Virus record (IMG/VR): IMGVR_UViG_3300005937_000004
Span: 14,950-78,949 of that record
DNA: 64,000 nucleotides
Strand: one strand, 5' to 3'
Origin: a virus
Taxonomy: Duplodnaviria > Caudoviricetes
Every line of letters starts with the position of its first letter. The first letter of the stretch is position 1. Below the pieces are notes generated by a model, which ran no database searches, was not told the DNA's origin, and was given only the letters and a program-made list of their open reading frames with translations. Position numbers and translations under genes: made by a program. This document shows positions 1 through 64,000 of the stretch, piece by piece.

Positions 1-1
1 G

Positions 2-1363
2 GAATTGCAATGGAGCGGGATCACTTCAACAGCCCCAATCGATTGGCTGGTGCCACCGCAAACGGCTGATTACATCCCGTTTACTCCTGATCAGATCATC
101 ACTGGCAGCCAGTATTACGTTCAAGTCTTCGGGGACCCTCTATTCAACGAATACCTGTTCCCACATAATCTTGGGACAGAAAACATTGCCGCAGTAACTA
201 TCCGAGAGAACCACGATGCTGGCGCGATCCTGAACCCGGATGATTACGACATCGAGATCGTAGACGACGTATCACTGAAAGTCACGATGCACAGCTCGTT
301 CGCCAGCGCTAACGGGCATGTGATCATCATCACGTCTGCAGGGCCCAAGAGCGCGTTCCAGGCGCACACTCACACGATCGCACAGATCATCGGTCTCCAG
401 GACATTCTCGACGTATTGTTGAAACGTATCACTGTTCTTGAGTCAATTCTGCCGTCTACCATCGGTGGCGCTACGCAACTACAGGTACCAGGAGAAAACT
501 TGCTTATTGAAATTCCAGACGCTCAGGAGCTTTTACTTGTGCCACGGGGCAGTGAAGCTGCCAAGAAAGTGTCTACTGCTGGAAGTCAGGGTGTAGATCC
601 AAAAGATATACCCAGAGCCAATGCACTCCTGCCCGCTATTCTGATGGAAGGAACCGCTGGTATACTACCAGACCCATTGGAACCACCAACCTCATTTAAT
701 GCCGGTAAAGTCTATGATGTCGATACCACTGGCAATGCTGGCGTGGATCTACCAGGTGGTTACGGTATTCGAGGTGTGCACGTTCCAGAAGGCGGTTTAG
801 TTGGATCTGATGGGAAGATCTGGTATGAAGCTTATCAGGCTGACGCGCTTAACACTTATTACCCGCGTCCATTCGATCGAACGCTGTTCACTCTGTTTAT
901 CAACGATCGGATGATGGCTGTGGGTTCGAATTTCAGTATGGAATTCAAACTGAAATTGAAGACATACAAAGCAACCAGCAACATTCACTGGCGACTGGTG
1001 CTTGAGCTTGGAAGTGCGCCCAGCTCACCTGATCCTGCGCCAACAGAAGTGAACCTGGAGAATGTGGTTTGGATCGCTAACCCAGCATTAAGCCAGCATT
1101 TCATTGTGACTGACGTAGCTGTTACGCATCGGTTCGGATTCCAGGTGTTGCGATCGATCCTGGATGTAATCACAGCCAACCAAATGCTTTATGGAGCTCT
1201 ATTACCTGCAGCCCAGATACCTCTAAGCGCCAACTTCGCATTGCGAGCTAGACTCATAGAGTTTGACACTGAAAACTCTGTACAAGACGCTCGCGGCCTT
1301 GTGTACTTCGGCTTGAAAGACGCTAAAGCACAAATCGCAGGAGGCGGAACCACACCACCCTAA
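2..1363 (+). CDS. Virion tail-associated protein, 5-prime truncated
   Basis: Frame is open to the window edge; beta-rich; first gene of the tail cluster. Confidence 0.6.
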   Translation, partial: ELQWSGITSTAPIDWLVPPQTADYIPFTPDQIITGSQYYVQVFGDPLFNEYLFPHNLGTENIAAVTIRENHDAGAILNPDDYDIEIVDDVSLKVTMHSSFASANGHVIIITSAGPKSAFQAHTHTIAQIIGLQDILDVLLKRITVLESILPSTIGGATQLQVPGENLLIEIPDAQELLLVPRGSEAAKKVSTAGSQGVDPKDIPRANALLPAILMEGTAGILPDPLEPPTSFNAGKVYDVDTTGNAGVDLPGGYGIRGVHVPEGGLVGSDGKIWYEAYQADALNTYYPRPFDRTLFTLFINDRMMAVGSNFSMEFKLKLKTYKATSNIHWRLVLELGSAPSSPDPAPTEVNLENVVWIANPALSQHFIVTDVAVTHRFGFQVLRSILDVITANQMLYGALLPAAQIPLSANFALRARLIEFDTENSVQDARGLVYFGLKDAKAQIAGGGTTPP

Positions 1364-1366
1364 TTT

Positions 1367-3994
1367 ATGGCTGATCCAGTCACCGGTATTACTAGGAAAA
1401 CCTGTTTCATGGAATGGACAGGTCGCTACGAGCTGTGGATGACCTTTACCTGGACCGAGCAAGAAACCAGTCCGTGCCATTACGTTGTCGAACGTCACCG
1501 GATATCTAGTAACACCTGGGAACAACAGGGCATAGCCCAGAAAGGGGACGGGTTCCTCAAAGTCTGGGTCGGTCATCAGGGACCAAACGACGGATGGCAA
1601 TACCATCAGACGATGGACAAGATCAGGGTGACCTGTGTCACCGACCCTGATGACGGCGATCCTGCATCTGTTGAATACACCTTTGTCTTTCCGACCAGCA
1701 GATCAAAACAAATGCTGGTTAACCGATCGATCAACGTCACTAATCGCACCAACAACTCCGTCTCATTCAACGTCAAAGGCGACGACGATAGCAAATATCT
1801 GTACTGCGCTAACCTGCATGTTTACAACAGGTCGCAGGGTGATCGGCTGATCTACGAAAGAGGTCTTGGGCTTGGCAATCCGGCGCTGGCGATCAATTAC
1901 TGCGATCATCACAAGCCAGTAATCGGGTTCACTGTCACCGGCAACGATGTGCCACGCGAAGGCGATGTCCTGCAGGTTCATTACATCGGTATCTGCGGTA
2001 ACAGCCATGCTCCACAGGACCTACAAGCAGCCAGGGACGGCACTGAAGCGATCTTCGGAGCGACTTACTCTAGTCCGGTCAATTTCCCATTGCTCACGCT
2101 CTCTGCAACACAGGGAAACAATTTCGCTTACCACATTGGAAACGCTCCGGGGATAACCGGTAATCCATTCGCTGCGACATATAGCAAGACTACCGGAACA
2201 ATGCCTCCTGGCATGTCGCTGGCATCTGATGGTTGGCTGACTGGTACCCCAACTTCCACAGGGACATTTAATTTCCATGTTCAAACCGTCTCAGAGATGG
2301 GCGACATTGGCGGGGGCGACGTTCGCGTCATTGTCGGCGTATCGCAGCTGCCGGTCATCAATAATCCGGGGCCACAGGTATTAAACCAGTACGTCCCATA
2401 CAGCCTGCAACTCACGGCATCGCATAATCCGAGCAGCTGGGCTGTGACTAGTGGCACGCTTCCAACCGGGTTAAGCCTGAATACGAGCACCGGAGAAATC
2501 ACCGGAACTCCCACGGCGATCCAGAGTCCGACATCTGTCGGGTTCAAGGCCACAAACGTAACTGGCCAGGGACCGGAGATGAGCTGCAACTTCAGTGTTG
2601 TCGCACTCGGGCTGCCAGTAATCACTTCGCCATCCACAGCCTCAGCATATCGCGGCGAAGCATGGAACTACACGGTTACCGCATCCAATTCACCGATCTC
2701 ATTCTCCGCTGCGCCGCTTCCAAAGAACACGGTGATCGACTCGCAGAGTGGCCGCATCAGTGGAACCATCGACCCGGCTCAAGAACTTCCAGGAACACGA
2801 TCGATCACGCTCAGAGCCACCAATTATACCGGACAAAGCGCTCCGTTCATTCTGACGCTCACGATCCTGGACAGGTTACCTGTCATTACCAGCGATTTGA
2901 ATGTGACGGGGATCTGTTTCCAGCAGTTCATGTATATCATCACTGCTACCGGTTACCCGACTTCGTTTGGAGCAGACAATCTGCCTTTCGGCCTGAGTGT
3001 AGATCCTGAGACCGGAATCATAAGCGGGGTGGTGATCTCTCCCGGCACATTCACGGTCAACCTGAGCGCCACCAACTCAGCTGGCACGGGCACAGCTGTG
3101 CTGACGCTAATTTTCAAACTGCTGCGCCCAGTCATCGACACCTCGATCACGGCTGGAAAAGCCATCACCTGCGAGACAGGTATCCCGGTAGTGTTTCAAC
3201 CTGTAGCCAGCAATAATCCTACGCTGTGGCAGGCTTCACCGGTTCAGGATGGATTCACTATCGATGGCAACCTGCCGATTGGTGACCAGAAAACAGCTAC
3301 TGGACCAAACGGTCAATTGAAAGGCACGTTCACGACCGTTGGTTTATATGGACTGGTTTATATCGCTTCCAACATTGCTGGACCAAGTGATCCGGCCATC
3401 TTTTATTTCCTGGTGGAATTGGGAAGCGGCGGTTCAGCGGAAGCATCTTTGGGAGACGGATTGGATATTTGGATCGATCTACAAGACGGAGCGGTATCGA
3501 TTATGCCGCCAGGTTCAAAGATGGAACAGACTATCACCCAGACAGAAAACGGAACCACAACAGAAACCAAGAAAGAAGTGGCTGAACCAACCGAAAAAGC
3601 TGTGCTCTGGAGCAAGCGCGGCGACACGTTGCCGTTAACCATCAGGTTCCACAAAGGCGGGAAACCTGTCCGAATCGAGAACATGAGCTCGCTGAAATTC
3701 GGTGTCCGTGAAGATTTCACGTTGCCGTATGCAGTGCTCACAACGGGTTTTGCAACCAACGAAGACGGTTCATACCGGATCTGGCCGAATTACTCCGACA
3801 ATAAAGAGATCGATTTTGAGATCGACGATGAGGAAGAATTCCTGGAGCTCCTGGCAGAGGTGCAATGGGAGACCGGTACGTTAGATCCAGAAGACACAAA
3901 TCCCTTTACCCGCCGTAGCTCACAGACGTTCACCAATCGCATCTATCGAGATGTGATTTATCCAGATGACTCTGCTCAGCCAGAAAGTGCGTAA
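1367..3994 (+). CDS. Tail/adhesin protein with tandem putative Ig (He_PIG-like) domains, 875 aa
   Basis: About five repeats of the type PVITS..A.....F.Y.ITA...P.SF.A..LP.GL..D..TG.ISG.P...GT..V.L.ATN..G. Confidence 0.85.
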   Translation: MADPVTGITRKTCFMEWTGRYELWMTFTWTEQETSPCHYVVERHRISSNTWEQQGIAQKGDGFLKVWVGHQGPNDGWQYHQTMDKIRVTCVTDPDDGDPASVEYTFVFPTSRSKQMLVNRSINVTNRTNNSVSFNVKGDDDSKYLYCANLHVYNRSQGDRLIYERGLGLGNPALAINYCDHHKPVIGFTVTGNDVPREGDVLQVHYIGICGNSHAPQDLQAARDGTEAIFGATYSSPVNFPLLTLSATQGNNFAYHIGNAPGITGNPFAATYSKTTGTMPPGMSLASDGWLTGTPTSTGTFNFHVQTVSEMGDIGGGDVRVIVGVSQLPVINNPGPQVLNQYVPYSLQLTASHNPSSWAVTSGTLPTGLSLNTSTGEITGTPTAIQSPTSVGFKATNVTGQGPEMSCNFSVVALGLPVITSPSTASAYRGEAWNYTVTASNSPISFSAAPLPKNTVIDSQSGRISGTIDPAQELPGTRSITLRATNYTGQSAPFILTLTILDRLPVITSDLNVTGICFQQFMYIITATGYPTSFGADNLPFGLSVDPETGIISGVVISPGTFTVNLSATNSAGTGTAVLTLIFKLLRPVIDTSITAGKAITCETGIPVVFQPVASNNPTLWQASPVQDGFTIDGNLPIGDQKTATGPNGQLKGTFTTVGLYGLVYIASNIAGPSDPAIFYFLVELGSGGSAEASLGDGLDIWIDLQDGAVSIMPPGSKMEQTITQTENGTTTETKKEVAEPTEKAVLWSKRGDTLPLTIRFHKGGKPVRIENMSSLKFGVREDFTLPYAVLTTGFATNEDGSYRIWPNYSDNKEIDFEIDDEEEFLELLAEVQWETGTLDPEDTNPFTRRSSQTFTNRIYRDVIYPDDSAQPESA

Positions 3995-4497
3995 TGTCAT
4001 TCCTGGAACCAAAGCCTTTTCGTGAGGGTAAAATCACCCTGGACCCTTTGGGGTGGGACCAGGGTGAAATCCTTCTAATCCCTTATTCAGCGATCCCAAA
4101 GAAAGGGAACCCGATCGGGCTTTTGCCGCTGACTGCTGGCGATCGCGGACTCAATTTTGCTAGGTCACTCACAGGCGGCATTCAAATAGGTAAAGTGCCC
4201 GGGTACTGGACCATTCCATACACTGGCTTCATTACCGCTGTTGTCCTGAACACCAACCAAGGCGGATTCAAAATCAGGTTCTGGAAAGCTTCAGGGCACG
4301 CTCCGACTGTGGAAGATGTGATCAATCGCGACGGTTACACCATTCAGGCTCCCGACACGCACAAGGAATACTTTGATCTAAGCGATTTCACCACGATTAC
4401 CGTTAATAATGGTGACACGTTCGCAGCGGAGATTATGCAGGTCATTGAACCAACTCCTACTGATGTATCCGGCAATGTGGTGGTCTTCCAGATTTAA
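3994..4497 (+). CDS. Hypothetical tail protein
   Basis: 167 aa; start overlaps the upstream stop. Confidence 0.7.
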   Translation: MSFLEPKPFREGKITLDPLGWDQGEILLIPYSAIPKKGNPIGLLPLTAGDRGLNFARSLTGGIQIGKVPGYWTIPYTGFITAVVLNTNQGGFKIRFWKASGHAPTVEDVINRDGYTIQAPDTHKEYFDLSDFTTITVNNGDTFAAEIMQVIEPTPTDVSGNVVVFQI

Positions 4498-5432
4498 TGA
4501 CCAATTACGTCCAAGGTCTAAGCGCAGATTGTAGTCCCGCTGATCATTTCAGAGCTTGGGCGCAATTCATAGAAGACTCCCTGGTTATGGGTGGTTGGAT
4601 CGTCACCAATGATACCGGTCAAACCAAGCCGCAGGATCTCCAGGTTCCCACTGCCGGGCAACAGAAAAAGGGGTTCCGGATCTATCAGATGAACGATGAT
4701 CTGCAGGCCGAAGCCCCGGTGTATATGCGGCTCGATTTCGGGAGCGGGTTCTCCAATTTTGGAACGCCCTATAGCCCGTCGGTATGGATAACGCTGGGAG
4801 GTGGCACCAACACTATCGGAGACATCACTAATGTATGGCTGAACAGCGCTTATGTTGAATCACATCAAGCTAGCGGGGTCAGTGATTGTTATGCCAGTGT
4901 AGACAAAGGTCGATGTGCCTTCGGAATGTTTGTTGGACCTGTTCCGGGAAATACCAATGCCGGTTCATTCGCGTTTAGTGTTGAACGTTGGAAAGATGAA
5001 CTTGGAAAAGACATCGACGAAGGGCTCCTGGTTGTTTATACCAGCAGGCGAAGTGTTCAGGGAAACGTGCAGATTTGCTTGTCTTATTCTCCCACCTGCT
5101 ATTTCGAAGTACCTTTGCAACGACAACAGCCTATCGACGTTGGTCTAAATTTTGTTCACACCACCAGCGATCCTTCTCCCACCCACTTTGGAGACAGAGG
5201 AGTTGGAGTATTGTTCCATTTCTTTGGCATAGCGCTACAGCCCGGGAAAAACTGGGTGATCTGCAACGCCACCGATACAGCTGGCCCTATCCTGCTGGTA
5301 ACCATGTACGATGAACTCATTCCGTATCTGGCAGTTAATCTAATTCCGACCGTAGCAGCTATTGGCCCTGCGGGATTTGGAGCATCTGAGATTGGAGACA
5401 CTTTTCGGAAAGTACTAATGAGGTACGACTAA
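4497..5432 (+). CDS. Tail/receptor-binding protein paralog 1
   Basis: Shares WAQFIE, DTGQT, GFRIY.M.D, MR.DFG, ER..D, QPG and C-terminal MRYD with the next two genes. Confidence 0.75.
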   Translation: MTNYVQGLSADCSPADHFRAWAQFIEDSLVMGGWIVTNDTGQTKPQDLQVPTAGQQKKGFRIYQMNDDLQAEAPVYMRLDFGSGFSNFGTPYSPSVWITLGGGTNTIGDITNVWLNSAYVESHQASGVSDCYASVDKGRCAFGMFVGPVPGNTNAGSFAFSVERWKDELGKDIDEGLLVVYTSRRSVQGNVQICLSYSPTCYFEVPLQRQQPIDVGLNFVHTTSDPSPTHFGDRGVGVLFHFFGIALQPGKNWVICNATDTAGPILLVTMYDELIPYLAVNLIPTVAAIGPAGFGASEIGDTFRKVLMRYD

Positions 5433-6442
5433 TGGCTACGATGTTTAGCGCGGATCTGGTGCCCGACACTTATGTCGCTGCAAACATACAAGGCTGGGCC
5501 AGTTGGATTGAATCGGTCTTAACGACCATTGCCGGATGGACTGTGACCAGCGATACCGGACAAACTCTTCCCAGCGCTTTACCGGCAGGCACTGCCCAGA
5601 ACCAGAGACTTGGTTATCGCGTCTACGAGATGCACGATGAATTCACTGACGATCAGCCGATCTTTATGCGGATCGATTTTGGGACCGGTATGACCAGTGG
5701 AACCCCACCAAGTTCGATAGGTTACACACCCGGCATAAATTTTTCATTCGGGGCTGGTACAGATGGCGCAGGGAACCTGACAGGGATCTATTGGAACGGC
5801 CAAGGCTGGCACCCGAGCTCGCTACACACTGTCTACACTAATAGCCATCCTTCCCAGCCACCGATAACTTTCAGAACCAGGAGTTACGCCAGAGCTGATA
5901 ACAGCAGTTTTATTCTCGGATTATTCATTCTCGAAGGAAACAATCCAGCCGGGTTTTTTGGATCAGAGCAGATTACTTTTTCCCTTGAGCGAAGCAGGGA
6001 TCGGGATGGCATTTATACTGGGGACGGACTCCTGATCAGCTATACTGATAACCAGATCCTAGGTGGCGGTGGAACAGTGATGGCGCTTAATGCCACCAAA
6101 TACCTGATCCTGGATCGACCTGGACGAGCTCAGCCTCCATTAGAAAAAGGTCTTTCTTACCCATACATCAGGCATACCCCGGCTTACTCGTATGACGGGA
6201 CTATTCCCTGCGCATTGTGCAGCCATTTCAGGGGAACAGCGCAACAACCTGGGATTAACTTCATAATGATGGGGGCCAACGATATTTCTGCCGAAGGTCA
6301 ATACCAAGTGGTCCAATACGGACAGACGCGCATCTATCAAAACTTACGATATCTGATGACAGGAAGAGCGGCAGCAGGTCCAGTGGGATCAGCTGGTCCA
6401 CTCAATGACGCCGGGTGCAGGATCTCCATGCTGTATGACTGA
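5432..6442 (+). CDS. Tail/receptor-binding protein paralog 2
   Basis: Same motif series; ends MLYD; coupled start/stop. Confidence 0.75.
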   Translation: MATMFSADLVPDTYVAANIQGWASWIESVLTTIAGWTVTSDTGQTLPSALPAGTAQNQRLGYRVYEMHDEFTDDQPIFMRIDFGTGMTSGTPPSSIGYTPGINFSFGAGTDGAGNLTGIYWNGQGWHPSSLHTVYTNSHPSQPPITFRTRSYARADNSSFILGLFILEGNNPAGFFGSEQITFSLERSRDRDGIYTGDGLLISYTDNQILGGGGTVMALNATKYLILDRPGRAQPPLEKGLSYPYIRHTPAYSYDGTIPCALCSHFRGTAQQPGINFIMMGANDISAEGQYQVVQYGQTRIYQNLRYLMTGRAAAGPVGSAGPLNDAGCRISMLYD

Positions 6443-6462
6443 TGACATAAGGCATTCATTCG

Positions 6463-7362
6463 ATGGCCACTAAATTCTCTGCCTCCTTGCTCCCGAGTTG
6501 TTCTACTAACGCTCTTTTCCAGGCTTGGGCGCAGTTTATAGAAGACGCCCTGGTATCGACTGGTGGCTGGCAGGTCTCAACTGAGACCGGTGAAACTCTT
6601 CCCGGAGCCCTGGTAGCTCCGACTGCTGGAAACCAGAAACGAGGATTTCGTGTGTACCGGATGACCGATGCCGGTCCGTCGACATATATGCGGATCGATT
6701 ATGGCAGTTCCGGTGCTACTGCCACTCCCGGGATCTGGATCACGATCGGACCCGGAACCAATGGTTCAGGTGTGATTACCGCTCCATTATGGAACGGAGG
6801 TGCATCAGCTGCGCCAAATGTCAGTTCCAACACCAACATCGCTTCAGGTACATTCAATTCTTACGCCAGTGCTTCTACCGACCGGTTCGCCATGTGTTTA
6901 TTCGTGTCTGGAAACTCCGCATACCACATGTGTTTCACGATCGAGCGCACCAAGAACAGCTCAGGCGGCAACACCACAGACGGACTTTTACTGGTCTATC
7001 GTGACGGTCAAACGACTTCAAACGGGATCGCGCATTCCAGATTCCTGATCAATATTGGCGGTTCCCAACCAACTGTCGAAACAGGATTAAGCTACATCCT
7101 CAGCCAGCGATCACCGAGCGAAACTTTCGGAGGCGACATCCAGGCTGGTATTGTTTCACACTTCAAAGGAACCGCACAACAGCCCGGAACCAATATTCTG
7201 ATCACAAATGCGAGCGACGTCAGCGCCGAGGGAACAATCAACGTGGGCCTGTATAATCAGACCAGGACATACGTTCAACTCAATGCGCTTCCGCCTTATC
7301 AGGCATTGGTGGGAAGCAGCGTAGTGGACGGCAGTGCCCGTATTCTGATGAGGTACGATTAA
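6463..7362 (+). CDS. Tail/receptor-binding protein paralog 3
   Basis: Same motif series; ends MRYD. Confidence 0.75.
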   Translation: MATKFSASLLPSCSTNALFQAWAQFIEDALVSTGGWQVSTETGETLPGALVAPTAGNQKRGFRVYRMTDAGPSTYMRIDYGSSGATATPGIWITIGPGTNGSGVITAPLWNGGASAAPNVSSNTNIASGTFNSYASASTDRFAMCLFVSGNSAYHMCFTIERTKNSSGGNTTDGLLLVYRDGQTTSNGIAHSRFLINIGGSQPTVETGLSYILSQRSPSETFGGDIQAGIVSHFKGTAQQPGTNILITNASDVSAEGTINVGLYNQTRTYVQLNALPPYQALVGSSVVDGSARILMRYD

Positions 7363-7655
7363 TGGCCACGATTGTAAATTATTATCAGATCGCCACTACC
7401 CATGCGGATGGGACGCCAGCGTATGGATTAAACCAGGTTATCATCGGCGGAGTCGATCATGGGGCTGGCATCGAACCCAGGTTAAAAGGCATCATAAGAT
7501 ACGTTCCATGTAGAACTGGGCTACAGGAAGACGATCTCGTTCCTCAGGCAGCGCGAATAGCCCGGGTGTACATCCCGGAACCGCTTGTGGGGATGAATAC
7601 TGTGACCGTTACCAGGATCGATGACGAGTCTACGGGGTGGACCGGAGGAAATTGA
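7362..7655 (+). CDS. Hypothetical protein
   Basis: 97 aa; TAATG coupling. Confidence 0.65.
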   Translation: MATIVNYYQIATTHADGTPAYGLNQVIIGGVDHGAGIEPRLKGIIRYVPCRTGLQEDDLVPQAARIARVYIPEPLVGMNTVTVTRIDDESTGWTGGN

Positions 7656-7657
7656 CA
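7652..7657 (+). promoter_or_regulatory. TTGACA-N14-17-start motif (representative copy)
   Basis: Other copies at 8267, 22701, 31032, 32785, 49217, 51449, 56184, 58909, 60295, 60821, 63154, 63540. Confidence 0.7.
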
Positions 7658-7672
7658 TTCCCGAGTTGAGCG

Positions 7673-8275
7673 ATGCCAGTCGTCCCCTTCTACTTCGATC
7701 TGACGACCAGGAGATTCACCAATCCTATCGGGGGAAGTCTGACTACACCGTTCACCGGAAAACAGGGTGATGTCATCACCTATCAGCTGGCGGTGCTCCA
7801 GGGAACGGCTGTCCCGATCGACTTGGGTTGCATCGCCATGCGCCTCGGAGTAAAAGATCCGAAGGCTCTTACCTCTGCTTATCTTTCAGAATGTTTCGGT
7901 GAAAAGAGTGGGAGCGCGCAATATGCCCGGTGGCAGTTCGACCTGGATTTAAGTCAGCTTAACGGAAACTTGCCAGCGTCCAATACCAATTTTGTTCCAT
8001 TAGCATTAGAGCTTGAGATCCAGCTGCATGGTCAACGCATTGCCAGCCCCCTGCAGCAGTTCGTGCTTGAGAAGACAATGGGCATCGAAATCATTCTTCT
8101 ATGCCCTGGGTCCGGCATGTTCAGGATCACTGGACAACCTGTCACGTTCCTCTGGATGAACGCCGAAATCGGCCATTTTGCGATCAATGGACAAGATATC
8201 ACCACCAACTGGTTGTCGGTGGAGTCCGGTCATTTCGCTTACACTGGGCAGGACGTCAGCTTCAGATTGACATGA
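7673..8275 (+). CDS. Hypothetical tail-associated protein
   Basis: 200 aa; TTGACA 15 nt upstream; repeated C-terminal F.ITGQ.V motif. Confidence 0.7.
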   Translation: MPVVPFYFDLTTRRFTNPIGGSLTTPFTGKQGDVITYQLAVLQGTAVPIDLGCIAMRLGVKDPKALTSAYLSECFGEKSGSAQYARWQFDLDLSQLNGNLPASNTNFVPLALELEIQLHGQRIASPLQQFVLEKTMGIEIILLCPGSGMFRITGQPVTFLWMNAEIGHFAINGQDITTNWLSVESGHFAYTGQDVSFRLT

Positions 8276-8289
8276 GGAGGTTTCACTAA

Positions 8290-8709
8290 ATGGCTCTATT
8301 CCATAAGTTCAACCAATTTTCGGAGGACGTAGCACAAGGGGTGCACAAATTAAAGCCCAGCGCAGACGCATTGCAGCTGGCGCTTACCAACACTCAACCC
8401 AGCCCGGCTGACGAAGTTCTCTCTGACCTGACGGAAATTTCATACACCAATTTATCCAGTCGCGCTGTCACCATTACTGGAAGCGGACAGGCCCTTGGTG
8501 TCTTTACGCTTATTTGTGCCGATGTGGTGCTCACGGCTTCAGGAGTGGTAGCCGGTTTTCGTTATGTAGTCCTGTATAATACGACTCCGACGACTCCTTT
8601 GAAACCTCTTATTGGATGGTGGGACCAGGGAAGCGTTGTATCCATGACAAATGGCCAGGTCTTTACCATTTCATTCGATAACACTTTGGGCGTGTTGCAG
8701 TTAGAATAA
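8290..8709 (+). CDS. Conserved phage structural protein (F.KFNQF..D.A.G.H / FRYVVLYN.T / LIGWWD.G type)
   Basis: Recognisable virion-module protein; GGAGG SD and TTGACA upstream. Confidence 0.8.
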   Translation: MALFHKFNQFSEDVAQGVHKLKPSADALQLALTNTQPSPADEVLSDLTEISYTNLSSRAVTITGSGQALGVFTLICADVVLTASGVVAGFRYVVLYNTTPTTPLKPLIGWWDQGSVVSMTNGQVFTISFDNTLGVLQLE

Positions 8710-8710
8710 T

Positions 8711-8950
8711 GTGTTTAAGGATCGATCTACGCTCGATATCGTGGTCATCCTTCTCACTGCGATGGTTAGTTTAACTATCGTTCTATCGGCCATGGGAATT
8801 ATCGTCATGCGGATGACGCATCCAAATGTTGATGTCCAAAAAGGTGCTGACGTAATCGGAAACGTCATACAGACAGTAGTTGGAGCCTTAGTCGGGTTTA
8901 TTGGCGGCAGAGCCGTTGGAAAATTGGAAGCAACAAACGGAGGACATTGA
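8711..8950 (+). CDS. Putative holin
   Basis: 79 aa with two hydrophobic helices, directly before a hydrolase-like gene. Confidence 0.6.
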   Translation: MFKDRSTLDIVVILLTAMVSLTIVLSAMGIIVMRMTHPNVDVQKGADVIGNVIQTVVGALVGFIGGRAVGKLEATNGGH

Positions 8951-9429
8951 TGCAGCTGCATGTACTGGTTGAAATCGGTGGAGTAAAAATCTGGACCGGA
9001 TACGAAGGCGGCTACATCTGTTTTATTTCGAATCTGGACATCTGCAATGACGGCAGCGGACCATCTCACGGCGATCCATATTACCAGAGCCAGACTGCTT
9101 ACTACAATGGCGGAAAATATCTGAACGCCGACGTCGACAAATACATAGTGATCCCACCGCAATGTCGAACAATGGTTCCTCCGGTAGTGATGGGATGCCA
9201 GGCACGCATGACCAACATGCTCACAGCCAAATGGCACGCTGCGGTCACAGGCGAGATCGGCCCGAGCAACAAAACTGGTGAAGCTGCTTATTGTTTGGCG
9301 GAAATCATTAATCCTGAAATTACGTATAACCAGGGCGATTCGCGGATGATTTATTTTTATGAGCTTTGGCCTGGGATACCGGCCAAGGTTAGTGACAAAA
9401 CTTACAAGCTGGAACCGGCTGGTGGATGA
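8947..9429 (+). CDS. GH75 chitosanase-like protein, putative endolysin
   Basis: LDICNDG, DPYYQSQT, LNAD..KYIVIP and GEIGP...GEAAYCLA resemble GH75 motifs; lysis-cassette position. Confidence 0.65.
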   Translation: MMQLHVLVEIGGVKIWTGYEGGYICFISNLDICNDGSGPSHGDPYYQSQTAYYNGGKYLNADVDKYIVIPPQCRTMVPPVVMGCQARMTNMLTAKWHAAVTGEIGPSNKTGEAAYCLAEIINPEITYNQGDSRMIYFYELWPGIPAKVSDKTYKLEPAGG

Positions 9430-9620
9430 GCAACAAGAATGGGTACAAAGCTGAGCTGGAACACCGGGAAAAGGTGATCAAAAAGAGCCAGCGTTTGCAG
9501 GGGTTGCGAGATCTACTCTTAACCTACGAAGAAGCCGGGATCGAGAACAACGAAGTCGCTGCTCTACGATCCCGGGTTCGACGTACTCATATCCAACTTG
9601 TGGCAATGGGCGGACTTTAA
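9426..9620 (+). CDS. Hypothetical protein
   Basis: 64 aa; ATGA overlap. Confidence 0.6.
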   Translation: MSNKNGYKAELEHREKVIKKSQRLQGLRDLLLTYEEAGIENNEVAALRSRVRRTHIQLVAMGGL

Positions 9621-9856
9621 CGCACCAGGTTACTGGCGGTATAAGTCATACCTTTCGGTGCCACAGTGGATGTCATGATCGACATTCCACTACCGCTTGC
9701 TCCGATTGGCGAATCTTCCCATTGCTGAACATTGCCGGTCAGGGTTGCCCTAATATCACCTGGCATACTGGGTTGCGCTTCGCGTGCTCTTTTGCGAACC
9801 GCTTCCCATTTAAGCTGCGTTGGATCTTTCGAGGCAGGCGCAGCGCCCTGACTCAC
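9617..9856 (-). CDS. Hypothetical protein
   Basis: GTG start overlapping the stop of 9853-10083. Confidence 0.45.
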   Translation of the reverse strand: MSQGAAPASKDPTQLKWEAVRKRAREAQPSMPGDIRATLTGNVQQWEDSPIGASGSGMSIMTSTVAPKGMTYTASNLVR

Positions 9857-10083
9857 ACGCAAAAAGGGCGGCAATAAACTTTCACTCGATCGAGATTGAT
9901 CTCACCGTTTTTCCCTTCAGCCCTGAAGTCTGTCACCGCTTTAATGGCTGCAGCTTGATCGCCTTCCGCGACCACTGATCTCGGTGGCATGACAAGTGTT
10001 TCGCCCTTGCCTTCTTCTTCTTCTTTTTTGGTTGGTAACTGCGTTAATGCTACTTCGTATAACATAGGATTAAAAGTGGGCAA
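9853..10083 (-). CDS. Hypothetical protein
   Basis: 76 aa ORF in a co-oriented chain. Confidence 0.6.
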   Translation of the reverse strand: MPTFNPMLYEVALTQLPTKKEEEEGKGETLVMPPRSVVAEGDQAAAIKAVTDFRAEGKNGEINLDRVKVYCRPFCV

Positions 10084-10120
10084 CCACTCGTAGGCAGGTT
10101 GCCCAATCGCCTGTTGTTTA

Positions 10121-10435
10121 TTAACCGTATTTGAGTCTGTTATATTCCCGGAAAGAGACCGGTGAACCTTCCCACAGGTAATCCTTCGAATCCCAATAAG
10201 GATCGTAAGTTATTCCCTTGAGAGCTTTCCTGATCTGGCGGAGTCGCTCCTTCCTGTTCAACTTCTTCCGTGTAACATGTTTTGGCAGAAGCTTCTTAAA
10301 CCAAAACTGATAGATCCTCAGATAGAAGTTTGGATGGTAGTTGATCAACCAGATGTTAGCGCCGATGAATGACGCTATTCCGACAACGATGAGGAATACC
10401 ATACCTACGTTGTGACAGGTGCAACTGTCGTCCAC
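10121..10435 (-). CDS. Hypothetical membrane-anchored protein
   Basis: N-terminal hydrophobic helix, basic C-terminus; start reassigned to GTG. Confidence 0.55.
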   Translation of the reverse strand: MDDSCTCHNVGMVFLIVVGIASFIGANIWLINYHPNFYLRIYQFWFKKLLPKHVTRKKLNRKERLRQIRKALKGITYDPYWDSKDYLWEGSPVSFREYNRLKYG

Positions 10436-10436
10436 C

Positions 10437-10940
10437 TCAGCCTTCACCTCGTTTGAGGATGTCCTCGATTGCGACGTCTTCATCCCATTGGGCTATGAAG
10501 TATTTGTTTGAGCAATCGCGGATCGTTCCAAAGAGGATCGGGTCCGGTGGCGGAATCATCTTGGTTGCGTTCTCCACTTTGAGAGTGGCAACCTCAAAGC
10601 CATCGAAGCACTTGAGCTCCTTGGCCTTTTTCAGTGCTTCCAGCACTGGAGTAGGCGGGATCTCTTCGTACTGATCGATTGGCGTGAAGTTCAACCGTTG
10701 CCAGGTTGATTTATAACTCCTGCCGATTCGGAGGACCGACAGGGTGCGTCGTCTGAGTTTTCGGTTGAACTTTTCAATGTTCTTCGGAGTCACAACCCTG
10801 TGATGCTCGGAAGCGATAGCCATTTTGCGGGCCATCTCGACTTTGCGATCGACAGTGCGTGATGCTGCTTTAAGCCCGAGAAGTTCGAGCTCAGTCTTTA
10901 ACGTGTCTTGGTTTTGTTTCGTCGTTGTTATTGTTTCCAT
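10437..10940 (-). CDS. Conserved phage hypothetical protein (PDPILFG..YFIAQWD type)
   Basis: Start reassigned to METITTTK. Confidence 0.65.
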
Positions 10941-11754
10941 TTTCAGTTTTATGTTTGTTGAGGGCCTCTTGAAAGATGCCGCGCAACGCCTCAACTTGTT
11001 TGTGCGTCATCTGTTTGGTTAGTTCTGGGGTAATTTCCAGGCCTATCTCTTTTACTGCTTGATAGGTCTCTGCTTGCTTAATTTTGACGGTGTACTCGTG
11101 AAGAATGTCTTCACCTTTCTGAACCTGTTCCTCACTGACCTCTGTGGCTTTGGCTTCTCTCTCCTGCTGACGCTCGACTGCACCTGTATCTTCTGCTTGC
11201 TGCATTTCCTCAGTAGTATACAGGCCGCTAAGCTCTTGCGGGAACGCCTTCCGCAGTGCCAGAGCTTCTGCGACTTTGGCGATCATGACCTCACTCATCT
11301 TGCCCCAGAATTGGTTCAAGCTGCCTTCTTTATCGGTGACAGCGTATGAATCAAACTTTGCTACCCCGTAACAGGGTTCCCTGAATCCTGTGCGCCATAC
11401 ACCGACCCTGGCTGCGGCTGGTGGACTCTTTGAGAGCCACACATCATACCATTTGCCTGAGTGATCTGCCCATTCTGGTTTGGTTTGACCTTCGTACTCG
11501 CCGGTTCTTTCCGCAATCAATCGGAAGCCATCGATTGATACTTGGAAAGTAAGCGAGTATCGTTTGTTCTTGTTGTCCCAGCGTTTAACTGCGTAGAGCT
11601 GTCTGGCTACTGGGTCCAAGCCAGTTCTCCTAGCGTGATACAGAAACAACTTTAGCTCATCATCGGTTGCTCCTTGCTTCATCAGCATGGACTTGATTAA
11701 GTCCACTTGTTCCAGGGTTAACTCTCTTTCAGTCCGCGTCGTAAGTGTGCTCAT
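10891..11754 (-). CDS. bet: Single-strand annealing recombinase, Bet/RecT family
   Basis: [61 protein letters not shown]. Confidence 0.93.
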
Positions 11755-12046
11755 TCAGGTTCCTTTCTCTTCTTCGGATTATTTCTATAACTACTTCGTA
11801 CATCTGCTGTTTAGGCAAACGTTCGATAGTATCATGAGCCACGGGGCATAAAAGGCAAACTTGAAATAGTTCGTCTCCCCGGATGTCTGCGCGTTTTTTT
11901 GAATGAGCGAAACTGAGGCCGTCATAGTGCCAGCACGCATGAGGCCACCACGCCTCGCAGTGGGTGATACCCGCCTGCTCGAATGTGACTTTTAGAATGC
12001 GTCTAGCGTTTTCCCAGGCTTTTGTCTTTTTGCCTCGGCGTCTCAC
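11729..12046 (-). CDS. Small HNH/Ref-like nuclease
   Basis: CE...C....FAH..KR and LLCPVAHD; adjacent to bet. Confidence 0.55.
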
Positions 12047-12265
12047 CTATCGGGTTACTGCCCATACCAGCACGATGACCATGCTGATTGCCAGAAGCAG
12101 ATACCAAATGAGTTTGGCTCTTTTTCTCTTCTGCCTGGCTACATCCAGGTTGTATGCTGTAGCCAGGAATACTGGTCGTCGGCTCTGGTAATGCTCTGGT
12201 AATGACATGCCTTTTGATTCCATATCGATGTTGGGTGGCGTGCTTTCTTTATTTTCAGGTTTCAA
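12047..12265 (-). CDS. Hypothetical protein with C-terminal TM helix
   Basis: 72 aa with a hydrophobic tail. Confidence 0.55.
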   Translation of the reverse strand: MKPENKESTPPNIDMESKGMSLPEHYQSRRPVFLATAYNLDVARQKRKRAKLIWYLLLAISMVIVLVWAVTR

Positions 12266-12471
12266 CTTTTCCTCCTCCTTTCTGGTTTTTTGATTCTGTA
12301 ATCACATACATCCCAATCCCAGGATGGTTCCCAGCCTTCCAGGGTGTTGTGCCTCCAGATCCCTTCATGTTTGAGCTGCCATTCGATTGGATGACCTTCC
12401 AGGAAGAGTTGCATAATCAGCAGTCGTCCTTTCATTTCATCCACTAAAAATCTAGTGTGTTCATATTGCAT
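12262..12471 (-). CDS. Hypothetical protein (EPSWDW..CDYRIK type)
   Basis: 69 aa; ATGA overlap with the next gene. Confidence 0.6.
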   Translation of the reverse strand: MQYEHTRFLVDEMKGRLLIMQLFLEGHPIEWQLKHEGIWRHNTLEGWEPSWDWDVCDYRIKKPERRRKS

Positions 12472-12538
12472 AAAGAATTTTCCTATAAAAGTTTCAGTTT
12501 TCGTTTGACAAAGAATTTGATTGCGTCAGGATCAGTTC

Positions 12539-12645
12539 GGTGATAAGCATATTCAACAGACCTCTCAACGCTGCGGCTGGCGGCAAACTCAATAAAGAGC
12601 TTATCACCAAGCCGACGGTCGTAGCGTTGGGGGGTTTTTTCTTTT
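12539..12645 (+). promoter_or_regulatory. Structured leader of the initiator gene: terminator-like hairpin with pseudoknot or alternative pairing
   Basis: 24-bp stem 12561-12584/12611-12634 (1 mismatch, 5 G-U) then TTTTTTCTTTT; loop segment 12599-12608 is the exact complement of 12539-12548. Confidence 0.7.
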
Positions 12646-12651
12646 CTCTCA

Positions 12652-13290
12652 ATGTCCGTTCGTGCACTGACATGGGCGCTTGATCAGAAGACAGGCTCGC
12701 CAATCAGCAAGCTGGTTTTGCTCAAACTGGCTGACGCGGCCAACGATTCAGATGGGCAATGCTGGCCATCGAGAGCAACAATAGCGGAAGAGTGTGAGCT
12801 GAGCTTTGAATCGGTAAAACGCCATATCAAACTGCTGGCCGATCAAGGATTGCTTGAGGTTTATCACAGGAAGCTCAGTTCCGTTCATTCATCTAACCTT
12901 TATCGGCTTCCCTTCAAGAGGGGGGTGGGGTCTGACAGACCCCAGGGTGGGGTCTCACAGACCCCAGGGGTAGGGTCTGACAGACCCCCTAACCATAATA
13001 AAGAACCAGAATTGAACCTATCCCCTATAGTCCCCGAACAGATCTACGATCTTTATCCTTTAAAAGCAGCAAAACCAAAGGCGATCGCCGCGATTAAGAA
13101 AGCCTTAGCAAAATATCCAGCCAAACTGCTATTGGAAAAGACCAGAGAATTTGCTGCTGCCAGAAATGGGGATTTGGAATTCTGTCCCATGCCAACCACC
13201 TGGTTTAATCAAGAGCGCTTTAATGACGAGCCCTCAACCTGGGTTCGCCAGAAACCAAAACAACCCAAGCCATATGATCCAATGATATGA
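12652..13290 (+). CDS. Phage replication initiator (HTH_36-type N-terminus)
   Basis: KLVLLKLAD.AND..QCWPS..TIA.ECELS..SV.RHIK.L...G; internal iterons; PTTWFNQERF.DE. Confidence 0.85.
   Translation: MSVRALTWALDQKTGSPISKLVLLKLADAANDSDGQCWPSRATIAEECELSFESVKRHIKLLADQGLLEVYHRKLSSVHSSNLYRLPFKRGVGSDRPQGGVSQTPGVGSDRPPNHNKEPELNLSPIVPEQIYDLYPLKAAKPKAIAAIKKALAKYPAKLLLEKTREFAAARNGDLEFCPMPTTWFNQERFNDEPSTWVRQKPKQPKPYDPMI
12927..12988 (+). repeat. Three palindromic 17-bp iterons, putative replication origin
   Basis: GGGGTCTGACAGACCCC at 12927, GGGGTCTCACAGACCCC at 12949, AGGGTCTGACAGACCCC at 12972; period 22-23 bp. Confidence 0.8.
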
Positions 13291-14993
13291 ACGTCGACAG
13301 ACAATTCATCCTGAGTCAAAATCCACTCGCCACCTTCCTCGAACGCGCTGGTATCCGGTTACGCGGTTCAACCCCAGTGTTGAGGACTAATGTGTGTCCC
13401 AGGCGGGAACATAAGCGTGACCATCTGTGTGTTGACGTCAATGTCGACACCAACCTCTGGTGCTGCCATGATTGCGATAACATCGGTGGAACTGTGATCG
13501 ATTGGGTTATGCACTCGAAAGGTTGCTCTGTTAAGGAGGCGATCGATTCATTTGTGCCTGGCGGCGGCGCATTAGCCCCTAAAACTGCGCGCAAACCAGA
13601 AAAGGTATCAGAACAGCGCGAACCCAAACAAAACGAAATACAGAGGATTGTAGCGACATACAGCTATTGCGATAGCGCAGGTAATTTGCGATATGAAGTG
13701 GTTCGCTATGAGCCGAAGAGTTTCCGGCAACGACGCCCCGACCCAGATAATCCTGGTAAATGGATCTGGAGCTTGGACAAGAGCGAACGTATTTTATACA
13801 ATCTTCCAGAGGTTCTGCTGTCTGAAACCATTTTCTTAACTGAGGGCGAGAAAGACGCGGACAATCTATCGGCTCTTGGCTTTGTGGCGACTACACATCC
13901 ATGTGGTGCAGGACAATGGTTGCCAGCTTATGCTGAAAACCTTCGCGCCAAGCATATTGTAATTTGTCCGGATGATGATAAAGATGGACGCGAATGGGTT
14001 AAAGCCGTAATCGAATCACTACGAGATAAAGCATTATCGATCAAGCTACTGAAGTTTCCAACCAAGGATGTAAGTGATTTCATTGAGTCCTGTTTTACTC
14101 CGGAGACCGCTAGAACGGAGATCGATAAGCTCATTGCCTCGACACCCCATTTACAACCCCCACCACCGCTCTTTTCGATTGAGGAAATGGCAATACGCTA
14201 CCGAGAATTTGTGAGACGACTTGGCGACAACGCATTCAGGCTTGGAAAGTTTCTTCCATCTCTCGATGTGGTGAAACAGGGACTCTGGCCAGGGGATTTG
14301 GTCCTTCTACTGGCCGACACTGGCGTAGGTAAGAGTCTTGTGTGTCAGTGCCTTGCACGAGCCGCGCATCCCTTGCCTACGCTATTCTTTGAGTTGGAAA
14401 TCTCCCTCGAACTATTGTTCCAGCGTTACATCCAACATGAGCTGGGCGTAAGGGATGAGGATGTGGAACACGAATATGTAAACAATGACAATCCGATCGA
14501 CTGGAAAGAGATGAACGGCCTCAACCATATTCTGACCTGCCCAGAGAGCGGGTTAACTGTTCCGCAGATAGAAGAATACATTGTCAAAAGCCAGCTGCGC
14601 TTTGGTGAACCAGCCAAGATCGCATTCATCGATTACGTAGGATTATTGGGTGGTGAAGGTCGATCACGTTACGAACAGGTCAGCAAAGCTGCTGAGCAAT
14701 TGAAAGTCATGGCCAAACGCCAGGCTATTATCACGGTTGTAGTGGCACAGATCTCGCGCCCTGACAATAAGAAAGAATCCAACGAAATACGCTTGCATGA
14801 TGCCAGAGATTCTGGTGCTTTGGAATCATCCAGTGCCCTGGTGATCGGATGTTGGAAGAGTGCTCTGGACAAAATGACATTCAAAATTCTAAAGAACACC
14901 AGAGGCAGAGCCGGTAAACAGTTCGAAGCCAATTTTGATGGGTCACGAATGAGAATAACCGAACCGCCAATCCAAACACTGATGTCAGCATGA
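13287..14993 (+). CDS. Primase-helicase (Zn-binding domain + TOPRIM + DnaB-like SF4 helicase)
   Basis: C..H/CHDC Zn motif; TEGEKDAD and PDDDKDG TOPRIM; ADTGVGKS Walker A; FIDY, AQISR, RDSGALE. Confidence 0.92.
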   Translation: MNVDRQFILSQNPLATFLERAGIRLRGSTPVLRTNVCPRREHKRDHLCVDVNVDTNLWCCHDCDNIGGTVIDWVMHSKGCSVKEAIDSFVPGGGALAPKTARKPEKVSEQREPKQNEIQRIVATYSYCDSAGNLRYEVVRYEPKSFRQRRPDPDNPGKWIWSLDKSERILYNLPEVLLSETIFLTEGEKDADNLSALGFVATTHPCGAGQWLPAYAENLRAKHIVICPDDDKDGREWVKAVIESLRDKALSIKLLKFPTKDVSDFIESCFTPETARTEIDKLIASTPHLQPPPPLFSIEEMAIRYREFVRRLGDNAFRLGKFLPSLDVVKQGLWPGDLVLLLADTGVGKSLVCQCLARAAHPLPTLFFELEISLELLFQRYIQHELGVRDEDVEHEYVNNDNPIDWKEMNGLNHILTCPESGLTVPQIEEYIVKSQLRFGEPAKIAFIDYVGLLGGEGRSRYEQVSKAAEQLKVMAKRQAIITVVVAQISRPDNKKESNEIRLHDARDSGALESSSALVIGCWKSALDKMTFKILKNTRGRAGKQFEANFDGSRMRITEPPIQTLMSA

Positions 14994-15166
14994 AAACTGA
15001 ACGAACCAGAGAAACATTACCAAAAGGCGCAATCCGCAGGGTGGCTTGCTGCCACAAATACGCAGGAATAATCCATCAGTTCAAAACACTCAGATACTAT
15101 CGGCCTTACATTCCTGTTGGCAGATCTTACGGGCTAAACCAAAATCGATGGGGGTGGCTGCGATGA
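14990..15166 (+). CDS. Hypothetical 58-aa protein not in the ORF track
   Basis: ATGA overlaps at both ends; MKTERTRETLPKG...WGWLR. Confidence 0.55.
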   Translation: MKTERTRETLPKGAIRRVACCHKYAGIIHQFKTLRYYRPYIPVGRSYGLNQNRWGWLR

Positions 15167-15504
15167 AGCAAGGATATCTGTTCGATATGGCGCTGGGTGT
15201 ACAAAAGGGCGAGGAAGGCATGAATCTCGCTTTACTTGCCAAAGGTAAAGCCGATTGGGATGAACGCAGAGACGATTGGCTTGACCGACACGAAAAAGGT
15301 TTCCAATTCACTGCTGACGATCTGGCATTTGCCAGACTTTTGGCCAACGATCCTGATGATGGCCCAAACGGGAACAACGATTTCAGTGGATGGTTTAATA
15401 GAGCCAGGAGACGGCACCTGATCAAACGGACCGGAGAATGGATTCGGAGCCGCAGAGTGAGCAACCATGGGCACATGATTCCGATCTGGGAAAAAGTTTA
15501 CTAA
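15163..15504 (+). CDS. Hypothetical protein (SHGH..P.W type)
   Basis: Start reassigned to MKQGYLFD. Confidence 0.65.
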   Translation: MKQGYLFDMALGVQKGEEGMNLALLAKGKADWDERRDDWLDRHEKGFQFTADDLAFARLLANDPDDGPNGNNDFSGWFNRARRRHLIKRTGEWIRSRRVSNHGHMIPIWEKVY

Positions 15505-15567
15505 ACTTTTTGACTTGACACTCCATTAAGTAAGGATTTTCCTGATATCCCGTGGCCAGTACACGGG

Positions 15568-16269
15568 ATGTCTAACGCACCACTCAGTTATGCTGAGCGA
15601 CAAATTGCACATGACGTCGAGTATGTGCGGGCATGGGAGAACGCTCCAGCTAGATTCAAGCGTGTGGCTTCAAAACTGGGTCTCGCTTGTGACCCGGAAC
15701 ACCGAGACGGGATGGCCATTCAGTATGAGGAAAACTACATCGAATCCTCCTACAGACCGAACATGGCGGACCTGGTGGATAACCATGTCGACATCGTTAT
15801 TGAGAGGTATGGTCCACAGCACGCTGTCCTTATCCGATCTATTGCTGCGGATCTCAAAAAGCCGATGGAAGAAGAGCTCATCCGCAACCGGGCATTTTTA
15901 CTCGGGAGGGTCGCATGTTATTTAATCAAGGAAGAAGGCCCCAAAATTTTACCCCGTGTTCATGCACTTTTGCACTCTATCCCGGGCTTAGCCAAAGGGG
16001 CAGGATATGGCTCATTGCGAGCCAGTGCAGTGAAGTGCAGGGTGAGCGCGGAATGGCTCCGACGCCGACGGGACAAGTGGTGTCATGTACTTTCTATTCC
16101 TATCCCAACCGAGAGCAGAAAATCAAATGAAGCCCGCGAAAAATACAGACAAAACGCTTGTGTGAATCACTGGCGTCATCAAACATACAAAAATGGAAAA
16201 CACAACGGAACAAACGGAAACGGTAACGGCACCACCGACGAACAGCTCAATCGAACTGGCCATTGTTAA
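15568..16269 (+). CDS. Hypothetical protein
   Basis: 233 aa ORF. Confidence 0.7.
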   Translation: MSNAPLSYAERQIAHDVEYVRAWENAPARFKRVASKLGLACDPEHRDGMAIQYEENYIESSYRPNMADLVDNHVDIVIERYGPQHAVLIRSIAADLKKPMEEELIRNRAFLLGRVACYLIKEEGPKILPRVHALLHSIPGLAKGAGYGSLRASAVKCRVSAEWLRRRRDKWCHVLSIPIPTESRKSNEAREKYRQNACVNHWRHQTYKNGKHNGTNGNGNGTTDEQLNRTGHC

Positions 16270-16900
16270 AGGCCAAGAATCAGGAATCATACGGTGTATA
16301 GACACCGGACTTGAGATCGCTCCTGACTTAACATTTGAACAGTGGTTTGAGTTGCTTGGATGGATTCGGTGGGCTCGTCATAAACTCACGATCGGTCTCG
16401 CTGACGCTATTGCTTACGGCAACATGCGTTTCGGAATGGAAAAGGTAAATGACAGTCTTGAGCAGCTGGAGTTCGATCTCCCGATGGTCAAAGCTGCCAT
16501 TACCATCAATTCTATTCCACCTGAGCTGCGATATCCGGAGTTGAGCGCTGATCACTATGTGGAATTGGCTCGCGCTGAGCTTTCCAAGAAAGAGAAAGCC
16601 AAATGGGCCAAAACCGCAGCGGAGCTAAAACTCACACCAACTCAGCTCCGTCTGTCGATGGCTGAAGGTGAAGTCGTAGACACCGCTGCGGCCCGTCAGC
16701 TATCCACGGGTGTGATCACTATCCCAGGAATTCGCCAGGAATTCGATGTCTGGATGCATAGAGTCGGCGGGATTGAAGGTGTGCGTAAAATGGATTACGA
16801 CACCAAGCAAGAGATCTTCGAAGAACTCGAACCGCTGATGCTTTTTGCGATCAAACTGGAAGAAGAACTCTCCGGCGCAGCTGAAGCTATTTCCGAGTAA
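16193..16900 (+). CDS. LmbU-like DNA-binding protein
   Basis: LTFEQW..L......LAD...YG..RFG and LS..HY.ELA......KW...A...L....LR resemble the LmbU family. Confidence 0.55.
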   Translation: MENTTEQTETVTAPPTNSSIELAIVKGQESGIIRCIDTGLEIAPDLTFEQWFELLGWIRWARHKLTIGLADAIAYGNMRFGMEKVNDSLEQLEFDLPMVKAAITINSIPPELRYPELSADHYVELARAELSKKEKAKWAKTAAELKLTPTQLRLSMAEGEVVDTAAARQLSTGVITIPGIRQEFDVWMHRVGGIEGVRKMDYDTKQEIFEELEPLMLFAIKLEEELSGAAEAISE

Positions 16901-17072
16901 CCTTCTTTTTTTTCCGTTTTTTTGGTGGTTGATAGGTGATACCTGTTCGTGGATCTGTCCACGGCATACCCACACTGTGGGTCACTCTTCTGGCCACGTC
17001 ATAGAGACGCGGATCTTCTGGTGGGACATGTGGTCCCATGGCATTCCAACCTGCGTGTCCTTTTGGGTGCAT
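16887..17072 (-). CDS. Hypothetical protein
   Basis: 61 aa, coupled to 17072-17407. Confidence 0.5.
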   Translation of the reverse strand: MHPKGHAGWNAMGPHVPPEDPRLYDVARRVTHSVGMPWTDPRTGITYQPPKKRKKKKVTRK

Positions 17073-17407
17073 TATTTCCTGTGTTTAAAGAAAGTGTCGA
17101 TGATGAGCCTGATATCGTCTCTGGCTTGGTCATCTAATCCTCCTGGTATACGGCCAGCAAACATGATGAAAGCCCTCTCGATTAGACCTTCCCGGTCATC
17201 TGCATCGATCATGACAGCGCAATGAGCACATGCTGCCCAAGCGCCTTTGGACATGTGACCCTCTACGACTTCGACATCTTCGGCGTCGTATATTTTTGCT
17301 GATGGCCCTGATGCGCTGCAAAAATCACAAAGTATCTCACCAGGGTCAGCAAGAGTTTCAGCCAGGTTGCCCTCTTCATCTATGAATGTCCGTATCTTTT
17401 TCACCAC
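17072..17407 (-). CDS. Hypothetical Zn-binding protein (CDFC...CAHC)
   Basis: Two CxxC motifs. Confidence 0.65.
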   Translation of the reverse strand: MVKKIRTFIDEEGNLAETLADPGEILCDFCSASGPSAKIYDAEDVEVVEGHMSKGAWAACAHCAVMIDADDREGLIERAFIMFAGRIPGGLDDQARDDIRLIIDTFFKHRK

Positions 17408-17628
17408 TCAGGTCTTTCTACCCTGCTGTCGTGTTTGTCCCAGTCTACAAAACGCGACCGTTTGCTCTTTGGTTTACCACCTCGCCTGGGTGCACCAATA
17501 GGCTCAATTCTTTCGCCATTTGATTGAGGCGGTTTGATTTTGATGTCTTTGCCCAGCATCCGTAGTCCTTGCTTTGTTAACGGAATGTATGGGCGCGGTT
17601 CATATGAGTTTTCGTTTTTGGAGTTCAT
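17401..17628 (-). CDS. Hypothetical protein
   Basis: Fills the gap in a co-oriented chain. Confidence 0.4.
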   Translation of the reverse strand: MNSKNENSYEPRPYIPLTKQGLRMLGKDIKIKPPQSNGERIEPIGAPRRGGKPKSKRSRFVDWDKHDSRVERPEW

Positions 17629-17875
17629 CTTTCAGTTCCTGTTGCTGTTCCGGGGTGAGGGGAACGATCTCCATTTTTTCACCTGGCGGATTGATTATTT
17701 CCGCACACGACATGCAAACGGGTTTGATCCCTTTGCCTACCATCATTAACCCTGTGGGGGAAATCCAGATGTCTGTGCGACATCTGAGACATTTAATGAT
17801 GATGCTTCCTTGTACTGCTTCATTTCCTGGTTTGGCTTCCAGGCATATTAGGTGCTCAGGCTTCTCTGCAGCCAT
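17600..17875 (-). CDS. Hypothetical Zn-binding protein (CLRC...CMSC)
   Basis: Two CxxC motifs; similar in style to 20724-21044. Confidence 0.55.
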   Translation of the reverse strand: MAAEKPEHLICLEAKPGNEAVQGSIIIKCLRCRTDIWISPTGLMMVGKGIKPVCMSCAEIINPPGEKMEIVPLTPEQQQELKDELQKRKLI

Positions 17876-18129
17876 TTCTGATAACAGGCTCGTTTGTTGA
17901 GCCAGAGTTCCATTTGTTGCTTCACTTCGGTTTCTGTTCCAAAGAAATATCTCGGGAACCCATCGCAATAGTCGAGGTCGTTGTGACCGTCGACATAGAT
18001 CAGCCAATCACCGCGATCGCAGTAATGTGGCCGTTTAGATATATTGATTTTGTATTCACCGTCCATCCCTTCCCACAGTTCAATTGGCACCGTGAGATGG
18101 ATGCCGTCTTTGTCTGTTGTCCAGTTCAT
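17848..18129 (-). CDS. Hypothetical protein
   Basis: 93 aa; RPHYCDRG. Confidence 0.6.
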   Translation of the reverse strand: MNWTTDKDGIHLTVPIELWEGMDGEYKINISKRPHYCDRGDWLIYVDGHNDLDYCDGFPRYFFGTETEVKQQMELWLNKRACYQKWLQRSLST

Positions 18130-18347
18130 TCTTCGGCTACTTTTATGATTGCTACTTTCTTTTCACATACACCGCACTCCAGGTGTAGACATTTGTTGAT
18201 CGAATCATATTTGACCATCAGATCCGCCTGAACATGGCATACGGAATGGATGTACATTTCCGGATCATGATGGTGCGTTGTGCATCCTGGAACGCTGCAG
18301 CCACCAGCTGTGAGGATGTCGAGATCCAATTGTGTTAGAGGATTCAT
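18126..18347 (-). CDS. Hypothetical Cys/His-rich protein
   Basis: 73 aa; ATGA overlap. Confidence 0.6.
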   Translation of the reverse strand: MNPLTQLDLDILTAGGCSVPGCTTHHHDPEMYIHSVCHVQADLMVKYDSINKCLHLECGVCEKKVAIIKVAEE

Positions 18348-18489
18348 GGCTTAAGGGGTGAGCAGGACGCGCCCCTTTTCTAAAGCAGAACACTGGCCAT
18401 GCCAGCCAGGCCCCGAGGTTTTGAAACAACTAAGTAACCTTAACCACTGTTACACTTGCCAAACCTGACGCGCCTGCTCAAAGCAAAGA

Positions 18490-18831
18490 TTAATCCATCA
18501 CCCGACGGATTTCACCCGTTGGATCTTCTTCCTGTGCGATGTGCACTTCGTAGGAAGTGTTGGGCTCCAGGAATATGGGTCCATGTTCGTCATGGATGAT
18601 CCTGGCCCCTTCACGGCCTACGACTACTATTGCGTTGCCACTGTTACCGAACCGATAAACCTCAGCACTGTTGAGATTTTCCAGTTTATGATGATGACCA
18701 GTGGCTTCTCCCTCTTGGATGATACCATTCTTTTGGTATTCCTCACTGTCCTTTGAAAGGCGATTGAGTCGCCAATGATTTCCGGTAATTGGCACAAACA
18801 TCAAGTCGCCTTGTCTATGTGGTTGTTTCAT
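18490..18831 (-). CDS. RQGD / GEATGHxH / HxEH family protein
   Basis: RQGDL, EGEATGHHH, IIHDEH, Q.ED...V.D; a family commonly paired with DUF6745. Confidence 0.8.
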   Translation of the reverse strand: MKQPHRQGDLMFVPITGNHWRLNRLSKDSEEYQKNGIIQEGEATGHHHKLENLNSAEVYRFGNSGNAIVVVGREGARIIHDEHGPIFLEPNTSYEVHIAQEEDPTGEIRRVMD

Positions 18832-18860
18832 TTTTCCCTTTCTGTTGCTTGTCCCGGGGG

Positions 18861-19970
18861 TTAGGTCTCTTGACCGACGATTTTAAAATAGTTACTCACA
18901 CCGAACATCCAGTCCAAGGCATGATCCACACGCTCAATGTGGTTCGGGACCAGATTGATGTAAACGGTGCCTGTAGACGGGCATGTCATTTGCAACGCAT
19001 GGATGCGAGATCGACCTTCGGCTCTATCTCTGACTGCCGAGATCACTGCTCTGGTTGGATCACCAACTGGATTTTGAATTGGGAATTCCATGCGCAGAAG
19101 TGTGTATCCACGCATCTTGTGTACAGGCTTACTTCCTGCATCTTCAAAGAACCGTTTAACACCGTAGAGCTTTATCTGCGCGCTCCGCACAGTAGCATTC
19201 GGTTCATTAATAATGTCTTGCCATTTGCCCCTGAAGAGCAAGTTCTTCCGATAGAATCTGCAACCGCAGTCGAATGTGGTTGGCTGAGTGGGTCTATCCC
19301 ATCTGCGCAGTGAACAGCGACCTACTTCTTTTGGATCTTCCTTGCGCGATCTACATTTCGATTGGTCCCGATACAGATTACGTGCTCTACTCAACCAATA
19401 GCGACCGCGCCTACGAGGTTTATCCAGGTCGCGCCATTGTTTGACGTAGCTTTCCAAAAGCTTTTCCTGTGTGAGTCCCAGTGGTGTATCTGCGTTGATT
19501 GATCCATCCTTATTGAATTTCAATGTTTTAGGGACTTCACGACCATCTTTACCATCCCTATCAGAGTTAAACTCTTTTCCTGAACCCTTTGGCCAATTCA
19601 CGATCATGGTGTGGTATGCGCAGGTATAAAACCGATACGGAAACGGGATATATTCGTTGATGCGCATCAATGCGCCCCATTCTGTGTATACCCCCATTGT
19701 GCCTACAGCCTGTATCCGTTCATTGTGACTGCGTATCTCTCTGACCATGCGCCCAGGGAAATTGATTGTGACTGTGCCATCCGGATACCACACCATCAGG
19801 TCAGTGCAGTTCCAATATTCCAGGGTGATGCGTCCTTTCTTCTTGTACAGCCTGGTAGAGCCACGATCCCTGACGATGCAGTTGCGGTAATTGTATTTGT
19901 GTCCGAATTCTGATATTGCTGTTGGATAGTCCATATGTGTTATTAGCTCCCATTCAAGTTGTTCGTTCAC
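18861..19970 (-). CDS. Protein with C-terminal DUF6745-like domain
   Basis: I.NEPNA.VR.....YG..RF and CPST...Y...VP......AL.W.FG. Confidence 0.65.
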   Translation of the reverse strand: MNEQLEWELITHMDYPTAISEFGHKYNYRNCIVRDRGSTRLYKKKGRITLEYWNCTDLMVWYPDGTVTINFPGRMVREIRSHNERIQAVGTMGVYTEWGALMRINEYIPFPYRFYTCAYHTMIVNWPKGSGKEFNSDRDGKDGREVPKTLKFNKDGSINADTPLGLTQEKLLESYVKQWRDLDKPRRRGRYWLSRARNLYRDQSKCRSRKEDPKEVGRCSLRRWDRPTQPTTFDCGCRFYRKNLLFRGKWQDIINEPNATVRSAQIKLYGVKRFFEDAGSKPVHKMRGYTLLRMEFPIQNPVGDPTRAVISAVRDRAEGRSRIHALQMTCPSTGTVYINLVPNHIERVDHALDWMFGVSNYFKIVGQET

Positions 19971-19971
19971 G

Positions 19972-20232
19972 TTAGTTGTTTCTTATCTCTTTGGTGATGC
20001 GTTTGACTAAGTCTTCCTGCAATCCCGGAATTGACATCAACGCCAGGATAAACAAGCGCCCCAGATTCTTGAGGCTTTGCACTTCTTCCTCATCGAGCTC
20101 GCGCTCAATTCTTTGTCTGTCCTCGGGGGTCTTAACGTAATAGCCAATAGCTTCTACGCGCATCCGATCGATCTGATCCTGTGGAACATCTAGTTCCACC
20201 ATCAGCTCATCGATTACCTGGATCATAGTCAT
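19972..20232 (-). CDS. Hypothetical protein
   Basis: Start reassigned to MTMIQV; similar in style to 21046-21309. Confidence 0.55.
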   Translation of the reverse strand: MTMIQVIDELMVELDVPQDQIDRMRVEAIGYYVKTPEDRQRIERELDEEEVQSLKNLGRLFILALMSIPGLQEDLVKRITKEIRNN

Positions 20233-20545
20233 TGCTGGTCTCCATTTCATGGTGATGTTTGGCGTCCAAGATTTCATCACGAAGTCCGTGATATTCTCCA
20301 TACGCTTCCAGAGCCATTTCGAATGACTTATATGAGTCGTAGGCAGCCAGGCCTGCAAAGGCCAGTATAATCATGCCTACCGGCAGAAATACGAACAACA
20401 TGATGAGGCCTAAGAATCCGAATCCGAGTGCTGCTAACAAATTCTTCCAGCCCGCTATGTTGAACTCTTTCCGGTAATATCCTGCTTTCATGGCACATTC
20501 TTGTGCCACTTGTTTTGATCTTAAGATTGCGTTTTCGTTTTTCAT
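20207..20545 (-). CDS. Hypothetical membrane protein (2 TM)
   Basis: Central hydrophobic stretch; ATGA overlap. Confidence 0.6.
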   Translation of the reverse strand: MKNENAILRSKQVAQECAMKAGYYRKEFNIAGWKNLLAALGFGFLGLIMLFVFLPVGMIILAFAGLAAYDSYKSFEMALEAYGEYHGLRDEILDAKHHHEMETSNDYDPGNR

Positions 20546-20724
20546 CTGGTTACACTTATCAACAGTTTTTCCTGCAATTTGGTTGGGAGTCGCTGACGGA
20601 TATGTTCCTTCAGCCACTCTGTGTTTATGAATGCCTTGCTGATGATGCTGACCTCCTCTCTGGTCAACTTTTCAACAGAAGCGAAATCGATATGCCACTG
20701 GTCGATTAAGATTGGATCTTTCAT
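20542..20724 (-). CDS. Hypothetical protein
   Basis: 60 aa, coupled at both ends. Confidence 0.55.
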   Translation of the reverse strand: MKDPILIDQWHIDFASVEKLTREEVSIISKAFINTEWLKEHIRQRLPTKLQEKLLISVTR

Positions 20725-21044
20725 TAATTGTTCTTTCTGTTGTGGATAATTGTTTTGCCACCGCGTTTAGCGATGTAACTCGCATGTGATTGACGACTAT
20801 CGCCAACGCCCATAGCCAACACCATCATATGGTCCGGATCTTTCTTCACACACTCAAAGCACACAATCTCAGCCGGTTTGATTTTATATTGCTCCTGTTG
20901 CTCTTTACCCAAGAGCACAGGGATGCGGCACCTTTCGCAGGTTGCCCTGATGTAAGTGCCATCGGTTTGCACTGCGAATAGACCGATTCTCTCTTGGTCC
21001 TCCTTTTCCGCAGGCGGACAAGCGTACTTGAATTCAATGTTCAT
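20724..21044 (-). CDS. Hypothetical Zn-binding protein (CERC...CFEC)
   Basis: Two CxxC motifs. Confidence 0.6.
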   Translation of the reverse strand: MNIEFKYACPPAEKEDQERIGLFAVQTDGTYIRATCERCRIPVLLGKEQQEQYKIKPAEIVCFECVKKDPDHMMVLAMGVGDSRQSHASYIAKRGGKTIIHNRKNN

Positions 21045-21045
21045 T

Positions 21046-21309
21046 TCAGTTGTTTTGGATTTTCCTTTCTACGTCTTTGGCTGCTTTTATTGTTTCTTCG
21101 CTGGTTGGCGAGAACAAACTTTTAATCAGATGCAAACGCATATACCAGCGGATCAGATCCTCCAGATCCTCTGGTAGATCGCTGTCCCGATTCATGCCTC
21201 CTGGCACTATTGGGTTAGTAGCGCGAGCATAGAGATCGGCTGATTTTACTTGTTCCTCGGTGAATCCCAGCTTTTTGGCTTCATCCATCATTATTTCGCT
21301 CAGATTCAT
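21046..21309 (-). CDS. Hypothetical protein
   Basis: 87 aa. Confidence 0.6.
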   Translation of the reverse strand: MNLSEIMMDEAKKLGFTEEQVKSADLYARATNPIVPGGMNRDSDLPEDLEDLIRWYMRLHLIKSLFSPTSEETIKAAKDVERKIQNN

Positions 21310-21323
21310 TTGGTTAACCTCGT

Positions 21324-21488
21324 TTAGTATTCATCTATCATTTTATCCAGGTCTTTGATGCTCAGACCATGTTTATTTAAAGCTTTCTCTGTTCCACGCA
21401 GGATCGCTTCAAGTTCTTTGGTTCTGAGCCACCAGTACCAGGTTGATCCACAGCTCCCTAAAAGCGCGAAGATCAGGTACATCATCAT
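21324..21488 (-). CDS. Small membrane-anchored protein not in the ORF track
   Basis: MMMYLIFALLGSCGSTWYWW...; ATGA overlap. Confidence 0.5.
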   Translation of the reverse strand: MMMYLIFALLGSCGSTWYWWLRTKELEAILRGTEKALNKHGLSIKDLDKMIDEY

Positions 21489-21724
21489 GTGTCCTCCTGA
21501 CCAGTCACTTTCAGAAACTGCCCTCTAATAGCCATCATGCGTGTGTGCATGTCGCGCACCTGCATTTGGAGACGTTCATGCTGAACAGCAAGCCACTCAT
21601 GATGTTCTTTTGGTAAAACCGCCGCGCATCGCTGGAATGTATTGTTGCAATCTTTGATGGCGTTGTTTTGTAGATCGCAGAGCTCTAAAAGCTCCACGAG
21701 CATTTGGATTTCTTCAGTTGTCAT
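21485..21724 (-). CDS. Hypothetical coiled-coil protein
   Basis: Start reassigned to MTTEEIQ. Confidence 0.55.
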   Translation of the reverse strand: MTTEEIQMLVELLELCDLQNNAIKDCNNTFQRCAAVLPKEHHEWLAVQHERLQMQVRDMHTRMMAIRGQFLKVTGQEDT

Positions 21725-21738
21725 TTTTTGGTTTCTGT

Positions 21739-22305
21739 ATGGTTTGGAAGATTGACCTGGCTTGGATAGCTGAACAGATGGGTTTGCTACCCTGCCGGAC
21801 GTTCTGTGAATGTGCTGTGGGCCCAATGGAAATATCGGTTGCACCGGGATTTAAGAACCTGTGCAAAAAGATGATCCTGATTGAGCCCAATCAGCATCTG
21901 GCTGCGATTGCTGCTGAGACTATGCAGATGCCCGTGACGCATGCTGCGATCGGGTTTGAGTCTGGTGTCGCCACACTGGTGAATAATGGTGGCTCCAGCT
22001 TTCTGCAGGGTACCTGGGCACCTACCATGCCCCCGGATCAAGCACCGGTCGAAACGGTCACCATGATGACCTTTGATAAAATCGATGATGGCAGAATCGA
22101 CATTCTGGCTCTCGATTGCGAGGGCATGGAGTGGGCTGTTTTATCACGGATGCGCAGTAAACCGAAGCTGCTCACGATCGAACTGTGGGATCGCAACCCA
22201 TTCCATCGCGAGATCACTAAATGGCTCACTGATCACCGATATGTTCTGCGTTTTTCTACAGGACCAACTACTGAGACTCAGCTTTATTCTCTTTGGCCTT
22301 ATTAG
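21739..22305 (+). CDS. FkbM-family methyltransferase-like protein
   Basis: LIEPN, AAIG, IDILALDCEGMEWAVL, LTIEL; opposite strand to its neighbours; TTGTCA 15 nt upstream. Confidence 0.75.
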   Translation: MVWKIDLAWIAEQMGLLPCRTFCECAVGPMEISVAPGFKNLCKKMILIEPNQHLAAIAAETMQMPVTHAAIGFESGVATLVNNGGSSFLQGTWAPTMPPDQAPVETVTMMTFDKIDDGRIDILALDCEGMEWAVLSRMRSKPKLLTIELWDRNPFHREITKWLTDHRYVLRFSTGPTTETQLYSLWPY

Positions 22306-22555
22306 GCATTGATGCCCACGCTATCTGCGCCAATGTGACATTGGGATCTTTTAAGAACAGTGCTGCCTCATCTGAGGTAGGTTTGCGCACTGTGAGATCC
22401 TTTTTAAACACCATCAGCTTGCCACATTGTATGCAGAGTGTGATGTCACCTCGCCTTGGTTTCGCTCCTTTTTCGAGGGCTGTTGCGCAATCCAGCTTGT
22501 GTCCGCACCACGGGCACGGACTCACTGGTGTCATGGTGTGATTTATATCGCTCAT
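22268..22555 (-). CDS. Hypothetical Zn-ribbon protein (CPWC...CIQC)
   Basis: Two CxxC motifs. Confidence 0.6.
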   Translation of the reverse strand: MSDINHTMTPVSPCPWCGHKLDCATALEKGAKPRRGDITLCIQCGKLMVFKKDLTVRKPTSDEAALFLKDPNVTLAQIAWASMPNKAKENKAESQ

Positions 22556-22694
22556 GTAACGATGTAATGTGTTTGGCTACGGCATCCAGGTTAGTGAATA
22601 CATGGCAGTTAGCGACGTCGCTATTATCCATCCATCCACAATCATCTGTGACGATGTAGCCGTTTTGTGTTCTCCATATCACGATTGGTTTCAT
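22446..22694 (-). CDS. Hypothetical protein
   Basis: 82 aa; overlaps the next gene. Confidence 0.45.
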   Translation of the reverse strand: MKPIVIWRTQNGYIVTDDCGWMDNSDVANCHVFTNLDAVAKHITSLHERYKSHHDTSESVPVVRTQAGLRNSPRKRSETKAR

Positions 22695-22721
22695 GGTTTA
22701 TTGACAATTCCCTTTATTTAC

Positions 22722-23042
22722 ATGCTTTACTCTGGTTACCGAACTGAATTTGGAATTAAGCTTGTTGTGACCGGGGACGGTCAAAACAAACAGATTAAAA
22801 TCGATCTACGCAAAGAGCCATTCGCATTCAACTTTCAAGGGCTTTATCCAACTGACCTATTTGTGAGATCTGATGATGAATCGGTTCCAACTCCAATGGC
22901 AAGATTAGGAGACATACTTGGCACGGTCGAGCTTGAATACCCCGAAGCGCTACCGTCTTGTGGGGCGGGTACGATGTCGCCTCGATCGCAGATCACCATA
23001 TTTCTGTTCTACTCAGACACCTCAATATCGGGAAGACGGTGA
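22722..23042 (+). CDS. Hypothetical protein
   Basis: MLYSGYRTEF...; TTGACA 15 nt upstream. Confidence 0.6.
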   Translation: MLYSGYRTEFGIKLVVTGDGQNKQIKIDLRKEPFAFNFQGLYPTDLFVRSDDESVPTPMARLGDILGTVELEYPEALPSCGAGTMSPRSQITIFLFYSDTSISGRR

Positions 23043-23336
23043 TTGCATTGGGCCATTGGGTGTAATCTCCCTGAGTTCCACTCTTTGAGTAAGCTTAATC
23101 AGTTTGATTTTTATCCCAGTCTGATCAGAAACCCATTGAGCTATTGGAATCAATTGCTCTAAACGTTTCTCATCAGCTGCCACTAACGGCATGCATCCTA
23201 CTGGACCCATGGGTGCACCCACCAGTCCTTCATTGCCATCCTCAGCATCTACGCTCACAAATGCGTAGATGTCAGTGATTTTCGGCAATGTGTTTTTGGG
23301 CTGCATGAATATCGTTCCTTCCGGGATCATAACCAT
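23022..23336 (-). CDS. Hypothetical protein
   Basis: 104 aa; IYAFVSVD.EDGNEG. Confidence 0.6.
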   Translation of the reverse strand: MVMIPEGTIFMQPKNTLPKITDIYAFVSVDAEDGNEGLVGAPMGPVGCMPLVAADEKRLEQLIPIAQWVSDQTGIKIKLIKLTQRVELREITPNGPMQSPSSRY

Positions 23337-23548
23337 ACCTCCACGATTTGTGGTTCATCATTTGGCATGCGCTCAAGTCGCACCATTCCTCTGGGCAATT
23401 TATCACGCACACTTTGCAGTGTGGGACCGAAGAACGCTTTCATCGTTGGCCTGGTTTCACCAGCTCCAATCAAATGTAGCCTGGCTACGAATCCATCCGG
23501 ATAATCTGTGGGCCGCTCATACACTGTCCACATATGCAGTTCTTTCAT
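23327..23548 (-). CDS. Conserved hypothetical protein (WTVYERPTDYP.GFVAR type)
   Basis: Recurrent phage small-protein motif. Confidence 0.65.
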   Translation of the reverse strand: MKELHMWTVYERPTDYPDGFVARLHLIGAGETRPTMKAFFGPTLQSVRDKLPRGMVRLERMPNDEPQIVEVWL

Positions 23549-23801
23549 GGTCCTCCTTTCTGACCCAGAGACCATCGACTTTGATGAATTCTTCATCCAT
23601 GGAGATATGCAAACAGGCTGCTGCGCCTGCTTTCCATCCATACATGACGATGATCCGGTTTACTCCGCCGATGTTGTGCCTCAAGTATCGATGTGACAGA
23701 GGCGCTTCATCAGCAAATTCATCCAACCATTTGTGAACTTCCTCAAATGGTTCACCCAACGCTTTCACTGTCGCTTCGCAATGGATCTTGAACGACGGCA
23801 T
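23517..23801 (-). CDS. His-rich hypothetical protein (DUF6915-like)
   Basis: IHC, VHKWLD, HRYLRHN, LHI..D pattern. Confidence 0.5.
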   Translation of the reverse strand: MPSFKIHCEATVKALGEPFEEVHKWLDEFADEAPLSHRYLRHNIGGVNRIIVMYGWKAGAAACLHISMDEEFIKVDGLWVRKEDHERTAYVDSV

Positions 23802-23967
23802 CTTTCTCCTCCTTGTGTTGAACGGGTTTGCCGTTTATTAACAGCCTGCTAAAATCAAAACGATTGTCTTCAAGCACAATGGTTTTGCCTACATCCAATG
23901 CAGCCTTAAGGAATGCAATTCGGTTCTTAACTGTGAGTGGTAGTTCAATTGTGATTTTCGCCTTCAT
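23752..23967 (-). CDS. Hypothetical protein
   Basis: 71 aa. Confidence 0.5.
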   Translation of the reverse strand: MKAKITIELPLTVKNRIAFLKAALDVGKTIVLEDNRFDFSRLLINGKPVQHKEEKDAVVQDPLRSDSESVG

Positions 23968-24215
23968 GATATTCTTTCCATCTCCTCGATCTCATCCAGC
24001 GTGAAATCGGGGATATCGATGCGTTCTGCACCGATATTGACCTGCACTATGCGGATCATGGCAGCACAGTTTTTTGCCTCCTGTTCACGCCACACTTTGT
24101 GATCTTGCGTCACATCTAACTTTGCGTAGTCAGCCGCTCTATTGCGACAGATGCGCATTGATAGCTCCATGCCCTCAATGAAGGCACGGCGCATGTCCAG
24201 TGTGTATAGTTTCAT
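23964..24215 (-). CDS. Hypothetical protein
   Basis: 83 aa; ATGA overlap. Confidence 0.6.
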   Translation of the reverse strand: MKLYTLDMRRAFIEGMELSMRICRNRAADYAKLDVTQDHKVWREQEAKNCAAMIRIVQVNIGAERIDIPDFTLDEIEEMERIS

Positions 24216-24341
24216 TTCGGTTTCTTTCCTCCTTTTTGTTTAGCCTGCCGCTCCAACATGCGCGCCACCCTGGCAGACTTTTTCCCCATTGTGCCGTGCC
24301 CTTGCCCATAAGCATGGCGATTGTTCTCTTTTGGTGTTCCT

Positions 24342-24665
24342 TTATTGCTTCCTCTTGGTTTCCTTTTTGGTTTTTGTTTCATGTTTCAGTTGTATGTCTG
24401 GCTTGCGGTTTTCATACGCTGCGATCGCATCATCTAATGTGTCATATCTGCAGCGCTTATAATACTCATCATCGCGATTGGATGGCATCGGTTCGAACTC
24501 CCATTCACCCTCATTATTGAGAGCTAACGGGCCACGCAGCACAGCCCATTTTACGCCTTGATAATATGGGCTAACCCTGCGGTTAAAACTCACTGCATCA
24601 ATGTTGTTAGCGAGGAAATCATCCTCATACTTGTATTGTGTTGGTATCAGTTCCCCTGTTTTCAT
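24342..24665 (-). CDS. Hypothetical protein (LN..GEWE.EP.PS.R..E....CR type)
   Basis: Recurrent phage motif. Confidence 0.65.
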   Translation of the reverse strand: MKTGELIPTQYKYEDDFLANNIDAVSFNRRVSPYYQGVKWAVLRGPLALNNEGEWEFEPMPSNRDDEYYKRCRYDTLDDAIAAYENRKPDIQLKHETKTKKETKRKQ

Positions 24666-24873
24666 CTTTGGTTTTTCCGTTCATGTGCAAGAAAGCTATG
24701 TCCTTCCATTTTACTGCTGTGTTCATGCCCATAGCCCAGCCCCATGCTTGGGCGATAACCAGGATCAATCCCAAGATGTAGACTGGCATCCATATTTTGC
24801 CTGTGACCAAGGCAAAACCGATTAGTATTAAACAGGTCACTGTTTGACCTAATGCTATCAGTGTGTATTTCAT
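24625..24873 (-). CDS. Hypothetical membrane protein
   Basis: Two N-terminal TM helices. Confidence 0.55.
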   Translation of the reverse strand: MKYTLIALGQTVTCLILIGFALVTGKIWMPVYILGLILVIAQAWGWAMGMNTAVKWKDIAFLHMNGKTKDENRGTDTNTIQV

Positions 24874-25187
24874 GTTTGTTGTCCTTTCTGGTTTGGTGTT
24901 AGCTCATCCCAGTCTACAGGCTCAATGTCTTTGATCCCGCATGCTGGGCATTCTCCGTTACAAGCGCATTCCCATATATCTGTCCATTCTACGCCTGGTC
25001 TGACTTTGCAATCGTCATGCCGATATTTGATCAGATATAGCTGATTCATTTTAATTGCTTTAGCTATTGTTGCCCAGTAAGCCAAGCGCTTGCGCAGAAT
25101 AGGCGCGCACACTGTGACTTTCCCGTTCTCTACCACAAAGCCTGCACAAATGCCTTTGTGCGTGACCTGATAAAGCCCATCTCTCAC
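24870..25187 (-). CDS. Hypothetical protein
   Basis: 105 aa; CGGF-like N-terminal half plus CNGECPAC. Confidence 0.55.
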   Translation of the reverse strand: MRDGLYQVTHKGICAGFVVENGKVTVCAPILRKRLAYWATIAKAIKMNQLYLIKYRHDDCKVRPGVEWTDIWECACNGECPACGIKDIEPVDWDELTPNQKGQQT

Positions 25188-25438
25188 AATCGCTCAAACC
25201 CACGATCATGGTCACCCAAATCAGGCCGAAACTGAAAGCCTGCTGTAGCGATTTGAGTCGCTTCATCTGTTTTGCCTTCACGCGCTAATCGCTCCACATG
25301 TTTGAGTTGTTCTTCTTCCAAGTAGCTGACAGTGATCAGCCCCAATGGCTCAGCCCAAGGCAATTCCCAGCATCGGATCTCAAATGGGTCTTGTTTCTTT
25401 ATCCGTTCTATGTTCTCTGGACCAAGGATGATGAGCAT
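25184..25438 (-). CDS. Hypothetical protein
   Basis: MLIILGPEN..RIK..DPF. Confidence 0.55.
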   Translation of the reverse strand: MLIILGPENIERIKKQDPFEIRCWELPWAEPLGLITVSYLEEEQLKHVERLAREGKTDEATQIATAGFQFRPDLGDHDRGFERL

Positions 25439-25487
25439 ATCCCTGCGCCCTTGATTGTTATTCCTGCTTAATATCAGTGGCATAAGT

Positions 25488-25811
25488 TTAATGAGTGTGT
25501 GGGACGTCAGCTGCGCATTGCTCACAAATGACTGTGAGATGTTCTCCTGCTTGAGGAGGCAGATCTCCGATTCTTATGTAATTAGCCGCTCTCAAATCAT
25601 CGGGATTGATCAATCGATCTTTGCCCCATTGTCTGATCTCAGCTATTGCGTCGGGATCTGATGTATCCATTTGATACAGCGCAGTTTCGCCTCCAGGGAA
25701 TAATCCCATGTTCTTCACTTTGCTAAGTGCTGACTCTTCATCCCTGGCATCAGTTATGATGACGCCAACGTTCTTGTGATTTTTTACAAACGACATCCAA
25801 TAAGTGTTCAT
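25488..25811 (-). CDS. Hypothetical protein
   Basis: 107 aa; ATGA overlap. Confidence 0.6.
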   Translation of the reverse strand: MNTYWMSFVKNHKNVGVIITDARDEESALSKVKNMGLFPGGETALYQMDTSDPDAIAEIRQWGKDRLINPDDLRAANYIRIGDLPPQAGEHLTVICEQCAADVPHTH

Positions 25812-26017
25812 GGTCTTGTTTTGATATAAAGAACTCCCACGTCTCTATTGTATCGCTGCACAATGGCGCACTCATGATGCACCTGTATTGCTTCAGCAAT
25901 ATTGTCTGCAGTATCAGTGCCATCAATTGTGACTAGCACTGTTGGTTTATCGTCGCGCATACCGCACACTGGGCACGCTGGCCCTGCTGGATTGAAATGG
26001 TCGAATACCCTGCTCAT
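25808..26017 (-). CDS. Hypothetical protein (CPVC...HHEC)
   Basis: 69 aa. Confidence 0.6.
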   Translation of the reverse strand: MSRVFDHFNPAGPACPVCGMRDDKPTVLVTIDGTDTADNIAEAIQVHHECAIVQRYNRDVGVLYIKTRP

Positions 26018-26241
26018 TGCTTTAGATTTTCCTCAATAAGCGATTCCAAGTATTGCCTGATAGAGGCGATGTGCCAAAGGCGCTTACCACGCTTTGTGCC
26101 TTTCTGCTGCAGTGTCACACTCTTAATCAGTCGATCCCAATGTAATTGATACAATAGTGAACGCTTGATACCGAAGCGCTGATATATCCCATCTGAATCA
26201 GCATACTCTGCTATGTCGTATTGGTTTGGTTTTGGTTTCAT
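26014..26241 (-). CDS. Excisionase-like winged-helix DNA-binding protein
   Basis: RFGIKRSLLYQL....IKSVTL...G.KRGKRL....SIRQYL. Confidence 0.7.
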   Translation of the reverse strand: MKPKPNQYDIAEYADSDGIYQRFGIKRSLLYQLHWDRLIKSVTLQQKGTKRGKRLWHIASIRQYLESLIEENLKQ

Positions 26242-26360
26242 ATGACCCTCTTTTTCATGGTGGTGGTTAAAGAAATCTATTAATGGAAATGATGTTTTAG
26301 GTCAGGACCGTTAGGTTGCTTGAAAAACTTGTGGAAGCTCTTCAAAGTTTAGGCTTTACG

Positions 26361-26496
26361 GGGCGGGGGAGGGACTCGAACCCTCAATCTCTACGATCCT
26401 TGATAGTCTGCCTTATTACTTCGGCAGCTGCCCTCATTTAAAGGGCTAGAATCAAGTATCAGGACCGCCGCGTTAACCTATTCCGCCATCCCCGCC
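26361..26496 (-). tRNA. tRNA-like element with a roughly 60-nt insertion in the anticodon loop; identity unassigned
   Basis: Acceptor GGCGGGG/CCCCGCC; D arm GGCGGAATAGGTTAACGC; T arm GAGGG-TTCGAGT-CCCTC; anticodon stem CGGTC/GATCG closing an insert with two hairpins. Confidence 0.65.
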
Positions 26497-26516
26497 AGAT
26501 TAGCCTCAGGCGAATG

Positions 26517-26777
26517 CTACTGAGGCACTGAATTTTGTGTCAAGACTTTTTCAAAGCCGTAATCATCGATCTTCTCGGCATGCAAACCATGGAGCGCGAT
26601 GAAATGACGTTGAACCCGGTATTCGCCTTTCCCGGCGACCTTCACTGTGACGAATTGTTCGCCAGCCAGCTCAATCATCCGATCGACCTGTTGTTTGATC
26701 GATTGCTTGGAATAATGCAGTGGTCGACCGCATTGGCAGTATCCCAGCGGAGTTTCACTTTCCTTGGTCACTTTCAT
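26517..26777 (-). CDS. Hypothetical protein (YCQCG..LHY..YRVQRHFIALHGL type)
   Basis: Start reassigned to MKVTKE. Confidence 0.6.
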   Translation of the reverse strand: MKVTKESETPLGYCQCGRPLHYSKQSIKQQVDRMIELAGEQFVTVKVAGKGEYRVQRHFIALHGLHAEKIDDYGFEKVLTQNSVPQ

Positions 26778-27642
26778 CGATGACCTCGAAACTGAATTCT
26801 TTCGCGTAATCTTTGGCATCCGCTGCAGTGCTGAAATTGGATACCTGAACGTTGCCAAAGATCGGCACCCAACGCGATCCGCTCCATGCCAGGCTCAAAT
26901 CATCCGCTTTGAGCACTGCCCACCGGTTAAACTGCAGATACGGTCTGACTTTGACCTTCTGTTTTACTGGGACCTGTCCAAGACCACCTGGATATTCGTG
27001 TTCGCCTCGTTTCCGTGGCTTTTGAATTTCCCGTTTTTTGGAAACGATCCTGGTCAATATACCGAACGCTTCACCTGCCCCACCGAATGTTGGCGCGTTG
27101 GGTATCAAACCCATGATCGCATCCAGATCCCGGCCAGCACTGTCGACTTCCAATTGCAGATCGTTGGCTCGCTTCTCTTGGTCTCCAGCTTCCAGTAGCA
27201 GCCGTTTATTCTCTTCCTCGGAGAGCTCGAATTTTAACGTCAGAATTGCAAGTGATCCTTGGGCTTTAATCTTTTCCCTGGTCTCCTGCAACCGAACACT
27301 TTCCGCTGTTGTCATTGCCTGCTCCATCTTCCACATGTCGCAGTTATCCGTGTGACCGTATGGGATTTCGCCATCACAAAGTTTGCAACATCCTATGTCG
27401 TCCAACCACTTTCCATCACGCTTACTCAACTCCAGTGGGTGGGTTGGTCTAAGAAAGACGGTCTTGGTCAGTTTGGACGTCGGCTCGATGACGTTGCAGA
27501 TCAGATCGCCTTCCTGTTTCGGGGTCTCTTCGTCACTGATGACCTGAATGATCTTATAGGCAAGACCATAGATATTGCGCTCTTTGGCGCGTTTGCGCTC
27601 TTCACTTGGAAGAATGCTTGTTTGCGATGTTTCTTCTTTCAT
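26755..27642 (-). CDS. Hypothetical coiled-coil protein
   Basis: 295 aa; CCKLC...GH...C motif plus coiled coil. Confidence 0.6.
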   Translation of the reverse strand: MKEETSQTSILPSEERKRAKERNIYGLAYKIIQVISDEETPKQEGDLICNVIEPTSKLTKTVFLRPTHPLELSKRDGKWLDDIGCCKLCDGEIPYGHTDNCDMWKMEQAMTTAESVRLQETREKIKAQGSLAILTLKFELSEEENKRLLLEAGDQEKRANDLQLEVDSAGRDLDAIMGLIPNAPTFGGAGEAFGILTRIVSKKREIQKPRKRGEHEYPGGLGQVPVKQKVKVRPYLQFNRWAVLKADDLSLAWSGSRWVPIFGNVQVSNFSTAADAKDYAKEFSFEVIDESDQGK

Positions 27643-27696
27643 TTTTTTCCTTTGGTGGGGCGATCAGGAATAGCCCGATCGCCCCTGGATTGAGTT

Positions 27697-28545
27697 TTAT
27701 TGTTTCTGCATCATTTCGGCTTTCATAATGTCGAATGCCGAAACTTCGACTCCGTTCACTATGCAACCGTTGTCGTCACAGCAACCCATGTTGTAACAAG
27801 TGAACCACAGGAAGTGTATCTGGCAGCGATACCCATCGGGACAACAGATTGGTCGTGTCCAATACCATCCGCATTCAGACCCGCCGTAATACCACACAGG
27901 AGCGCAATAATGTGTTCCTGGCGCACACTCGATTGGCGTAGGAGATGGCGGCAATGGTGTTGGCGTGGGTGATGGCGTTGGCGTAGGGGTAGGGTACGGT
28001 GTAGGCCGTGGCACCGGCGTCGGTGATGCCGAGCAAGCTGGATGCGTAATGCGGTCGCGTGTTCTTACCGTATATTGTTGCCCAAGGCAGAACGTCGCAC
28101 CCGCCCAGACTGCTTGCCAATCCGGACCAATGTGCGGGATGCCGTCGGCAGCCGCTATCCAATAGGTGTCAGTTGGGAATGTATGTGGCAGACCGTCGCA
28201 CACGACGTTATCGAAGCGACGAACAATGTGCACCGTGTCGGTAAGACAGCCGGTGAGGTTCGTCGGAACACTCATGCAACCACCAGTTTTCGGAGTGTGC
28301 CCCGGTGGACATGAGTAAACTACTGTACCAATCCCGTAGCCTTTGACCGTCAATTGTATGTCTGTATAGACGGTTGTGACAAGTGGGTTTGGCACTTCTG
28401 GTTCCATGTTCTGATATTCAGTGTGCATTACCACTGTGTCCGAATCCGTCCCGTTTGGTTGGGGGTTTACCTGCGCCACTAGCGCAGCCATTACTGCGGT
28501 TAATACTGCCGCTAATATCAGCAGTAAGCTTATTGTTCTTTTCAT
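27697..28545 (-). CDS. Secreted Cys-rich protein with Pro/Thr linker
   Basis: Signal peptide, (PT)n stretch, two Cys-rich halves. Confidence 0.75.
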   Translation of the reverse strand: MKRTISLLLILAAVLTAVMAALVAQVNPQPNGTDSDTVVMHTEYQNMEPEVPNPLVTTVYTDIQLTVKGYGIGTVVYSCPPGHTPKTGGCMSVPTNLTGCLTDTVHIVRRFDNVVCDGLPHTFPTDTYWIAAADGIPHIGPDWQAVWAGATFCLGQQYTVRTRDRITHPACSASPTPVPRPTPYPTPTPTPSPTPTPLPPSPTPIECAPGTHYCAPVWYYGGSECGWYWTRPICCPDGYRCQIHFLWFTCYNMGCCDDNGCIVNGVEVSAFDIMKAEMMQKQ

Positions 28546-28576
28546 GTTTCCTTTCTGTTTATTTTTTGTGTTGACT

Positions 28577-28650
28577 GGGCAGGGGAAGGAATCGAACCTT
28601 CAAAGAGAATCCCGCAAAGACTCTTGCCTTAGCCATTCAGCCACCCTGCC
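28577..28650 (-). tRNA. tRNA-like element with an atypical anticodon arm (Gln/Ala ambiguous)
   Basis: Acceptor GGCAGGG/CCCTGCC; T arm GAAGG-TTCGATT-CCTTC; stem AGAGT/ATTCT around 9 nt CTTTGCGGG. Confidence 0.65.
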
Positions 28651-28659
28651 AGGTTAAGG

Positions 28660-29211
28660 TTAGATCATTGTTGTCGCATTCAGGAGGGACAGACGACCAT
28701 CTAGTTCGCCCAAGATCTTTTCGATCTCTTCGCGCTCAGACGCCAATTCCAGTTCGTTGATGTTCACAACGATTTCTTTGGCCTGGTTATCGCTATTCTG
28801 GACCGCAGCGGCAGCAGCAGTGACATTGAAGCCCTGCTGTTGCGCTAGACGCCTGGTGCCCTGGATCTTTTCCCACATCCGACCGAGCTCAACCTGATTG
28901 AGTGGCGCGACTTCCCTGCGCCAGATCAACCATTCGAACACGCTCATCTCTCTTTCGCCCATCTTGAGCCTGGTAGCCAGGTTAGCCTGTTGGATCGCCA
29001 GCCTTAAGTCTACAATGCGATTGCGCAGGTCCGCGATCGATTGGCGTTCGCGCTTGATGTATTCCACGCTACCGCCGTCTTTCTCCATCGGATCACGCAA
29101 CCTGGAGTCTCGGGAGAGATACTCCATGAGCTGCGCTTGTTTGGTGTCTGTGCGTTTGCCGATTGTCTTAATCTCGGCCAACGCCTCAGTGATAGTAATA
29201 TCGAACTTCAT
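28660..29211 (-). CDS. Coiled-coil protein resembling the DIP1984/DUF6847-like family
   Basis: ITEALAEIKTI.KR, LRLAIQQAN.AT, ELDGRLS..NATT; family name from memory. Confidence 0.5.
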   Translation of the reverse strand: MKFDITITEALAEIKTIGKRTDTKQAQLMEYLSRDSRLRDPMEKDGGSVEYIKRERQSIADLRNRIVDLRLAIQQANLATRLKMGEREMSVFEWLIWRREVAPLNQVELGRMWEKIQGTRRLAQQQGFNVTAAAAAVQNSDNQAKEIVVNINELELASEREEIEKILGELDGRLSLLNATTMI

Positions 29212-29249
29212 TTTTATGTTTCCTTTCAGGTTTGTTGTTTGGGTTGTGT

Positions 29250-29520
29250 AATGGGGGGGGTTGCCTCCGGATAGCAGCCGTGAACCCAGAAAAGCGCCAC
29301 ACGCGGCGTTTCCCGCTCCTCTCAGAGTCGGGCAGGTTTTACCACGGATTTTGACCAGCTTTAATCTTTCAACCCTCAGCGTTTAGAACCTAAACTTTCA
29401 GTTTTAAGCTTTCAGCTTTGAGTTGGTGCGGGAATCGAACCCGCGAATCCATTTTTGCACAATGGTCAAGATTGTGATTCTTGAATTGTAGTCGTGTGTT
29501 TTATCTCCGTTTCGCTAATG
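29250..29520 (-). ncRNA. Candidate structured ncRNA containing a T-arm module
   Basis: ORF-free; GCGGG-TTCGATT-CCCGC at 29428-29444; AAAG(C/T)T(G/T) short repeats; hairpin GGAAACGCCGCG-TGTGGCGCTTTTC. Confidence 0.5.
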
Positions 29521-29545
29521 AAGGCAAACTGTTAAAATTGTAAAA

Positions 29546-29617
29546 GGCGAGGAATCGGGTTCGAACCGAGCTCTACCGGAATTATCCGATTGTTTTGCCG
29601 TACTAAACTACCCCGCC
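29546..29617 (-). tRNA. tRNA-like element with a 6-nt anticodon loop (pseudo-tRNA)
   Basis: Acceptor GGCGGGG/CCTCGCC; D arm GTTT..AAAC; ATCGG-ATAATT-CCGGT; TTCGAAC T loop. Confidence 0.6.
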
Positions 29618-29628
29618 AGGGTGTTGCT

Positions 29629-30039
29629 TTACGACTGACTCATCTCGACCGCAAACGGTTTTCTGTGGCACGCCATCGGCGCATGCTTGACCGGTTGATG
29701 CGGTACCACCCTCTCTATGAGCGGAATGCCAAGAATATTAGCAACCCGTTCTTCGATCTTGTTGAAACATCGCAGAGCGAGTTCCCATTTCTGGTCCTGG
29801 ACAAACCCAGCAAACTGGACTCCTAACAGATTCAACTGTTGGTCGATTGGAGATTTATCCCGATTGCGGCCTAATTTAGTGCATAGTTGTCCACACGCAC
29901 ATGTAGGCCATGACCCGGCTTTATCAGTTAATTGCTTTTGATCTTCGAAATGGATCGGTGCACCCTGAGCCAGTGGGACCAGGACATCGAACCAATCGAA
30001 CTTATTGTAGTTTATCTCCAGCATTGGTTCTGCTTTCAT
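29629..30039 (-). CDS. Hypothetical protein (W.TCACG type)
   Basis: Start reassigned to MKAEP after GAAAGGAAAC. Confidence 0.7.
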   Translation of the reverse strand: MKAEPMLEINYNKFDWFDVLVPLAQGAPIHFEDQKQLTDKAGSWPTCACGQLCTKLGRNRDKSPIDQQLNLLGVQFAGFVQDQKWELALRCFNKIEERVANILGIPLIERVVPHQPVKHAPMACHRKPFAVEMSQS

Positions 30040-30056
30040 GTTTCCTTTCGTTGTTG

Positions 30057-30158
30057 TTAGTGTTTTCTGCTTCTTGATCCCAGATATACACCGAGTAAAA
30101 ACCATACCGGTGTTAGAAGGGACCAGACCAACACAATGGCTGTTTGCCATTTGTTCAT
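30057..30158 (-). CDS. 33-aa single-TM peptide not in the ORF track
   Basis: MNKWQTAIVLVWSLLTPVWFLLGVYLGSRSRKH; GAAAGGA upstream. Confidence 0.45.
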   Translation of the reverse strand: MNKWQTAIVLVWSLLTPVWFLLGVYLGSRSRKH

Positions 30159-30184
30159 TCCGAGGGGTTCCTTTCTTGTTTGTT

Positions 30185-31030
30185 GTTACCTTGCCTGCTG
30201 TACCGAGCTTGAACGTGCCGCGACCTGTCATATCTCGCCTGTTCCTTCCTTATCCCGCCTGCCAGTCCTGAGCGAACGTTACCCCGCACTAACCATCTTA
30301 CGGGACCCCGACTCGCCTGCCACGCCGTAGACCGACAGATCGCCCAAGACGATCTCCACCCGGACGGGCCTGCCGTACCAGTTCTTTTCACCTACAGAGC
30401 GATCAGCTCCGCTTACGCCCTGCCTGCCATGCCAGTCCCCTGTTTGGTCATTCTCCGCTATCTCAATACCGGACTGACCTGTACCCGCCTCTCCTGCATT
30501 TCCGGACCGAAGACTCCCGTGGCTACCGAGTCCCGCTTTACTGTCCGGACCTCACTGGAACACTCTACTGGTTCCGTACCGAGCCGCGCCTGCCCAACCA
30601 ATCAAGGACTCTATAGATCCAACTCCAACGAACTGGACCCCATCAATCCCTGCCTGCTAAATCTATCCTTGCCATTCTAAATCAGCCCATGACGGCCCCA
30701 GGTCATAGCTACCCTCATCTTGCCTGCAGTTCCTATCTCTACCGATAGAAGACTTTCCGAAGCCAATCCGTCGTTGCCAAACCCAACCTGCGCGATCGGG
30801 CCTGCCCCGCCATACACACATCCGACTGTACCGGGACGTATCTTGCCTGCCATACCATTCCCCTGCTACTACGAAGCTTTTCACAACTATCTGGACCTGA
30901 TCTTTCCATGCCTGCCGTGGCTTAGCTTGGTCATCCCCAATCTATCTAACCATTCTCTTCTACGCCTGCCGTGCCTACTGATTCCTTGCTGCTGCCCTTC
31001 ACAACCCGCTTAACCTTCCCCGCCTGCGGA
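30185..31030 (-). repeat. Pentamer-module array A (13 GCAGGC anchors plus variants), VIPR-like guide RNA array
   Basis: GCCTGC on + at 30193, 30257, 30315, 30368, 30422, 30588, 30652, 30722, 30800, 30845, 30910, 30964, 31022; degenerate GGY-NN between. Confidence 0.85.
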
Positions 31031-31051
31031 ATTGACATTGGAAATAGATGT

Positions 31052-31276
31052 GTGCCCGGTAAACTTGGAAGTCCATCTCCAATCGAGACGATCTGGCTCT
31101 TAGAACAGTTCGAAAAACTTCACAACGAGCATCTATTGATCTTGAGAAAGATCGATGAAATCCAAACGACAATTAATCCAGCTTTAGAAAAGCAGGTGCG
31201 TTTGGCATTGACACTCGCCACAAAGGTTGACCAAAAAGTTCCAGACATAAATGTCCCACCATCAACCAAACCGTAA
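31052..31276 (+). CDS. Small coiled-coil protein between arrays A and B
   Basis: GTG 14 nt after TTGACA (31032). Confidence 0.55.
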   Translation: MPGKLGSPSPIETIWLLEQFEKLHNEHLLILRKIDEIQTTINPALEKQVRLALTLATKVDQKVPDINVPPSTKP

Positions 31277-31288
31277 GGATAAAAAACC

Positions 31289-31534
31289 ATGGCAATGACA
31301 CAAGCAGAAGCTACCGCAGCGCTGACCAAAACCAACGAAACGCTGGTCAAGATCAGCAATGAAACCGACGCGCTCCTTCGTGAGATCGAAGCTTTGAAGA
31401 AAGCCTTAGCCGACGCTGGCGGACCGGGTGGAACGATCACGCCAGAATTGGAAGCTGCCGTCAACGCAGTTGGAACAAGGGCGGAAGCCATTGACCAGCT
31501 GGTCGAGGATGTGCCTCAGCCAGAGGGCAAATAA
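31289..31534 (+). CDS. Small coiled-coil phage protein (TQAE.TA.L...N..L.KI..ET..L type)
   Basis: 81 aa; AAGGA upstream. Confidence 0.75.
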   Translation: MAMTQAEATAALTKTNETLVKISNETDALLREIEALKKALADAGGPGGTITPELEAAVNAVGTRAEAIDQLVEDVPQPEGK

Positions 31535-31596
31535 TTTTATTTGACTCGCTGTCGGAATAGGAATAGAAATTCTGGCAAGGTTAAGGCATTAAGATC

Positions 31597-31640
31597 GTGT
31601 GGGGCGGGCAGCCGTAAAAAGCGCCGCCCCGCCACTTTTT
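31597..31640 (+). terminator. Intrinsic terminator candidate
   Basis: GGGGCGG/CCGCCCC stem followed by TTTTT. Confidence 0.6.
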
Positions 31641-31644
31641 AACG

Positions 31645-32530
31645 AACCGGGCTGGAGATACCTGGTCGCTCCAATTCAAACCCCGCCTGCGCTATCATTC
31701 CATACCCAAACGGGATCGATCATGCGATCCCAATCTTGCCTATTCCCGCCTGCCTGATCAAACCAAGTCAAGCCTGACCCGCTCCATAGCTCTACTGTCT
31801 GCGCCACCCGTCCCAAAACCGTCCATGCCTGCCGTGCCTTTAGGTGCCTGAGCGAATCAATACTTCAAGCCCTTGCCTCGCCTGCCGATCCTTGCCGACG
31901 CAAGATCATTCCTGGGCTCTACAGTTCATGACTTGTTTCTTCCCGCCTGCTGTTCCCAGCCCGATCCGGACTGAGCTCTCCACAGTAATCCCATACAATT
32001 CATACCTGCCGTGCTTATTCCCATTTCTCCCCAGTTGACTGCTCTATAGCATTCCTCGCCTGCCGTTCCGAAGCTTCCTAGATCCACCATACCTCGATCC
32101 GTCCATAGACCGATCGAGCACACCAACCAGCTCCTCGCCTGCCCTGCCATCCCCGAGCTCAGTTCGACCTCATCGTGACAGTCCAGCTTCTCCGTGCCTT
32201 GACCCTCGCCCCCCAACGTTACGGACCGAACTCACCACGCCTGCGCATCCGAGCCAACACCGCTTGACCCAACTGGACCGGTTCCCAGCCCATTAGTCTA
32301 AGCCCAACCTCGCCTGCCCCACTGCGTTTTTCCGAACCAACCCGGACCTGACCCAAAAGGATCAAATCCCTCTGCCCATACCATGCCTGCGATGCCCCAT
32401 CTTGGTTCACCAAATCGGGGTGGAACAGTCCAGATAACGCCTGCCACAGAATATCTATCCCGCGCAACCCAGGTCTCATCTATTCGTGATACCAGCTCTC
32501 CAGGCCTGCCTTGCCATGACGCAGCCCGGC
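31645..32530 (-). repeat. Pentamer-module array B (12 GCAGGC anchors plus one variant), VIPR-like guide RNA array
   Basis: GCCTGC at 31685, 31748, 31827, 31880, 31945, 32058, 32137, 32239, 32312, 32385, 32439, 32504; ACCTGC at 32004. Confidence 0.85.
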
Positions 32531-32574
32531 TACTCAAGCTGCATCCAAAATTATTTCTGCTGCGATTTATGGGC

Positions 32575-32742
32575 ATGGCAGCAATAAACAACCCACAAAC
32601 CACGGAAAAACAGAGTGCCCCAATGACAGGTGGTGGCAATCCTGTTGTTCATCCTAATGATCCGAGTATTACTCCGGAGGAAAGAGAACGGCGGGAGCGT
32701 GAGGAACGTGAACGCCAGCGAAAACAGAAGCAGTCGAAATAA
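32575..32742 (+). CDS. Small charged protein between arrays B and C
   Basis: 55 aa; E/R-rich tail. Confidence 0.55.
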   Translation: MAAINNPQTTEKQSAPMTGGGNPVVHPNDPSITPEERERREREERERQRKQKQSK

Positions 32743-32805
32743 CTGCATCGCTTGTGATGGTTCAAAGCCTCACAAGCGAACATATTGACACCTGGAGGAT
32801 TTAGT

Positions 32806-33141
32806 ATGCCTACAGCACACAAGGAAACCAAACACACGGTCGCTGGTCCGGACCCAGTTCCGGAATACCGACATGAAGCGGAAAGAAAAGCCCGTGAAGA
32901 AGCAGAAGAAGCAAGCGAAAAAGCCAAAAAAGAAGGTCCACCAAAGCCTCAAGCGCAAATCGACGCGGAGCTCGCAGAAAAAGGTGGCGACGTCCCAGAA
33001 GAAAGGCAAGGTGTCCCAACCGAAGCCAGACGCTGGACAGCCGTGGAACGAGAACGCGAGGAGCGCGCTGATTACGAAAAGTTTAAAGCGGAGTACGCTG
33101 CTGAGTGGAACAAGCGACACGCCGCCAAAGCTTCCAAGTGA
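32806..33141 (+). CDS. Small acidic/charged protein between arrays B and C
   Basis: ATG 15 nt after TTGACA (32785); GGAGG SD. Confidence 0.7.
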   Translation: MPTAHKETKHTVAGPDPVPEYRHEAERKAREEAEEASEKAKKEGPPKPQAQIDAELAEKGGDVPEERQGVPTEARRWTAVEREREERADYEKFKAEYAAEWNKRHAAKASK

Positions 33142-33151
33142 GGATGGGGGT

Positions 33152-33188
33152 GGAGAGCGTCCCTTTGTATAGAAGGACGCCCTCCGTT
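33152..33188 (+). terminator. Hairpin terminator candidate
   Basis: GGAG-A-GCGTCC / GGACGC-C-CTCC then GTTT. Confidence 0.5.
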
Positions 33189-33189
33189 T

Positions 33190-33394
33190 AGCGTGTCATG
33201 GCATGCCGTTTCTTGCCCCGGTAGCCCCGGTGCAACTCGGCTCGCCTGCCGGACCTTGCCGACCCGTGGTGTACCATGGTGGACCAAGTTCCACCCCATC
33301 TATATCGACAAATCCATGCCTGCCCCGCTGTAGCAGGTCCCAGGGTACCGTGAACCGATAACCCTCATTTCGCCACGCCTGCCGAACTCTGCCG
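33190..33394 (-). repeat. Pentamer-module array C (3 GCAGGC anchors), starting right after the partner-gene stop
   Basis: GCCTGC at 33244, 33318, 33377; the 33318-33244 unit parses as 14 pentamers plus GGCA. Confidence 0.85.
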
Positions 33395-33862
33395 TTAGTT
33401 GTCGGTTAGCACTAATTTGAGTTCTTTCTGGAATTTCTTAGAAGCAGCAAAGACCTCGGATAATTCACCGAGATTTTTATATTTCTTTTCAAATTCCAAA
33501 AGTTCTGCCCTTGCATCAGCCAGGAGTTGCATGCGCAAAGATTTGTTGCTCATCACGTCTACCATCGCCCTGTAGCCGCCACCGGCAGTGCGGTCTGGCC
33601 TTAAGGAGGTGAAAACGCGAATTGCTCTGCGGTCTCCATTCATCCGGACGTATTTAACAACGCACCGAACGAGATGGCCTGCTTGGATTAAGCGGTATTC
33701 AGCTGCCGCCTCTGAATCATCCCACTCAAAGTATTTGTGTAGGATGCTACTCTTTGGTCGAGCTGCTTGGACCACTGCCTCCGCTCGGAGGATTCCCTCC
33801 GGGTCCTGATCCCTGATCCGGTTGAGTTCCCGGATCACCATCGGATTGCTTATGTCGTACAT
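33395..33862 (-). CDS. Partner protein of the RAMP-like gene (LHKYFEWDD..AA..YRL.QA type)
   Basis: Start reassigned to MYDISNP; lies between the RAMP-like gene and the array. Confidence 0.8.
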   Translation of the reverse strand: MYDISNPMVIRELNRIRDQDPEGILRAEAVVQAARPKSSILHKYFEWDDSEAAAEYRLIQAGHLVRCVVKYVRMNGDRRAIRVFTSLRPDRTAGGGYRAMVDVMSNKSLRMQLLADARAELLEFEKKYKNLGELSEVFAASKKFQKELKLVLTDN

Positions 33863-34070
33863 CGGCTTTTTTCCTCTCCCACATACCGACTTTCGCTCCC
33901 TTTTTCTGTGAGATCTCATTGGCTATATCACGAACATTGTCCATGATTCTGGCTGCAACACTGATCTCTTCAGGCGAAGGGTTCTTGCTATAGACCCTGG
34001 CCTCCACCCTGCCGGAGACCTGGCCTTCATCAGCCGGTTGTTCTCGGATTTGAATGAGGATGTCGATCAC
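33747..34070 (-). CDS. Possible small gene coupled to the RAMP-like gene
   Basis: GTGA overlap with the stop at 34067; overlaps the next gene by 116 nt. Confidence 0.35.
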   Translation of the reverse strand: MIDILIQIREQPADEGQVSGRVEARVYSKNPSPEEISVAARIMDNVRDIANEISQKKGAKVGMWERKKADVRHKQSDGDPGTQPDQGSGPGGNPPSGGSGPSSSTKE

Positions 34071-34759
34071 TTTTGCTCGACCTCGAATAGGCCCCAGCCT
34101 TGACCGGGACTGTTTCGAGAATCGGGTCGACCTTCGCAGATTCCGACCTGTAATCCAACTCGCATCAACAGGTTGGTGACGTCTTTCAACTGGAACTGAT
34201 CTGCGTCCCAGCGGATCTTGACGTTCGCTTCCCATGGCATGTACTTGGCTCGAATAGCCACATACGGTTGCCCTGTTTCAACCCGAGCGATCGACTTGAG
34301 AAGTTCTGGTTTCCCATGAAGCCGGATCAATGGGATGGTCGGTTCTGTCCCGTCCCAGCCGTCCTGCACGACGAAGATGGAAAGTTTGGCTAACGTCATC
34401 TTGAAGTTGACCAACCTGCAGGCCGAAATGCAGGCATTGCGAATAGAGCCAGCATGAAATCCATCCCAACCCTGCGGTGAAATGTAACGAGCCTGTATGA
34501 AAGACTCGTTAATGTCCTGCGGTTCTCGCTTCTTCTTTGAAGACGCCGATTTTCCTTCCATCTGCTTGGCTAACATTTCGTCAGCCACCTTTTTGCTGAA
34601 CCGGTGTATTACCAGAGGTACACCAGATAGACCGCTGATCTTGAATACCGCCGTCTGGAAGTTTGGCGGTGTGATAGTGACCGTCATTCGACGTTCACCG
34701 TCCAGTGACGGCTTTTTAGTCATCCGTCGAGACTTTGCTGTTAGGGTTGATGTTGCCAT
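34067..34759 (-). CDS. Stand-alone Cas7/RAMP-like protein (Vipr-like), 230 aa
   Basis: N-terminal strand-G..PLVIH; F.A.SIR.A.I.AC; R.KY.PWEA.V.I; C-terminal Gly-rich loop VGLQVGICEGRP......GWGLFEV. Confidence 0.8.
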   Translation of the reverse strand: MATSTLTAKSRRMTKKPSLDGERRMTVTITPPNFQTAVFKISGLSGVPLVIHRFSKKVADEMLAKQMEGKSASSKKKREPQDINESFIQARYISPQGWDGFHAGSIRNACISACRLVNFKMTLAKLSIFVVQDGWDGTEPTIPLIRLHGKPELLKSIARVETGQPYVAIRAKYMPWEANVKIRWDADQFQLKDVTNLLMRVGLQVGICEGRPDSRNSPGQGWGLFEVEQK

Positions 34760-34852
34760 CAGTTTTCCTTTCTGTTACTTGCCTTCTTTTGGTTTATTGA
34801 CATCGGAACGTGAAGGCGTCCGATCCGAAATTCCGAACTGAACTTAAAAGGT

Positions 34853-35431
34853 ATGTTGTCGCAGGCTGCTATAGCCCGTGAGTGGGGTGTGTCCCGAGCT
34901 TACGTTAATCAGCTGGTAAAGCGTGGTTTACCGCTTGACTCTTTTGAGAATGCCAGGCTATGGCGCGATGCTCATGCTCGGAAGCGCGCCCCCACTGACC
35001 CAGTGCAATTAGCTCACCTTGAGGAAGCCGATAGACCTCAAAGTTCGACCGAACCAATGCCAGCAGGAGACGCGCTTCAGAACGCGAACCGCGCAGCTCA
35101 GGAAGCTTACAGACTGTTAAGCGAAGCGATGATAGAAGGTAAGACCAGCAAAATCTCAATCCTTCTGTCGGTGCATTCCAAAGCCCTGGAAGCAAAATGC
35201 CGGATTCAGACGATGATCCGGGAAGAGGAGGAGAGGCGCAACATCCTGATCCCACTGGCCAAAGCCCAGGAGATTACGAGACAAGCGTTTGAGGTCATTA
35301 TCAAACGCTTAATCGCGCTGCCGCAGAATATTGCGCCTCGGTGCAATCCTCATGATCCAACCCACGCATTGGGAATCTTGGAAGACGAATGTCGCGGGAT
35401 AATCAGCGCAGCCCAGAAAGCGATCGCATGA
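34853..35431 (+). CDS. terS: Terminase small subunit (Nu1-like)
   Basis: N-terminal HTH SQAAIAREWGVSRAYVNQLVKRG; helical C-terminus; coupled to terL. Confidence 0.8.
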   Translation: MLSQAAIAREWGVSRAYVNQLVKRGLPLDSFENARLWRDAHARKRAPTDPVQLAHLEEADRPQSSTEPMPAGDALQNANRAAQEAYRLLSEAMIEGKTSKISILLSVHSKALEAKCRIQTMIREEEERRNILIPLAKAQEITRQAFEVIIKRLIALPQNIAPRCNPHDPTHALGILEDECRGIISAAQKAIA

Positions 35432-37266
35432 GTCCTATCGACGATTACCGCGCTTTTGTTTCTGGGTTGCTCGCACCGCCACGGAAAATATCGGTGGTCG
35501 AATGGTGCGAAGAAAATGTAAGCGTTCCAACTGGGGCAGTTCAAGGTCAACTTTCGATGCGAATGGCACCATATGGGCGTGAGATTCTTGAGCGCTTTGG
35601 GGACCGAAAAACCCGGTCTTTGACCTTATGCTTTGCTTCACAGTCGAGTAAGACGACCTTGATAATCTTGGGGATGTTGTATCGTCTTTGTAATAATCCC
35701 CAGGACGCGATGTGGGTGATGCCGAATCGGGAGTTGGCGAATTCATTTTCGAAGAGTCGCTGGATGAAGTTTATAACCGAATGTCCGCCGGTTAACGCGC
35801 TATTGCCGAGAACCAGCCGGAACGAGATCGATCGTCATATGTTTGCTTTTATGGAGCAACATTTTCTGACGATGTTTCTGAAATTTGTGGGATCGAACTC
35901 ACCGGCAAACTTGGCTTCGTTCCCTTGTGGAACATTGGTGATGGACGAGACCGATAAGTACGGAGAACAAACAAAATACGAGGCCGCTGCTTTGGATCTT
36001 GCCGAGGAGAGAACGAAAACTTTCCCGTTTTCTTTGATTGTGAAAGCTTCGACGCCAACCATGGCGGCAAGAATGATTTGGCCTGCTTTTGAGGCGAGCG
36101 ATCAGAGGAGATATTGGGTTCCATGTCCAAGATGTGGTAAGGATATTTTGTTGAATTTTCGGCACACCAGTGAAACGCATGGGGATTGCGGTTTACGCTG
36201 GTGGCATGAGAATGAAAGCGAAGTAAAAACTGATGGGGAATGGGATCTCAAGAAGATTCGCGCAACCGCTTATTACAAATGCCAGGAATGCGGCGGCGCG
36301 ATCCATGAATGGGAGCGACCCCGGATGTTGGAGGCCGGTGTTTGGAAGCCTTCCAACGACAAAGTCGACGAAGGAATTTATGGTTACCATCTTTCCAGTC
36401 TTTATTCCATCCTGTCGGACAAAACTTCTTTCGGTTCGATCGCGGTAAAATGGATCGAATCGAAAAACTTTTTAAGTGGCAGGCAGAATTTCATCAATAG
36501 TTGGCTGGCTGAGACCTGGGACGCTGAAAGAGCGTTCGACCAGGCCGACGTCAAGACTGAGACAATTGACCTTAAATCGCTTCCTGAGAAGACGACCGCT
36601 ATCATGTTCGCGGACGTTCAAGAAAATGGGTTCTGGGTGGTAATACGGCGCTTTATGCCGCCTTCTAAGGAACGACCGTATGGCGAAAGCTGGCTTCTTT
36701 ACGCGGATTTTGTCGGGACGGAAGATGAGCTTGAATCTCTTTCCAAAGAATACGAGGTTGCGACCCAGAATGTTTTGCTCGACATGGCCCATCGCCCCAA
36801 TCAAGTGGGACGAATGTGTATCGAACACAACTGGCGAGGGTTATGGGGAAGCGACACCAAGAGTTTCTACCACCGTCAAGCATCCGGTGTTCGGATTGAG
36901 CGCATTTATAGCGCTGTTCAACTGCGAGATCCGCACTTGGGTACGCATCTGGCCAATCGAACGTTTCAACGCGCCAAATACGTCAAGTATTCAAAGGAAG
37001 CTGCCCTCGACCTGGTATCCAGTCTCCGCTATTCGACTCCCACCATCTGGCACGTCAGCGCCAACGTCTCAACCCGATACCAGCGGCAACTCAACTCAAA
37101 GGTTAAAGTGATGCAGCAATCCAAAAAGACTGGGCGGTTCGAAAGTTTCTGGAAAGATCTGCACTCTGAAGATCATTTGTTAGACGCCGAATGCGGTGTA
37201 GCGATCCAGGCTGTGATCCTCGGCCTGGTCGCTGTGCCGCAAGAGAAAATTGACATTGCGGCATGA
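35428..37266 (+). CDS. terL: Terminase large subunit (lambda GpA family)
   Basis: ASQSSKT, VMPN, GSNSPANLAS, MDETDKY, STPT, YWVPCPRC, CQECG, GYHLSSLYS, DHLLDAE. Confidence 0.96.
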   Translation: MSPIDDYRAFVSGLLAPPRKISVVEWCEENVSVPTGAVQGQLSMRMAPYGREILERFGDRKTRSLTLCFASQSSKTTLIILGMLYRLCNNPQDAMWVMPNRELANSFSKSRWMKFITECPPVNALLPRTSRNEIDRHMFAFMEQHFLTMFLKFVGSNSPANLASFPCGTLVMDETDKYGEQTKYEAAALDLAEERTKTFPFSLIVKASTPTMAARMIWPAFEASDQRRYWVPCPRCGKDILLNFRHTSETHGDCGLRWWHENESEVKTDGEWDLKKIRATAYYKCQECGGAIHEWERPRMLEAGVWKPSNDKVDEGIYGYHLSSLYSILSDKTSFGSIAVKWIESKNFLSGRQNFINSWLAETWDAERAFDQADVKTETIDLKSLPEKTTAIMFADVQENGFWVVIRRFMPPSKERPYGESWLLYADFVGTEDELESLSKEYEVATQNVLLDMAHRPNQVGRMCIEHNWRGLWGSDTKSFYHRQASGVRIERIYSAVQLRDPHLGTHLANRTFQRAKYVKYSKEAALDLVSSLRYSTPTIWHVSANVSTRYQRQLNSKVKVMQQSKKTGRFESFWKDLHSEDHLLDAECGVAIQAVILGLVAVPQEKIDIAA

Positions 37267-37285
37267 ATAAATCCGATCCGAACCT

Positions 37286-37843
37286 ATGCTTACAGCCCCG
37301 AAAGACCGCGAGCGGGTGCTTGCTGACCAGCTTAAGAATTTCCTGCGCACAATCGTTGCGGCTATTGCCCGAAGTACACCAACACCTGAGATCCTGCATT
37401 ACCCGAACGACGCGCTCATTGAGTTCGCAGTGGACCCCAAGGATCAAGGGCGCTTTATAGGAAAACATGGCACAACAATCTGGGCAATTCAGACTCTATT
37501 TTGGTTTGCTGGCTTGGCTCAATTCGGGTACAGCTATTCGATTAAGCTCACCTGTACGCCCATTGAGCAACGGCCATCAATGCCAATCAAATTCAGTCCC
37601 CTGTGGCCCCGCAAAACCATCAACAATCTGATCAGTGAGATCATAGCCGCCTGTGTGCCGGAGCATGCGGACTACTCAGTTGACGAAAACGGCGAAACGA
37701 AGGCGCTGGTTACTCTCACTCTGCCAAAGTATCTGGAACTGCAGCTTAGCGATCCTTCTTTCCCCGAGGCTTTTGCTACCGTGGTACGCACTGCTGGCAT
37801 CAGCAACGGAGTGTCGCTGAGAACGGAGACACATTTTGCCTGA
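37286..37843 (+). CDS. KH-domain protein (KhpA-like)
   Basis: VDPKDQGRFIGKHGTTIWAIQTL contains the KH GxxG loop. Confidence 0.7.
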   Translation: MLTAPKDRERVLADQLKNFLRTIVAAIARSTPTPEILHYPNDALIEFAVDPKDQGRFIGKHGTTIWAIQTLFWFAGLAQFGYSYSIKLTCTPIEQRPSMPIKFSPLWPRKTINNLISEIIAACVPEHADYSVDENGETKALVTLTLPKYLELQLSDPSFPEAFATVVRTAGISNGVSLRTETHFA

Positions 37844-38189
37844 CATCAAAGAAAGGACAGTCAATGAATCATTCAAGATCATCCGCCAGGGCCGAGGGAG
37901 CTACCTATGCTACAGTGGGACTCATACCTCCATTGTGTATGCAGTTGACCTTGAAGCCCATGACGGCCTCGGCCACTGCGAATGCGACGACTTCAACTAC
38001 CGGCGATATCCACAGTGGAAACGAGTGCGCGCTAAGTACGATTTCCTCAGATGCAAACATCTCCGAGCAGTCCGAAACCACGTCCTCGACCAAATCATCG
38101 AGTACATGAGCAAGCACAAGGATGTTCCGGTTAAAAATCCCCGACGGAATCGATCGACCCGTACCAGTTTACCAGGGTCGACCACTTGA
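37836..38189 (+). CDS. SWIM Zn-finger protein
   Basis: Y.VDL.....G.CEC.DF.......CKHL. Confidence 0.7.
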   Translation: MPDIKERTVNESFKIIRQGRGSYLCYSGTHTSIVYAVDLEAHDGLGHCECDDFNYRRYPQWKRVRAKYDFLRCKHLRAVRNHVLDQIIEYMSKHKDVPVKNPRRNRSTRTSLPGSTT

Positions 38190-39240
38190 AGCTGGAAAAG
38201 AGTATCTCTGTACCAACAGATTTGTTGGCCAATTACTCTTAAGCCAATACCGAACAAAAATCAGAGGTCGAAGTTACCCGATTCGGACTCTACTCAAGGT
38301 CCAGAGCTGGAGAGCAATGAAGCCATTGCTTCTTCCCAACACGGATTGGAATAATCGCGATCTGTGGTTGTGCCGGGGAGGAGGGTGGGGCGATTTACTA
38401 GCCATGACACCATTGGTTCAAGAGATTTTGGGGCGATGGCCCAACTGCCGACTGCATATTGCCTGTGGTTCATCGAATCACGACTTGTTCCACGGGCTCA
38501 ACGTCACTTGCGAATTGATCCCGGTGCCGTTCCAGCCGCATCTGATGGTGGTCGACTTCGAAGAGCTGGTTGAAGGTGATCCAGCGGCTGAAAAATCGCA
38601 TTTAATAGACCTATTTGCCGATCGAGCTGGCATACAAATCACTAACAGGAAGATTCATTACGAAGTTCGCCTGGAAGAATTCAACGAAGCTGTTCTACGC
38701 TATCCCAAGGGGAGTAAACCACGGATCGGCGTCCAGTTCATGGCCTCAGCTCTCTACAGGACCTACCCAAACATGCAGTTTGTGATTAAAGAGCTGGCCA
38801 AAGAGAATGAGATTCTCGTTTTTGGCACTCCAGGTCAGGTAGAATTCAAACCACATCCCAATGTTCACAATCTGATGGCTGACAAATTGTCTTTCCGACA
38901 GAGTGCTGCTGTATTATCGACTTGTGATGTCTGTGTCGCTCCAGATTCAGCGTTGGTACATCTATGTGCCGCCCTGGATGTGCCCTGCGTTGCATTATAC
39001 GGTCCAATACCGAGTTCCCTGAGGGTTTCCGGGGATAAGACCCACGGGATCGACGGGACAGCGCCCTGCGCGCCTTGTTTCTTTCATGCTGATCGGTCTA
39101 CCGATTTCCCAACCGGTAAGCCGTGTGCGAAAGAATACAAATGCATCGCACTGGACGCCATTCCCGTCGAAACTGTCGTGAATAAGGTCAAGCAGCTTAT
39201 CGCTCAGGGAACAACTCCTTGTGAGCGCGCACCACGATAG
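38122..39240 (+). CDS. Glycosyltransferase family 9 (heptosyltransferase-like)
   Basis: GGWGDLL..TP..QEI...WP; PDSALVHLCAALDVPCVALYGP; CAPC. Confidence 0.9.
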   Translation: MFRLKIPDGIDRPVPVYQGRPLEAGKEYLCTNRFVGQLLLSQYRTKIRGRSYPIRTLLKVQSWRAMKPLLLPNTDWNNRDLWLCRGGGWGDLLAMTPLVQEILGRWPNCRLHIACGSSNHDLFHGLNVTCELIPVPFQPHLMVVDFEELVEGDPAAEKSHLIDLFADRAGIQITNRKIHYEVRLEEFNEAVLRYPKGSKPRIGVQFMASALYRTYPNMQFVIKELAKENEILVFGTPGQVEFKPHPNVHNLMADKLSFRQSAAVLSTCDVCVAPDSALVHLCAALDVPCVALYGPIPSSLRVSGDKTHGIDGTAPCAPCFFHADRSTDFPTGKPCAKEYKCIALDAIPVETVVNKVKQLIAQGTTPCERAPR

Positions 39241-39427
39241 CGCACTGTTCTCGATATCTGAAATCCGAGCCCTTCTCAGGATTGCTGGCATCGGATTGCA
39301 CGAATTTGTCGAGTGCTTTCGCGTTCAGCTGACTAAAGAGCGCCAAAAGCTGGCCTGCTACGAAGATGGCCATGTTCTGGGCTCGCTGTTCTTCATCTGT
39401 TAGTTTAATTTGTTTTGTTTCGCTCAT
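39197..39427 (-). CDS. Hypothetical protein
   Basis: 76 aa. Confidence 0.55.
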   Translation of the reverse strand: MSETKQIKLTDEEQRAQNMAIFVAGQLLALFSQLNAKALDKFVQSDASNPEKGSDFRYREQCAIVVRAHKELFPER

Positions 39428-39767
39428 TTTCCTTTGTTTGTAACCAGAGATCGATTGATTTACCTGTTATTTCTCCTCCTGGATGAACCAGGCGAGAAAT
39501 AAACTCCCATTTGAAGTCCTGGTGCAACGCAACGGCTCTGTCCTTGTCATTAATGTGTTCAAGGAGTATAGCCAGAGCCAATTGCGCTGGACCGGACCCA
39601 CCGTACCCGAAATTGAAGCCGTCTGGGCTATGATTCCAAACCTTTTGACTTCGGGTAGGCGTTACTTCGCGTTTATGCTTTCTTCTGCGAAGAGTGTCCT
39701 CTACGAACAGGTGAACTGGCAGTAGATCGTTCTCTTCGCCTTCTTTTGTTATGATGTATTTTACCAT
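39405..39767 (-). CDS. DUF6166-like protein
   Basis: NHSPDGFNFGYGGSGPAQLALAIL and LHQDFKW. Confidence 0.8.
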   Translation of the reverse strand: MVKYIITKEGEENDLLPVHLFVEDTLRRRKHKREVTPTRSQKVWNHSPDGFNFGYGGSGPAQLALAILLEHINDKDRAVALHQDFKWEFISRLVHPGGEITGKSIDLWLQTKENERNKTN

Positions 39768-40035
39768 CGTTGTTTACTCTCATCATTATGAAGTTGGCTT
39801 TGGATAATTCCAGAAGCTGTGTGTACGCAGCCCGGTTGATCCGGATTGCACTGAGCTCTCTGTATTCTCGGCCTTCTCCCCGATACACTTTACCGAACAC
39901 ACGCTTCTCTGGGTCTAGTTTGTGGTAACAACCCAATTCATAGCGAGTGCTGTGTGGCCCATTCCTTCTTGCCTGGATAAAGAATAGAACCGGATTACCT
40001 CGACGCATTATCTGCGGAAACAGGTAGTGTTTCAT
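39673..40035 (-). CDS. Hypothetical basic protein
   Basis: Start reassigned to MKHYLF; ATGA overlap. Confidence 0.55.
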   Translation of the reverse strand: MKHYLFPQIMRRGNPVLFFIQARRNGPHSTRYELGCYHKLDPEKRVFGKVYRGEGREYRELSAIRINRAAYTQLLELSKANFIMMRVNNDGKIHHNKRRRRERSTASSPVRRGHSSQKKA

Positions 40036-40331
40036 TTGAGCAAGAGTCTTTCCAGGTGCTTGAGCTGCACGTTGTCGGACAGTTCTTCGCACTTGTTCTG
40101 CACATGTTTCCCGATTGGGTTCAAGGCATCGCGGTAATCGATTTTCTTCACGTTACCCCATTTTTGAGCCTGATAGATCTGGTATTCAGTGACTCCGCAT
40201 GACGCTTTGATGGCCTTATTGGAAAGACCACACATCGCCATACGACAGATGAGCATGCGGGTCCCATCGCTGAGACCCGCCCTGCGCACCTTAGCCACTG
40301 CCGACTTGCGAATGGCTAAGCTCTTTTTCAT
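40032..40331 (-). CDS. Putative HTH protein
   Basis: GLSNKAIKASCGVTEYQIY. Confidence 0.55.
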   Translation of the reverse strand: MKKSLAIRKSAVAKVRRAGLSDGTRMLICRMAMCGLSNKAIKASCGVTEYQIYQAQKWGNVKKIDYRDALNPIGKHVQNKCEELSDNVQLKHLERLLLK

Positions 40332-40945
40332 CAGATCTTGCCAGTCTCCTTAAGCCAATCACGAAGACCCTTGGCTTCTTCGTAGGCCTTGATGTTTTCC
40401 CCACAATTAGGACAATGGTCGATATGCCCTCTGACGGGACCTGTAGGTTGCTCCAGGATCGTGTCGACCTGGCCGTTGGTTAGAGCCGGATAGCGTTTTA
40501 CTATCGATTCACTGAGAGGACGTTTGCGAACCTTTCCTGTGGTCGTAAGTCCCTTGGCCAAGTTCTTTTGGCGCAGCTTGGCATTGTATGCTCTCTTTTT
40601 CGCCAATGCCTCTATATGTTCAGGCGTTCGAATGAGTGTTGCGGTGATGCCAGGTCTGGGGCCCCTGTAGCTTTTACGCAAACGCATTTTACGCGGTTTA
40701 CCTGATGAGGTTAATCCGCGCATGATATTGGCTTCACGCCTTTTGGCTGCATAGGACTTGATCCGTCCGGATCGAGCCAGACTCATTTGTGGTTCTTGAC
40801 CTATTGTGGCTGCCCAGCTGCCCTTCCATTTGCCGATGTGATTGCCTTTGATGTGGTTGATCACCGCTGGGACATACAGGTTGCTGTAGTCACAGAACGG
40901 ACACTTGGTTACTTTACTTGGTGCATTTTTCAGTTTGGTTTTCAT
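40331..40945 (-). CDS. Basic protein with C2H2 finger and Zn ribbon
   Basis: CPFC...HIK.NH; internal GLT..GK.RK repeat; CPNC. Confidence 0.6.
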   Translation of the reverse strand: MKTKLKNAPSKVTKCPFCDYSNLYVPAVINHIKGNHIGKWKGSWAATIGQEPQMSLARSGRIKSYAAKRREANIMRGLTSSGKPRKMRLRKSYRGPRPGITATLIRTPEHIEALAKKRAYNAKLRQKNLAKGLTTTGKVRKRPLSESIVKRYPALTNGQVDTILEQPTGPVRGHIDHCPNCGENIKAYEEAKGLRDWLKETGKI

Positions 40946-41196
40946 TCTTCAGTTTGCTTTCTAGTTTGTGGTTTCAGTTTCTCTATCAGTTCTGGGGGTG
41001 GGGGAGCATGAGATATCCGCCCAATAGCCAGAGCGGTTTCGTCTGACATATTGGGCTCGACCATCTTCAACCTGGTTGGTACAACGATGGTCATATCGCA
41101 TTCATCACAGCAACGCCCCTCTTTCACTGGTTGTGCGTTGTTGCCGTGTTTCCAGCCAGGCTTTTCTATTGGTTTACCGCATATGCAGCAGTCCAT
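40942..41196 (-). CDS. Hypothetical Zn-binding protein (CCIC..GNNAQPV.EGRCCDEC)
   Basis: Recurrent phage motif. Confidence 0.7.
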   Translation of the reverse strand: MDCCICGKPIEKPGWKHGNNAQPVKEGRCCDECDMTIVVPTRLKMVEPNMSDETALAIGRISHAPPPPELIEKLKPQTRKQTEE

Positions 41197-41197
41197 A

Positions 41198-41764
41198 TTA
41201 GAATACCCTTCCTGTTGGATGTTTTTTCCAGTAGGCGTTAGCGATCGCTTTCCCCTCTGGTGTTTCGAGCCATTGAGCGTGTTCATCAAAGAACCTCTGG
41301 GCTATTGCCATCTCGTGTGCACGAGCTGCTTTGATTTTGACCGGGTCATTGGTATAAACAACGTTCTCGGCTCCTTTACTGTGGTTCTCCAGTGGGAACG
41401 TGTTAGGTCCGTGCACGAAGAACTGTTGTGGACTACTACCGCCAAGGACAGTGAATACCGTACCTGCGGCGCATTTCTTGAGACCATGTTGCCAGAGAAT
41501 TGCTTCTGCGTATTCCTGGCCGCTTTTATCGATCGATACCACGCCCATGGTTAGTTGCGGTACCGGATCGTCTTCTGGCCATTTACACCAGAACAAATGA
41601 AACCCGTCATTCGCGTCTGTGTCCGGTGTAAATTTGGTGTATTCCAATTCAACCATCCACGAGTAGAACCCGGGTCGCATTAGCAGACACACGTAATTAC
41701 GTCTGTCCGGTTTAGAGCATTCTCTTATGATCTCATCTTTTGTTGCTGGCGACTCGTTGTTCAC
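41198..41764 (-). CDS. Hypothetical protein
   Basis: 188 aa. Confidence 0.65.
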   Translation of the reverse strand: MNNESPATKDEIIRECSKPDRRNYVCLLMRPGFYSWMVELEYTKFTPDTDANDGFHLFWCKWPEDDPVPQLTMGVVSIDKSGQEYAEAILWQHGLKKCAAGTVFTVLGGSSPQQFFVHGPNTFPLENHSKGAENVVYTNDPVKIKAARAHEMAIAQRFFDEHAQWLETPEGKAIANAYWKKHPTGRVF

Positions 41765-42143
41765 GTTTTACCCTCTCCATGTTTGGGTCCCTTGGGATGT
41801 GAACCAGAGCCCCGCCAGTGGGCACTTTCGGTCTATTGGGCGCTAACTGAACGCGAATTTCATCTTCGAACTCCGGCGCATGCCGTCGAACGACCATGAT
41901 CGCTTCATCCAATGTTTTTACCCATTGATACATCAAATCATCGACTTCCTTGTGAACGGTTGTCAGATGTCCGATGCCAACGTAGTAACCACGGTCTTGC
42001 AGATGGTTTTCACACACCCGAACCGTAGTCCACCGGTAGCGTCGATCTCCTCTCCTTTCTCTATCACTTGCATAGGCGAGTTCGATGCCAGGGAAAGACA
42101 CCTCCCTCCTGCCTGTATGCTGCAGTGTTATCATTGTGCTCAT
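41733..42143 (-). CDS. Hypothetical protein
   Basis: Start reassigned to MSTMITL. Confidence 0.6.
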   Translation of the reverse strand: MSTMITLQHTGRREVSFPGIELAYASDRERRGDRRYRWTTVRVCENHLQDRGYYVGIGHLTTVHKEVDDLMYQWVKTLDEAIMVVRRHAPEFEDEIRVQLAPNRPKVPTGGALVHIPRDPNMERVKREQRVASNKR

Positions 42144-42147
42144 GTTT

Positions 42148-42705
42148 TTATTCTTCCTTATGTTTAAGTTCCTGTAACGACCGAAGATCTCCATCAAGAT
42201 CCGCATCATCGAATCCTTTGGCGATCGCTTCACCAAAGTTACCTTCCAGCGGTTTATTGTCGATGTGTTCTTCCCATTCGGCTATTTCTGGTGGCCGATC
42301 TGGATACCGCACTAGCCTGCCACACATGAAATTGGATTGGCACTCCTTATCCACTACTAATGCCATCACAATTTCAACTCTGTCTGGATCATCTGCAGGA
42401 CGAGGGATGACGCCTTCACGCATGGCTTTAATCACATCATCCTTGGTTAATCCTTCACCTCTTTCTGGAGGTGACTGCCAGGCTGTGGCGGTAAACCAGA
42501 CCCAGTCAGGGTTGGTCACCTGAATTGATTTGTATATCACCTGAGCGCACAATCGTTTCTGTTGATCGTCTTCCATTAGATCCAGGAACATAATTGCGCA
42601 TTCGTGGTTTTTATACAGATGCAATATCGGTGGCCAATCCCCGTCTGGCTCCAGTGTTACGCCGAAATCCTCAATAATCTGCTGGACTTCATATGGCGTG
42701 AGCAT
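42148..42705 (-). CDS. Hypothetical protein
   Basis: 185 aa, coupled to the upstream gene. Confidence 0.7.
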   Translation of the reverse strand: MLTPYEVQQIIEDFGVTLEPDGDWPPILHLYKNHECAIMFLDLMEDDQQKRLCAQVIYKSIQVTNPDWVWFTATAWQSPPERGEGLTKDDVIKAMREGVIPRPADDPDRVEIVMALVVDKECQSNFMCGRLVRYPDRPPEIAEWEEHIDNKPLEGNFGEAIAKGFDDADLDGDLRSLQELKHKEE

Positions 42706-43097
42706 CAGTGGTGATGGTGGGTATGCGATGCCCCGGCGAATGCCATGGCATGCTGGACATGGTGCACCAGCGAGATCACCTTGGCTTTCAGCGCTGCCGT
42801 CACATCCCTCAGGAAGTTTTCAGCATTCGCGTGGTTCGGGCCACTGATGATCCCTGGCACATCAAATTTGATTTTGCCATCTTTCATGATGTCCACTTTG
42901 ATCAAGTCCTTCGTGAAGGGCTTGGTCAGCTCCAATTGCCAGCGGCCTTTCTCTTTCACCAGCCAACCGAATTTCTCGGCCTGCTTTTTGATGATCTTTT
43001 TGCTTTCGATCCGCTTTGGCGATTTGGGTTTCGATTTTGGTTTGTCCTTGGGCTTGATCCGCTCCCTCTGGACAACTCTCATTGTTGCGCAGCTCAT
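42705..43097 (-). CDS. DUF2997-like partner of the AAA ATPase
   Basis: IKVDIMKDGKIKFDV.G..G..H..AENFL; His-rich tail. Confidence 0.55.
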   Translation of the reverse strand: MSCATMRVVQRERIKPKDKPKSKPKSPKRIESKKIIKKQAEKFGWLVKEKGRWQLELTKPFTKDLIKVDIMKDGKIKFDVPGIISGPNHANAENFLRDVTAALKAKVISLVHHVQHAMAFAGASHTHHHH

Positions 43098-43099
43098 GG

Positions 43100-44659
43100 C
43101 TATCCTTTCTTGCCGAACAAGCCTTTGTGTTCTACTGGCGGAGTCGGCTTCGGTTCAGGGTTTGGAGTGAACGTGTAGACCCCTGGGTGCTGGGTTGAGA
43201 CGTATTTTCCAGACGCGTTTTTACGCATCTTATCTACGCCAGTTCCCATGGCATGACTGACGATGGTCATGTATTTACAGGAGTCTGTGAGGCTGATATT
43301 AAACTCATGCGATTTCTCGCAGGCCACTTCGATCTCAGCTCCGGTCCATCCGTTATCATCTGGCCGAGTGTGATGATGAAGGTTGAACTTCTTCATGTAG
43401 ATCTGCCAGATCCTCTCTTTCTCTTCCTGGGTAGGCAGATCGCCAAACCAGATCCCATGCTTAAACCTCCGTTTGAGCTCTGGCCTCAGGATCGAGATAT
43501 CGTTACAGGTGGCAACAAAGAACACTCTGTTGCCGCCCATGGCTTTGATCACCTTCACGAATGACCGCATCCGGGCCTCTGAACTGCCGACCCAGATATG
43601 TTTCATTGCGCCAAGATCCGCTTCTACGGTCAACGCTCCGGCTTCACCGCCGAACGCTTTACTCAACTGCGATTTGCCGGTGCCAGGAAAACCGTAGATG
43701 ATCAAGCCGGTCCAGAAGTTGTTCTGCATTTCGGTCAAGAGAACCTTCAGCTGGTCAGTGGTGACACCGCTTGTGTCGGTGCCCGCTGCAGCCATCGATT
43801 TCTCGATCTCATCCAGAAACACTACTAGAGCCGGTTTACTACCGCTTCTGGCGATCCTGCGCAGGTAATCCTTGATATTGTCGTTCCCGCCGATGTCGTC
43901 AAACGTCGGCCCGCTACGGTGGATTTTAAGGCCCACCGATGATTCGATCTTGGCGATCTTACGATCCCAGAGTTGATCCATGTCGACTACGGTCTTGCCG
44001 CGACGACCTTTGCTGATCGACATCCGGATGATCTGCTCGATCGCAAACGGAGCTAGTCCAGAAGTGGCATCCACTATTGCTGGCATCGTTTTACGAGTCG
44101 GTTTGCGTACTCCGCAGCTGACGAACGTCTTGGTGATGATCGATTCCAGCTCTTTATCTCTGGGAAGCTGTTCATCCAGAATGATGATATCATGCTGGAG
44201 TTCATCCGGGATATGGTATGTCGGAGCGAAGAGCACCAGCATACTTTTGCGTTTCCGGAAGTGATCGCGAACGTTCCATATAGCTTGGATGCAAGGCGCT
44301 GCCAGAGCACCCGGAAGCATCTTGTCCGTAAACATGTGAGCGTTGCTCATCACCAGAATGGTGTTTTCCGGAAGAGCTTTGACCTTCATCAACATCTCTA
44401 CCGGATTACCGGTGGCCAGAACGGCGTTGATTGAGCCATCTGGCAACTGGTTCATTTTGTTAACAGCTTCAGTTGCCTGTGGAGTAATCGTGGTCGCTCC
44501 GTTAATGACGTCCCACTGCACGATCGGGTTGGATGGATACATTATCTTAATCGCCCTCATCGTGCTGGCAGGATCAGGAGTGTTGATCGCCAGAAGTGGC
44601 ACATTGGCGTTCTTGGCGACCGTAAACTGCTTGATCATGTTCCCATTAGTGACTTGCAT
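43100..44659 (-). CDS. AAA+ ATPase (Ycf46/SpoVK-like, degenerate N-terminal AAA)
   Basis: FDDIGG, GFPGTGKS, ATCN, RPELKRRF, WTGAEI. Confidence 0.9.
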   Translation of the reverse strand: MQVTNGNMIKQFTVAKNANVPLLAINTPDPASTMRAIKIMYPSNPIVQWDVINGATTITPQATEAVNKMNQLPDGSINAVLATGNPVEMLMKVKALPENTILVMSNAHMFTDKMLPGALAAPCIQAIWNVRDHFRKRKSMLVLFAPTYHIPDELQHDIIILDEQLPRDKELESIITKTFVSCGVRKPTRKTMPAIVDATSGLAPFAIEQIIRMSISKGRRGKTVVDMDQLWDRKIAKIESSVGLKIHRSGPTFDDIGGNDNIKDYLRRIARSGSKPALVVFLDEIEKSMAAAGTDTSGVTTDQLKVLLTEMQNNFWTGLIIYGFPGTGKSQLSKAFGGEAGALTVEADLGAMKHIWVGSSEARMRSFVKVIKAMGGNRVFFVATCNDISILRPELKRRFKHGIWFGDLPTQEEKERIWQIYMKKFNLHHHTRPDDNGWTGAEIEVACEKSHEFNISLTDSCKYMTIVSHAMGTGVDKMRKNASGKYVSTQHPGVYTFTPNPEPKPTPPVEHKGLFGKKG

Positions 44660-44912
44660 TGGTCCTTTCAGTTTTGAGTTTGTTGATTCCGATACCGAGA
44701 CAGATACCGGCTGCCACGAACATGGCGTGATGGCCAAGTTCGGTTACGCCGTCGAGTACCACCCCTATCGCTCCAAAGATGAAGGCCAGCATGAGCAAGC
44801 CCACGATGTGCACTTCGTTTTTCGGCTTCTCCGGTTGAACCGGCGGTTTAGGCTGGGGTGTCTGTAGGTGTGTCGGTAACTGCAGGTGTGTTGGTAGTTG
44901 TTGTTGGTTCAT
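44646..44912 (-). CDS. Hypothetical membrane protein
   Basis: Two TM helices. Confidence 0.55.
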   Translation of the reverse strand: MNQQQLPTHLQLPTHLQTPQPKPPVQPEKPKNEVHIVGLLMLAFIFGAIGVVLDGVTELGHHAMFVAAGICLGIGINKLKTERTNASH

Positions 44913-45231
44913 TTTGTCCTTCTGGTTTCTGTTGCTTGCGTTTTGCTCCGGGGAGAATGTCTTCTAACGTCGGTGCTGCTGACGTAAATTCGCCTGGCTT
45001 CAGTTTCCTGAAACCACGCGAGAGAATGAGGTACCGTTTCCCTTGGTACCGGATCACATCTCCCATCGATACTGACGGGAGTTGTTGCGGTTGGAAGTCG
45101 TTCTGACCGTGATATAAAATCAGGTCGAGTATGTTATCGACTTTTTGTCTTCCCTTTAGCTTTGCGTCCGGGACGTTGACGGTCCTTATTTTTCCGTTTT
45201 TGAACATTCGCAGTTCGACTTGGTATTTCAT
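44848..45231 (-). CDS. YodL-like protein
   Basis: GQNDFQP...SVSMGDVI; start after GAAAGGAAAA. Confidence 0.6.
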   Translation of the reverse strand: MKYQVELRMFKNGKIRTVNVPDAKLKGRQKVDNILDLILYHGQNDFQPQQLPSVSMGDVIRYQGKRYLILSRGFRKLKPGEFTSAAPTLEDILPGAKRKQQKPEGQNEPTTTTNTPAVTDTPTDTPA

Positions 45232-45418
45232 TTTTCCTTTCAGGTTTTGGGTTGTAGATCTTGCAGCATCCATCACATCCGTGTCCTCCATATTCACGGA
45301 ATTCTCGATAGATCTGATAAGCTGCTGGTGCAGGATGTCCCACATTGTGTGGGCACACCCATTCGATTAATCCTGTCTCACGCTGAACCTGAGTCCAGCC
45401 TTCTGGAATCCCATTCAA
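45134..45418 (-). CDS. Hypothetical protein (EWVCPH.VGHP...H.CDGCC)
   Basis: Recurrent phage Cys/His motif. Confidence 0.6.
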   Translation of the reverse strand: MNGIPEGWTQVQRETGLIEWVCPHNVGHPAPAAYQIYREFREYGGHGCDGCCKIYNPKPERKNEIPSRTANVQKRKNKDRQRPGRKAKGKTKSR

Positions 45419-45907
45419 TTAATCACCTCCCTTCCAGGTTAATTGTTTAAGTTGCACATCAAACGTTCTGATCGCGCTCAGGTCCCAAATGCAACCCGAC
45501 GCACAATCCCAGCCGTAATACCACATGTAATCCATGCGGCGCTCCCATAAATATGGGGTGATTATGATTCCCTGCCAGCGTGGATAGACCTTGGTCCAAT
45601 CGAGCCATCGGGGAGGACCATGCTCCCACGGCCCTAGACGCGCTTTAAACGCGTTATGGAACTTGTCCAATTCCTCCACATTGCGGATTAAAAGGACATT
45701 GGCGTCTGTCCACAGCTCTACCAGGTGCTCATAGACCAGACTATCGGTTCCCCAATCTTCACCGGTAGTCCAGGCCCGCCAGCCGAAGTCATCCTCATCT
45801 GACACCCACAACCCATTCGGCTTAAAATATGAGTCTCGATCTTTGATTGGATAAACACGGTTGCGATCTAAAGTGATTATTTCTTTGCCGTGTTTGATCA
45901 ATCTCAT
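45419..45907 (-). CDS. Conserved phage protein (KP.GLWVS...WYYGWDCAS.CIW type)
   Basis: Distinctive Trp-rich motif set. Confidence 0.75.
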   Translation of the reverse strand: MRLIKHGKEIITLDRNRVYPIKDRDSYFKPNGLWVSDEDDFGWRAWTTGEDWGTDSLVYEHLVELWTDANVLLIRNVEELDKFHNAFKARLGPWEHGPPRWLDWTKVYPRWQGIIITPYLWERRMDYMWYYGWDCASGCIWDLSAIRTFDVQLKQLTWKGGD

Positions 45908-46119
45908 GATGGATTGCCGGATCGGAATGACTTCAGTATCTCAGTTTTCCAGAGCACCTCGTCTTTATCGCTGACCTTCTTCAGAGATCCCCGGATGCCT
46001 TCCAGGACGGCCTTGGCGAAGACCGCCTCATGAAGGGTGCCGACGTCTCTGGCTTGAATTCTGGTGGTGACGGAGCCATCGGGAACCTCCTCAATTGTTA
46101 CTGTTATCTGGATAGCCAT
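45904..46119 (-). CDS. Hypothetical protein
   Basis: 71 aa; ATGA overlap. Confidence 0.55.
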   Translation of the reverse strand: MAIQITVTIEEVPDGSVTTRIQARDVGTLHEAVFAKAVLEGIRGSLKKVSDKDEVLWKTEILKSFRSGNPS

Positions 46120-46432
46120 CCTTCTTCTCCTTCCTGACTACGACAGCGGTCAATTGATTCGGATCGTTGGTGTCTGTGCCCTCTTTCCTGTCGATCTCTT
46201 CGACAGTGTTGGCCAGATCTATCAGGAACTCTCCCATGATCCGGCTGACCCGTGGTCCAGGCTGAAACGCTTTGAGCGTCAGCATCAATAGGGTGCACAT
46301 TTTCTGTTCATCTTCATTTGGGAGTTTCTTTGTCTTCATCACCAACCGGTTGATTACCGATCTCAATGCTGTGTCTCGCTCATCGCTCCACGCAGTGACT
46401 TGTTTTTCTCCTTCTTCTGGTTTCATTTTCAT
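46091..46432 (-). CDS. Hypothetical protein
   Basis: 113 aa. Confidence 0.6.
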   Translation of the reverse strand: MKMKPEEGEKQVTAWSDERDTALRSVINRLVMKTKKLPNEDEQKMCTLLMLTLKAFQPGPRVSRIMGEFLIDLANTVEEIDRKEGTDTNDPNQLTAVVVRKEKKDGYPDNSNN

Positions 46433-46638
46433 TTCAGTGTTTGTCCTTTGCTTGGGTGCCGGTTTATCCGGTCCTTTATAAAGTTAATAGCGTTGATTTC
46501 TACCGCCTCAAGAAACTCGTTGCTCACACGGTCGAATTTGTGAGCACGAGTCGCCTGGGCGTAATTGAGAGCTATGCGTTTAACGCATTCCCTCGAAGTG
46601 GCTCTGGTGGCCTTTCTGGCACGTTCCTTGGCATCCAT
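46429..46638 (-). CDS. Hypothetical protein (HPSKG.TL)
   Basis: 69 aa; ATGA overlap. Confidence 0.65.
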   Translation of the reverse strand: MDAKERARKATRATSRECVKRIALNYAQATRAHKFDRVSNEFLEAVEINAINFIKDRINRHPSKGQTLK

Positions 46639-47167
46639 ACGTTTCTCTGCTCCAGGTTAATTGATCCACATGGTATAGACGCTTCATCAGGTCTTTATGG
46701 GTCTCCGAGCAACCAGGTTCGGTCAGGTACAGATAGTCTGATCCCTCCGTCTTCATTTCAATCAGCACCTGGACCGCATGTTCACACGCTTCCCTGAGTT
46801 GCGTATCTCCGTCAGCATACTCAATGCCACGGCTCATTGGATGCGCTGCGTGCCATCTCTGCTGCACCTTGGCCATGAACTCGTTCCCGTTGACTTTATT
46901 GGACCCTAACTCCGCTACCGCGAACCGACGCATGCCATCGGCTCTAGCCTTTCGGGATGACCATCCACGGTCATTCATTCTGATCCCGAAACTTACTACC
47001 TGATCATCTACACAGAATATAGGATGATCGTTGTATTCAATGTGATTGCAGGCTTTGCTCACAGCCTGTTGTACACAGAATGTGTTCAGATTGTTGCCTG
47101 CACCGTTTTCCAAACCTCCAGTGATGATGTTCAGCACCTTCTCAATAATGTCTTTTGTTATTTTCAT
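46580..47167 (-). CDS. Hypothetical protein (FCV..AV..DHP.FCV..FGIRMND type)
   Basis: Start reassigned to MKITKD. Confidence 0.65.
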   Translation of the reverse strand: MKITKDIIEKVLNIITGGLENGAGNNLNTFCVQQAVSKACNHIEYNDHPIFCVDDQVVSFGIRMNDRGWSSRKARADGMRRFAVAELGSNKVNGNEFMAKVQQRWHAAHPMSRGIEYADGDTQLREACEHAVQVLIEMKTEGSDYLYLTEPGCSETHKDLMKRLYHVDQLTWSRETYGCQGTCQKGHQSHFEGMR

Positions 47168-47385
47168 ATTTCCCTTCATTGTTGATTGTTTGGTTTGCCC
47201 TGGAGGGGGGTGGTGGCCTATTGTCACCCGGGCCACCTGCGGGGTATCCACCTCAATGTTTTTGCTTCAGGATGGCCAGAAGCAATCGGATATAACCGAG
47301 TGCGATCCGGCGCTGCCTTGATGTCATTTTCATTTTTAGGTTGCGGCAGACGCTCATGCCGGTCTGCCAGCGGCTCTCCTTTTTA

Positions 47386-47667
47386 CTACCGGCGAATGGG
47401 CGAGGTAGTTGGCTTGTTTAGCCGTATGACCCGGCTGCCAAACGAATCCGAACCGGAGATCTTTCCGGACACGCCGTTGCTGTAACGGAAGTATTGAGTC
47501 CCGAACGAATCCGGACCCGAAATCTTCCCCTTGAATCCATTAGGCCCACTGACATAGCGAGCCCCGAAGGAATCAGGTTTACTGACTCTGTAGTCCTGGC
47601 CGACCGCGCATTTGGCTAGGATCACTCCAATTAAAGCTGCGATTGTGCAGCCGAGGAAGAACTTCAC
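47386..47667 (-). CDS. Secreted protein with three (P/S)DSFG repeats
   Basis: Signal peptide plus repeats. Confidence 0.7.
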   Translation of the reverse strand: MKFFLGCTIAALIGVILAKCAVGQDYRVSKPDSFGARYVSGPNGFKGKISGPDSFGTQYFRYSNGVSGKISGSDSFGSRVIRLNKPTTSPIRR

Positions 47668-47867
47668 AGTTTCTCCTTTCGCTTAGCTTTCCGATTGCGG
47701 ATCAGCTTGTAGACCCGCATACCGGCAGCGATAAGTGTAGCGAGTGCGAACGCAACCGTTTCCACTTCATCCTGCTGGAAGTAAGGCCAATGCCGATGGA
47801 TCTTCTTGATCCTGGTGGCCCGACGTTTTTTCTTACGAGGCTGAACAGCCTCTTGAGGTTGAGACAT
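47664..47867 (-). CDS. Hypothetical basic protein
   Basis: 67 aa; GTGA overlap. Confidence 0.55.
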   Translation of the reverse strand: MSQPQEAVQPRKKKRRATRIKKIHRHWPYFQQDEVETVAFALATLIAAGMRVYKLIRNRKAKRKEKL

Positions 47868-47967
47868 AATGTCCTCCTTTTGATTTCAGGTTTCTGTTAC
47901 ATTCGATGACCCTGAAAGGATCACCGACACATCAGCACTGGTTGCCCAATGCTGACGGTGTCGAGGA

Positions 47968-48264
47968 TCAGTTGAGCCGATACTCTTCTGCGATCTTGTC
48001 GATCTGATGGTCAACCAGCGTTTTGACTGAGCTGGAGACCTCTCGCATGTTTGGAGGACCCTCTTTCTCTTGCCGGGTCTTGGGTGCCCATTTCAATATG
48101 ATCTTGGTGAGCCCATCATTAGACTTCCAATACTCGGTGTAGTCACCAACGAAGCGTCCATCTTTGCCTCGTCGGTCGTACTCGCATTTTTTGTCACGGG
48201 AATACCGGACAAATCCTGCGGCACACAGGAGGGTTCTTACAATGCATCTTTCTTGTGTTGTCAT
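47968..48264 (-). CDS. Hypothetical protein
   Basis: 98 aa. Confidence 0.55.
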   Translation of the reverse strand: MTTQERCIVRTLLCAAGFVRYSRDKKCEYDRRGKDGRFVGDYTEYWKSNDGLTKIILKWAPKTRQEKEGPPNMREVSSSVKTLVDHQIDKIAEEYRLN

Positions 48265-48304
48265 GGTTTTTATTTCAGGTTTTGGTTTCTGTTGCTTCTA
48301 ACAA

Positions 48305-49174
48305 TTAATCCCAGGCGCGATTGCGTCTGCGCTGTGCTGCTTCTCGCTGATCAGAACTGACGTGAAGTTTCGCTTCAGCGTTGTGAACGCACTTGTGCCA
48401 TCCCTTCAGATAGAGCGGCGCGTGATGACCAGATCTGCTATCCCAGATGTATCCATGAGCGTAAGTTCCTTCCTGCCTGCCGCCGATATTGATGGCCGTT
48501 AACGCGACATGCGTGGTATTGCCCAGAGTTATCCTTTTGGCTTGTCGAGCTAACCTGGACAAATGCTTGGTCATTCGTCTTCCTGTCTTAACGAAGAACC
48601 ATTCGCCCTGCCGTTGTGCATTGGCAGGCACCCCTTTCGGTCGCAGGACACTGTGAGCTGACCGGATGGATTTAACTTTCTTGGGAAGCGGCGAGATGAA
48701 GTTCGCCGTTTCATCCATCCCAATTAAGAGGTGGTTCACGGTTCGGTTTGGGACTGTCGCTGTGACTCGCGCCCAGCAATGATAATATGGCGATCCACCA
48801 TTGTACCTTTCGAATTTCTTCGTCCTGAACTTGTCTTCCGTCCACTGGGTGCCGAACGGCATCGTCATAGGGAAGTTGTTCCTGAACTGTTTTTCTAATC
48901 CTTTCAGGGTCGGTTCTTCATCAGCATACTGAGAGATTCGCACCGTTCTGCGGACCACTCTACTTCGTTCACGGATAGTGGCGGCGACCTGTCGATGTCT
49001 GACACTTCCGACCACTTCCACTCTGGCCGTGCCCTGATTGACGAGCACGGTGCCTTCTGCCCCTTCTTTCTTGCGCCGATCGATTGTGATCGCAAACACA
49101 TCCAGCCCCGCCGGGGGTCGTCTGTATTCACGGGCTTTGATGTTTCGTTTCTTTAATTCTTTTACTAGGTTCAT
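48305..49174 (-). CDS. Basic protein with C-terminal RQGE domain
   Basis: LLIGMDE..FISPLP....I..AH..LRP and RQGEWFFV. Confidence 0.7.
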   Translation of the reverse strand: MNLVKELKKRNIKAREYRRPPAGLDVFAITIDRRKKEGAEGTVLVNQGTARVEVVGSVRHRQVAATIRERSRVVRRTVRISQYADEEPTLKGLEKQFRNNFPMTMPFGTQWTEDKFRTKKFERYNGGSPYYHCWARVTATVPNRTVNHLLIGMDETANFISPLPKKVKSIRSAHSVLRPKGVPANAQRQGEWFFVKTGRRMTKHLSRLARQAKRITLGNTTHVALTAINIGGRQEGTYAHGYIWDSRSGHHAPLYLKGWHKCVHNAEAKLHVSSDQREAAQRRRNRAWD

Positions 49175-49236
49175 TTTTCCTTTCTGTTGTTGTTTGGGTT
49201 GCGTTCATGGGGGAAATTGACAGAGAGACGTAATTC

Positions 49237-49536
49237 ATGGCTGATGGCGGACTACTCTTGATCTATCGGTCGATGCCGACCGATAAACTCCTGGAATTGC
49301 AGGAAATGATGTGGGACCAGATGACCAGTATGAAGGATTACACCTCCATGACGGCTGGAGCTAAATCTTGGACCCGAGACTTCAGACAATTAGCCGGACA
49401 ACTGGAAGCACTCACTTTCGTTTTGAACGAACGCGGCAGTGGAGGGAAAGTCGGCTATGATTCAGTTGGTGTTGTTGATTTCAGCTGCCAGAGCATTAAC
49501 CGTCGTCCTGGTGACACGGAAAACCTGAACTACTAA
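49237..49536 (+). CDS. Head-tail joining/head completion protein (gpW position)
   Basis: Small gene immediately before the portal; TTGACA 14 nt upstream. Confidence 0.55.
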   Translation: MADGGLLLIYRSMPTDKLLELQEMMWDQMTSMKDYTSMTAGAKSWTRDFRQLAGQLEALTFVLNERGSGGKVGYDSVGVVDFSCQSINRRPGDTENLNY

Positions 49537-51371
49537 TGGCTCTTAAAAAACCGCAGGAACGGCTCAACGCCTGGGATAAAGTCCGATCATTCTTCGATCC
49601 CATGCAGGGATTGATTCGGATGAAAGCTCGCGAGATCGAAGCCAACATCCACGAGTTTTCTTATGGATACAACGAAAGTCCTATTGCCAGGGGCGGCAGC
49701 GGCGGCATGTACGCTCATGCTTCGGCTGAGACCTGGAAGAGTGCTCGCGATCGACTGAAAATGATATGGGACGCTCGCGACCTGTGCATGTACGATTTTG
49801 TGGGTGGCATCATTGCCAGGATCATCATCTACGTCTGCGGCCAATGCCGAACTAAATCTTTAACCGGTGACGAGCAGGTCGACCAGATGTACGACGATTA
49901 CTTCCACGGCTGGTGCGGAGATGAACCTGCACCCGATGGAACGATGAGATGCGATTTAAGTGGACGCCACAGATTCCTCAAAATGCTGCAGATGGCGTTC
50001 TGGGGTTTCCTGGTTGACGGAGATCACGGACTACTGGAAATTGCTCCCCTCGAATCGCCTACAGGTGAATACTGCTTGCAAGCGGTGGAAGCCGACCGGT
50101 TGGGTAGCCCTCTTGAGCAACTGGTTCAAGAGAACTATGTCTCGGGAATTGGTATTGATACGGTCACTGGGCGTGTCCAATTCTACCGGATTTTCAGACG
50201 CACCCGCACTAATCAATATATCCTCGATCGGGAAGTTGCACCGGATGCTTTCATCCATGTGCACGACCCTGACAAACCTGACGAATATCGTGGCCGAACC
50301 AAACTGCTCCGACTCCTTAACGACGCTAGGGACATCAGAGAATGGGTCGAAGCAGAGAAAAGCGCTGGTAAAACTCAGGCACAATGGGCGGCTCTTGTCG
50401 GCGTAAGAGACGTATACCAAAACCAGAGCGGCGCATTCGCCTGGACAGACAAAACTCCGGAAGGCACTCCCACACAACCCGCCAAATGGGGTCAGATCAT
50501 GAAGATGGCCGAAGGCGAAGTCTTCGATATGCTGGCTCCACCAGCACGGCCTTCCGGAGCTTTCATTTCTTTTGTGGAGATGCTTCTTCGCAAGATGGCT
50601 GTTTCCCTGGATCTGCCGTATGGATTCATGTGGAACCTTGCCACCCTTGGCGGTGTGACGGCGAGAATAGAGGTTCAACAAGCCTTGCGCCGGATCGATT
50701 ATTGGAGGAACACTGTCCTGGTTGGTAAAATACTTAACCGGGTTAGGGAAAAGGTTATCGCTAATGGAATCGCTTTACAGATATTGCCGCCGCACCCACT
50801 CTGGCGAAAATGCGAATGGCACTGGGGACTCTCCATCCAAACAGACGTGGGCTATGAGATGGAATCGGATATCGCAGCGTTACAGACTGGAATCGTGCCA
50901 ATCAACGATGTCTGCGAGAAATACGGTCACGATCCGAAAGAGGTATTCGATGCGAACGCCACTACTGCAAACGAAGCTATTGTCTCTGGCAGTGAACACG
51001 CTATTCCTGTTGAGGTATTTGCACGGGGCCTTTATCCGGATATTACCATGCAGAGAGCAGCGATGGTCACTGGTCCTGTGCCACCGCCTGAACCTGGCTC
51101 TATTGAAGCTCTTGGCGATAAGGGCGTCAAACAACTCGTCGACCTCCTCAAGGCTGTAGGTGACGGGAAGATAGATGCTGATGCTGCAGAGCAGACATTG
51201 ATCAATACTTTTGGTATCCCGCCAGAGATGGCCAAGAAGATGGTACCAGAACCGGATCTATCTGTGATCAAAGCGCTCCATCCAAAACCTGCTGCTCCTG
51301 GTGCAGGGAACGGGTCTAAGCCTGGTGCTGCACAGAAAAAAAGATCGAAGTCAGCATATGCCCGGAAGTAG
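49536..51371 (+). CDS. Portal protein (lambda family)
   Basis: ARDL, DGD, LQAVEADR, GI..D..GR..FYRI, FIHV....PDEYRG, L.EGE; size and position. Confidence 0.93.
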   Translation: MALKKPQERLNAWDKVRSFFDPMQGLIRMKAREIEANIHEFSYGYNESPIARGGSGGMYAHASAETWKSARDRLKMIWDARDLCMYDFVGGIIARIIIYVCGQCRTKSLTGDEQVDQMYDDYFHGWCGDEPAPDGTMRCDLSGRHRFLKMLQMAFWGFLVDGDHGLLEIAPLESPTGEYCLQAVEADRLGSPLEQLVQENYVSGIGIDTVTGRVQFYRIFRRTRTNQYILDREVAPDAFIHVHDPDKPDEYRGRTKLLRLLNDARDIREWVEAEKSAGKTQAQWAALVGVRDVYQNQSGAFAWTDKTPEGTPTQPAKWGQIMKMAEGEVFDMLAPPARPSGAFISFVEMLLRKMAVSLDLPYGFMWNLATLGGVTARIEVQQALRRIDYWRNTVLVGKILNRVREKVIANGIALQILPPHPLWRKCEWHWGLSIQTDVGYEMESDIAALQTGIVPINDVCEKYGHDPKEVFDANATTANEAIVSGSEHAIPVEVFARGLYPDITMQRAAMVTGPVPPPEPGSIEALGDKGVKQLVDLLKAVGDGKIDADAAEQTLINTFGIPPEMAKKMVPEPDLSVIKALHPKPAAPGAGNGSKPGAAQKKRSKSAYARK

Positions 51372-51468
51372 ATGGTTCCCACTATTGTTTTTTTGTCTTT
51401 TGCCTCGAACCTGACTTTTTCCGAAATTTTGCATAATTGGTGGCGAAATTGACATGCCCTACTGATAC

Positions 51469-54400
51469 GTGTTCGACACCTCCAATCCTGTGCCCCGTAC
51501 TGAGGGTAAACGCGCCCTGAATCGGTTGGCGCGCAAACTTCGCAGCGAAATCAGGTTTGCTACCAAGACATGGATGCCTGTGCTTCCATCTCCAAAGCCA
51601 GGTGAGATCCAGGAAGCTTATGACCCTGGCAGCATGTACAACATCTCACCTGAAGGCCGAAGAATCAGGGAAGCAGTGCTCTACAAAAGGCCAGCAAAAC
51701 AACTCCGTATCCATGGAGCCATGGCTGGCGCTGACATAGGAAAGCCGCAGGTCACTTACAAAGTTATGCGACCACTAGCCCCTGGGCAGTCACAGCCATA
51801 TTCTACTCCTAAGGGCATGCATTGGGCTACTGTTGGTAAGCTCGACATCCAGCGTGGAGAAGCTTTTAAGGAACAGCCTACCTACAGGCGCAACAGGTTG
51901 GATTGGAGCAAATACGTTGGCGCTCATGTCGAGAACCAGCTTGTTGCCGAACGCAAAAGACTGCAGATGGCTGGAGTAGCTGAGACCATTGGAGAAACCA
52001 GGAAACGTCTCCATGGTCAACTGACGCGGGACTTTCTGGCGCAGGTTCGCGAACAATACGCTGGTGAGCGGATGAGTAAAAGCCAGCTGCGCGCTGCTAC
52101 ATCCAGGCACATTGAAGGCATGATGCGGGGTGCCCGGGATTACATGGCTGGCGGACTACGCCAGAGCCGGGCAATCATTCGGGCCCGTGGAGTAGATCCA
52201 CTGTTGGCCAGGGCTCATCCGGAGCGAATGGTTGAATATAAAAGACGTCTGGAAGCTGCCACGCCTGCTCGTCAGTTGGAGTCTAAAGCTACCAGAGGCT
52301 TCATGGTAAATCAGCTCAACGAGATCGCTGCCCGTGGCATGAATGTCGTTGCTCAGGAGAAAGAATCCGATTGGATGTTGAAGCGTGATAAACTACATCT
52401 TCACAGACAAATGATTGCCAGCCCAGAGTGGGCACAACGATCAGGACTCTCTCCAGAGAAACTGCAGGAAAAAGTGGCAGAGGCTGACGCAGCTTTGGAA
52501 GAACATTTCAATCTTCGCAGGACCCAGGCTGAAATCAAAGATCAAGCCAGCAGGACTGTTGCGCTGTTACACGACAAACCTGAATCCTGGGGTGGCACTC
52601 CTTTATCCAAAGAGAACGCTGAAACCATTGCTGACATCCTGCAGAAAGGCAGCAAGAGCGGTAAACCAATCACTGCCGAACACGTTAAACGTATCAAATC
52701 CCATTTCGATGATTTGTATGCTCGCACAGCCAATGTAGAGGGTGTCCAGAAAGGTTTGCTGGCCAGGGGCGACATCTTTAAGAAACCGATAGCAACAGCT
52801 CGCGCCGGATACCCACACCTTGGTAAACTCGGGGTCGGTGCTGGAATAGCCGGGATCGCGGCTGGCGGGTTGGTGCTTCGTTCGTATTTCAAACAACGTA
52901 AACGAGAGCGTCAGATGTCCAGTCGTGGCCGAGTAATCCAGTTCGCAAAGAAGTTCGGTGATCTACCGGAAGACATGCAGAAGATCATCAACGTGGCTTT
53001 CGACAAGATCGCCATGCAAGGATACTACGAAGCCAAGAGGAAAGCCGCAGCTACTGGGGCCAAATCTACGAACATCGTAGTCAATAAGCGTCTTCGTCGC
53101 AGGGCTGCATTAACGAAGCTGAAACGCAAATGGGGCACAGAATTTCTCCAGAAAGTCCTGGCTCATCCCGAACTCCCAACCCATCCGAATGCTCCAAACT
53201 GGAAAACGATGTTTGAGCATAAACAGGCAGAGAATCTGATGCTCAGGAGACAACAAGCAACTCATGCCCATATCCGTGCTGAAACTCTGAAAGAACAAGA
53301 ATCGATACTTGGCGCTCAAGCCAAAGAACGGGAAAGAGAAAGTTATACCCGTGGGATTCAATCAGGCAAAGAAATGGCGAAAGCGTCGGCCCAATCTGCC
53401 TATGAAAAGAGAGCCGACGAACTGGCTGCTGCCATTGGTGAACAGAGCGAAAAGCGAGCCAGACGCCTTAAATGGATTGCTGGTGGGACGCTGGGTGCCG
53501 GTGCGATCGGTGGATATGCACTTGGCAGGCACGATAAAGCTTCCCATGAACGTCACGATGCTCTGGCAATCATGGCATTGACCAAACGCAGAATGGCTCC
53601 ACGGCAACCCAGACAGACCACGCCTCCCGGATTCACCATCACTATTGGTGGGATAAACGGGAACAAACGACGCAACGTGGAGTTTGCTGCCAACGACGAT
53701 GACGAAGGTCCTGAATGGTTACGGGAATGGGCACACAAGAAGCTTTACGGGAGAGACTACAGCACACTGGGGCAAGCTCAGAGGGTCAAGAAATATTATG
53801 GCCGCACCCACCGGTTGATCCGTGACATCAATATCAAACGCCAGGGATTACCAAATCTCGATCCGCGAGGTCGTGTACGAAAGAACGAATGGGAAAAACC
53901 ATGGGTAGCCGGTGCCCTTACCACTGCCGGATTGGCCAGCCTGATCTTTGGTGGGAAGAGAGCTGTTAGATTTCTCAGAGAAGCTTCTCCACAGAGCAGG
54001 ATTGGTCAGCTCGTTGAAGGATTTAGGCGTGGCAACGTCCCAGGAGTCAAAGCTAAGGGATTAGCAAAGGTCGGCGGTTTTTATCATGGTATCGGTGAAG
54101 AACTTAAGCGGTGGCGCGATAAACCATTGCACGCGAAACCGAAGTATGAATACTCGAAGTTTGATCCTGTAACCGGCAAAATGAAAAGCGAAGAGCAAAT
54201 AAAACGGGAAATAGCAAAGGCGAGCAATGTCGAAGTCCTGGAAGAAATCGCGAAACGCCGAAAGATTCATCCATGGGAGAAAGGCGCAGGTGAAACAGGT
54301 TTCCGATCTGTCTTGCAAGAGATCCGATTCAGAGCTCTACCGGATCTTGAGCCTCCGCCTTACCTGCCAAGCCGAACCCTGGTTGCCCGCGATCGCTACA

Positions 54401-55740
54401 TGAAAGCAATCCATGAACGCGACATCGCCAGGGCTAATCGGTTATATGCTCACGCTGCTGCGATCGGCGCTGGTGCTGGAGCTCTACTGCGTGGTAAACT
54501 TCCAGTTGGTAAAGCCGCCGTTATTGGAGCTGCAGCCGGACTTGGAACACAGAAAGCAGCTCGAATCATTGGAAAAACTACCAGAGATCAATTTGGTGAA
54601 CGCAGCGTAACCGGTAAACGAATCGAAAGGACGCCAGGTATAGTTGGCGTTGGCGCTATCGGAACGATACTGGCTCGTAGACTTTGGAAGGGTAAAATGC
54701 TGCTTTCTGCTCGTGGTCGACCGATCCAGTTTGCTTCACGTCCGTCTCGCGAAGAAAAAGAGGATCTACCTCGCGACATAGCTATTGGCGCAATTGAGGC
54801 TGGAGCGGCATTCCCATTCACTGAACGAGCAGTCCGTTATCTGAGACCCAAGGGTGGACCAGGCAAAATCCTTGCAGCTGGCATTGTTGGCGGTCTGGCT
54901 ACTGGTGGAATTGGATACGGCATCAATAGAACCCTCAAAGCGATCAGAGAACGCCGAGAAGAACGAAGAGCGTACAGACGCGCACATCCTCGATTCAGTT
55001 GGATGTTTAGCGCCACCGGAACACCTCGAAAACGACTTGGCCTAACGAGTGGTTTGGTTCGGTTCGAAGAACCCAAACGCAAACATAACCTGCTTGCCGG
55101 AGCAGCGATCGCGTCTATCGGCATTCCTCAAGCCAGGGGCGCTTTCAAGTTTACCCGTGCAGCTCTCAATCCCAGGATTGGAAGGTTTACTGGGAAAGGC
55201 ACCCACTACGGGAAGATGGTAGCTGATTACCTGGAGGGGTCACAACAGGTCTTGAACCGGGGACCGATCGGAAAACTGGCTGGTGTAGTGCTGCGTAATC
55301 CTCAGGCTGCTCCGGTCAAAAAGGCTGTCAAATGGATCGGGGGAGGCAGCAGCGGGGTCAACAAATTGAACCGAGAGCATTTCTCTTCATTCAGGGCTTC
55401 CCCGACAGAAGCTCTACTTTCATGGACAGAAGAAGTTGAAGCGGCTCAGCGCGCTGGCAGCCTCGGTGCACGTAAACATGGTCTTCAGTCCGAAGCGGCG
55501 TTTAAGCATATACGCGATTTGACCGCGAACAAAGGCTACAACGAGACTGAAGCCATTCGACATGTAGCTATGAATCCAAAGCATCAGGAATTGTTCAGGC
55601 GATTGGCGACATTTAAAGGTGAATATTTTCCGCGTTACGCTCAGATCTCCAGCGGTATTGCTGCCGCTCCATTGACTGCCGGGGCAGGTGTGGCTGCCAC
55701 TAAACGTAAGAACGGAAACGCCTCGCCAAAGCGGCGATAA
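51469..55740 (+). CDS. Large basic internal head/ejection polyprotein, 1423 aa
   Basis: Repeated modules of Gly/Ala-rich hydrophobic helix plus basic run, separated by (I/V)xF motifs; located after the portal. Confidence 0.65.
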   Translation: MFDTSNPVPRTEGKRALNRLARKLRSEIRFATKTWMPVLPSPKPGEIQEAYDPGSMYNISPEGRRIREAVLYKRPAKQLRIHGAMAGADIGKPQVTYKVMRPLAPGQSQPYSTPKGMHWATVGKLDIQRGEAFKEQPTYRRNRLDWSKYVGAHVENQLVAERKRLQMAGVAETIGETRKRLHGQLTRDFLAQVREQYAGERMSKSQLRAATSRHIEGMMRGARDYMAGGLRQSRAIIRARGVDPLLARAHPERMVEYKRRLEAATPARQLESKATRGFMVNQLNEIAARGMNVVAQEKESDWMLKRDKLHLHRQMIASPEWAQRSGLSPEKLQEKVAEADAALEEHFNLRRTQAEIKDQASRTVALLHDKPESWGGTPLSKENAETIADILQKGSKSGKPITAEHVKRIKSHFDDLYARTANVEGVQKGLLARGDIFKKPIATARAGYPHLGKLGVGAGIAGIAAGGLVLRSYFKQRKRERQMSSRGRVIQFAKKFGDLPEDMQKIINVAFDKIAMQGYYEAKRKAAATGAKSTNIVVNKRLRRRAALTKLKRKWGTEFLQKVLAHPELPTHPNAPNWKTMFEHKQAENLMLRRQQATHAHIRAETLKEQESILGAQAKERERESYTRGIQSGKEMAKASAQSAYEKRADELAAAIGEQSEKRARRLKWIAGGTLGAGAIGGYALGRHDKASHERHDALAIMALTKRRMAPRQPRQTTPPGFTITIGGINGNKRRNVEFAANDDDEGPEWLREWAHKKLYGRDYSTLGQAQRVKKYYGRTHRLIRDINIKRQGLPNLDPRGRVRKNEWEKPWVAGALTTAGLASLIFGGKRAVRFLREASPQSRIGQLVEGFRRGNVPGVKAKGLAKVGGFYHGIGEELKRWRDKPLHAKPKYEYSKFDPVTGKMKSEEQIKREIAKASNVEVLEEIAKRRKIHPWEKGAGETGFRSVLQEIRFRALPDLEPPPYLPSRTLVARDRYMKAIHERDIARANRLYAHAAAIGAGAGALLRGKLPVGKAAVIGAAAGLGTQKAARIIGKTTRDQFGERSVTGKRIERTPGIVGVGAIGTILARRLWKGKMLLSARGRPIQFASRPSREEKEDLPRDIAIGAIEAGAAFPFTERAVRYLRPKGGPGKILAAGIVGGLATGGIGYGINRTLKAIRERREERRAYRRAHPRFSWMFSATGTPRKRLGLTSGLVRFEEPKRKHNLLAGAAIASIGIPQARGAFKFTRAALNPRIGRFTGKGTHYGKMVADYLEGSQQVLNRGPIGKLAGVVLRNPQAAPVKKAVKWIGGGSSGVNKLNREHFSSFRASPTEALLSWTEEVEAAQRAGSLGARKHGLQSEAAFKHIRDLTANKGYNETEAIRHVAMNPKHQELFRRLATFKGEYFPRYAQISSGIAAAPLTAGAGVAATKRKNGNASPKRR

Positions 55741-56173
55741 AGTCCCATTTCTTTTTGAGATTTGCCGATAGATCGCAGGGCGGTTTTCCTTTGCGTTTCA
55801 AGTAATACATGAAGGTCTCACAGAAATCTTCTATCGGATCTCGCATGGAATATTTGGATACGTAATCATCTGGCTCTTTGGTCTGACCAAAAACACTGAA
55901 TCCCTTCAAATATTGGATCTTTGGGTAATGGAACAGGAGCGCATGTCCGTACTCATGTCTGAGCATGTCCCTGACGTTCCGTTTCTTGGATTGCAGGATT
56001 GGAACGAAGATCCTGCCATCTTGGGTAAAATACGCTTGTTTGGTAAGGCTCGGCATGAGAGTGCGAGCTGCCTTTGTTTTCATAATCTTTTTAGTACCGA
56101 ACCCTAGTGTTTTCAGTTCCCTGCGAACATGACGCAGGGAATTCTTGAATAAAGTTTCACTTATTGGTGCCAT
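55700..56173 (-). CDS. Putative zinc metallopeptidase (HExxH)
   Basis: LRHEYGHALL and YVSKYS..DPIEDFCETF. Confidence 0.75.
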   Translation of the reverse strand: MAPISETLFKNSLRHVRRELKTLGFGTKKIMKTKAARTLMPSLTKQAYFTQDGRIFVPILQSKKRNVRDMLRHEYGHALLFHYPKIQYLKGFSVFGQTKEPDDYVSKYSMRDPIEDFCETFMYYLKRKGKPPCDLSANLKKKWDFIAALARRFRSYV

Positions 56174-56205
56174 ATCGGTCCCGTTGACATATTGGTTAGT
56201 GTTTA

Positions 56206-56904
56206 ATGACGCGAGGAAAACGTGGTACTTATCCCGGAGTCAATTTTGAGCCTCCATACGATCCGGCCAACGATCCAGAGCTTCGTACTAAAGAGAGCCT
56301 CAAAAGAGCTGCCGTGATCGGGGGGACGACTGTTGGTGTCCCGGGCTATCTCTATGCCCGTGGACTGAAAGGAGAGAACAAGTGGAGTTCTATCCCAACC
56401 AAACTGAAGAGGGCTGAAGTATTCAGGAAAGCATTTGCCGGAGGCGCGCCACCACCAGTCGGGCACACTACCCAGGGTATTGTTTCAGCGATGCGCAAAG
56501 GGGTAGCGGCATCTGCAATCGATGTTGCCACTGCTGGACGAACCGTGTGGGAAAACTTGAGAGCAGCTGGAAGAGGAATCCGTGGTACCAAGCTCTCCGC
56601 CAGACATAGCAAACTGGTGGAACTTAATGCTAAAATGGACGGTATGATACAGTTTGCTAATAGCTCTTCGGTCACCAGCGCCCTTGCTGCACAGCTGGCC
56701 ATGGAGCCAGACATTACCAGACCCTATGTGCATCATCGCCGCAAACCCGATGATAAGAAAAAGCAACTGCCAAAGCTGGGGGCTGTTTACGGAGTGGGCG
56801 GATTAACCGGTGCTGGAATTGCCACAGGCAGTCTCGCCACACGCAAAGCACTCGGTTGGACTGGCGGTAAACTCGCCAATATCTACCGTCTTATCCGTGG
56901 CTGA
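56206..56904 (+). CDS. Putative internal head protein
   Basis: ELNAKMDGMIQFA motif; Gly-rich hydrophobic helices. Confidence 0.6.
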   Translation: MTRGKRGTYPGVNFEPPYDPANDPELRTKESLKRAAVIGGTTVGVPGYLYARGLKGENKWSSIPTKLKRAEVFRKAFAGGAPPPVGHTTQGIVSAMRKGVAASAIDVATAGRTVWENLRAAGRGIRGTKLSARHSKLVELNAKMDGMIQFANSSSVTSALAAQLAMEPDITRPYVHHRRKPDDKKKQLPKLGAVYGVGGLTGAGIATGSLATRKALGWTGGKLANIYRLIRG

Positions 56905-56937
56905 ATACGTTGACATTACTGACTGTCGGAGGTCACC

Positions 56938-57270
56938 ATGAAATCCAAAATTGAACGACTAATTGAACTCAACTCCAAGCTGGACAAGGTTATCGAATTT
57001 GAGTTAACCGACCAGGATGACTTACGGAAATATGCCACTGCTGGGACTGGCGTGGCTGGTGTCGGCGCACTTGGCGCAGGTGGACTTTACGTAGCCGGTG
57101 CGCGCAGGCAAGGTGTCCAATGGGGAAACTTGGGCTCAAAGATCTCGCGAGACATTTCCGCCGGTAATGTCGGAAAGACTTTTGTTCGCGGAGCAAAATA
57201 TACTGGTGGCTTGGCTAAAGGCCTTGGAACCAGTGCCTTGAATTTCATTAAAGGCATCAGACTGAAGTGA
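56938..57270 (+). CDS. Putative internal head protein
   Basis: ELNSKLDKVIEF motif; Gly-rich helix. Confidence 0.6.
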   Translation: MKSKIERLIELNSKLDKVIEFELTDQDDLRKYATAGTGVAGVGALGAGGLYVAGARRQGVQWGNLGSKISRDISAGNVGKTFVRGAKYTGGLAKGLGTSALNFIKGIRLK

Positions 57271-57271
57271 T

Positions 57272-58912
57272 GTGTCTTCGGTTATCCAGCTCCATGGACT
57301 GCTCGATCGTCTGATTGAGTTCAGGACGGTTACCTGGGAAGACAACCCGCTCTATCCAGAGGACGTAAAATCGTCCGTTCAAAAGATTCCAGTCAATAAA
57401 ATCATTTCTCATCAGGAGACAGTCAAAAAGCATATCGTCGAGGAATACAAAAAGAAACCCGGCAAAGCGCTTCCAACGGTTCACAAGGCAGGTGGCAAAT
57501 ACTATGTCGAGGACGGAAACCACAGGATCGCAGCCAGGATAGCCAAGGGCGAAAAGACTGTCCGGGTCAAGGTGCTCGAAAAAGACTTATCCGCCAAGCT
57601 GGATGATGTGATCGAGTTTCGATTGTTCCAGCCTAAAAAAAAAGATAAGCAGACCCCTGAGCAGCTGCCGCTGACTGAGGGAGAAATTCTTGATTACGTA
57701 GAGCAAGCGCACATCGCCAAACGCGCAGGCCCGCATTTGGACCTGCGCATTGGCGATAAGAGGCGCGGGATGTATAGCTGGGCAACGAAGAAACCGCTGC
57801 CGGAGGAGGGGCAGAAGATTCAACTTCATCCCCAGCCCATACATCCACAGCACTATAACACTTTCCAGGGAGAGATACCGTCTGGCTACGGAGCTGGAAG
57901 TGTATCGACTCAGCATCTGGGCAAAGCTTTGGTCACCCGACATGATCCTGAGCAGACTAATTTGACCGTAGTATCTAAACGCGGTCCGGTCAGATTAGCC
58001 CTACTGAACACCAAACTCGGACGTCTACTTGTCCGGGAAAAGCATCCAGAAATTGAAGCGCACAAACCGAAGATGAAAACTGTGCAGCCGGAGAAGGCCG
58101 AAGGATTTCTGAAGAACCTTCCGGAAGGCACGGTGGTTCAGCCAAAGGTGGACGGCGCGCTGGTATTCGTCAGCACCAAAGGCGGCGAACCAGAGATCCA
58201 TTCCTATCGTAAATCAAAGCACACCGGGAAGTCGATTGTGCACACCGAGCGATTCTTCAAGGGTCGACCACGGGTAGATATACCAAAGGAACATCAACGC
58301 ACCTTTATGGGTGAACTGTTTGGGTTGCGCGGGGGTAAGGCGATACCACCCCAGGAGTTGGGTGGTATTCTGAATGCCCACATAGGCAAATCGTTAGAAC
58401 GACAGCGATCACAAGGAGTGCAACTAAAAGTAATGCCATTCGACTTGGCGGACCGAAAGGGTTCATATCCGGAAAGATTATCAAAGCTGCAGGAGACAGT
58501 TGCCCATCTACCTCAGGACAAATTTCAACTCCCCGAAATTGCTACTGATAAACAAAACGCCTTGGCTTTATTCAGGAAGATCCGGGCAGGACGCCATCCC
58601 ATAACTCAAGAAGGAGTGGTTGCCCACCCTCCTTCAGGTAAGCCTGTCCGGATCAAAAATTACAAAGAATCAGACGTTAAAATATCGGGCACATTTCCAG
58701 GAAAAGGTAAATTCGCCGGGATGCCAGGCGGATTCACATATAAAACTAAGAGCGGAGAGCATGGTCGTGTAGGTACAGGATTCAGTGATCAGACCAGAGC
58801 TGAACTGGAACAGTATGTTGGACGGACTGCGCGTATCAGGCATCAGGGTCGATTCCCTGGTGGTAAATACCGCGCCCCGAGTTTGATCGCAGTTCACGAA
58901 TCAAAGAATTGA
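57272..58912 (+). CDS. ParB-like + LigD-type 3-prime phosphoesterase + ATP-dependent DNA ligase fusion
   Basis: YYVEDGNHR; QAH.A.RAGPHLDLR..YSWA..H...Y..FQGEIP..YGAG.V; QPKVDG, GELF, PFDL, EGVV, RIK, VGTGFS. Confidence 0.85.
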   Translation: MSSVIQLHGLLDRLIEFRTVTWEDNPLYPEDVKSSVQKIPVNKIISHQETVKKHIVEEYKKKPGKALPTVHKAGGKYYVEDGNHRIAARIAKGEKTVRVKVLEKDLSAKLDDVIEFRLFQPKKKDKQTPEQLPLTEGEILDYVEQAHIAKRAGPHLDLRIGDKRRGMYSWATKKPLPEEGQKIQLHPQPIHPQHYNTFQGEIPSGYGAGSVSTQHLGKALVTRHDPEQTNLTVVSKRGPVRLALLNTKLGRLLVREKHPEIEAHKPKMKTVQPEKAEGFLKNLPEGTVVQPKVDGALVFVSTKGGEPEIHSYRKSKHTGKSIVHTERFFKGRPRVDIPKEHQRTFMGELFGLRGGKAIPPQELGGILNAHIGKSLERQRSQGVQLKVMPFDLADRKGSYPERLSKLQETVAHLPQDKFQLPEIATDKQNALALFRKIRAGRHPITQEGVVAHPPSGKPVRIKNYKESDVKISGTFPGKGKFAGMPGGFTYKTKSGEHGRVGTGFSDQTRAELEQYVGRTARIRHQGRFPGGKYRAPSLIAVHESKN

Positions 58913-58928
58913 CACAAGGAGCTCAGAT

Positions 58929-59300
58929 ATGCCAGAGAAACTCGAACGCGAATTAAAAGCCAAAGCCGCCAAGAAAGATTGGAGCGAGGAACGCAAAGAC
59001 GCTTATGTCTATGGCACGCTTCGCAAGACCGGTTGGAAGCCTTCCCGTGAAAAGAAAAAGGAAAAACAGATGAGCGTTCCGGAAAAGATAATCCAGCTCA
59101 ACAAGAAGATGGACGACTTGATCGAGTTCGGTGGCGCTCCAGGAGATCCTACTGCTGGCATGTTTGGTTGCTACCAACCGGTAGATCCGATCGCACAATC
59201 GTATGAAGACGCCTCCCAAGTGTCGGCATTGCAGAGGCTTAAACTCAAGATCGCTGCCCTGAGAGGCATGGGTCTTCACTCTGATGGCACATTTCAGTAA
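58929..59300 (+). CDS. Putative internal head protein (AYVYGTLRKTGWKP type)
   Basis: QLNKKMDDLIEF motif; TTGACA 14 nt upstream. Confidence 0.7.
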   Translation: MPEKLERELKAKAAKKDWSEERKDAYVYGTLRKTGWKPSREKKKEKQMSVPEKIIQLNKKMDDLIEFGGAPGDPTAGMFGCYQPVDPIAQSYEDASQVSALQRLKLKIAALRGMGLHSDGTFQ

Positions 59301-59979
59301 TACCAAAAAGCTTCTCGGGATCGGTGCCGTGGGAGCTGGAGCTGGCGTGGCTGGTATTGGTGCTTATCACGTTATCCATACTGCCAGGAGGCAAAGAGAA
59401 TGGCGTGAAAAAGCCAAAGATAGAGATCGTCTAAAACTGGCCCACGATATTTACATCGATAAATACGGAGCGATGTATCCCGCTGCTCATCCAGGAATGA
59501 AGCGCGCAAAGATCACTGAGCTTAATGCTAAGCTGGATTATCTGATTGAGTTTGGTGAATATCCAATGTCAGTGGTGAAATCTGTTTGGCGGAAGTTAGC
59601 GGCTAAACCGAAGTCTCGATACTGGTCGTCATATCCCCAGAAGATTATCAAAGATCAAAAAAAGAAATTTCAGCCCAAATCGTCATTACCAACGGAGTTA
59701 TCATCCAAACTTGATGATCTTATTCAGTTTGCCGTAGATCCTCGACCACGCAACGACCTTGGGATGTTTACCGACCAGGCAGAAGGTGGACCAGATCCAA
59801 ATGCCATGGTCAGGGTTTATCACATGCTTCCACCTCAGCAACAGCAATCCAGCGTTGGAAGATTAATCGATACAGGGGTAGGCGCTGCCGTAGGTGCCAC
59901 AACCGGTACAGCGGCAACGCTGGGGATCAAAGCCTTGAGTGACAAACTGAAAACTGCGAGACGAAGACTGAGGAGATAA
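59284..59979 (+). CDS. Putative internal head protein
   Basis: Two L..KLD.LI(E/Q)F motifs; PRNDLGMF. Confidence 0.65.
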   Translation: MAHFSNTKKLLGIGAVGAGAGVAGIGAYHVIHTARRQREWREKAKDRDRLKLAHDIYIDKYGAMYPAAHPGMKRAKITELNAKLDYLIEFGEYPMSVVKSVWRKLAAKPKSRYWSSYPQKIIKDQKKKFQPKSSLPTELSSKLDDLIQFAVDPRPRNDLGMFTDQAEGGPDPNAMVRVYHMLPPQQQQSSVGRLIDTGVGAAVGATTGTAATLGIKALSDKLKTARRRLRR

Positions 59980-59983
59980 ACCT

Positions 59984-60142
59984 ATGGGCTTACTTGAAAT
60001 CATCTATTGGGTACTTCTGGTCCTTTGGGGACTGGGAGTCATTTTTGGTCCTGAATGGCCATGGTGGCCGAGAGCCAGCTGGGGCATTGTCCTTGTGCTG
60101 TTCATCATCATCGGCATCAAGATGCTAAAACCAAACTTGTAA
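59984..60142 (+). CDS. 52-aa two-TM membrane protein not in the ORF track
   Basis: MGLLEIIYWVLLVLWGLG...; AGGAG SD. Confidence 0.65.
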   Translation: MGLLEIIYWVLLVLWGLGVIFGPEWPWWPRASWGIVLVLFIIIGIKMLKPNL

Positions 60143-60294
60143 TGTACACCGTCCTTATCGTCATCCTCATCCTTCTGCTCATTGGAGCGTTGCCGCGTTG
60201 GGGGTATAGTTCTGGGTGGGGATATTGGCCCAGTGGCGGTCTGGGTCTCGTAATCCTAATTATCCTGATCCTTCTGTTGGCGGGTCATCTGTGA
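60142..60294 (+). CDS. DUF3309-family small membrane protein
   Basis: ILLLIGALPRWGYSSGWGYWPSGGLGLVILIILILLL. Confidence 0.8.
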   Translation: MYTVLIVILILLLIGALPRWGYSSGWGYWPSGGLGLVILIILILLLAGHL

Positions 60295-60315
60295 TTGACA
60301 TTTTCTTCTGTCTGC

Positions 60316-61683
60316 ATGGCAGACAACGGAGAAATCAAATTTCATTCAGACCAGATCTTCGCTGGTCAGACGGGTATCATAGATTACGAAAACGGTGTAA
60401 TACGTGGCGTATCGCTGATTACCGGCGGCATCGAAGCCGAAGGGCACAATCTCACTGTTGACGACAAGACTCTGAGTGAGCTCCAGGGTTGTGCCAAAGC
60501 ACGAGGAAAAGTACCGGTTCAACTGGATCACGGTAGCGGGATTAGTGGAACGTGTGGTTATCTCACTGGATTCCGGGTCGATGGGAACAAGCTTCGAGGT
60601 GATCTGCATCTTTTGACTAGCCATGAGGAAACTCCAAAGATTTTGGAACGCGCTGAGAAAATGCCTGACTGCTTTGGACTTTCGGTTGCGTTTAAAGGTC
60701 CACCCAAAGGCGTTCCGATTGGCGGTGGGAAAATGGCGGCACGCTGCGAAAAGCTACTATCGGTAGACCTGGTCACGCGTCCTGCAGCAAATGAAGGGCT
60801 TTTTAGTGTGCCTGAAAAAGTTGACAATTCTGCAAACAACATGGCACAGGAAAACGCAGGTCAACCAACAGGCCAGCCGGTAACTCTCGAAAGTTTGGCC
60901 GCACAGCTTGCCCAACTTACCGAGCGATTCAATGAGCAAGACCAATTCAATCAGCAATTGGTCGAGCATCTGACGGAAGGCCAGCAAACGGAACAACCAG
61001 AACTCACGTTGGCTGATCTCTACGAGATGAGCGACGAAGAGCTGGCAAAACTCAACATCACCCGTGACGAGGTGAACGCTGCTGTCGAAGAAGCTCTCGC
61101 CACTGCCGAAGCACAAGGCCAACTCGCTGGCGAAACCCAAACTGGCGAGCCGGTGCCGGGAGGCGAAGGACAACCCGCAGGCGCAGAAGGCGCGGCTCCT
61201 GGTGGCCCGAGTTACACAGCTGCTGATATGAGTCCCGCAGGTGCCACTGCCGGGACGGCGATGGGTTCTTTGGAAAAAAGGATCATCCGCCTGGAAGCCA
61301 AAGACAAAGCCACACAACTTCGAAAAAAAGAAGAAGCCGAAGAGGTTCAGTTGGCCGAGATCGAAAAGAAAGCTCTGACATTGGCAGGGCAGAGGAATCA
61401 GGCCATCGAATTCGCGGAAAAGCTCCAGGCAGAAAACGACGCTCTTCGGGTAGCAGTTCGCACAGGTACACGTCCCGTGACCGCTGGAGTGGATAACGGG
61501 GTACGGATGTTCAGCGCTAACAACGGTGGCGAGCTCCACGAATTTCAACAGAGGGTGAAAAACCTCAAAGAAACCGAGAAGATGACCGAAGCCGAAGCGA
61601 TTCGGTTTGCTCAGAAAGAGAATCCCGGCCTGCACGCTGACTGGGTGGAAAGCATGCAGAAACGACGGGTTGTAACCACATAA
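60316..61683 (+). CDS. Prohead protease fused to scaffold
   Basis: IRGVS.IT.G.EA.GH, DHGSG, GLSVAF, SVDLVTRPAANEGLF; acidic coiled-coil C-half; start reassigned to MADNG. Confidence 0.85.
   Translation: MADNGEIKFHSDQIFAGQTGIIDYENGVIRGVSLITGGIEAEGHNLTVDDKTLSELQGCAKARGKVPVQLDHGSGISGTCGYLTGFRVDGNKLRGDLHLLTSHEETPKILERAEKMPDCFGLSVAFKGPPKGVPIGGGKMAARCEKLLSVDLVTRPAANEGLFSVPEKVDNSANNMAQENAGQPTGQPVTLESLAAQLAQLTERFNEQDQFNQQLVEHLTEGQQTEQPELTLADLYEMSDEELAKLNITRDEVNAAVEEALATAEAQGQLAGETQTGEPVPGGEGQPAGAEGAAPGGPSYTAADMSPAGATAGTAMGSLEKRIIRLEAKDKATQLRKKEEAEEVQLAEIEKKALTLAGQRNQAIEFAEKLQAENDALRVAVRTGTRPVTAGVDNGVRMFSANNGGELHEFQQRVKNLKETEKMTEAEAIRFAQKENPGLHADWVESMQKRRVVTT
60841..61683 (+). CDS. Nested in-frame scaffold protein (internal start)
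   Basis: TTGACA at 60821, 14 nt before an in-frame ATG just after the protease domain; same arrangement as lambda C/Nu3. Confidence 0.65.
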   Translation: MAQENAGQPTGQPVTLESLAAQLAQLTERFNEQDQFNQQLVEHLTEGQQTEQPELTLADLYEMSDEELAKLNITRDEVNAAVEEALATAEAQGQLAGETQTGEPVPGGEGQPAGAEGAAPGGPSYTAADMSPAGATAGTAMGSLEKRIIRLEAKDKATQLRKKEEAEEVQLAEIEKKALTLAGQRNQAIEFAEKLQAENDALRVAVRTGTRPVTAGVDNGVRMFSANNGGELHEFQQRVKNLKETEKMTEAEAIRFAQKENPGLHADWVESMQKRRVVTT

Positions 61684-61702
61684 GTTCCCTCGTTAAAAGA
61701 CT

Positions 61703-62077
61703 ATGAACACAAACAACGTCCTAAGTTTACCGGCAGCCACAAACCTGACTGGCAAAGAGTTCCGGTTAGTCAAATTGACCAGTGCTGGCGTCGACCTTGC
61801 TGGAAGTGCCACGGCGATCGGTACACTGATTCGGGCTCAGGTAGTCCAGGAAGACGGAGCTTATGCTGGCAAAGCAGTAGCGGTTCAACTGTGCCCCGGC
61901 TCAATGCATTTCGCAATGATCGGAAACTCTTCGGCTGCTGTAGCCGCAGGAGCGCCGCTTACATATGACGCGGCTGTAGGCAACGAAGGAAAACTTGTTC
62001 CCGGCGGATCACTTTGCTTCGCCGTAGAATCATTTAACGCAGCAGATGGAGCCATTGTCCGGGTGATATTCCCATAA
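61703..62077 (+). CDS. Capsid cement/decoration-like protein
   Basis: Small Gly/Ala-rich protein between scaffold and capsid; LT.KEFRLVKL. Confidence 0.7.
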   Translation: MNTNNVLSLPAATNLTGKEFRLVKLTSAGVDLAGSATAIGTLIRAQVVQEDGAYAGKAVAVQLCPGSMHFAMIGNSSAAVAAGAPLTYDAAVGNEGKLVPGGSLCFAVESFNAADGAIVRVIFP

Positions 62078-62094
62078 CCCTCTAAGAGCAATCT

Positions 62095-63087
62095 ATGTAC
62101 AACACTACTGACAGCGTACCAAGAGCGGATATCAGCACGGTGCTGATGGAAGCTGTTGATCAAGAGAAACAGTTCATCGGTCAACTAGTTTTCCCAGCGT
62201 ATCCCTCTGCAAGAGAAGTCGGTCGTTATCCGAGGTTCCGGATAGGTACCGGTGAGCTTCTGACAGGAGGCCGTAATTACGGTTCAACGCGTCGGAATGA
62301 AACTGGCTCCTACAACGAGGTGACTCGTAAGTTCGAATGGGACAGCTACCAAACAGAAGAGTTCGGCCTCGAAGAGCGCGTCGACGATGTCGTAGCCCGC
62401 CGGATGGAAAACTTCTTCGATGCTGAAGTGGTCGCTGGCAAGCTGCTCATGAACCATTTGATGATCGATTACGAGCGAGACGTCGCCGCCAAGACTTTTG
62501 ATTACGCAACCTACGGCGACACCAACGCCTCGGTTCTGTATACTGAGGCGAACATCGCGACTTTTGATCCGCCTCGCGACATCAACGCGATGTTGGAACG
62601 CTTTGTGTTACAGGGTGAAACCCCCAACACGATGATCATCTCTCTGCCGCTGTGGAATCGAATCCGCAGGAGCCAGAAACTGCAGACGTATGTCTACGGT
62701 TACCTGAACGTAAACCAGGGCGGATCTCAGATCACTGAGCAAATGTTCGCTCAGGTATTCGGGATTCAGAACATCCTGATCGCCAAGAAATCCTACGATC
62801 AGGCGCTCAAAGGCAAGACTGGCATAAACAGTTTGGTACCAATCTGGGGCAACGACTTCATCGCCCTTGCGAAGATTGCTCCGGGAGATTTTATGAATGG
62901 TGGGTTTGGCCGGACAATCATCTGGGATGCAGATTCACCAGGTGGATTGTTCACCTCGGAGAGCTATCGAGACGAAAAGCGCAGGGGCAACATGCTCCGA
63001 GTGCGCTCAAACCGAGTGATCAAAGTTGTGAACACGGCATGTGTTTCGCTGTTGGATACCGGATATTCCGGAGCGTTTATCACCTGA
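62095..63087 (+). CDS. Major capsid protein (lambda gpE-like)
   Basis: 330 aa after protease and cement genes; FIGQLVFP, ESYRDE.RR..MLRVR. Confidence 0.85.
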   Translation: MYNTTDSVPRADISTVLMEAVDQEKQFIGQLVFPAYPSAREVGRYPRFRIGTGELLTGGRNYGSTRRNETGSYNEVTRKFEWDSYQTEEFGLEERVDDVVARRMENFFDAEVVAGKLLMNHLMIDYERDVAAKTFDYATYGDTNASVLYTEANIATFDPPRDINAMLERFVLQGETPNTMIISLPLWNRIRRSQKLQTYVYGYLNVNQGGSQITEQMFAQVFGIQNILIAKKSYDQALKGKTGINSLVPIWGNDFIALAKIAPGDFMNGGFGRTIIWDADSPGGLFTSESYRDEKRRGNMLRVRSNRVIKVVNTACVSLLDTGYSGAFIT

Positions 63088-63115
63088 TTGGTGTAGAAGC
63101 ACGAAGTAGAAGTTG

Positions 63116-63155
63116 CAGAGGGCCGCAAGTCGTTGTGCGGCCCTCTGAGTTTATT
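63116..63155 (+). terminator. Hairpin terminator after the capsid gene
   Basis: Perfect 12-bp stem CAGAGGGCCGCA/TGCGGCCCTCTG then AGTTTATT. Confidence 0.65.
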
Positions 63156-63173
63156 GACAAAACGCTTTGAATC

Positions 63174-63539
63174 GTGCCGATACAACCTGCCCCGCTTAAT
63201 CTAAAAATCATTACCGGCATCATATTCGGGCCGGTCATTCTCAGGGCACGGGATGAAAACAATGCCCCGGTAGATCTCACCGGCTGGAAACCCTTTGCTG
63301 AGGTTCGCAAGAAACCAGGGTCGACAGTCATCATCGATTTGGCCCCGGTTCTTACTGATGCGGTGAACGGCGAGATCACGATTCCGAAATGGACTGATGA
63401 ACAGACTTATGACCTTAAGCTGGGTGACTTCCAGTGGAGCTTAATCCTTGAAGATCCTACCGGCGATCGCAGAGGTCCGTATATCCAAGGCGCGTTTATT
63501 ATCACTGCAACCCCGACAAAACCTCCCGAGGGCATCTAA
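63174..63539 (+). CDS. Hypothetical structural protein (BppU-N-like)
   Basis: D.N..PVDLTGW...AEVRK..G; GTG 14 nt after TTGACA. Confidence 0.7.
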   Translation: MPIQPAPLNLKIITGIIFGPVILRARDENNAPVDLTGWKPFAEVRKKPGSTVIIDLAPVLTDAVNGEITIPKWTDEQTYDLKLGDFQWSLILEDPTGDRRGPYIQGAFIITATPTKPPEGI

Positions 63540-63559
63540 TTGACATAGCGTAATCTCAC

Positions 63560-63958
63560 ATGGCTGTACAACTTTCTGTAGCTGCACGGAACGCTCGGTT
63601 GGACGCAATCGAGACCGCAGCTGGCAACACTGCGAAACTTCAAATCAGATCCGGAACGCAACCTGCCGATTGCGCGACAGCCGACTCTGGAACATTACTC
63701 TGTGAAATCACTTTGCCGTCTGATTGGATGAACGCAGCTGCCACAGGACAAAAGACAAAGTTGGGAACCTGGAGTGGAACTGCTGTTGCTGGTGGGACAG
63801 CAGGCCACTTCCGGCTGAAAGACAACGCCGGAACAAACACCCATATCCAAGGATCAGTCGGCCAGGGTACTGGCGACATGTCTCTGGACAACACCACCAT
63901 CACTAATGGTCAAACGGTGACCGTGAACTCGTTTACCTTGACCGACGCGAACGCATGA
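63560..63958 (+). CDS. Conserved phage structural protein (A.NA.LDAI..A.G..AKL.IRSG..PA type)
   Basis: Recognisable virion protein; TTGACA 14 nt upstream. Confidence 0.8.
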   Translation: MAVQLSVAARNARLDAIETAAGNTAKLQIRSGTQPADCATADSGTLLCEITLPSDWMNAAATGQKTKLGTWSGTAVAGGTAGHFRLKDNAGTNTHIQGSVGQGTGDMSLDNTTITNGQTVTVNSFTLTDANA

Positions 63959-64000
63959 TGTGGCGATCTCGCGAATTCAGAATGTCTCAGCGAATGCGAC

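What the first reader, a model, noticed from the sequence alone, without database searches (positions are those of the whole stretch)
30193..33382. Unit lengths and internal parse show a 5-nt code rather than random spacers
Seen: anchor-to-anchor distances, counting variants at 30492 and 32004, are 64,58,53,54,70,96,64,70,78,45,65,54,58 (A), 63,79,53,65,59,54,79,102,73,73,54,65 (B) and 74,59 (C). 25 of 27 equal 5n+3, 5n+4 or 5n. The two exceptions are the longest and may be fused units. The unit 33323 to 33244 reads GCA|GGC AT|GGA TT|TGT CG|ATA TA|GAT GG|GGT GG|AAC TT|GGT CC|ACC AT|GGT AC|ACC AC|GGG TC|GGC AA|GGT CC|GGCA|GGC. Inference: the 3-4 nt remainder at the anchor breaks the register and could mark unit boundaries or processing sites.
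Basis: seen in the sequence. Interest (0 to 1): 0.85.

Follow-up and report, generated by a model that had tools for sequence, protein, structure and literature searches.

The report
Phage VIPR guide-RNA arrays, pentamer-coded
The three repeat arrays are the guide-RNA genes of a phage VIPR system, a CRISPR relative first described in 2026, written in a five-base code; at least three guides spell the catalytic motifs of DNA methyltransferase genes.

Summary
All 27 anchor-to-anchor distances are as listed, and 25 of 27 fall in the residue classes 5n+3, 5n+4 or 5n (Rayleigh p about 8e-4 for period 5). Period-5 autocorrelation reaches z 4.0 and 5.6 against shuffles, and occurs nowhere else in the window.

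The arrays read GGYNN on the minus strand. They lie downstream of a 230-aa Cas7/RAMP-fold gene (34067-34759) and a 155-aa partner gene (33395-33862). This matches VIPR (Vipr + vap + vrRNA), described in bioRxiv preprints of 2026.

In 43 related loci the protein genes and pentamer arrays travel together. There, 161 of 174 delimiter spacings equal 5k+4: whole pentamers plus one GGCA 4-mer. So the anchor does break the register, like the preprint's "staggered arrays".

Read by the published one-base-skip rule, three units match conserved methyltransferase motifs:
- GFDVVIGNPPY of Eco57I/MmeI-type N6-adenine methyltransferases.
- AGFPCQPFSxAG of C5-cytosine methyltransferases.
- DCLLGGPPCQG of C5-cytosine methyltransferases.

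These have many exact matches in public collections, where far fewer than one is expected by chance.

The kind is known. This scan has already decoded methyltransferase-aimed VIPR guides in other genomes; a later check supported that sighting but left its bolder reading doubtful. RNA ends, expression and real targets remain untested.

The parts
34067..34759 (-). vipr: 230-aa stand-alone Cas7/RAMP-fold protein (P0001)
33395..33862 (-). vap-like partner gene, 155 aa (phrog_15946)
   Evidence: It is adjacent to vipr here. It was the query that fetched loci L001-L041, and vipr lies beside it in 36 of the 43 loci examined. Homologs are Cy-LDV1 g33 (prob 99.1%) and Mycobacterium phage Brocalys gp46 (prob 99.2%), each next to a vipr homolog. 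Model pLDDT 88: weak winged-helix-like N-terminal half and a C-terminal helical hairpin. No similarity to SUSP1 vap1.
33244..33390 (-). vrRNA array C (2 full units, delimiters at 33377, 33318, 33244)
31685..32515 (-). vrRNA array B (12 units)
   Evidence: lag-5 z = 5.6
30193..31035 (-). vrRNA array A (13 units)
   Evidence: lag-5 z = 4.0
33247..33320 (-). guide unit of 14 pentamers + GGCA; its NN read antisense spell G-F/L-D/E-V-V-I/M-G-N/K-P-P-Y-R, motif IV of N6-adenine DNA methyltransferases
   Evidence: A 24-nt gapped pattern is exact in 17 metagenome contigs, best 27/28. IMG/VR best is 26/28. The targets are 930-1600-aa ORFs with Eco57I, N6_Mtase, MmeI and TaqI_C domains. The skipped base is the codon wobble.
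32315..32387 (-). guide unit GGCA + 13 pentamers + GGCA; its NN read sense spell A-G-F-P-C-Q-P-F-S-N/K-A-G, motif IV of C5-cytosine methyltransferases
   Evidence: A 20-nt gapped pattern has at least 119 exact IMG/VR matches. All 80 fetched matches are in frame in ORFs of median 379 aa, with all four bases at skipped positions. PF00145 in 3 of 3 ORFs. 24/24 in about 50 loci.
32242..32314 (-). guide unit; its first 11 pentamers spell D-C-L-L-G-G-P-P-C-Q-G, motif IV of C5-cytosine methyltransferases
   Evidence: A 22-nt gapped pattern is exact in 3 bacterial MAG contigs (expected about 0.07). All three read DCLLGGPPCQG[FY]S, with different wobble bases.
31052..31645 (+). antisense insert between arrays A and B: two small genes (31052-31276, 31289-31534) and a terminator-like hairpin at about 31600-31645; not shown to belong to the system
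   Evidence: similar antisense cassettes split the arrays of the closest relatives L042 and L043
32572..33190 (+). antisense insert between arrays B and C: two small genes (32572-32742, 32806-33141) and a hairpin at about 33150-33190

Best explanation
The three arrays are vrRNA (guide RNA) genes of a VIPR system carried by a complete phage genome of about 79 kb. The system has three parts: the Cas7-like Vipr protein (34067-34759), a vap-like partner (33395-33862) and about 29 guide units on the same (minus) strand. By analogy with the published SUSP1 system, one Vipr protomer should bind each pentamer, hold the G-G-Y triplet and expose the two N bases. The exposed bases then pair with double-stranded DNA while skipping every third target base, and the bound complex blocks transcription. 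These steps are inferred, not shown here. The delimiter GGCA|GGC is a pentamer shortened to four bases; it ends one register and starts the next, as in 'staggered' arrays. This is shown at the DNA level; RNA cleavage there is inferred. At least three guides are written against motif IV of DNA methyltransferase genes: one against Eco57I/MmeI-type N6-adenine enzymes and two against C5-cytosine enzymes. Because the skipped base falls on the codon wobble, each of these guides matches many alleles. The phage itself has no such gene. The likely use is to silence modification or restriction-modification genes of rival phages, other mobile elements or the host; which of these is not known.
For: Period-5 signal and anchor spacing. 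RAMP fold of the neighbouring gene. Profile match to the experimentally studied SUSP1 Vipr, with conserved GGY-contact residues: with residues named in bioRxiv 10.64898/2026.04.26.720927. Co-occurrence of vipr and a pentamer array (same strand as vipr in the loci read) with the vap homolog in 35 of 43 loci, in three gene orders. Canonical GGCNN arrays with GGCAGGC delimiters in relatives and in the cultured phages Cy-LDV1 and Brocalys. Arrays turn over much faster than the flanking genes: in L021/L029 the genes are identical but the arrays are 406 vs 450 nt; in L034/L035 the genes are 97% and the arrays 59% identical. Targets by the 1-nt-skip rule. Baseline from other patterns: 16-nt patterns gave 8 and 39 IMG/VR hits, so a 20-nt pattern should give about 0.03-0.15, against at least 119 observed. 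No self-target, and no PF00145 or PF02384 gene in the phage. Close relatives carry guides for the same motifs with different spellings: L042 VGGPPCQAFS and GFPCQPFS, L001 DVVIANPPY, and Cy-LDV1 LVNPPYPL.
Against: The GGY scaffold is weak in this phage. G at pentamer position 1 falls from 0.93 to about 0.55 inside units, against a background of 0.385. Even the best-matching guide has triplets such as GAT, TTT and AAC, although the published work reports that perturbing GGY abolished silencing. The SUSP1 residue W178 aligns to G210, and the hhalign probability is only 64%. Only 3 of about 29 units have a recognised target; other tested units gave none. No promoter was found for arrays A and B, which are cut off from the vipr operon by antisense genes. 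Owners of the true targets and the host are unknown. Matches to very conserved motifs say little about which genes are hit in nature. A later check of a similar claim of this scan on another genome kept the sighting but priced the bolder reading at 30/100.
Confidence: 0.88

Rival explanations
1. A decaying relic: the arrays descend from VIPR guides but no longer work, the degenerate GGY triplets being mutational erosion.
For: Interior GGY conservation is weak. There are many register slips and two over-long units. The arrays are split by antisense gene cassettes. Most units have no recognisable target.
Against: The same degenerate, interrupted architecture is kept in the closest relatives L042 and L043. 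Vipr is under strong conservation: 74-77% identity to the nearest relatives, with 70 invariant columns including the G-loop. Three units keep 22-27 informative bases matched to conserved codons while their scaffold triplets vary, which erosion would not spare. The period-5 signal persists in unit interiors.
Confidence: 0.07
2. A DNA-level protein-binding array, such as a packaging (pac) or replication site read by the nearby terminase small subunit or another DNA-binding protein, with GG every half helical turn.
For: The arrays lie about 1.5 kb from terS (34853-35431) and terL (35389-37266). They have one fixed orientation and contain no long ORF.
Against: In relatives the array follows vipr and vap, not the terminase. 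In Cy-LDV1 and Brocalys it sits in the early/immunity region next to vipr and vap homologs. A DNA-binding array does not explain why the variable dinucleotides spell methyltransferase codons with the wobble base skipped, nor the rapid gain and loss of units.
Confidence: 0.02
3. A structural nucleic-acid element: two-tetrad G-quadruplexes or an R-loop from the G-rich minus strand.
For: GC skew of -0.3 on the + strand; the pattern GGNNN can in principle form two-tetrad quadruplexes.
Against: The same objections apply as for the DNA-site rival: this reading accounts neither for the 4-mer delimiters with 5k+4 spacing nor for the decoded targets.
Confidence: 0.01

Closest known systems
VIPR systems with 'staggered' vrRNA arrays (bioRxiv 10.64898/2026.04.26.720920, fig. 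S18; seven VIPR types)
   Same: A stand-alone minimal RAMP gene, an adjacent accessory gene and tandem YNNGG pentamers on the same strand. Neighbouring guides abut with a one-base register overlap. The system is phage-borne, has no self-targets, and its targets obey the 1-nt-skip rule with the skip on the codon wobble.
   Different: The type could not be assigned because the preprint's tables are not held. Here there are about 29 units in three arrays separated by antisense genes. Units run up to 102 nt, against 9-16 repeats in print. The GGY triplets are strongly degenerate. The target class is methyltransferase catalytic motifs, a word absent from the main texts of two of the three VIPR preprints read.
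Type II VIPR of Escherichia phage SUSP1 (NC_028808, vipr agp039, vap1 agp038, four vrRNAs)
   Same: The same fold family, with a remote profile match (E 6.4e-5) that conserves H17/R138/D177/R179 as H52/R170/E209/R211. GGY/NN repeats flank the genes.
   Different: SUSP1 vrRNAs are separate genes of about 100 nt, each with an invariant structured 3' tail. Here there is no tail, only the GGCA|GGC delimiter. vap shows no similarity to vap1. W178 is not conserved. SUSP1 targets a satellite phage.
CRISPR class 1 backbone (Cas7/Csm3/Cmr4 with crRNA)
   Different: No 23-55-nt direct repeats and no CRISPR or other Rfam family in the arrays; no other cas gene was noticed among the proteins scanned in the window. 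The period is 5 rather than 6. Guide information is non-contiguous.
TIGR-Tas tandem interspaced guide RNA arrays
   Same: Short-period, non-CRISPR guide arrays found in phages.
   Different: TIGR arrays have an 18-nt period (as summarised in bioRxiv 10.64898/2026.10.21.760802); from my own knowledge their effector carries a Nop domain. Neither is present here.

Membership tests
VIPR | Homology to an experimentally studied Vipr, with conserved GGY-binding residues | tested here: inconclusive
   hhalign of A1 against SUSP1 agp039: probability 64%, E 6.4e-5, 167 columns. H52, R170, E209 and R211 align to H17, R138, D177 and R179, but G210 aligns to W178. tblastn does not reach SUSP1.
VIPR | Tandem YNNGG (GGY/NN) repeats of at least 4 units next to vipr on its strand | tested here: met
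   Window: (degenerate). Relatives: GGC 804, GGT 77 and GGA 45 of about 1010 pentamers, with all 16 NN dinucleotides used. 35 of 43 loci carry an array beside the genes.
VIPR | Adjacent accessory (vap) gene in a minimal locus with no CRISPR array or other cas genes | tested here: met
   The 155-aa gene is conserved next to vipr. No CRISPR or other Rfam family in the arrays. No long direct repeats.
VIPR | Natural targets under the 1-nt-skip rule with at least 80% NN match, and none in the own genome | tested here: met
   Three guides reach 24/24, 27/28 and 22/22. The best own-genome matches equal those of shuffled controls. The skip-0/2/3 control is partly circular, because the loci were fetched with skip-1 patterns.
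VIPR | vrRNAs are expressed, processed and co-purify with Vipr; the complex binds dsDNA and represses transcription | not testable with these tools
VIPR type II (SUSP1 / P. fulva clade) | Each vrRNA ends in an invariant structured 3' tail; the accessory gene is vap1 | tested here: not met
   Units abut through the 7-nt GGCAGGC with no conserved tail. vap has no alignment to vap1.
CRISPR-Cas | Direct repeats of about 23-55 nt alternating with contiguous spacers, plus cas1/cas2 adaptation genes | tested here: not met
   The only conserved element is 7 nt long. Tandem Repeats Finder and Rfam found no CRISPR repeat. No cas1/cas2 was seen among the ORFs scanned near the locus.

The most novel reading that the evidence does not exclude
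This phage clade uses VIPR guides as a family-wide weapon against DNA modification. By aiming at motif IV of Eco57I/MmeI-type N6-adenine methyltransferases and of C5-cytosine methyltransferases, with the wobble base skipped, one guide would silence many alleles in rival phages, mobile elements or host defence loci. It would do so with scaffold triplets far from GGY, implying a Vipr that tolerates a relaxed repeat.
Probability: 0.35. Interest if true: 0.8.

Novelty: new member of a known kind. Interest (0 to 1): 0.55.

Why it matters
This is an independent check of the VIPR one-base-skip code. It comes from a clade remote from the tested E. coli system, one whose relatives include cultured mycobacteriophages and a cyanophage. 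It also points to a target class, the catalytic motifs of DNA methyltransferases, that the main texts of two of the three VIPR preprints I read do not mention. If real, it links RNA-guided silencing to the contest over DNA modification and restriction. It would also show that strongly degenerate scaffold triplets can still carry a precise guide. The Brocalys and Cy-LDV1 homologs offer cultured phages for a direct test.

Tried and rejected
- **Rfam and tRNA scans.** Nothing was found in the arrays.
- **BLASTN against cultured phages.** The region gave no match.
- **Pfam on ten neighbouring proteins.** Nothing useful.
- **Early readings** (terminase or pac site, origin, Chi-like cluster, TRAP-like RNA sponge, G-quadruplex). 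I considered these before the relatives were seen, and dropped them once the array was found to travel with a RAMP gene and to decode into targets.
- **Skip-rule search against the window's own genome plus 43 loci.** The window's guides (skip 0-2) and 113 clean guides of relatives (skip 0-3) scored at the level of shuffled guides. Skip 3 only finds the guides themselves.
- **Lead from L004.** One guide matches a conserved YDRYELKL codon run of an ATPase gene in 16 loci at 14/16. That score is expected by chance, so I do not count it.
- **Exact IMG/VR scans of three 11-pentamer patterns.** 0 hits.
- **Full 28-nt pattern of unit 33320 in metagenomes.** 0 hits.
- **8-pentamer seed of unit 30802.** 39 hits, all extending at chance level.
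- **16/16 match of unit 32241 to AGSRKGVE in a C5 methylase.** It lies in a register without GGY and is within chance for the number of tests, so I do not count it.
- **vap fold.** Foldseek gave only weak forkhead or winged-helix rows (E about 0.6). The wide VIA search was dominated by the C-terminal helical hairpin. No conclusion.
- **Supplementary tables of the preprint.** Not held, so the VIPR type could not be assigned.
Full report
**1. The observation**

The window belongs to a complete phage genome: 78,949 bp with a 124-bp terminal overlap, and 100% complete by CheckV. It encodes terminase, portal and primase-helicase.

- The hexamer GCCTGC occurs 28 times on the + strand between 30193 and 33382.
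- Of the 23 + strand copies of GCCTGCC in the whole genome, 21 lie in the three arrays: A 30193-31035, B 31685-32515 and C 33244-33390.
- The spacings modulo 5 are 4 (11 units), 3 (8), 0 (6), 1 (1) and 2 (1). A Rayleigh test singles out period 5 among periods 3-12 (R 0.51, p about 8e-4).
- Base autocorrelation against dinucleotide-preserving shuffles peaks at lags 5, 10, 15 and 20. Lag 5 gives z 4.0 in array A and 5.6 in array B, with troughs between the peaks.
- The signal survives removal of 12 nt on each side of every anchor (z 3.0-3.8).
- No other part of the 64-kb window shows it.

**2. What the repeat looks like**

On the minus strand the units are runs of pentamers G-G-Y-N-N.

- Just after a delimiter, G occupies pentamer position 1 in 93%, 73% and 70% of units. 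Further in, the figure is about 55%, against a 38.5% background. Position 3 is G-poor and pyrimidine-rich.
- The anchor is the pentamer GGCNN shortened to GGCA and followed directly by GGC.
- A unit of k pentamers plus this 4-mer is 5k+4 long. The 5k+3 and 5k classes carry one more one-base slip. For example, unit 32387 is GGCA + 13 pentamers + GGCA.
- The array-wide Fourier maximum at 4.9 instead of 5.0 is the expected consequence.

**3. Relatives**

I used the 174-aa ORF at 33395-33919 (its product is called as 155 aa from 33862) as a probe. IMG/VR returned 41 loci, and two closer relatives came from Logan assemblies.

- 35 of the 43 loci have a strong period-5 tract beside the probe's homolog and a homolog of the 230-aa gene at 34067-34759. 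In the loci read, the tract lies on the same strand as these genes.
- Three gene orders occur: vipr-array-vap, vipr-vap-array and vap-vipr-array.
- In many loci the tract is an almost perfect (GGCNN)n punctuated by GGCAGGC.
- Of 174 delimiter spacings there, 161 are 4 mod 5, with modes at 44 and 49 nt.
- Of about 1010 pentamers, 804 begin GGC, 77 GGT and 45 GGA. All 16 NN dinucleotides occur.
- Arrays change far faster than their flanking genes. L021 and L029 have identical genes but arrays of 406 and 450 nt. L034 and L035 have genes 97% identical and arrays 59% identical.
- The two closest relatives share the window's degenerate triplets and its arrays interrupted by antisense gene cassettes.
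- Cultured phages carry the same trio. Cyanophage Cy-LDV1 has g34, g33 and arrays on both sides of g33. Mycobacterium phage Brocalys has an array upstream of gp45 and gp46. Other Cheoctovirus and Gordonia phages also hit.

**4. The proteins**

*The 230-aa protein.* It has 4401 unnamed homologs.

- Its AlphaFold model (pLDDT 78.6) matches only Cas7-family RAMPs. These include Csm3, Cmr4, type VII Cas7 and Cas7-11.
- I located the SUSP1 VIPR locus from its GGY/NN tracts. A profile of the window's family aligns to SUSP1 Vipr over 167 columns (E 6.4e-5, probability 64%).
- The residues that the cryo-EM preprint names as contacts of G1, G2 and Y3 are H17, R138, D177 and R179. They align to H52, R170, E209 and R211, which are invariant or nearly so. 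W178 aligns to G210.

*The partner protein.* It models well (pLDDT 88) as a possibly winged-helix-like N-terminal half plus a helical hairpin. The fold matches are too weak to name it. It is unrelated to SUSP1 vap1.

**5. Identification**

The anatomy is that of VIPR systems (bioRxiv 10.64898/2026.04.26.720920.720927 and 2026.10.15.759431).

- A minimal RAMP (Vipr) polymerises on vrRNAs made of YNNGG repeats, one protomer per repeat.
- The protomers hide the GGY triplets and expose the NN bases.
- The NN bases pair with double-stranded DNA while every third target base is skipped. The bound complex silences transcription.
- The first preprint mentions internal degeneracy of repeats and variant consensus forms.
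- It also describes 'staggered arrays' whose vrRNAs derive from positions overlapping by 1 nt, the end of one marking the start of the next. The GGCA|GGC delimiter fits this description.
- The locus is not type II: it has no invariant 3' tail and no vap1.

**6. Decoding the guides**

I joined the NN bases with one wildcard, as in the preprints.

*First searches.*
- The own genome and the fetched relatives gave only chance-level matches, so there is no self-targeting.
- Exact scans of whole collections then gave three clear results, set out below.

*Unit 33247-33320.*
- Read antisense, it spells G-[FL]-[DE]-V-V-[IM]-G-[NK]-P-P-Y-R.
- 8-pentamer seeds in IMG/VR extended to 24-26 of 28 in 15 contigs, where 19 is expected.
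- A 24-nt pattern is exact in 17 metagenome contigs, the best being 27/28 with GFDVVIGNPPYRQI.
- The ORFs hit are 930-1600 aa long and carry Eco57I, N6_Mtase, MmeI and TaqI_C domains.

*Unit 32315-32387.*
- It spells A-G-F-P-C-Q-P-F-S-[NK]-A-G.
- 16-nt patterns of other units gave 8 and 39 hits. This predicts about 0.03-0.15 hits for a 20-nt pattern.
- All 80 fetched matches are in frame in ORFs of median 379 aa, with every base in use at the skipped positions. The three ORFs tested carry PF00145.

*Unit 32242-32314.*
- It spells D-C-L-L-G-G-P-P-C-Q-G.
- The 22-nt pattern is exact in three bacterial MAG contigs out of 596 Gb (expected about 0.07). All three read DCLLGGPPCQG[FY]S, with different wobble bases.

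*What these matches mean.*
- In every case the skipped base is the third codon position.
- The arrays share no ordinary DNA similarity with these genes, because the informative bases are 5 nt apart in the guide and 3 nt apart in the target. Only the VIPR code explains the matches.
- On the fetched loci, skips of 0, 2 or 3 and order-shuffled guides reach only 16-21. This control is partly circular, since those loci were fetched with skip-1 patterns.
- The phage has no C5 or N6_Mtase gene of its own.

*The same theme in relatives.*
- L042 has guides spelling VGGPPCQAFS and GFPCQPFS, and L001 has one spelling DVVIANPPY.
- Cy-LDV1 has one spelling LVNPPYPL, where 0.06 such hits are expected among the clean guides.

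**7. What is shown and what is inferred**

*Shown.*
- The period-5 structure, the register-breaking delimiter and the RAMP fold.
- The conserved gene-array association and the fast array turnover.
- Exact skip-one matches of three guides to methyltransferase motif IV.

*Inferred.*
- Transcription of the minus strand, cleavage at the delimiter and filament formation.
- Silencing, and the identity of the real targets.

*Points that weigh against a fully working system.*
- The GGY triplets are weak, even inside the best guide.
- The W178 equivalent is missing.
- No promoter is recognisable for arrays A and B.
- Most units have no target found.

**8. Novelty**

The kind is known from preprints of April-October 2026. 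This scan has already reported VIPR arrays whose guides spell methyltransferase or restriction motifs in other genomes. A later check of one such report kept the sighting at 75/100 and priced the bolder reading, a working panel against many methylases, at 30/100.

Neither the discovery preprint nor the October 2026 preprint uses the words methyltransferase, methylase or BREX in its main text. No held paper combines vrRNA with methyltransferase.

I therefore file the finding as a new member of a known kind. It adds an unusually clear and independently obtained instance of methyltransferase-aimed guides, in a clade that includes cultured mycobacteriophages and a cyanophage.

Noticed in passing
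window 29545-29617 (-) and 28577-28650 (-): ARAGORN calls a tRNA-like gene with an abnormal two-base anticodon at 29545-29617, just downstream of array A on the same strand, and a normal tRNA-Ala(TGC) at 28577-28650. Only the latter reaches the Rfam threshold. In L002 a tRNA-like sequence also appears to follow the array (about 10040-10170; judged by eye, not scanned).
   Followed up: no
window 31052-31645 and 32572-33190 (+): Two cassettes of small + strand genes (74, 81, 56 and 111 aa; coiled-coil or charged; no Pfam or PHROG family), each ending in a terminator-like hairpin, split the guide array into three. The closest relatives L042 and L043 also have antisense genes inside their arrays. 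Their role, and how arrays A and B are transcribed, is open.
   Followed up: partly
L045 (Mycobacterium phage Brocalys NC_031262) about 2100-2340; L044 (Cyanophage Cy-LDV1 BK059895) about 4640-4860 and 5440-5620: Cultured phages carry canonical GGCNN arrays with GGCAGGC delimiters beside unannotated vipr and vap homologs (Brocalys gp45/gp46; Cy-LDV1 g34/g33), in the immunity/excision region. The annotated start of Brocalys gp45 (2333) abuts the end of the array. 27 Mycobacterium and 5 Gordonia phage records hit the Vipr query.
   Followed up: partly
L004 9786-9829 versus L031 9705 and 15 other loci: A guide of one relative matches, at 14 of 16 informative bases and with the skip on the wobble position, a conserved YDRYELKL codon run. 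The run lies in the ATPase gene just downstream of vap in another subclade. The score is at chance level for the number of tests, but it is the kind of inter-relative target the preprints describe.
   Followed up: partly
L043 5746-6057 and 6054-6620; L042 6769-7335: Close relatives carry a gene with an Acb2/Tad1-hairpin hit (an anti-CBASS/Thoeris sponge family) and a KH-domain gene next to the GpA-type terminase.
   Followed up: no
window 51469-55740 (+): A 1423-aa ORF directly after the portal gene has no PHROG family hit.
   Followed up: no
window 32242-32139 region (unit 32241, 102 nt): In a register without GGY triplets, eight consecutive dinucleotides match AGSRKGVE just downstream of the PCQ motif in two C5-methylase genes (16/16). 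About 0.3 such hits are expected from the number of tests, so I do not count it.
   Followed up: partly
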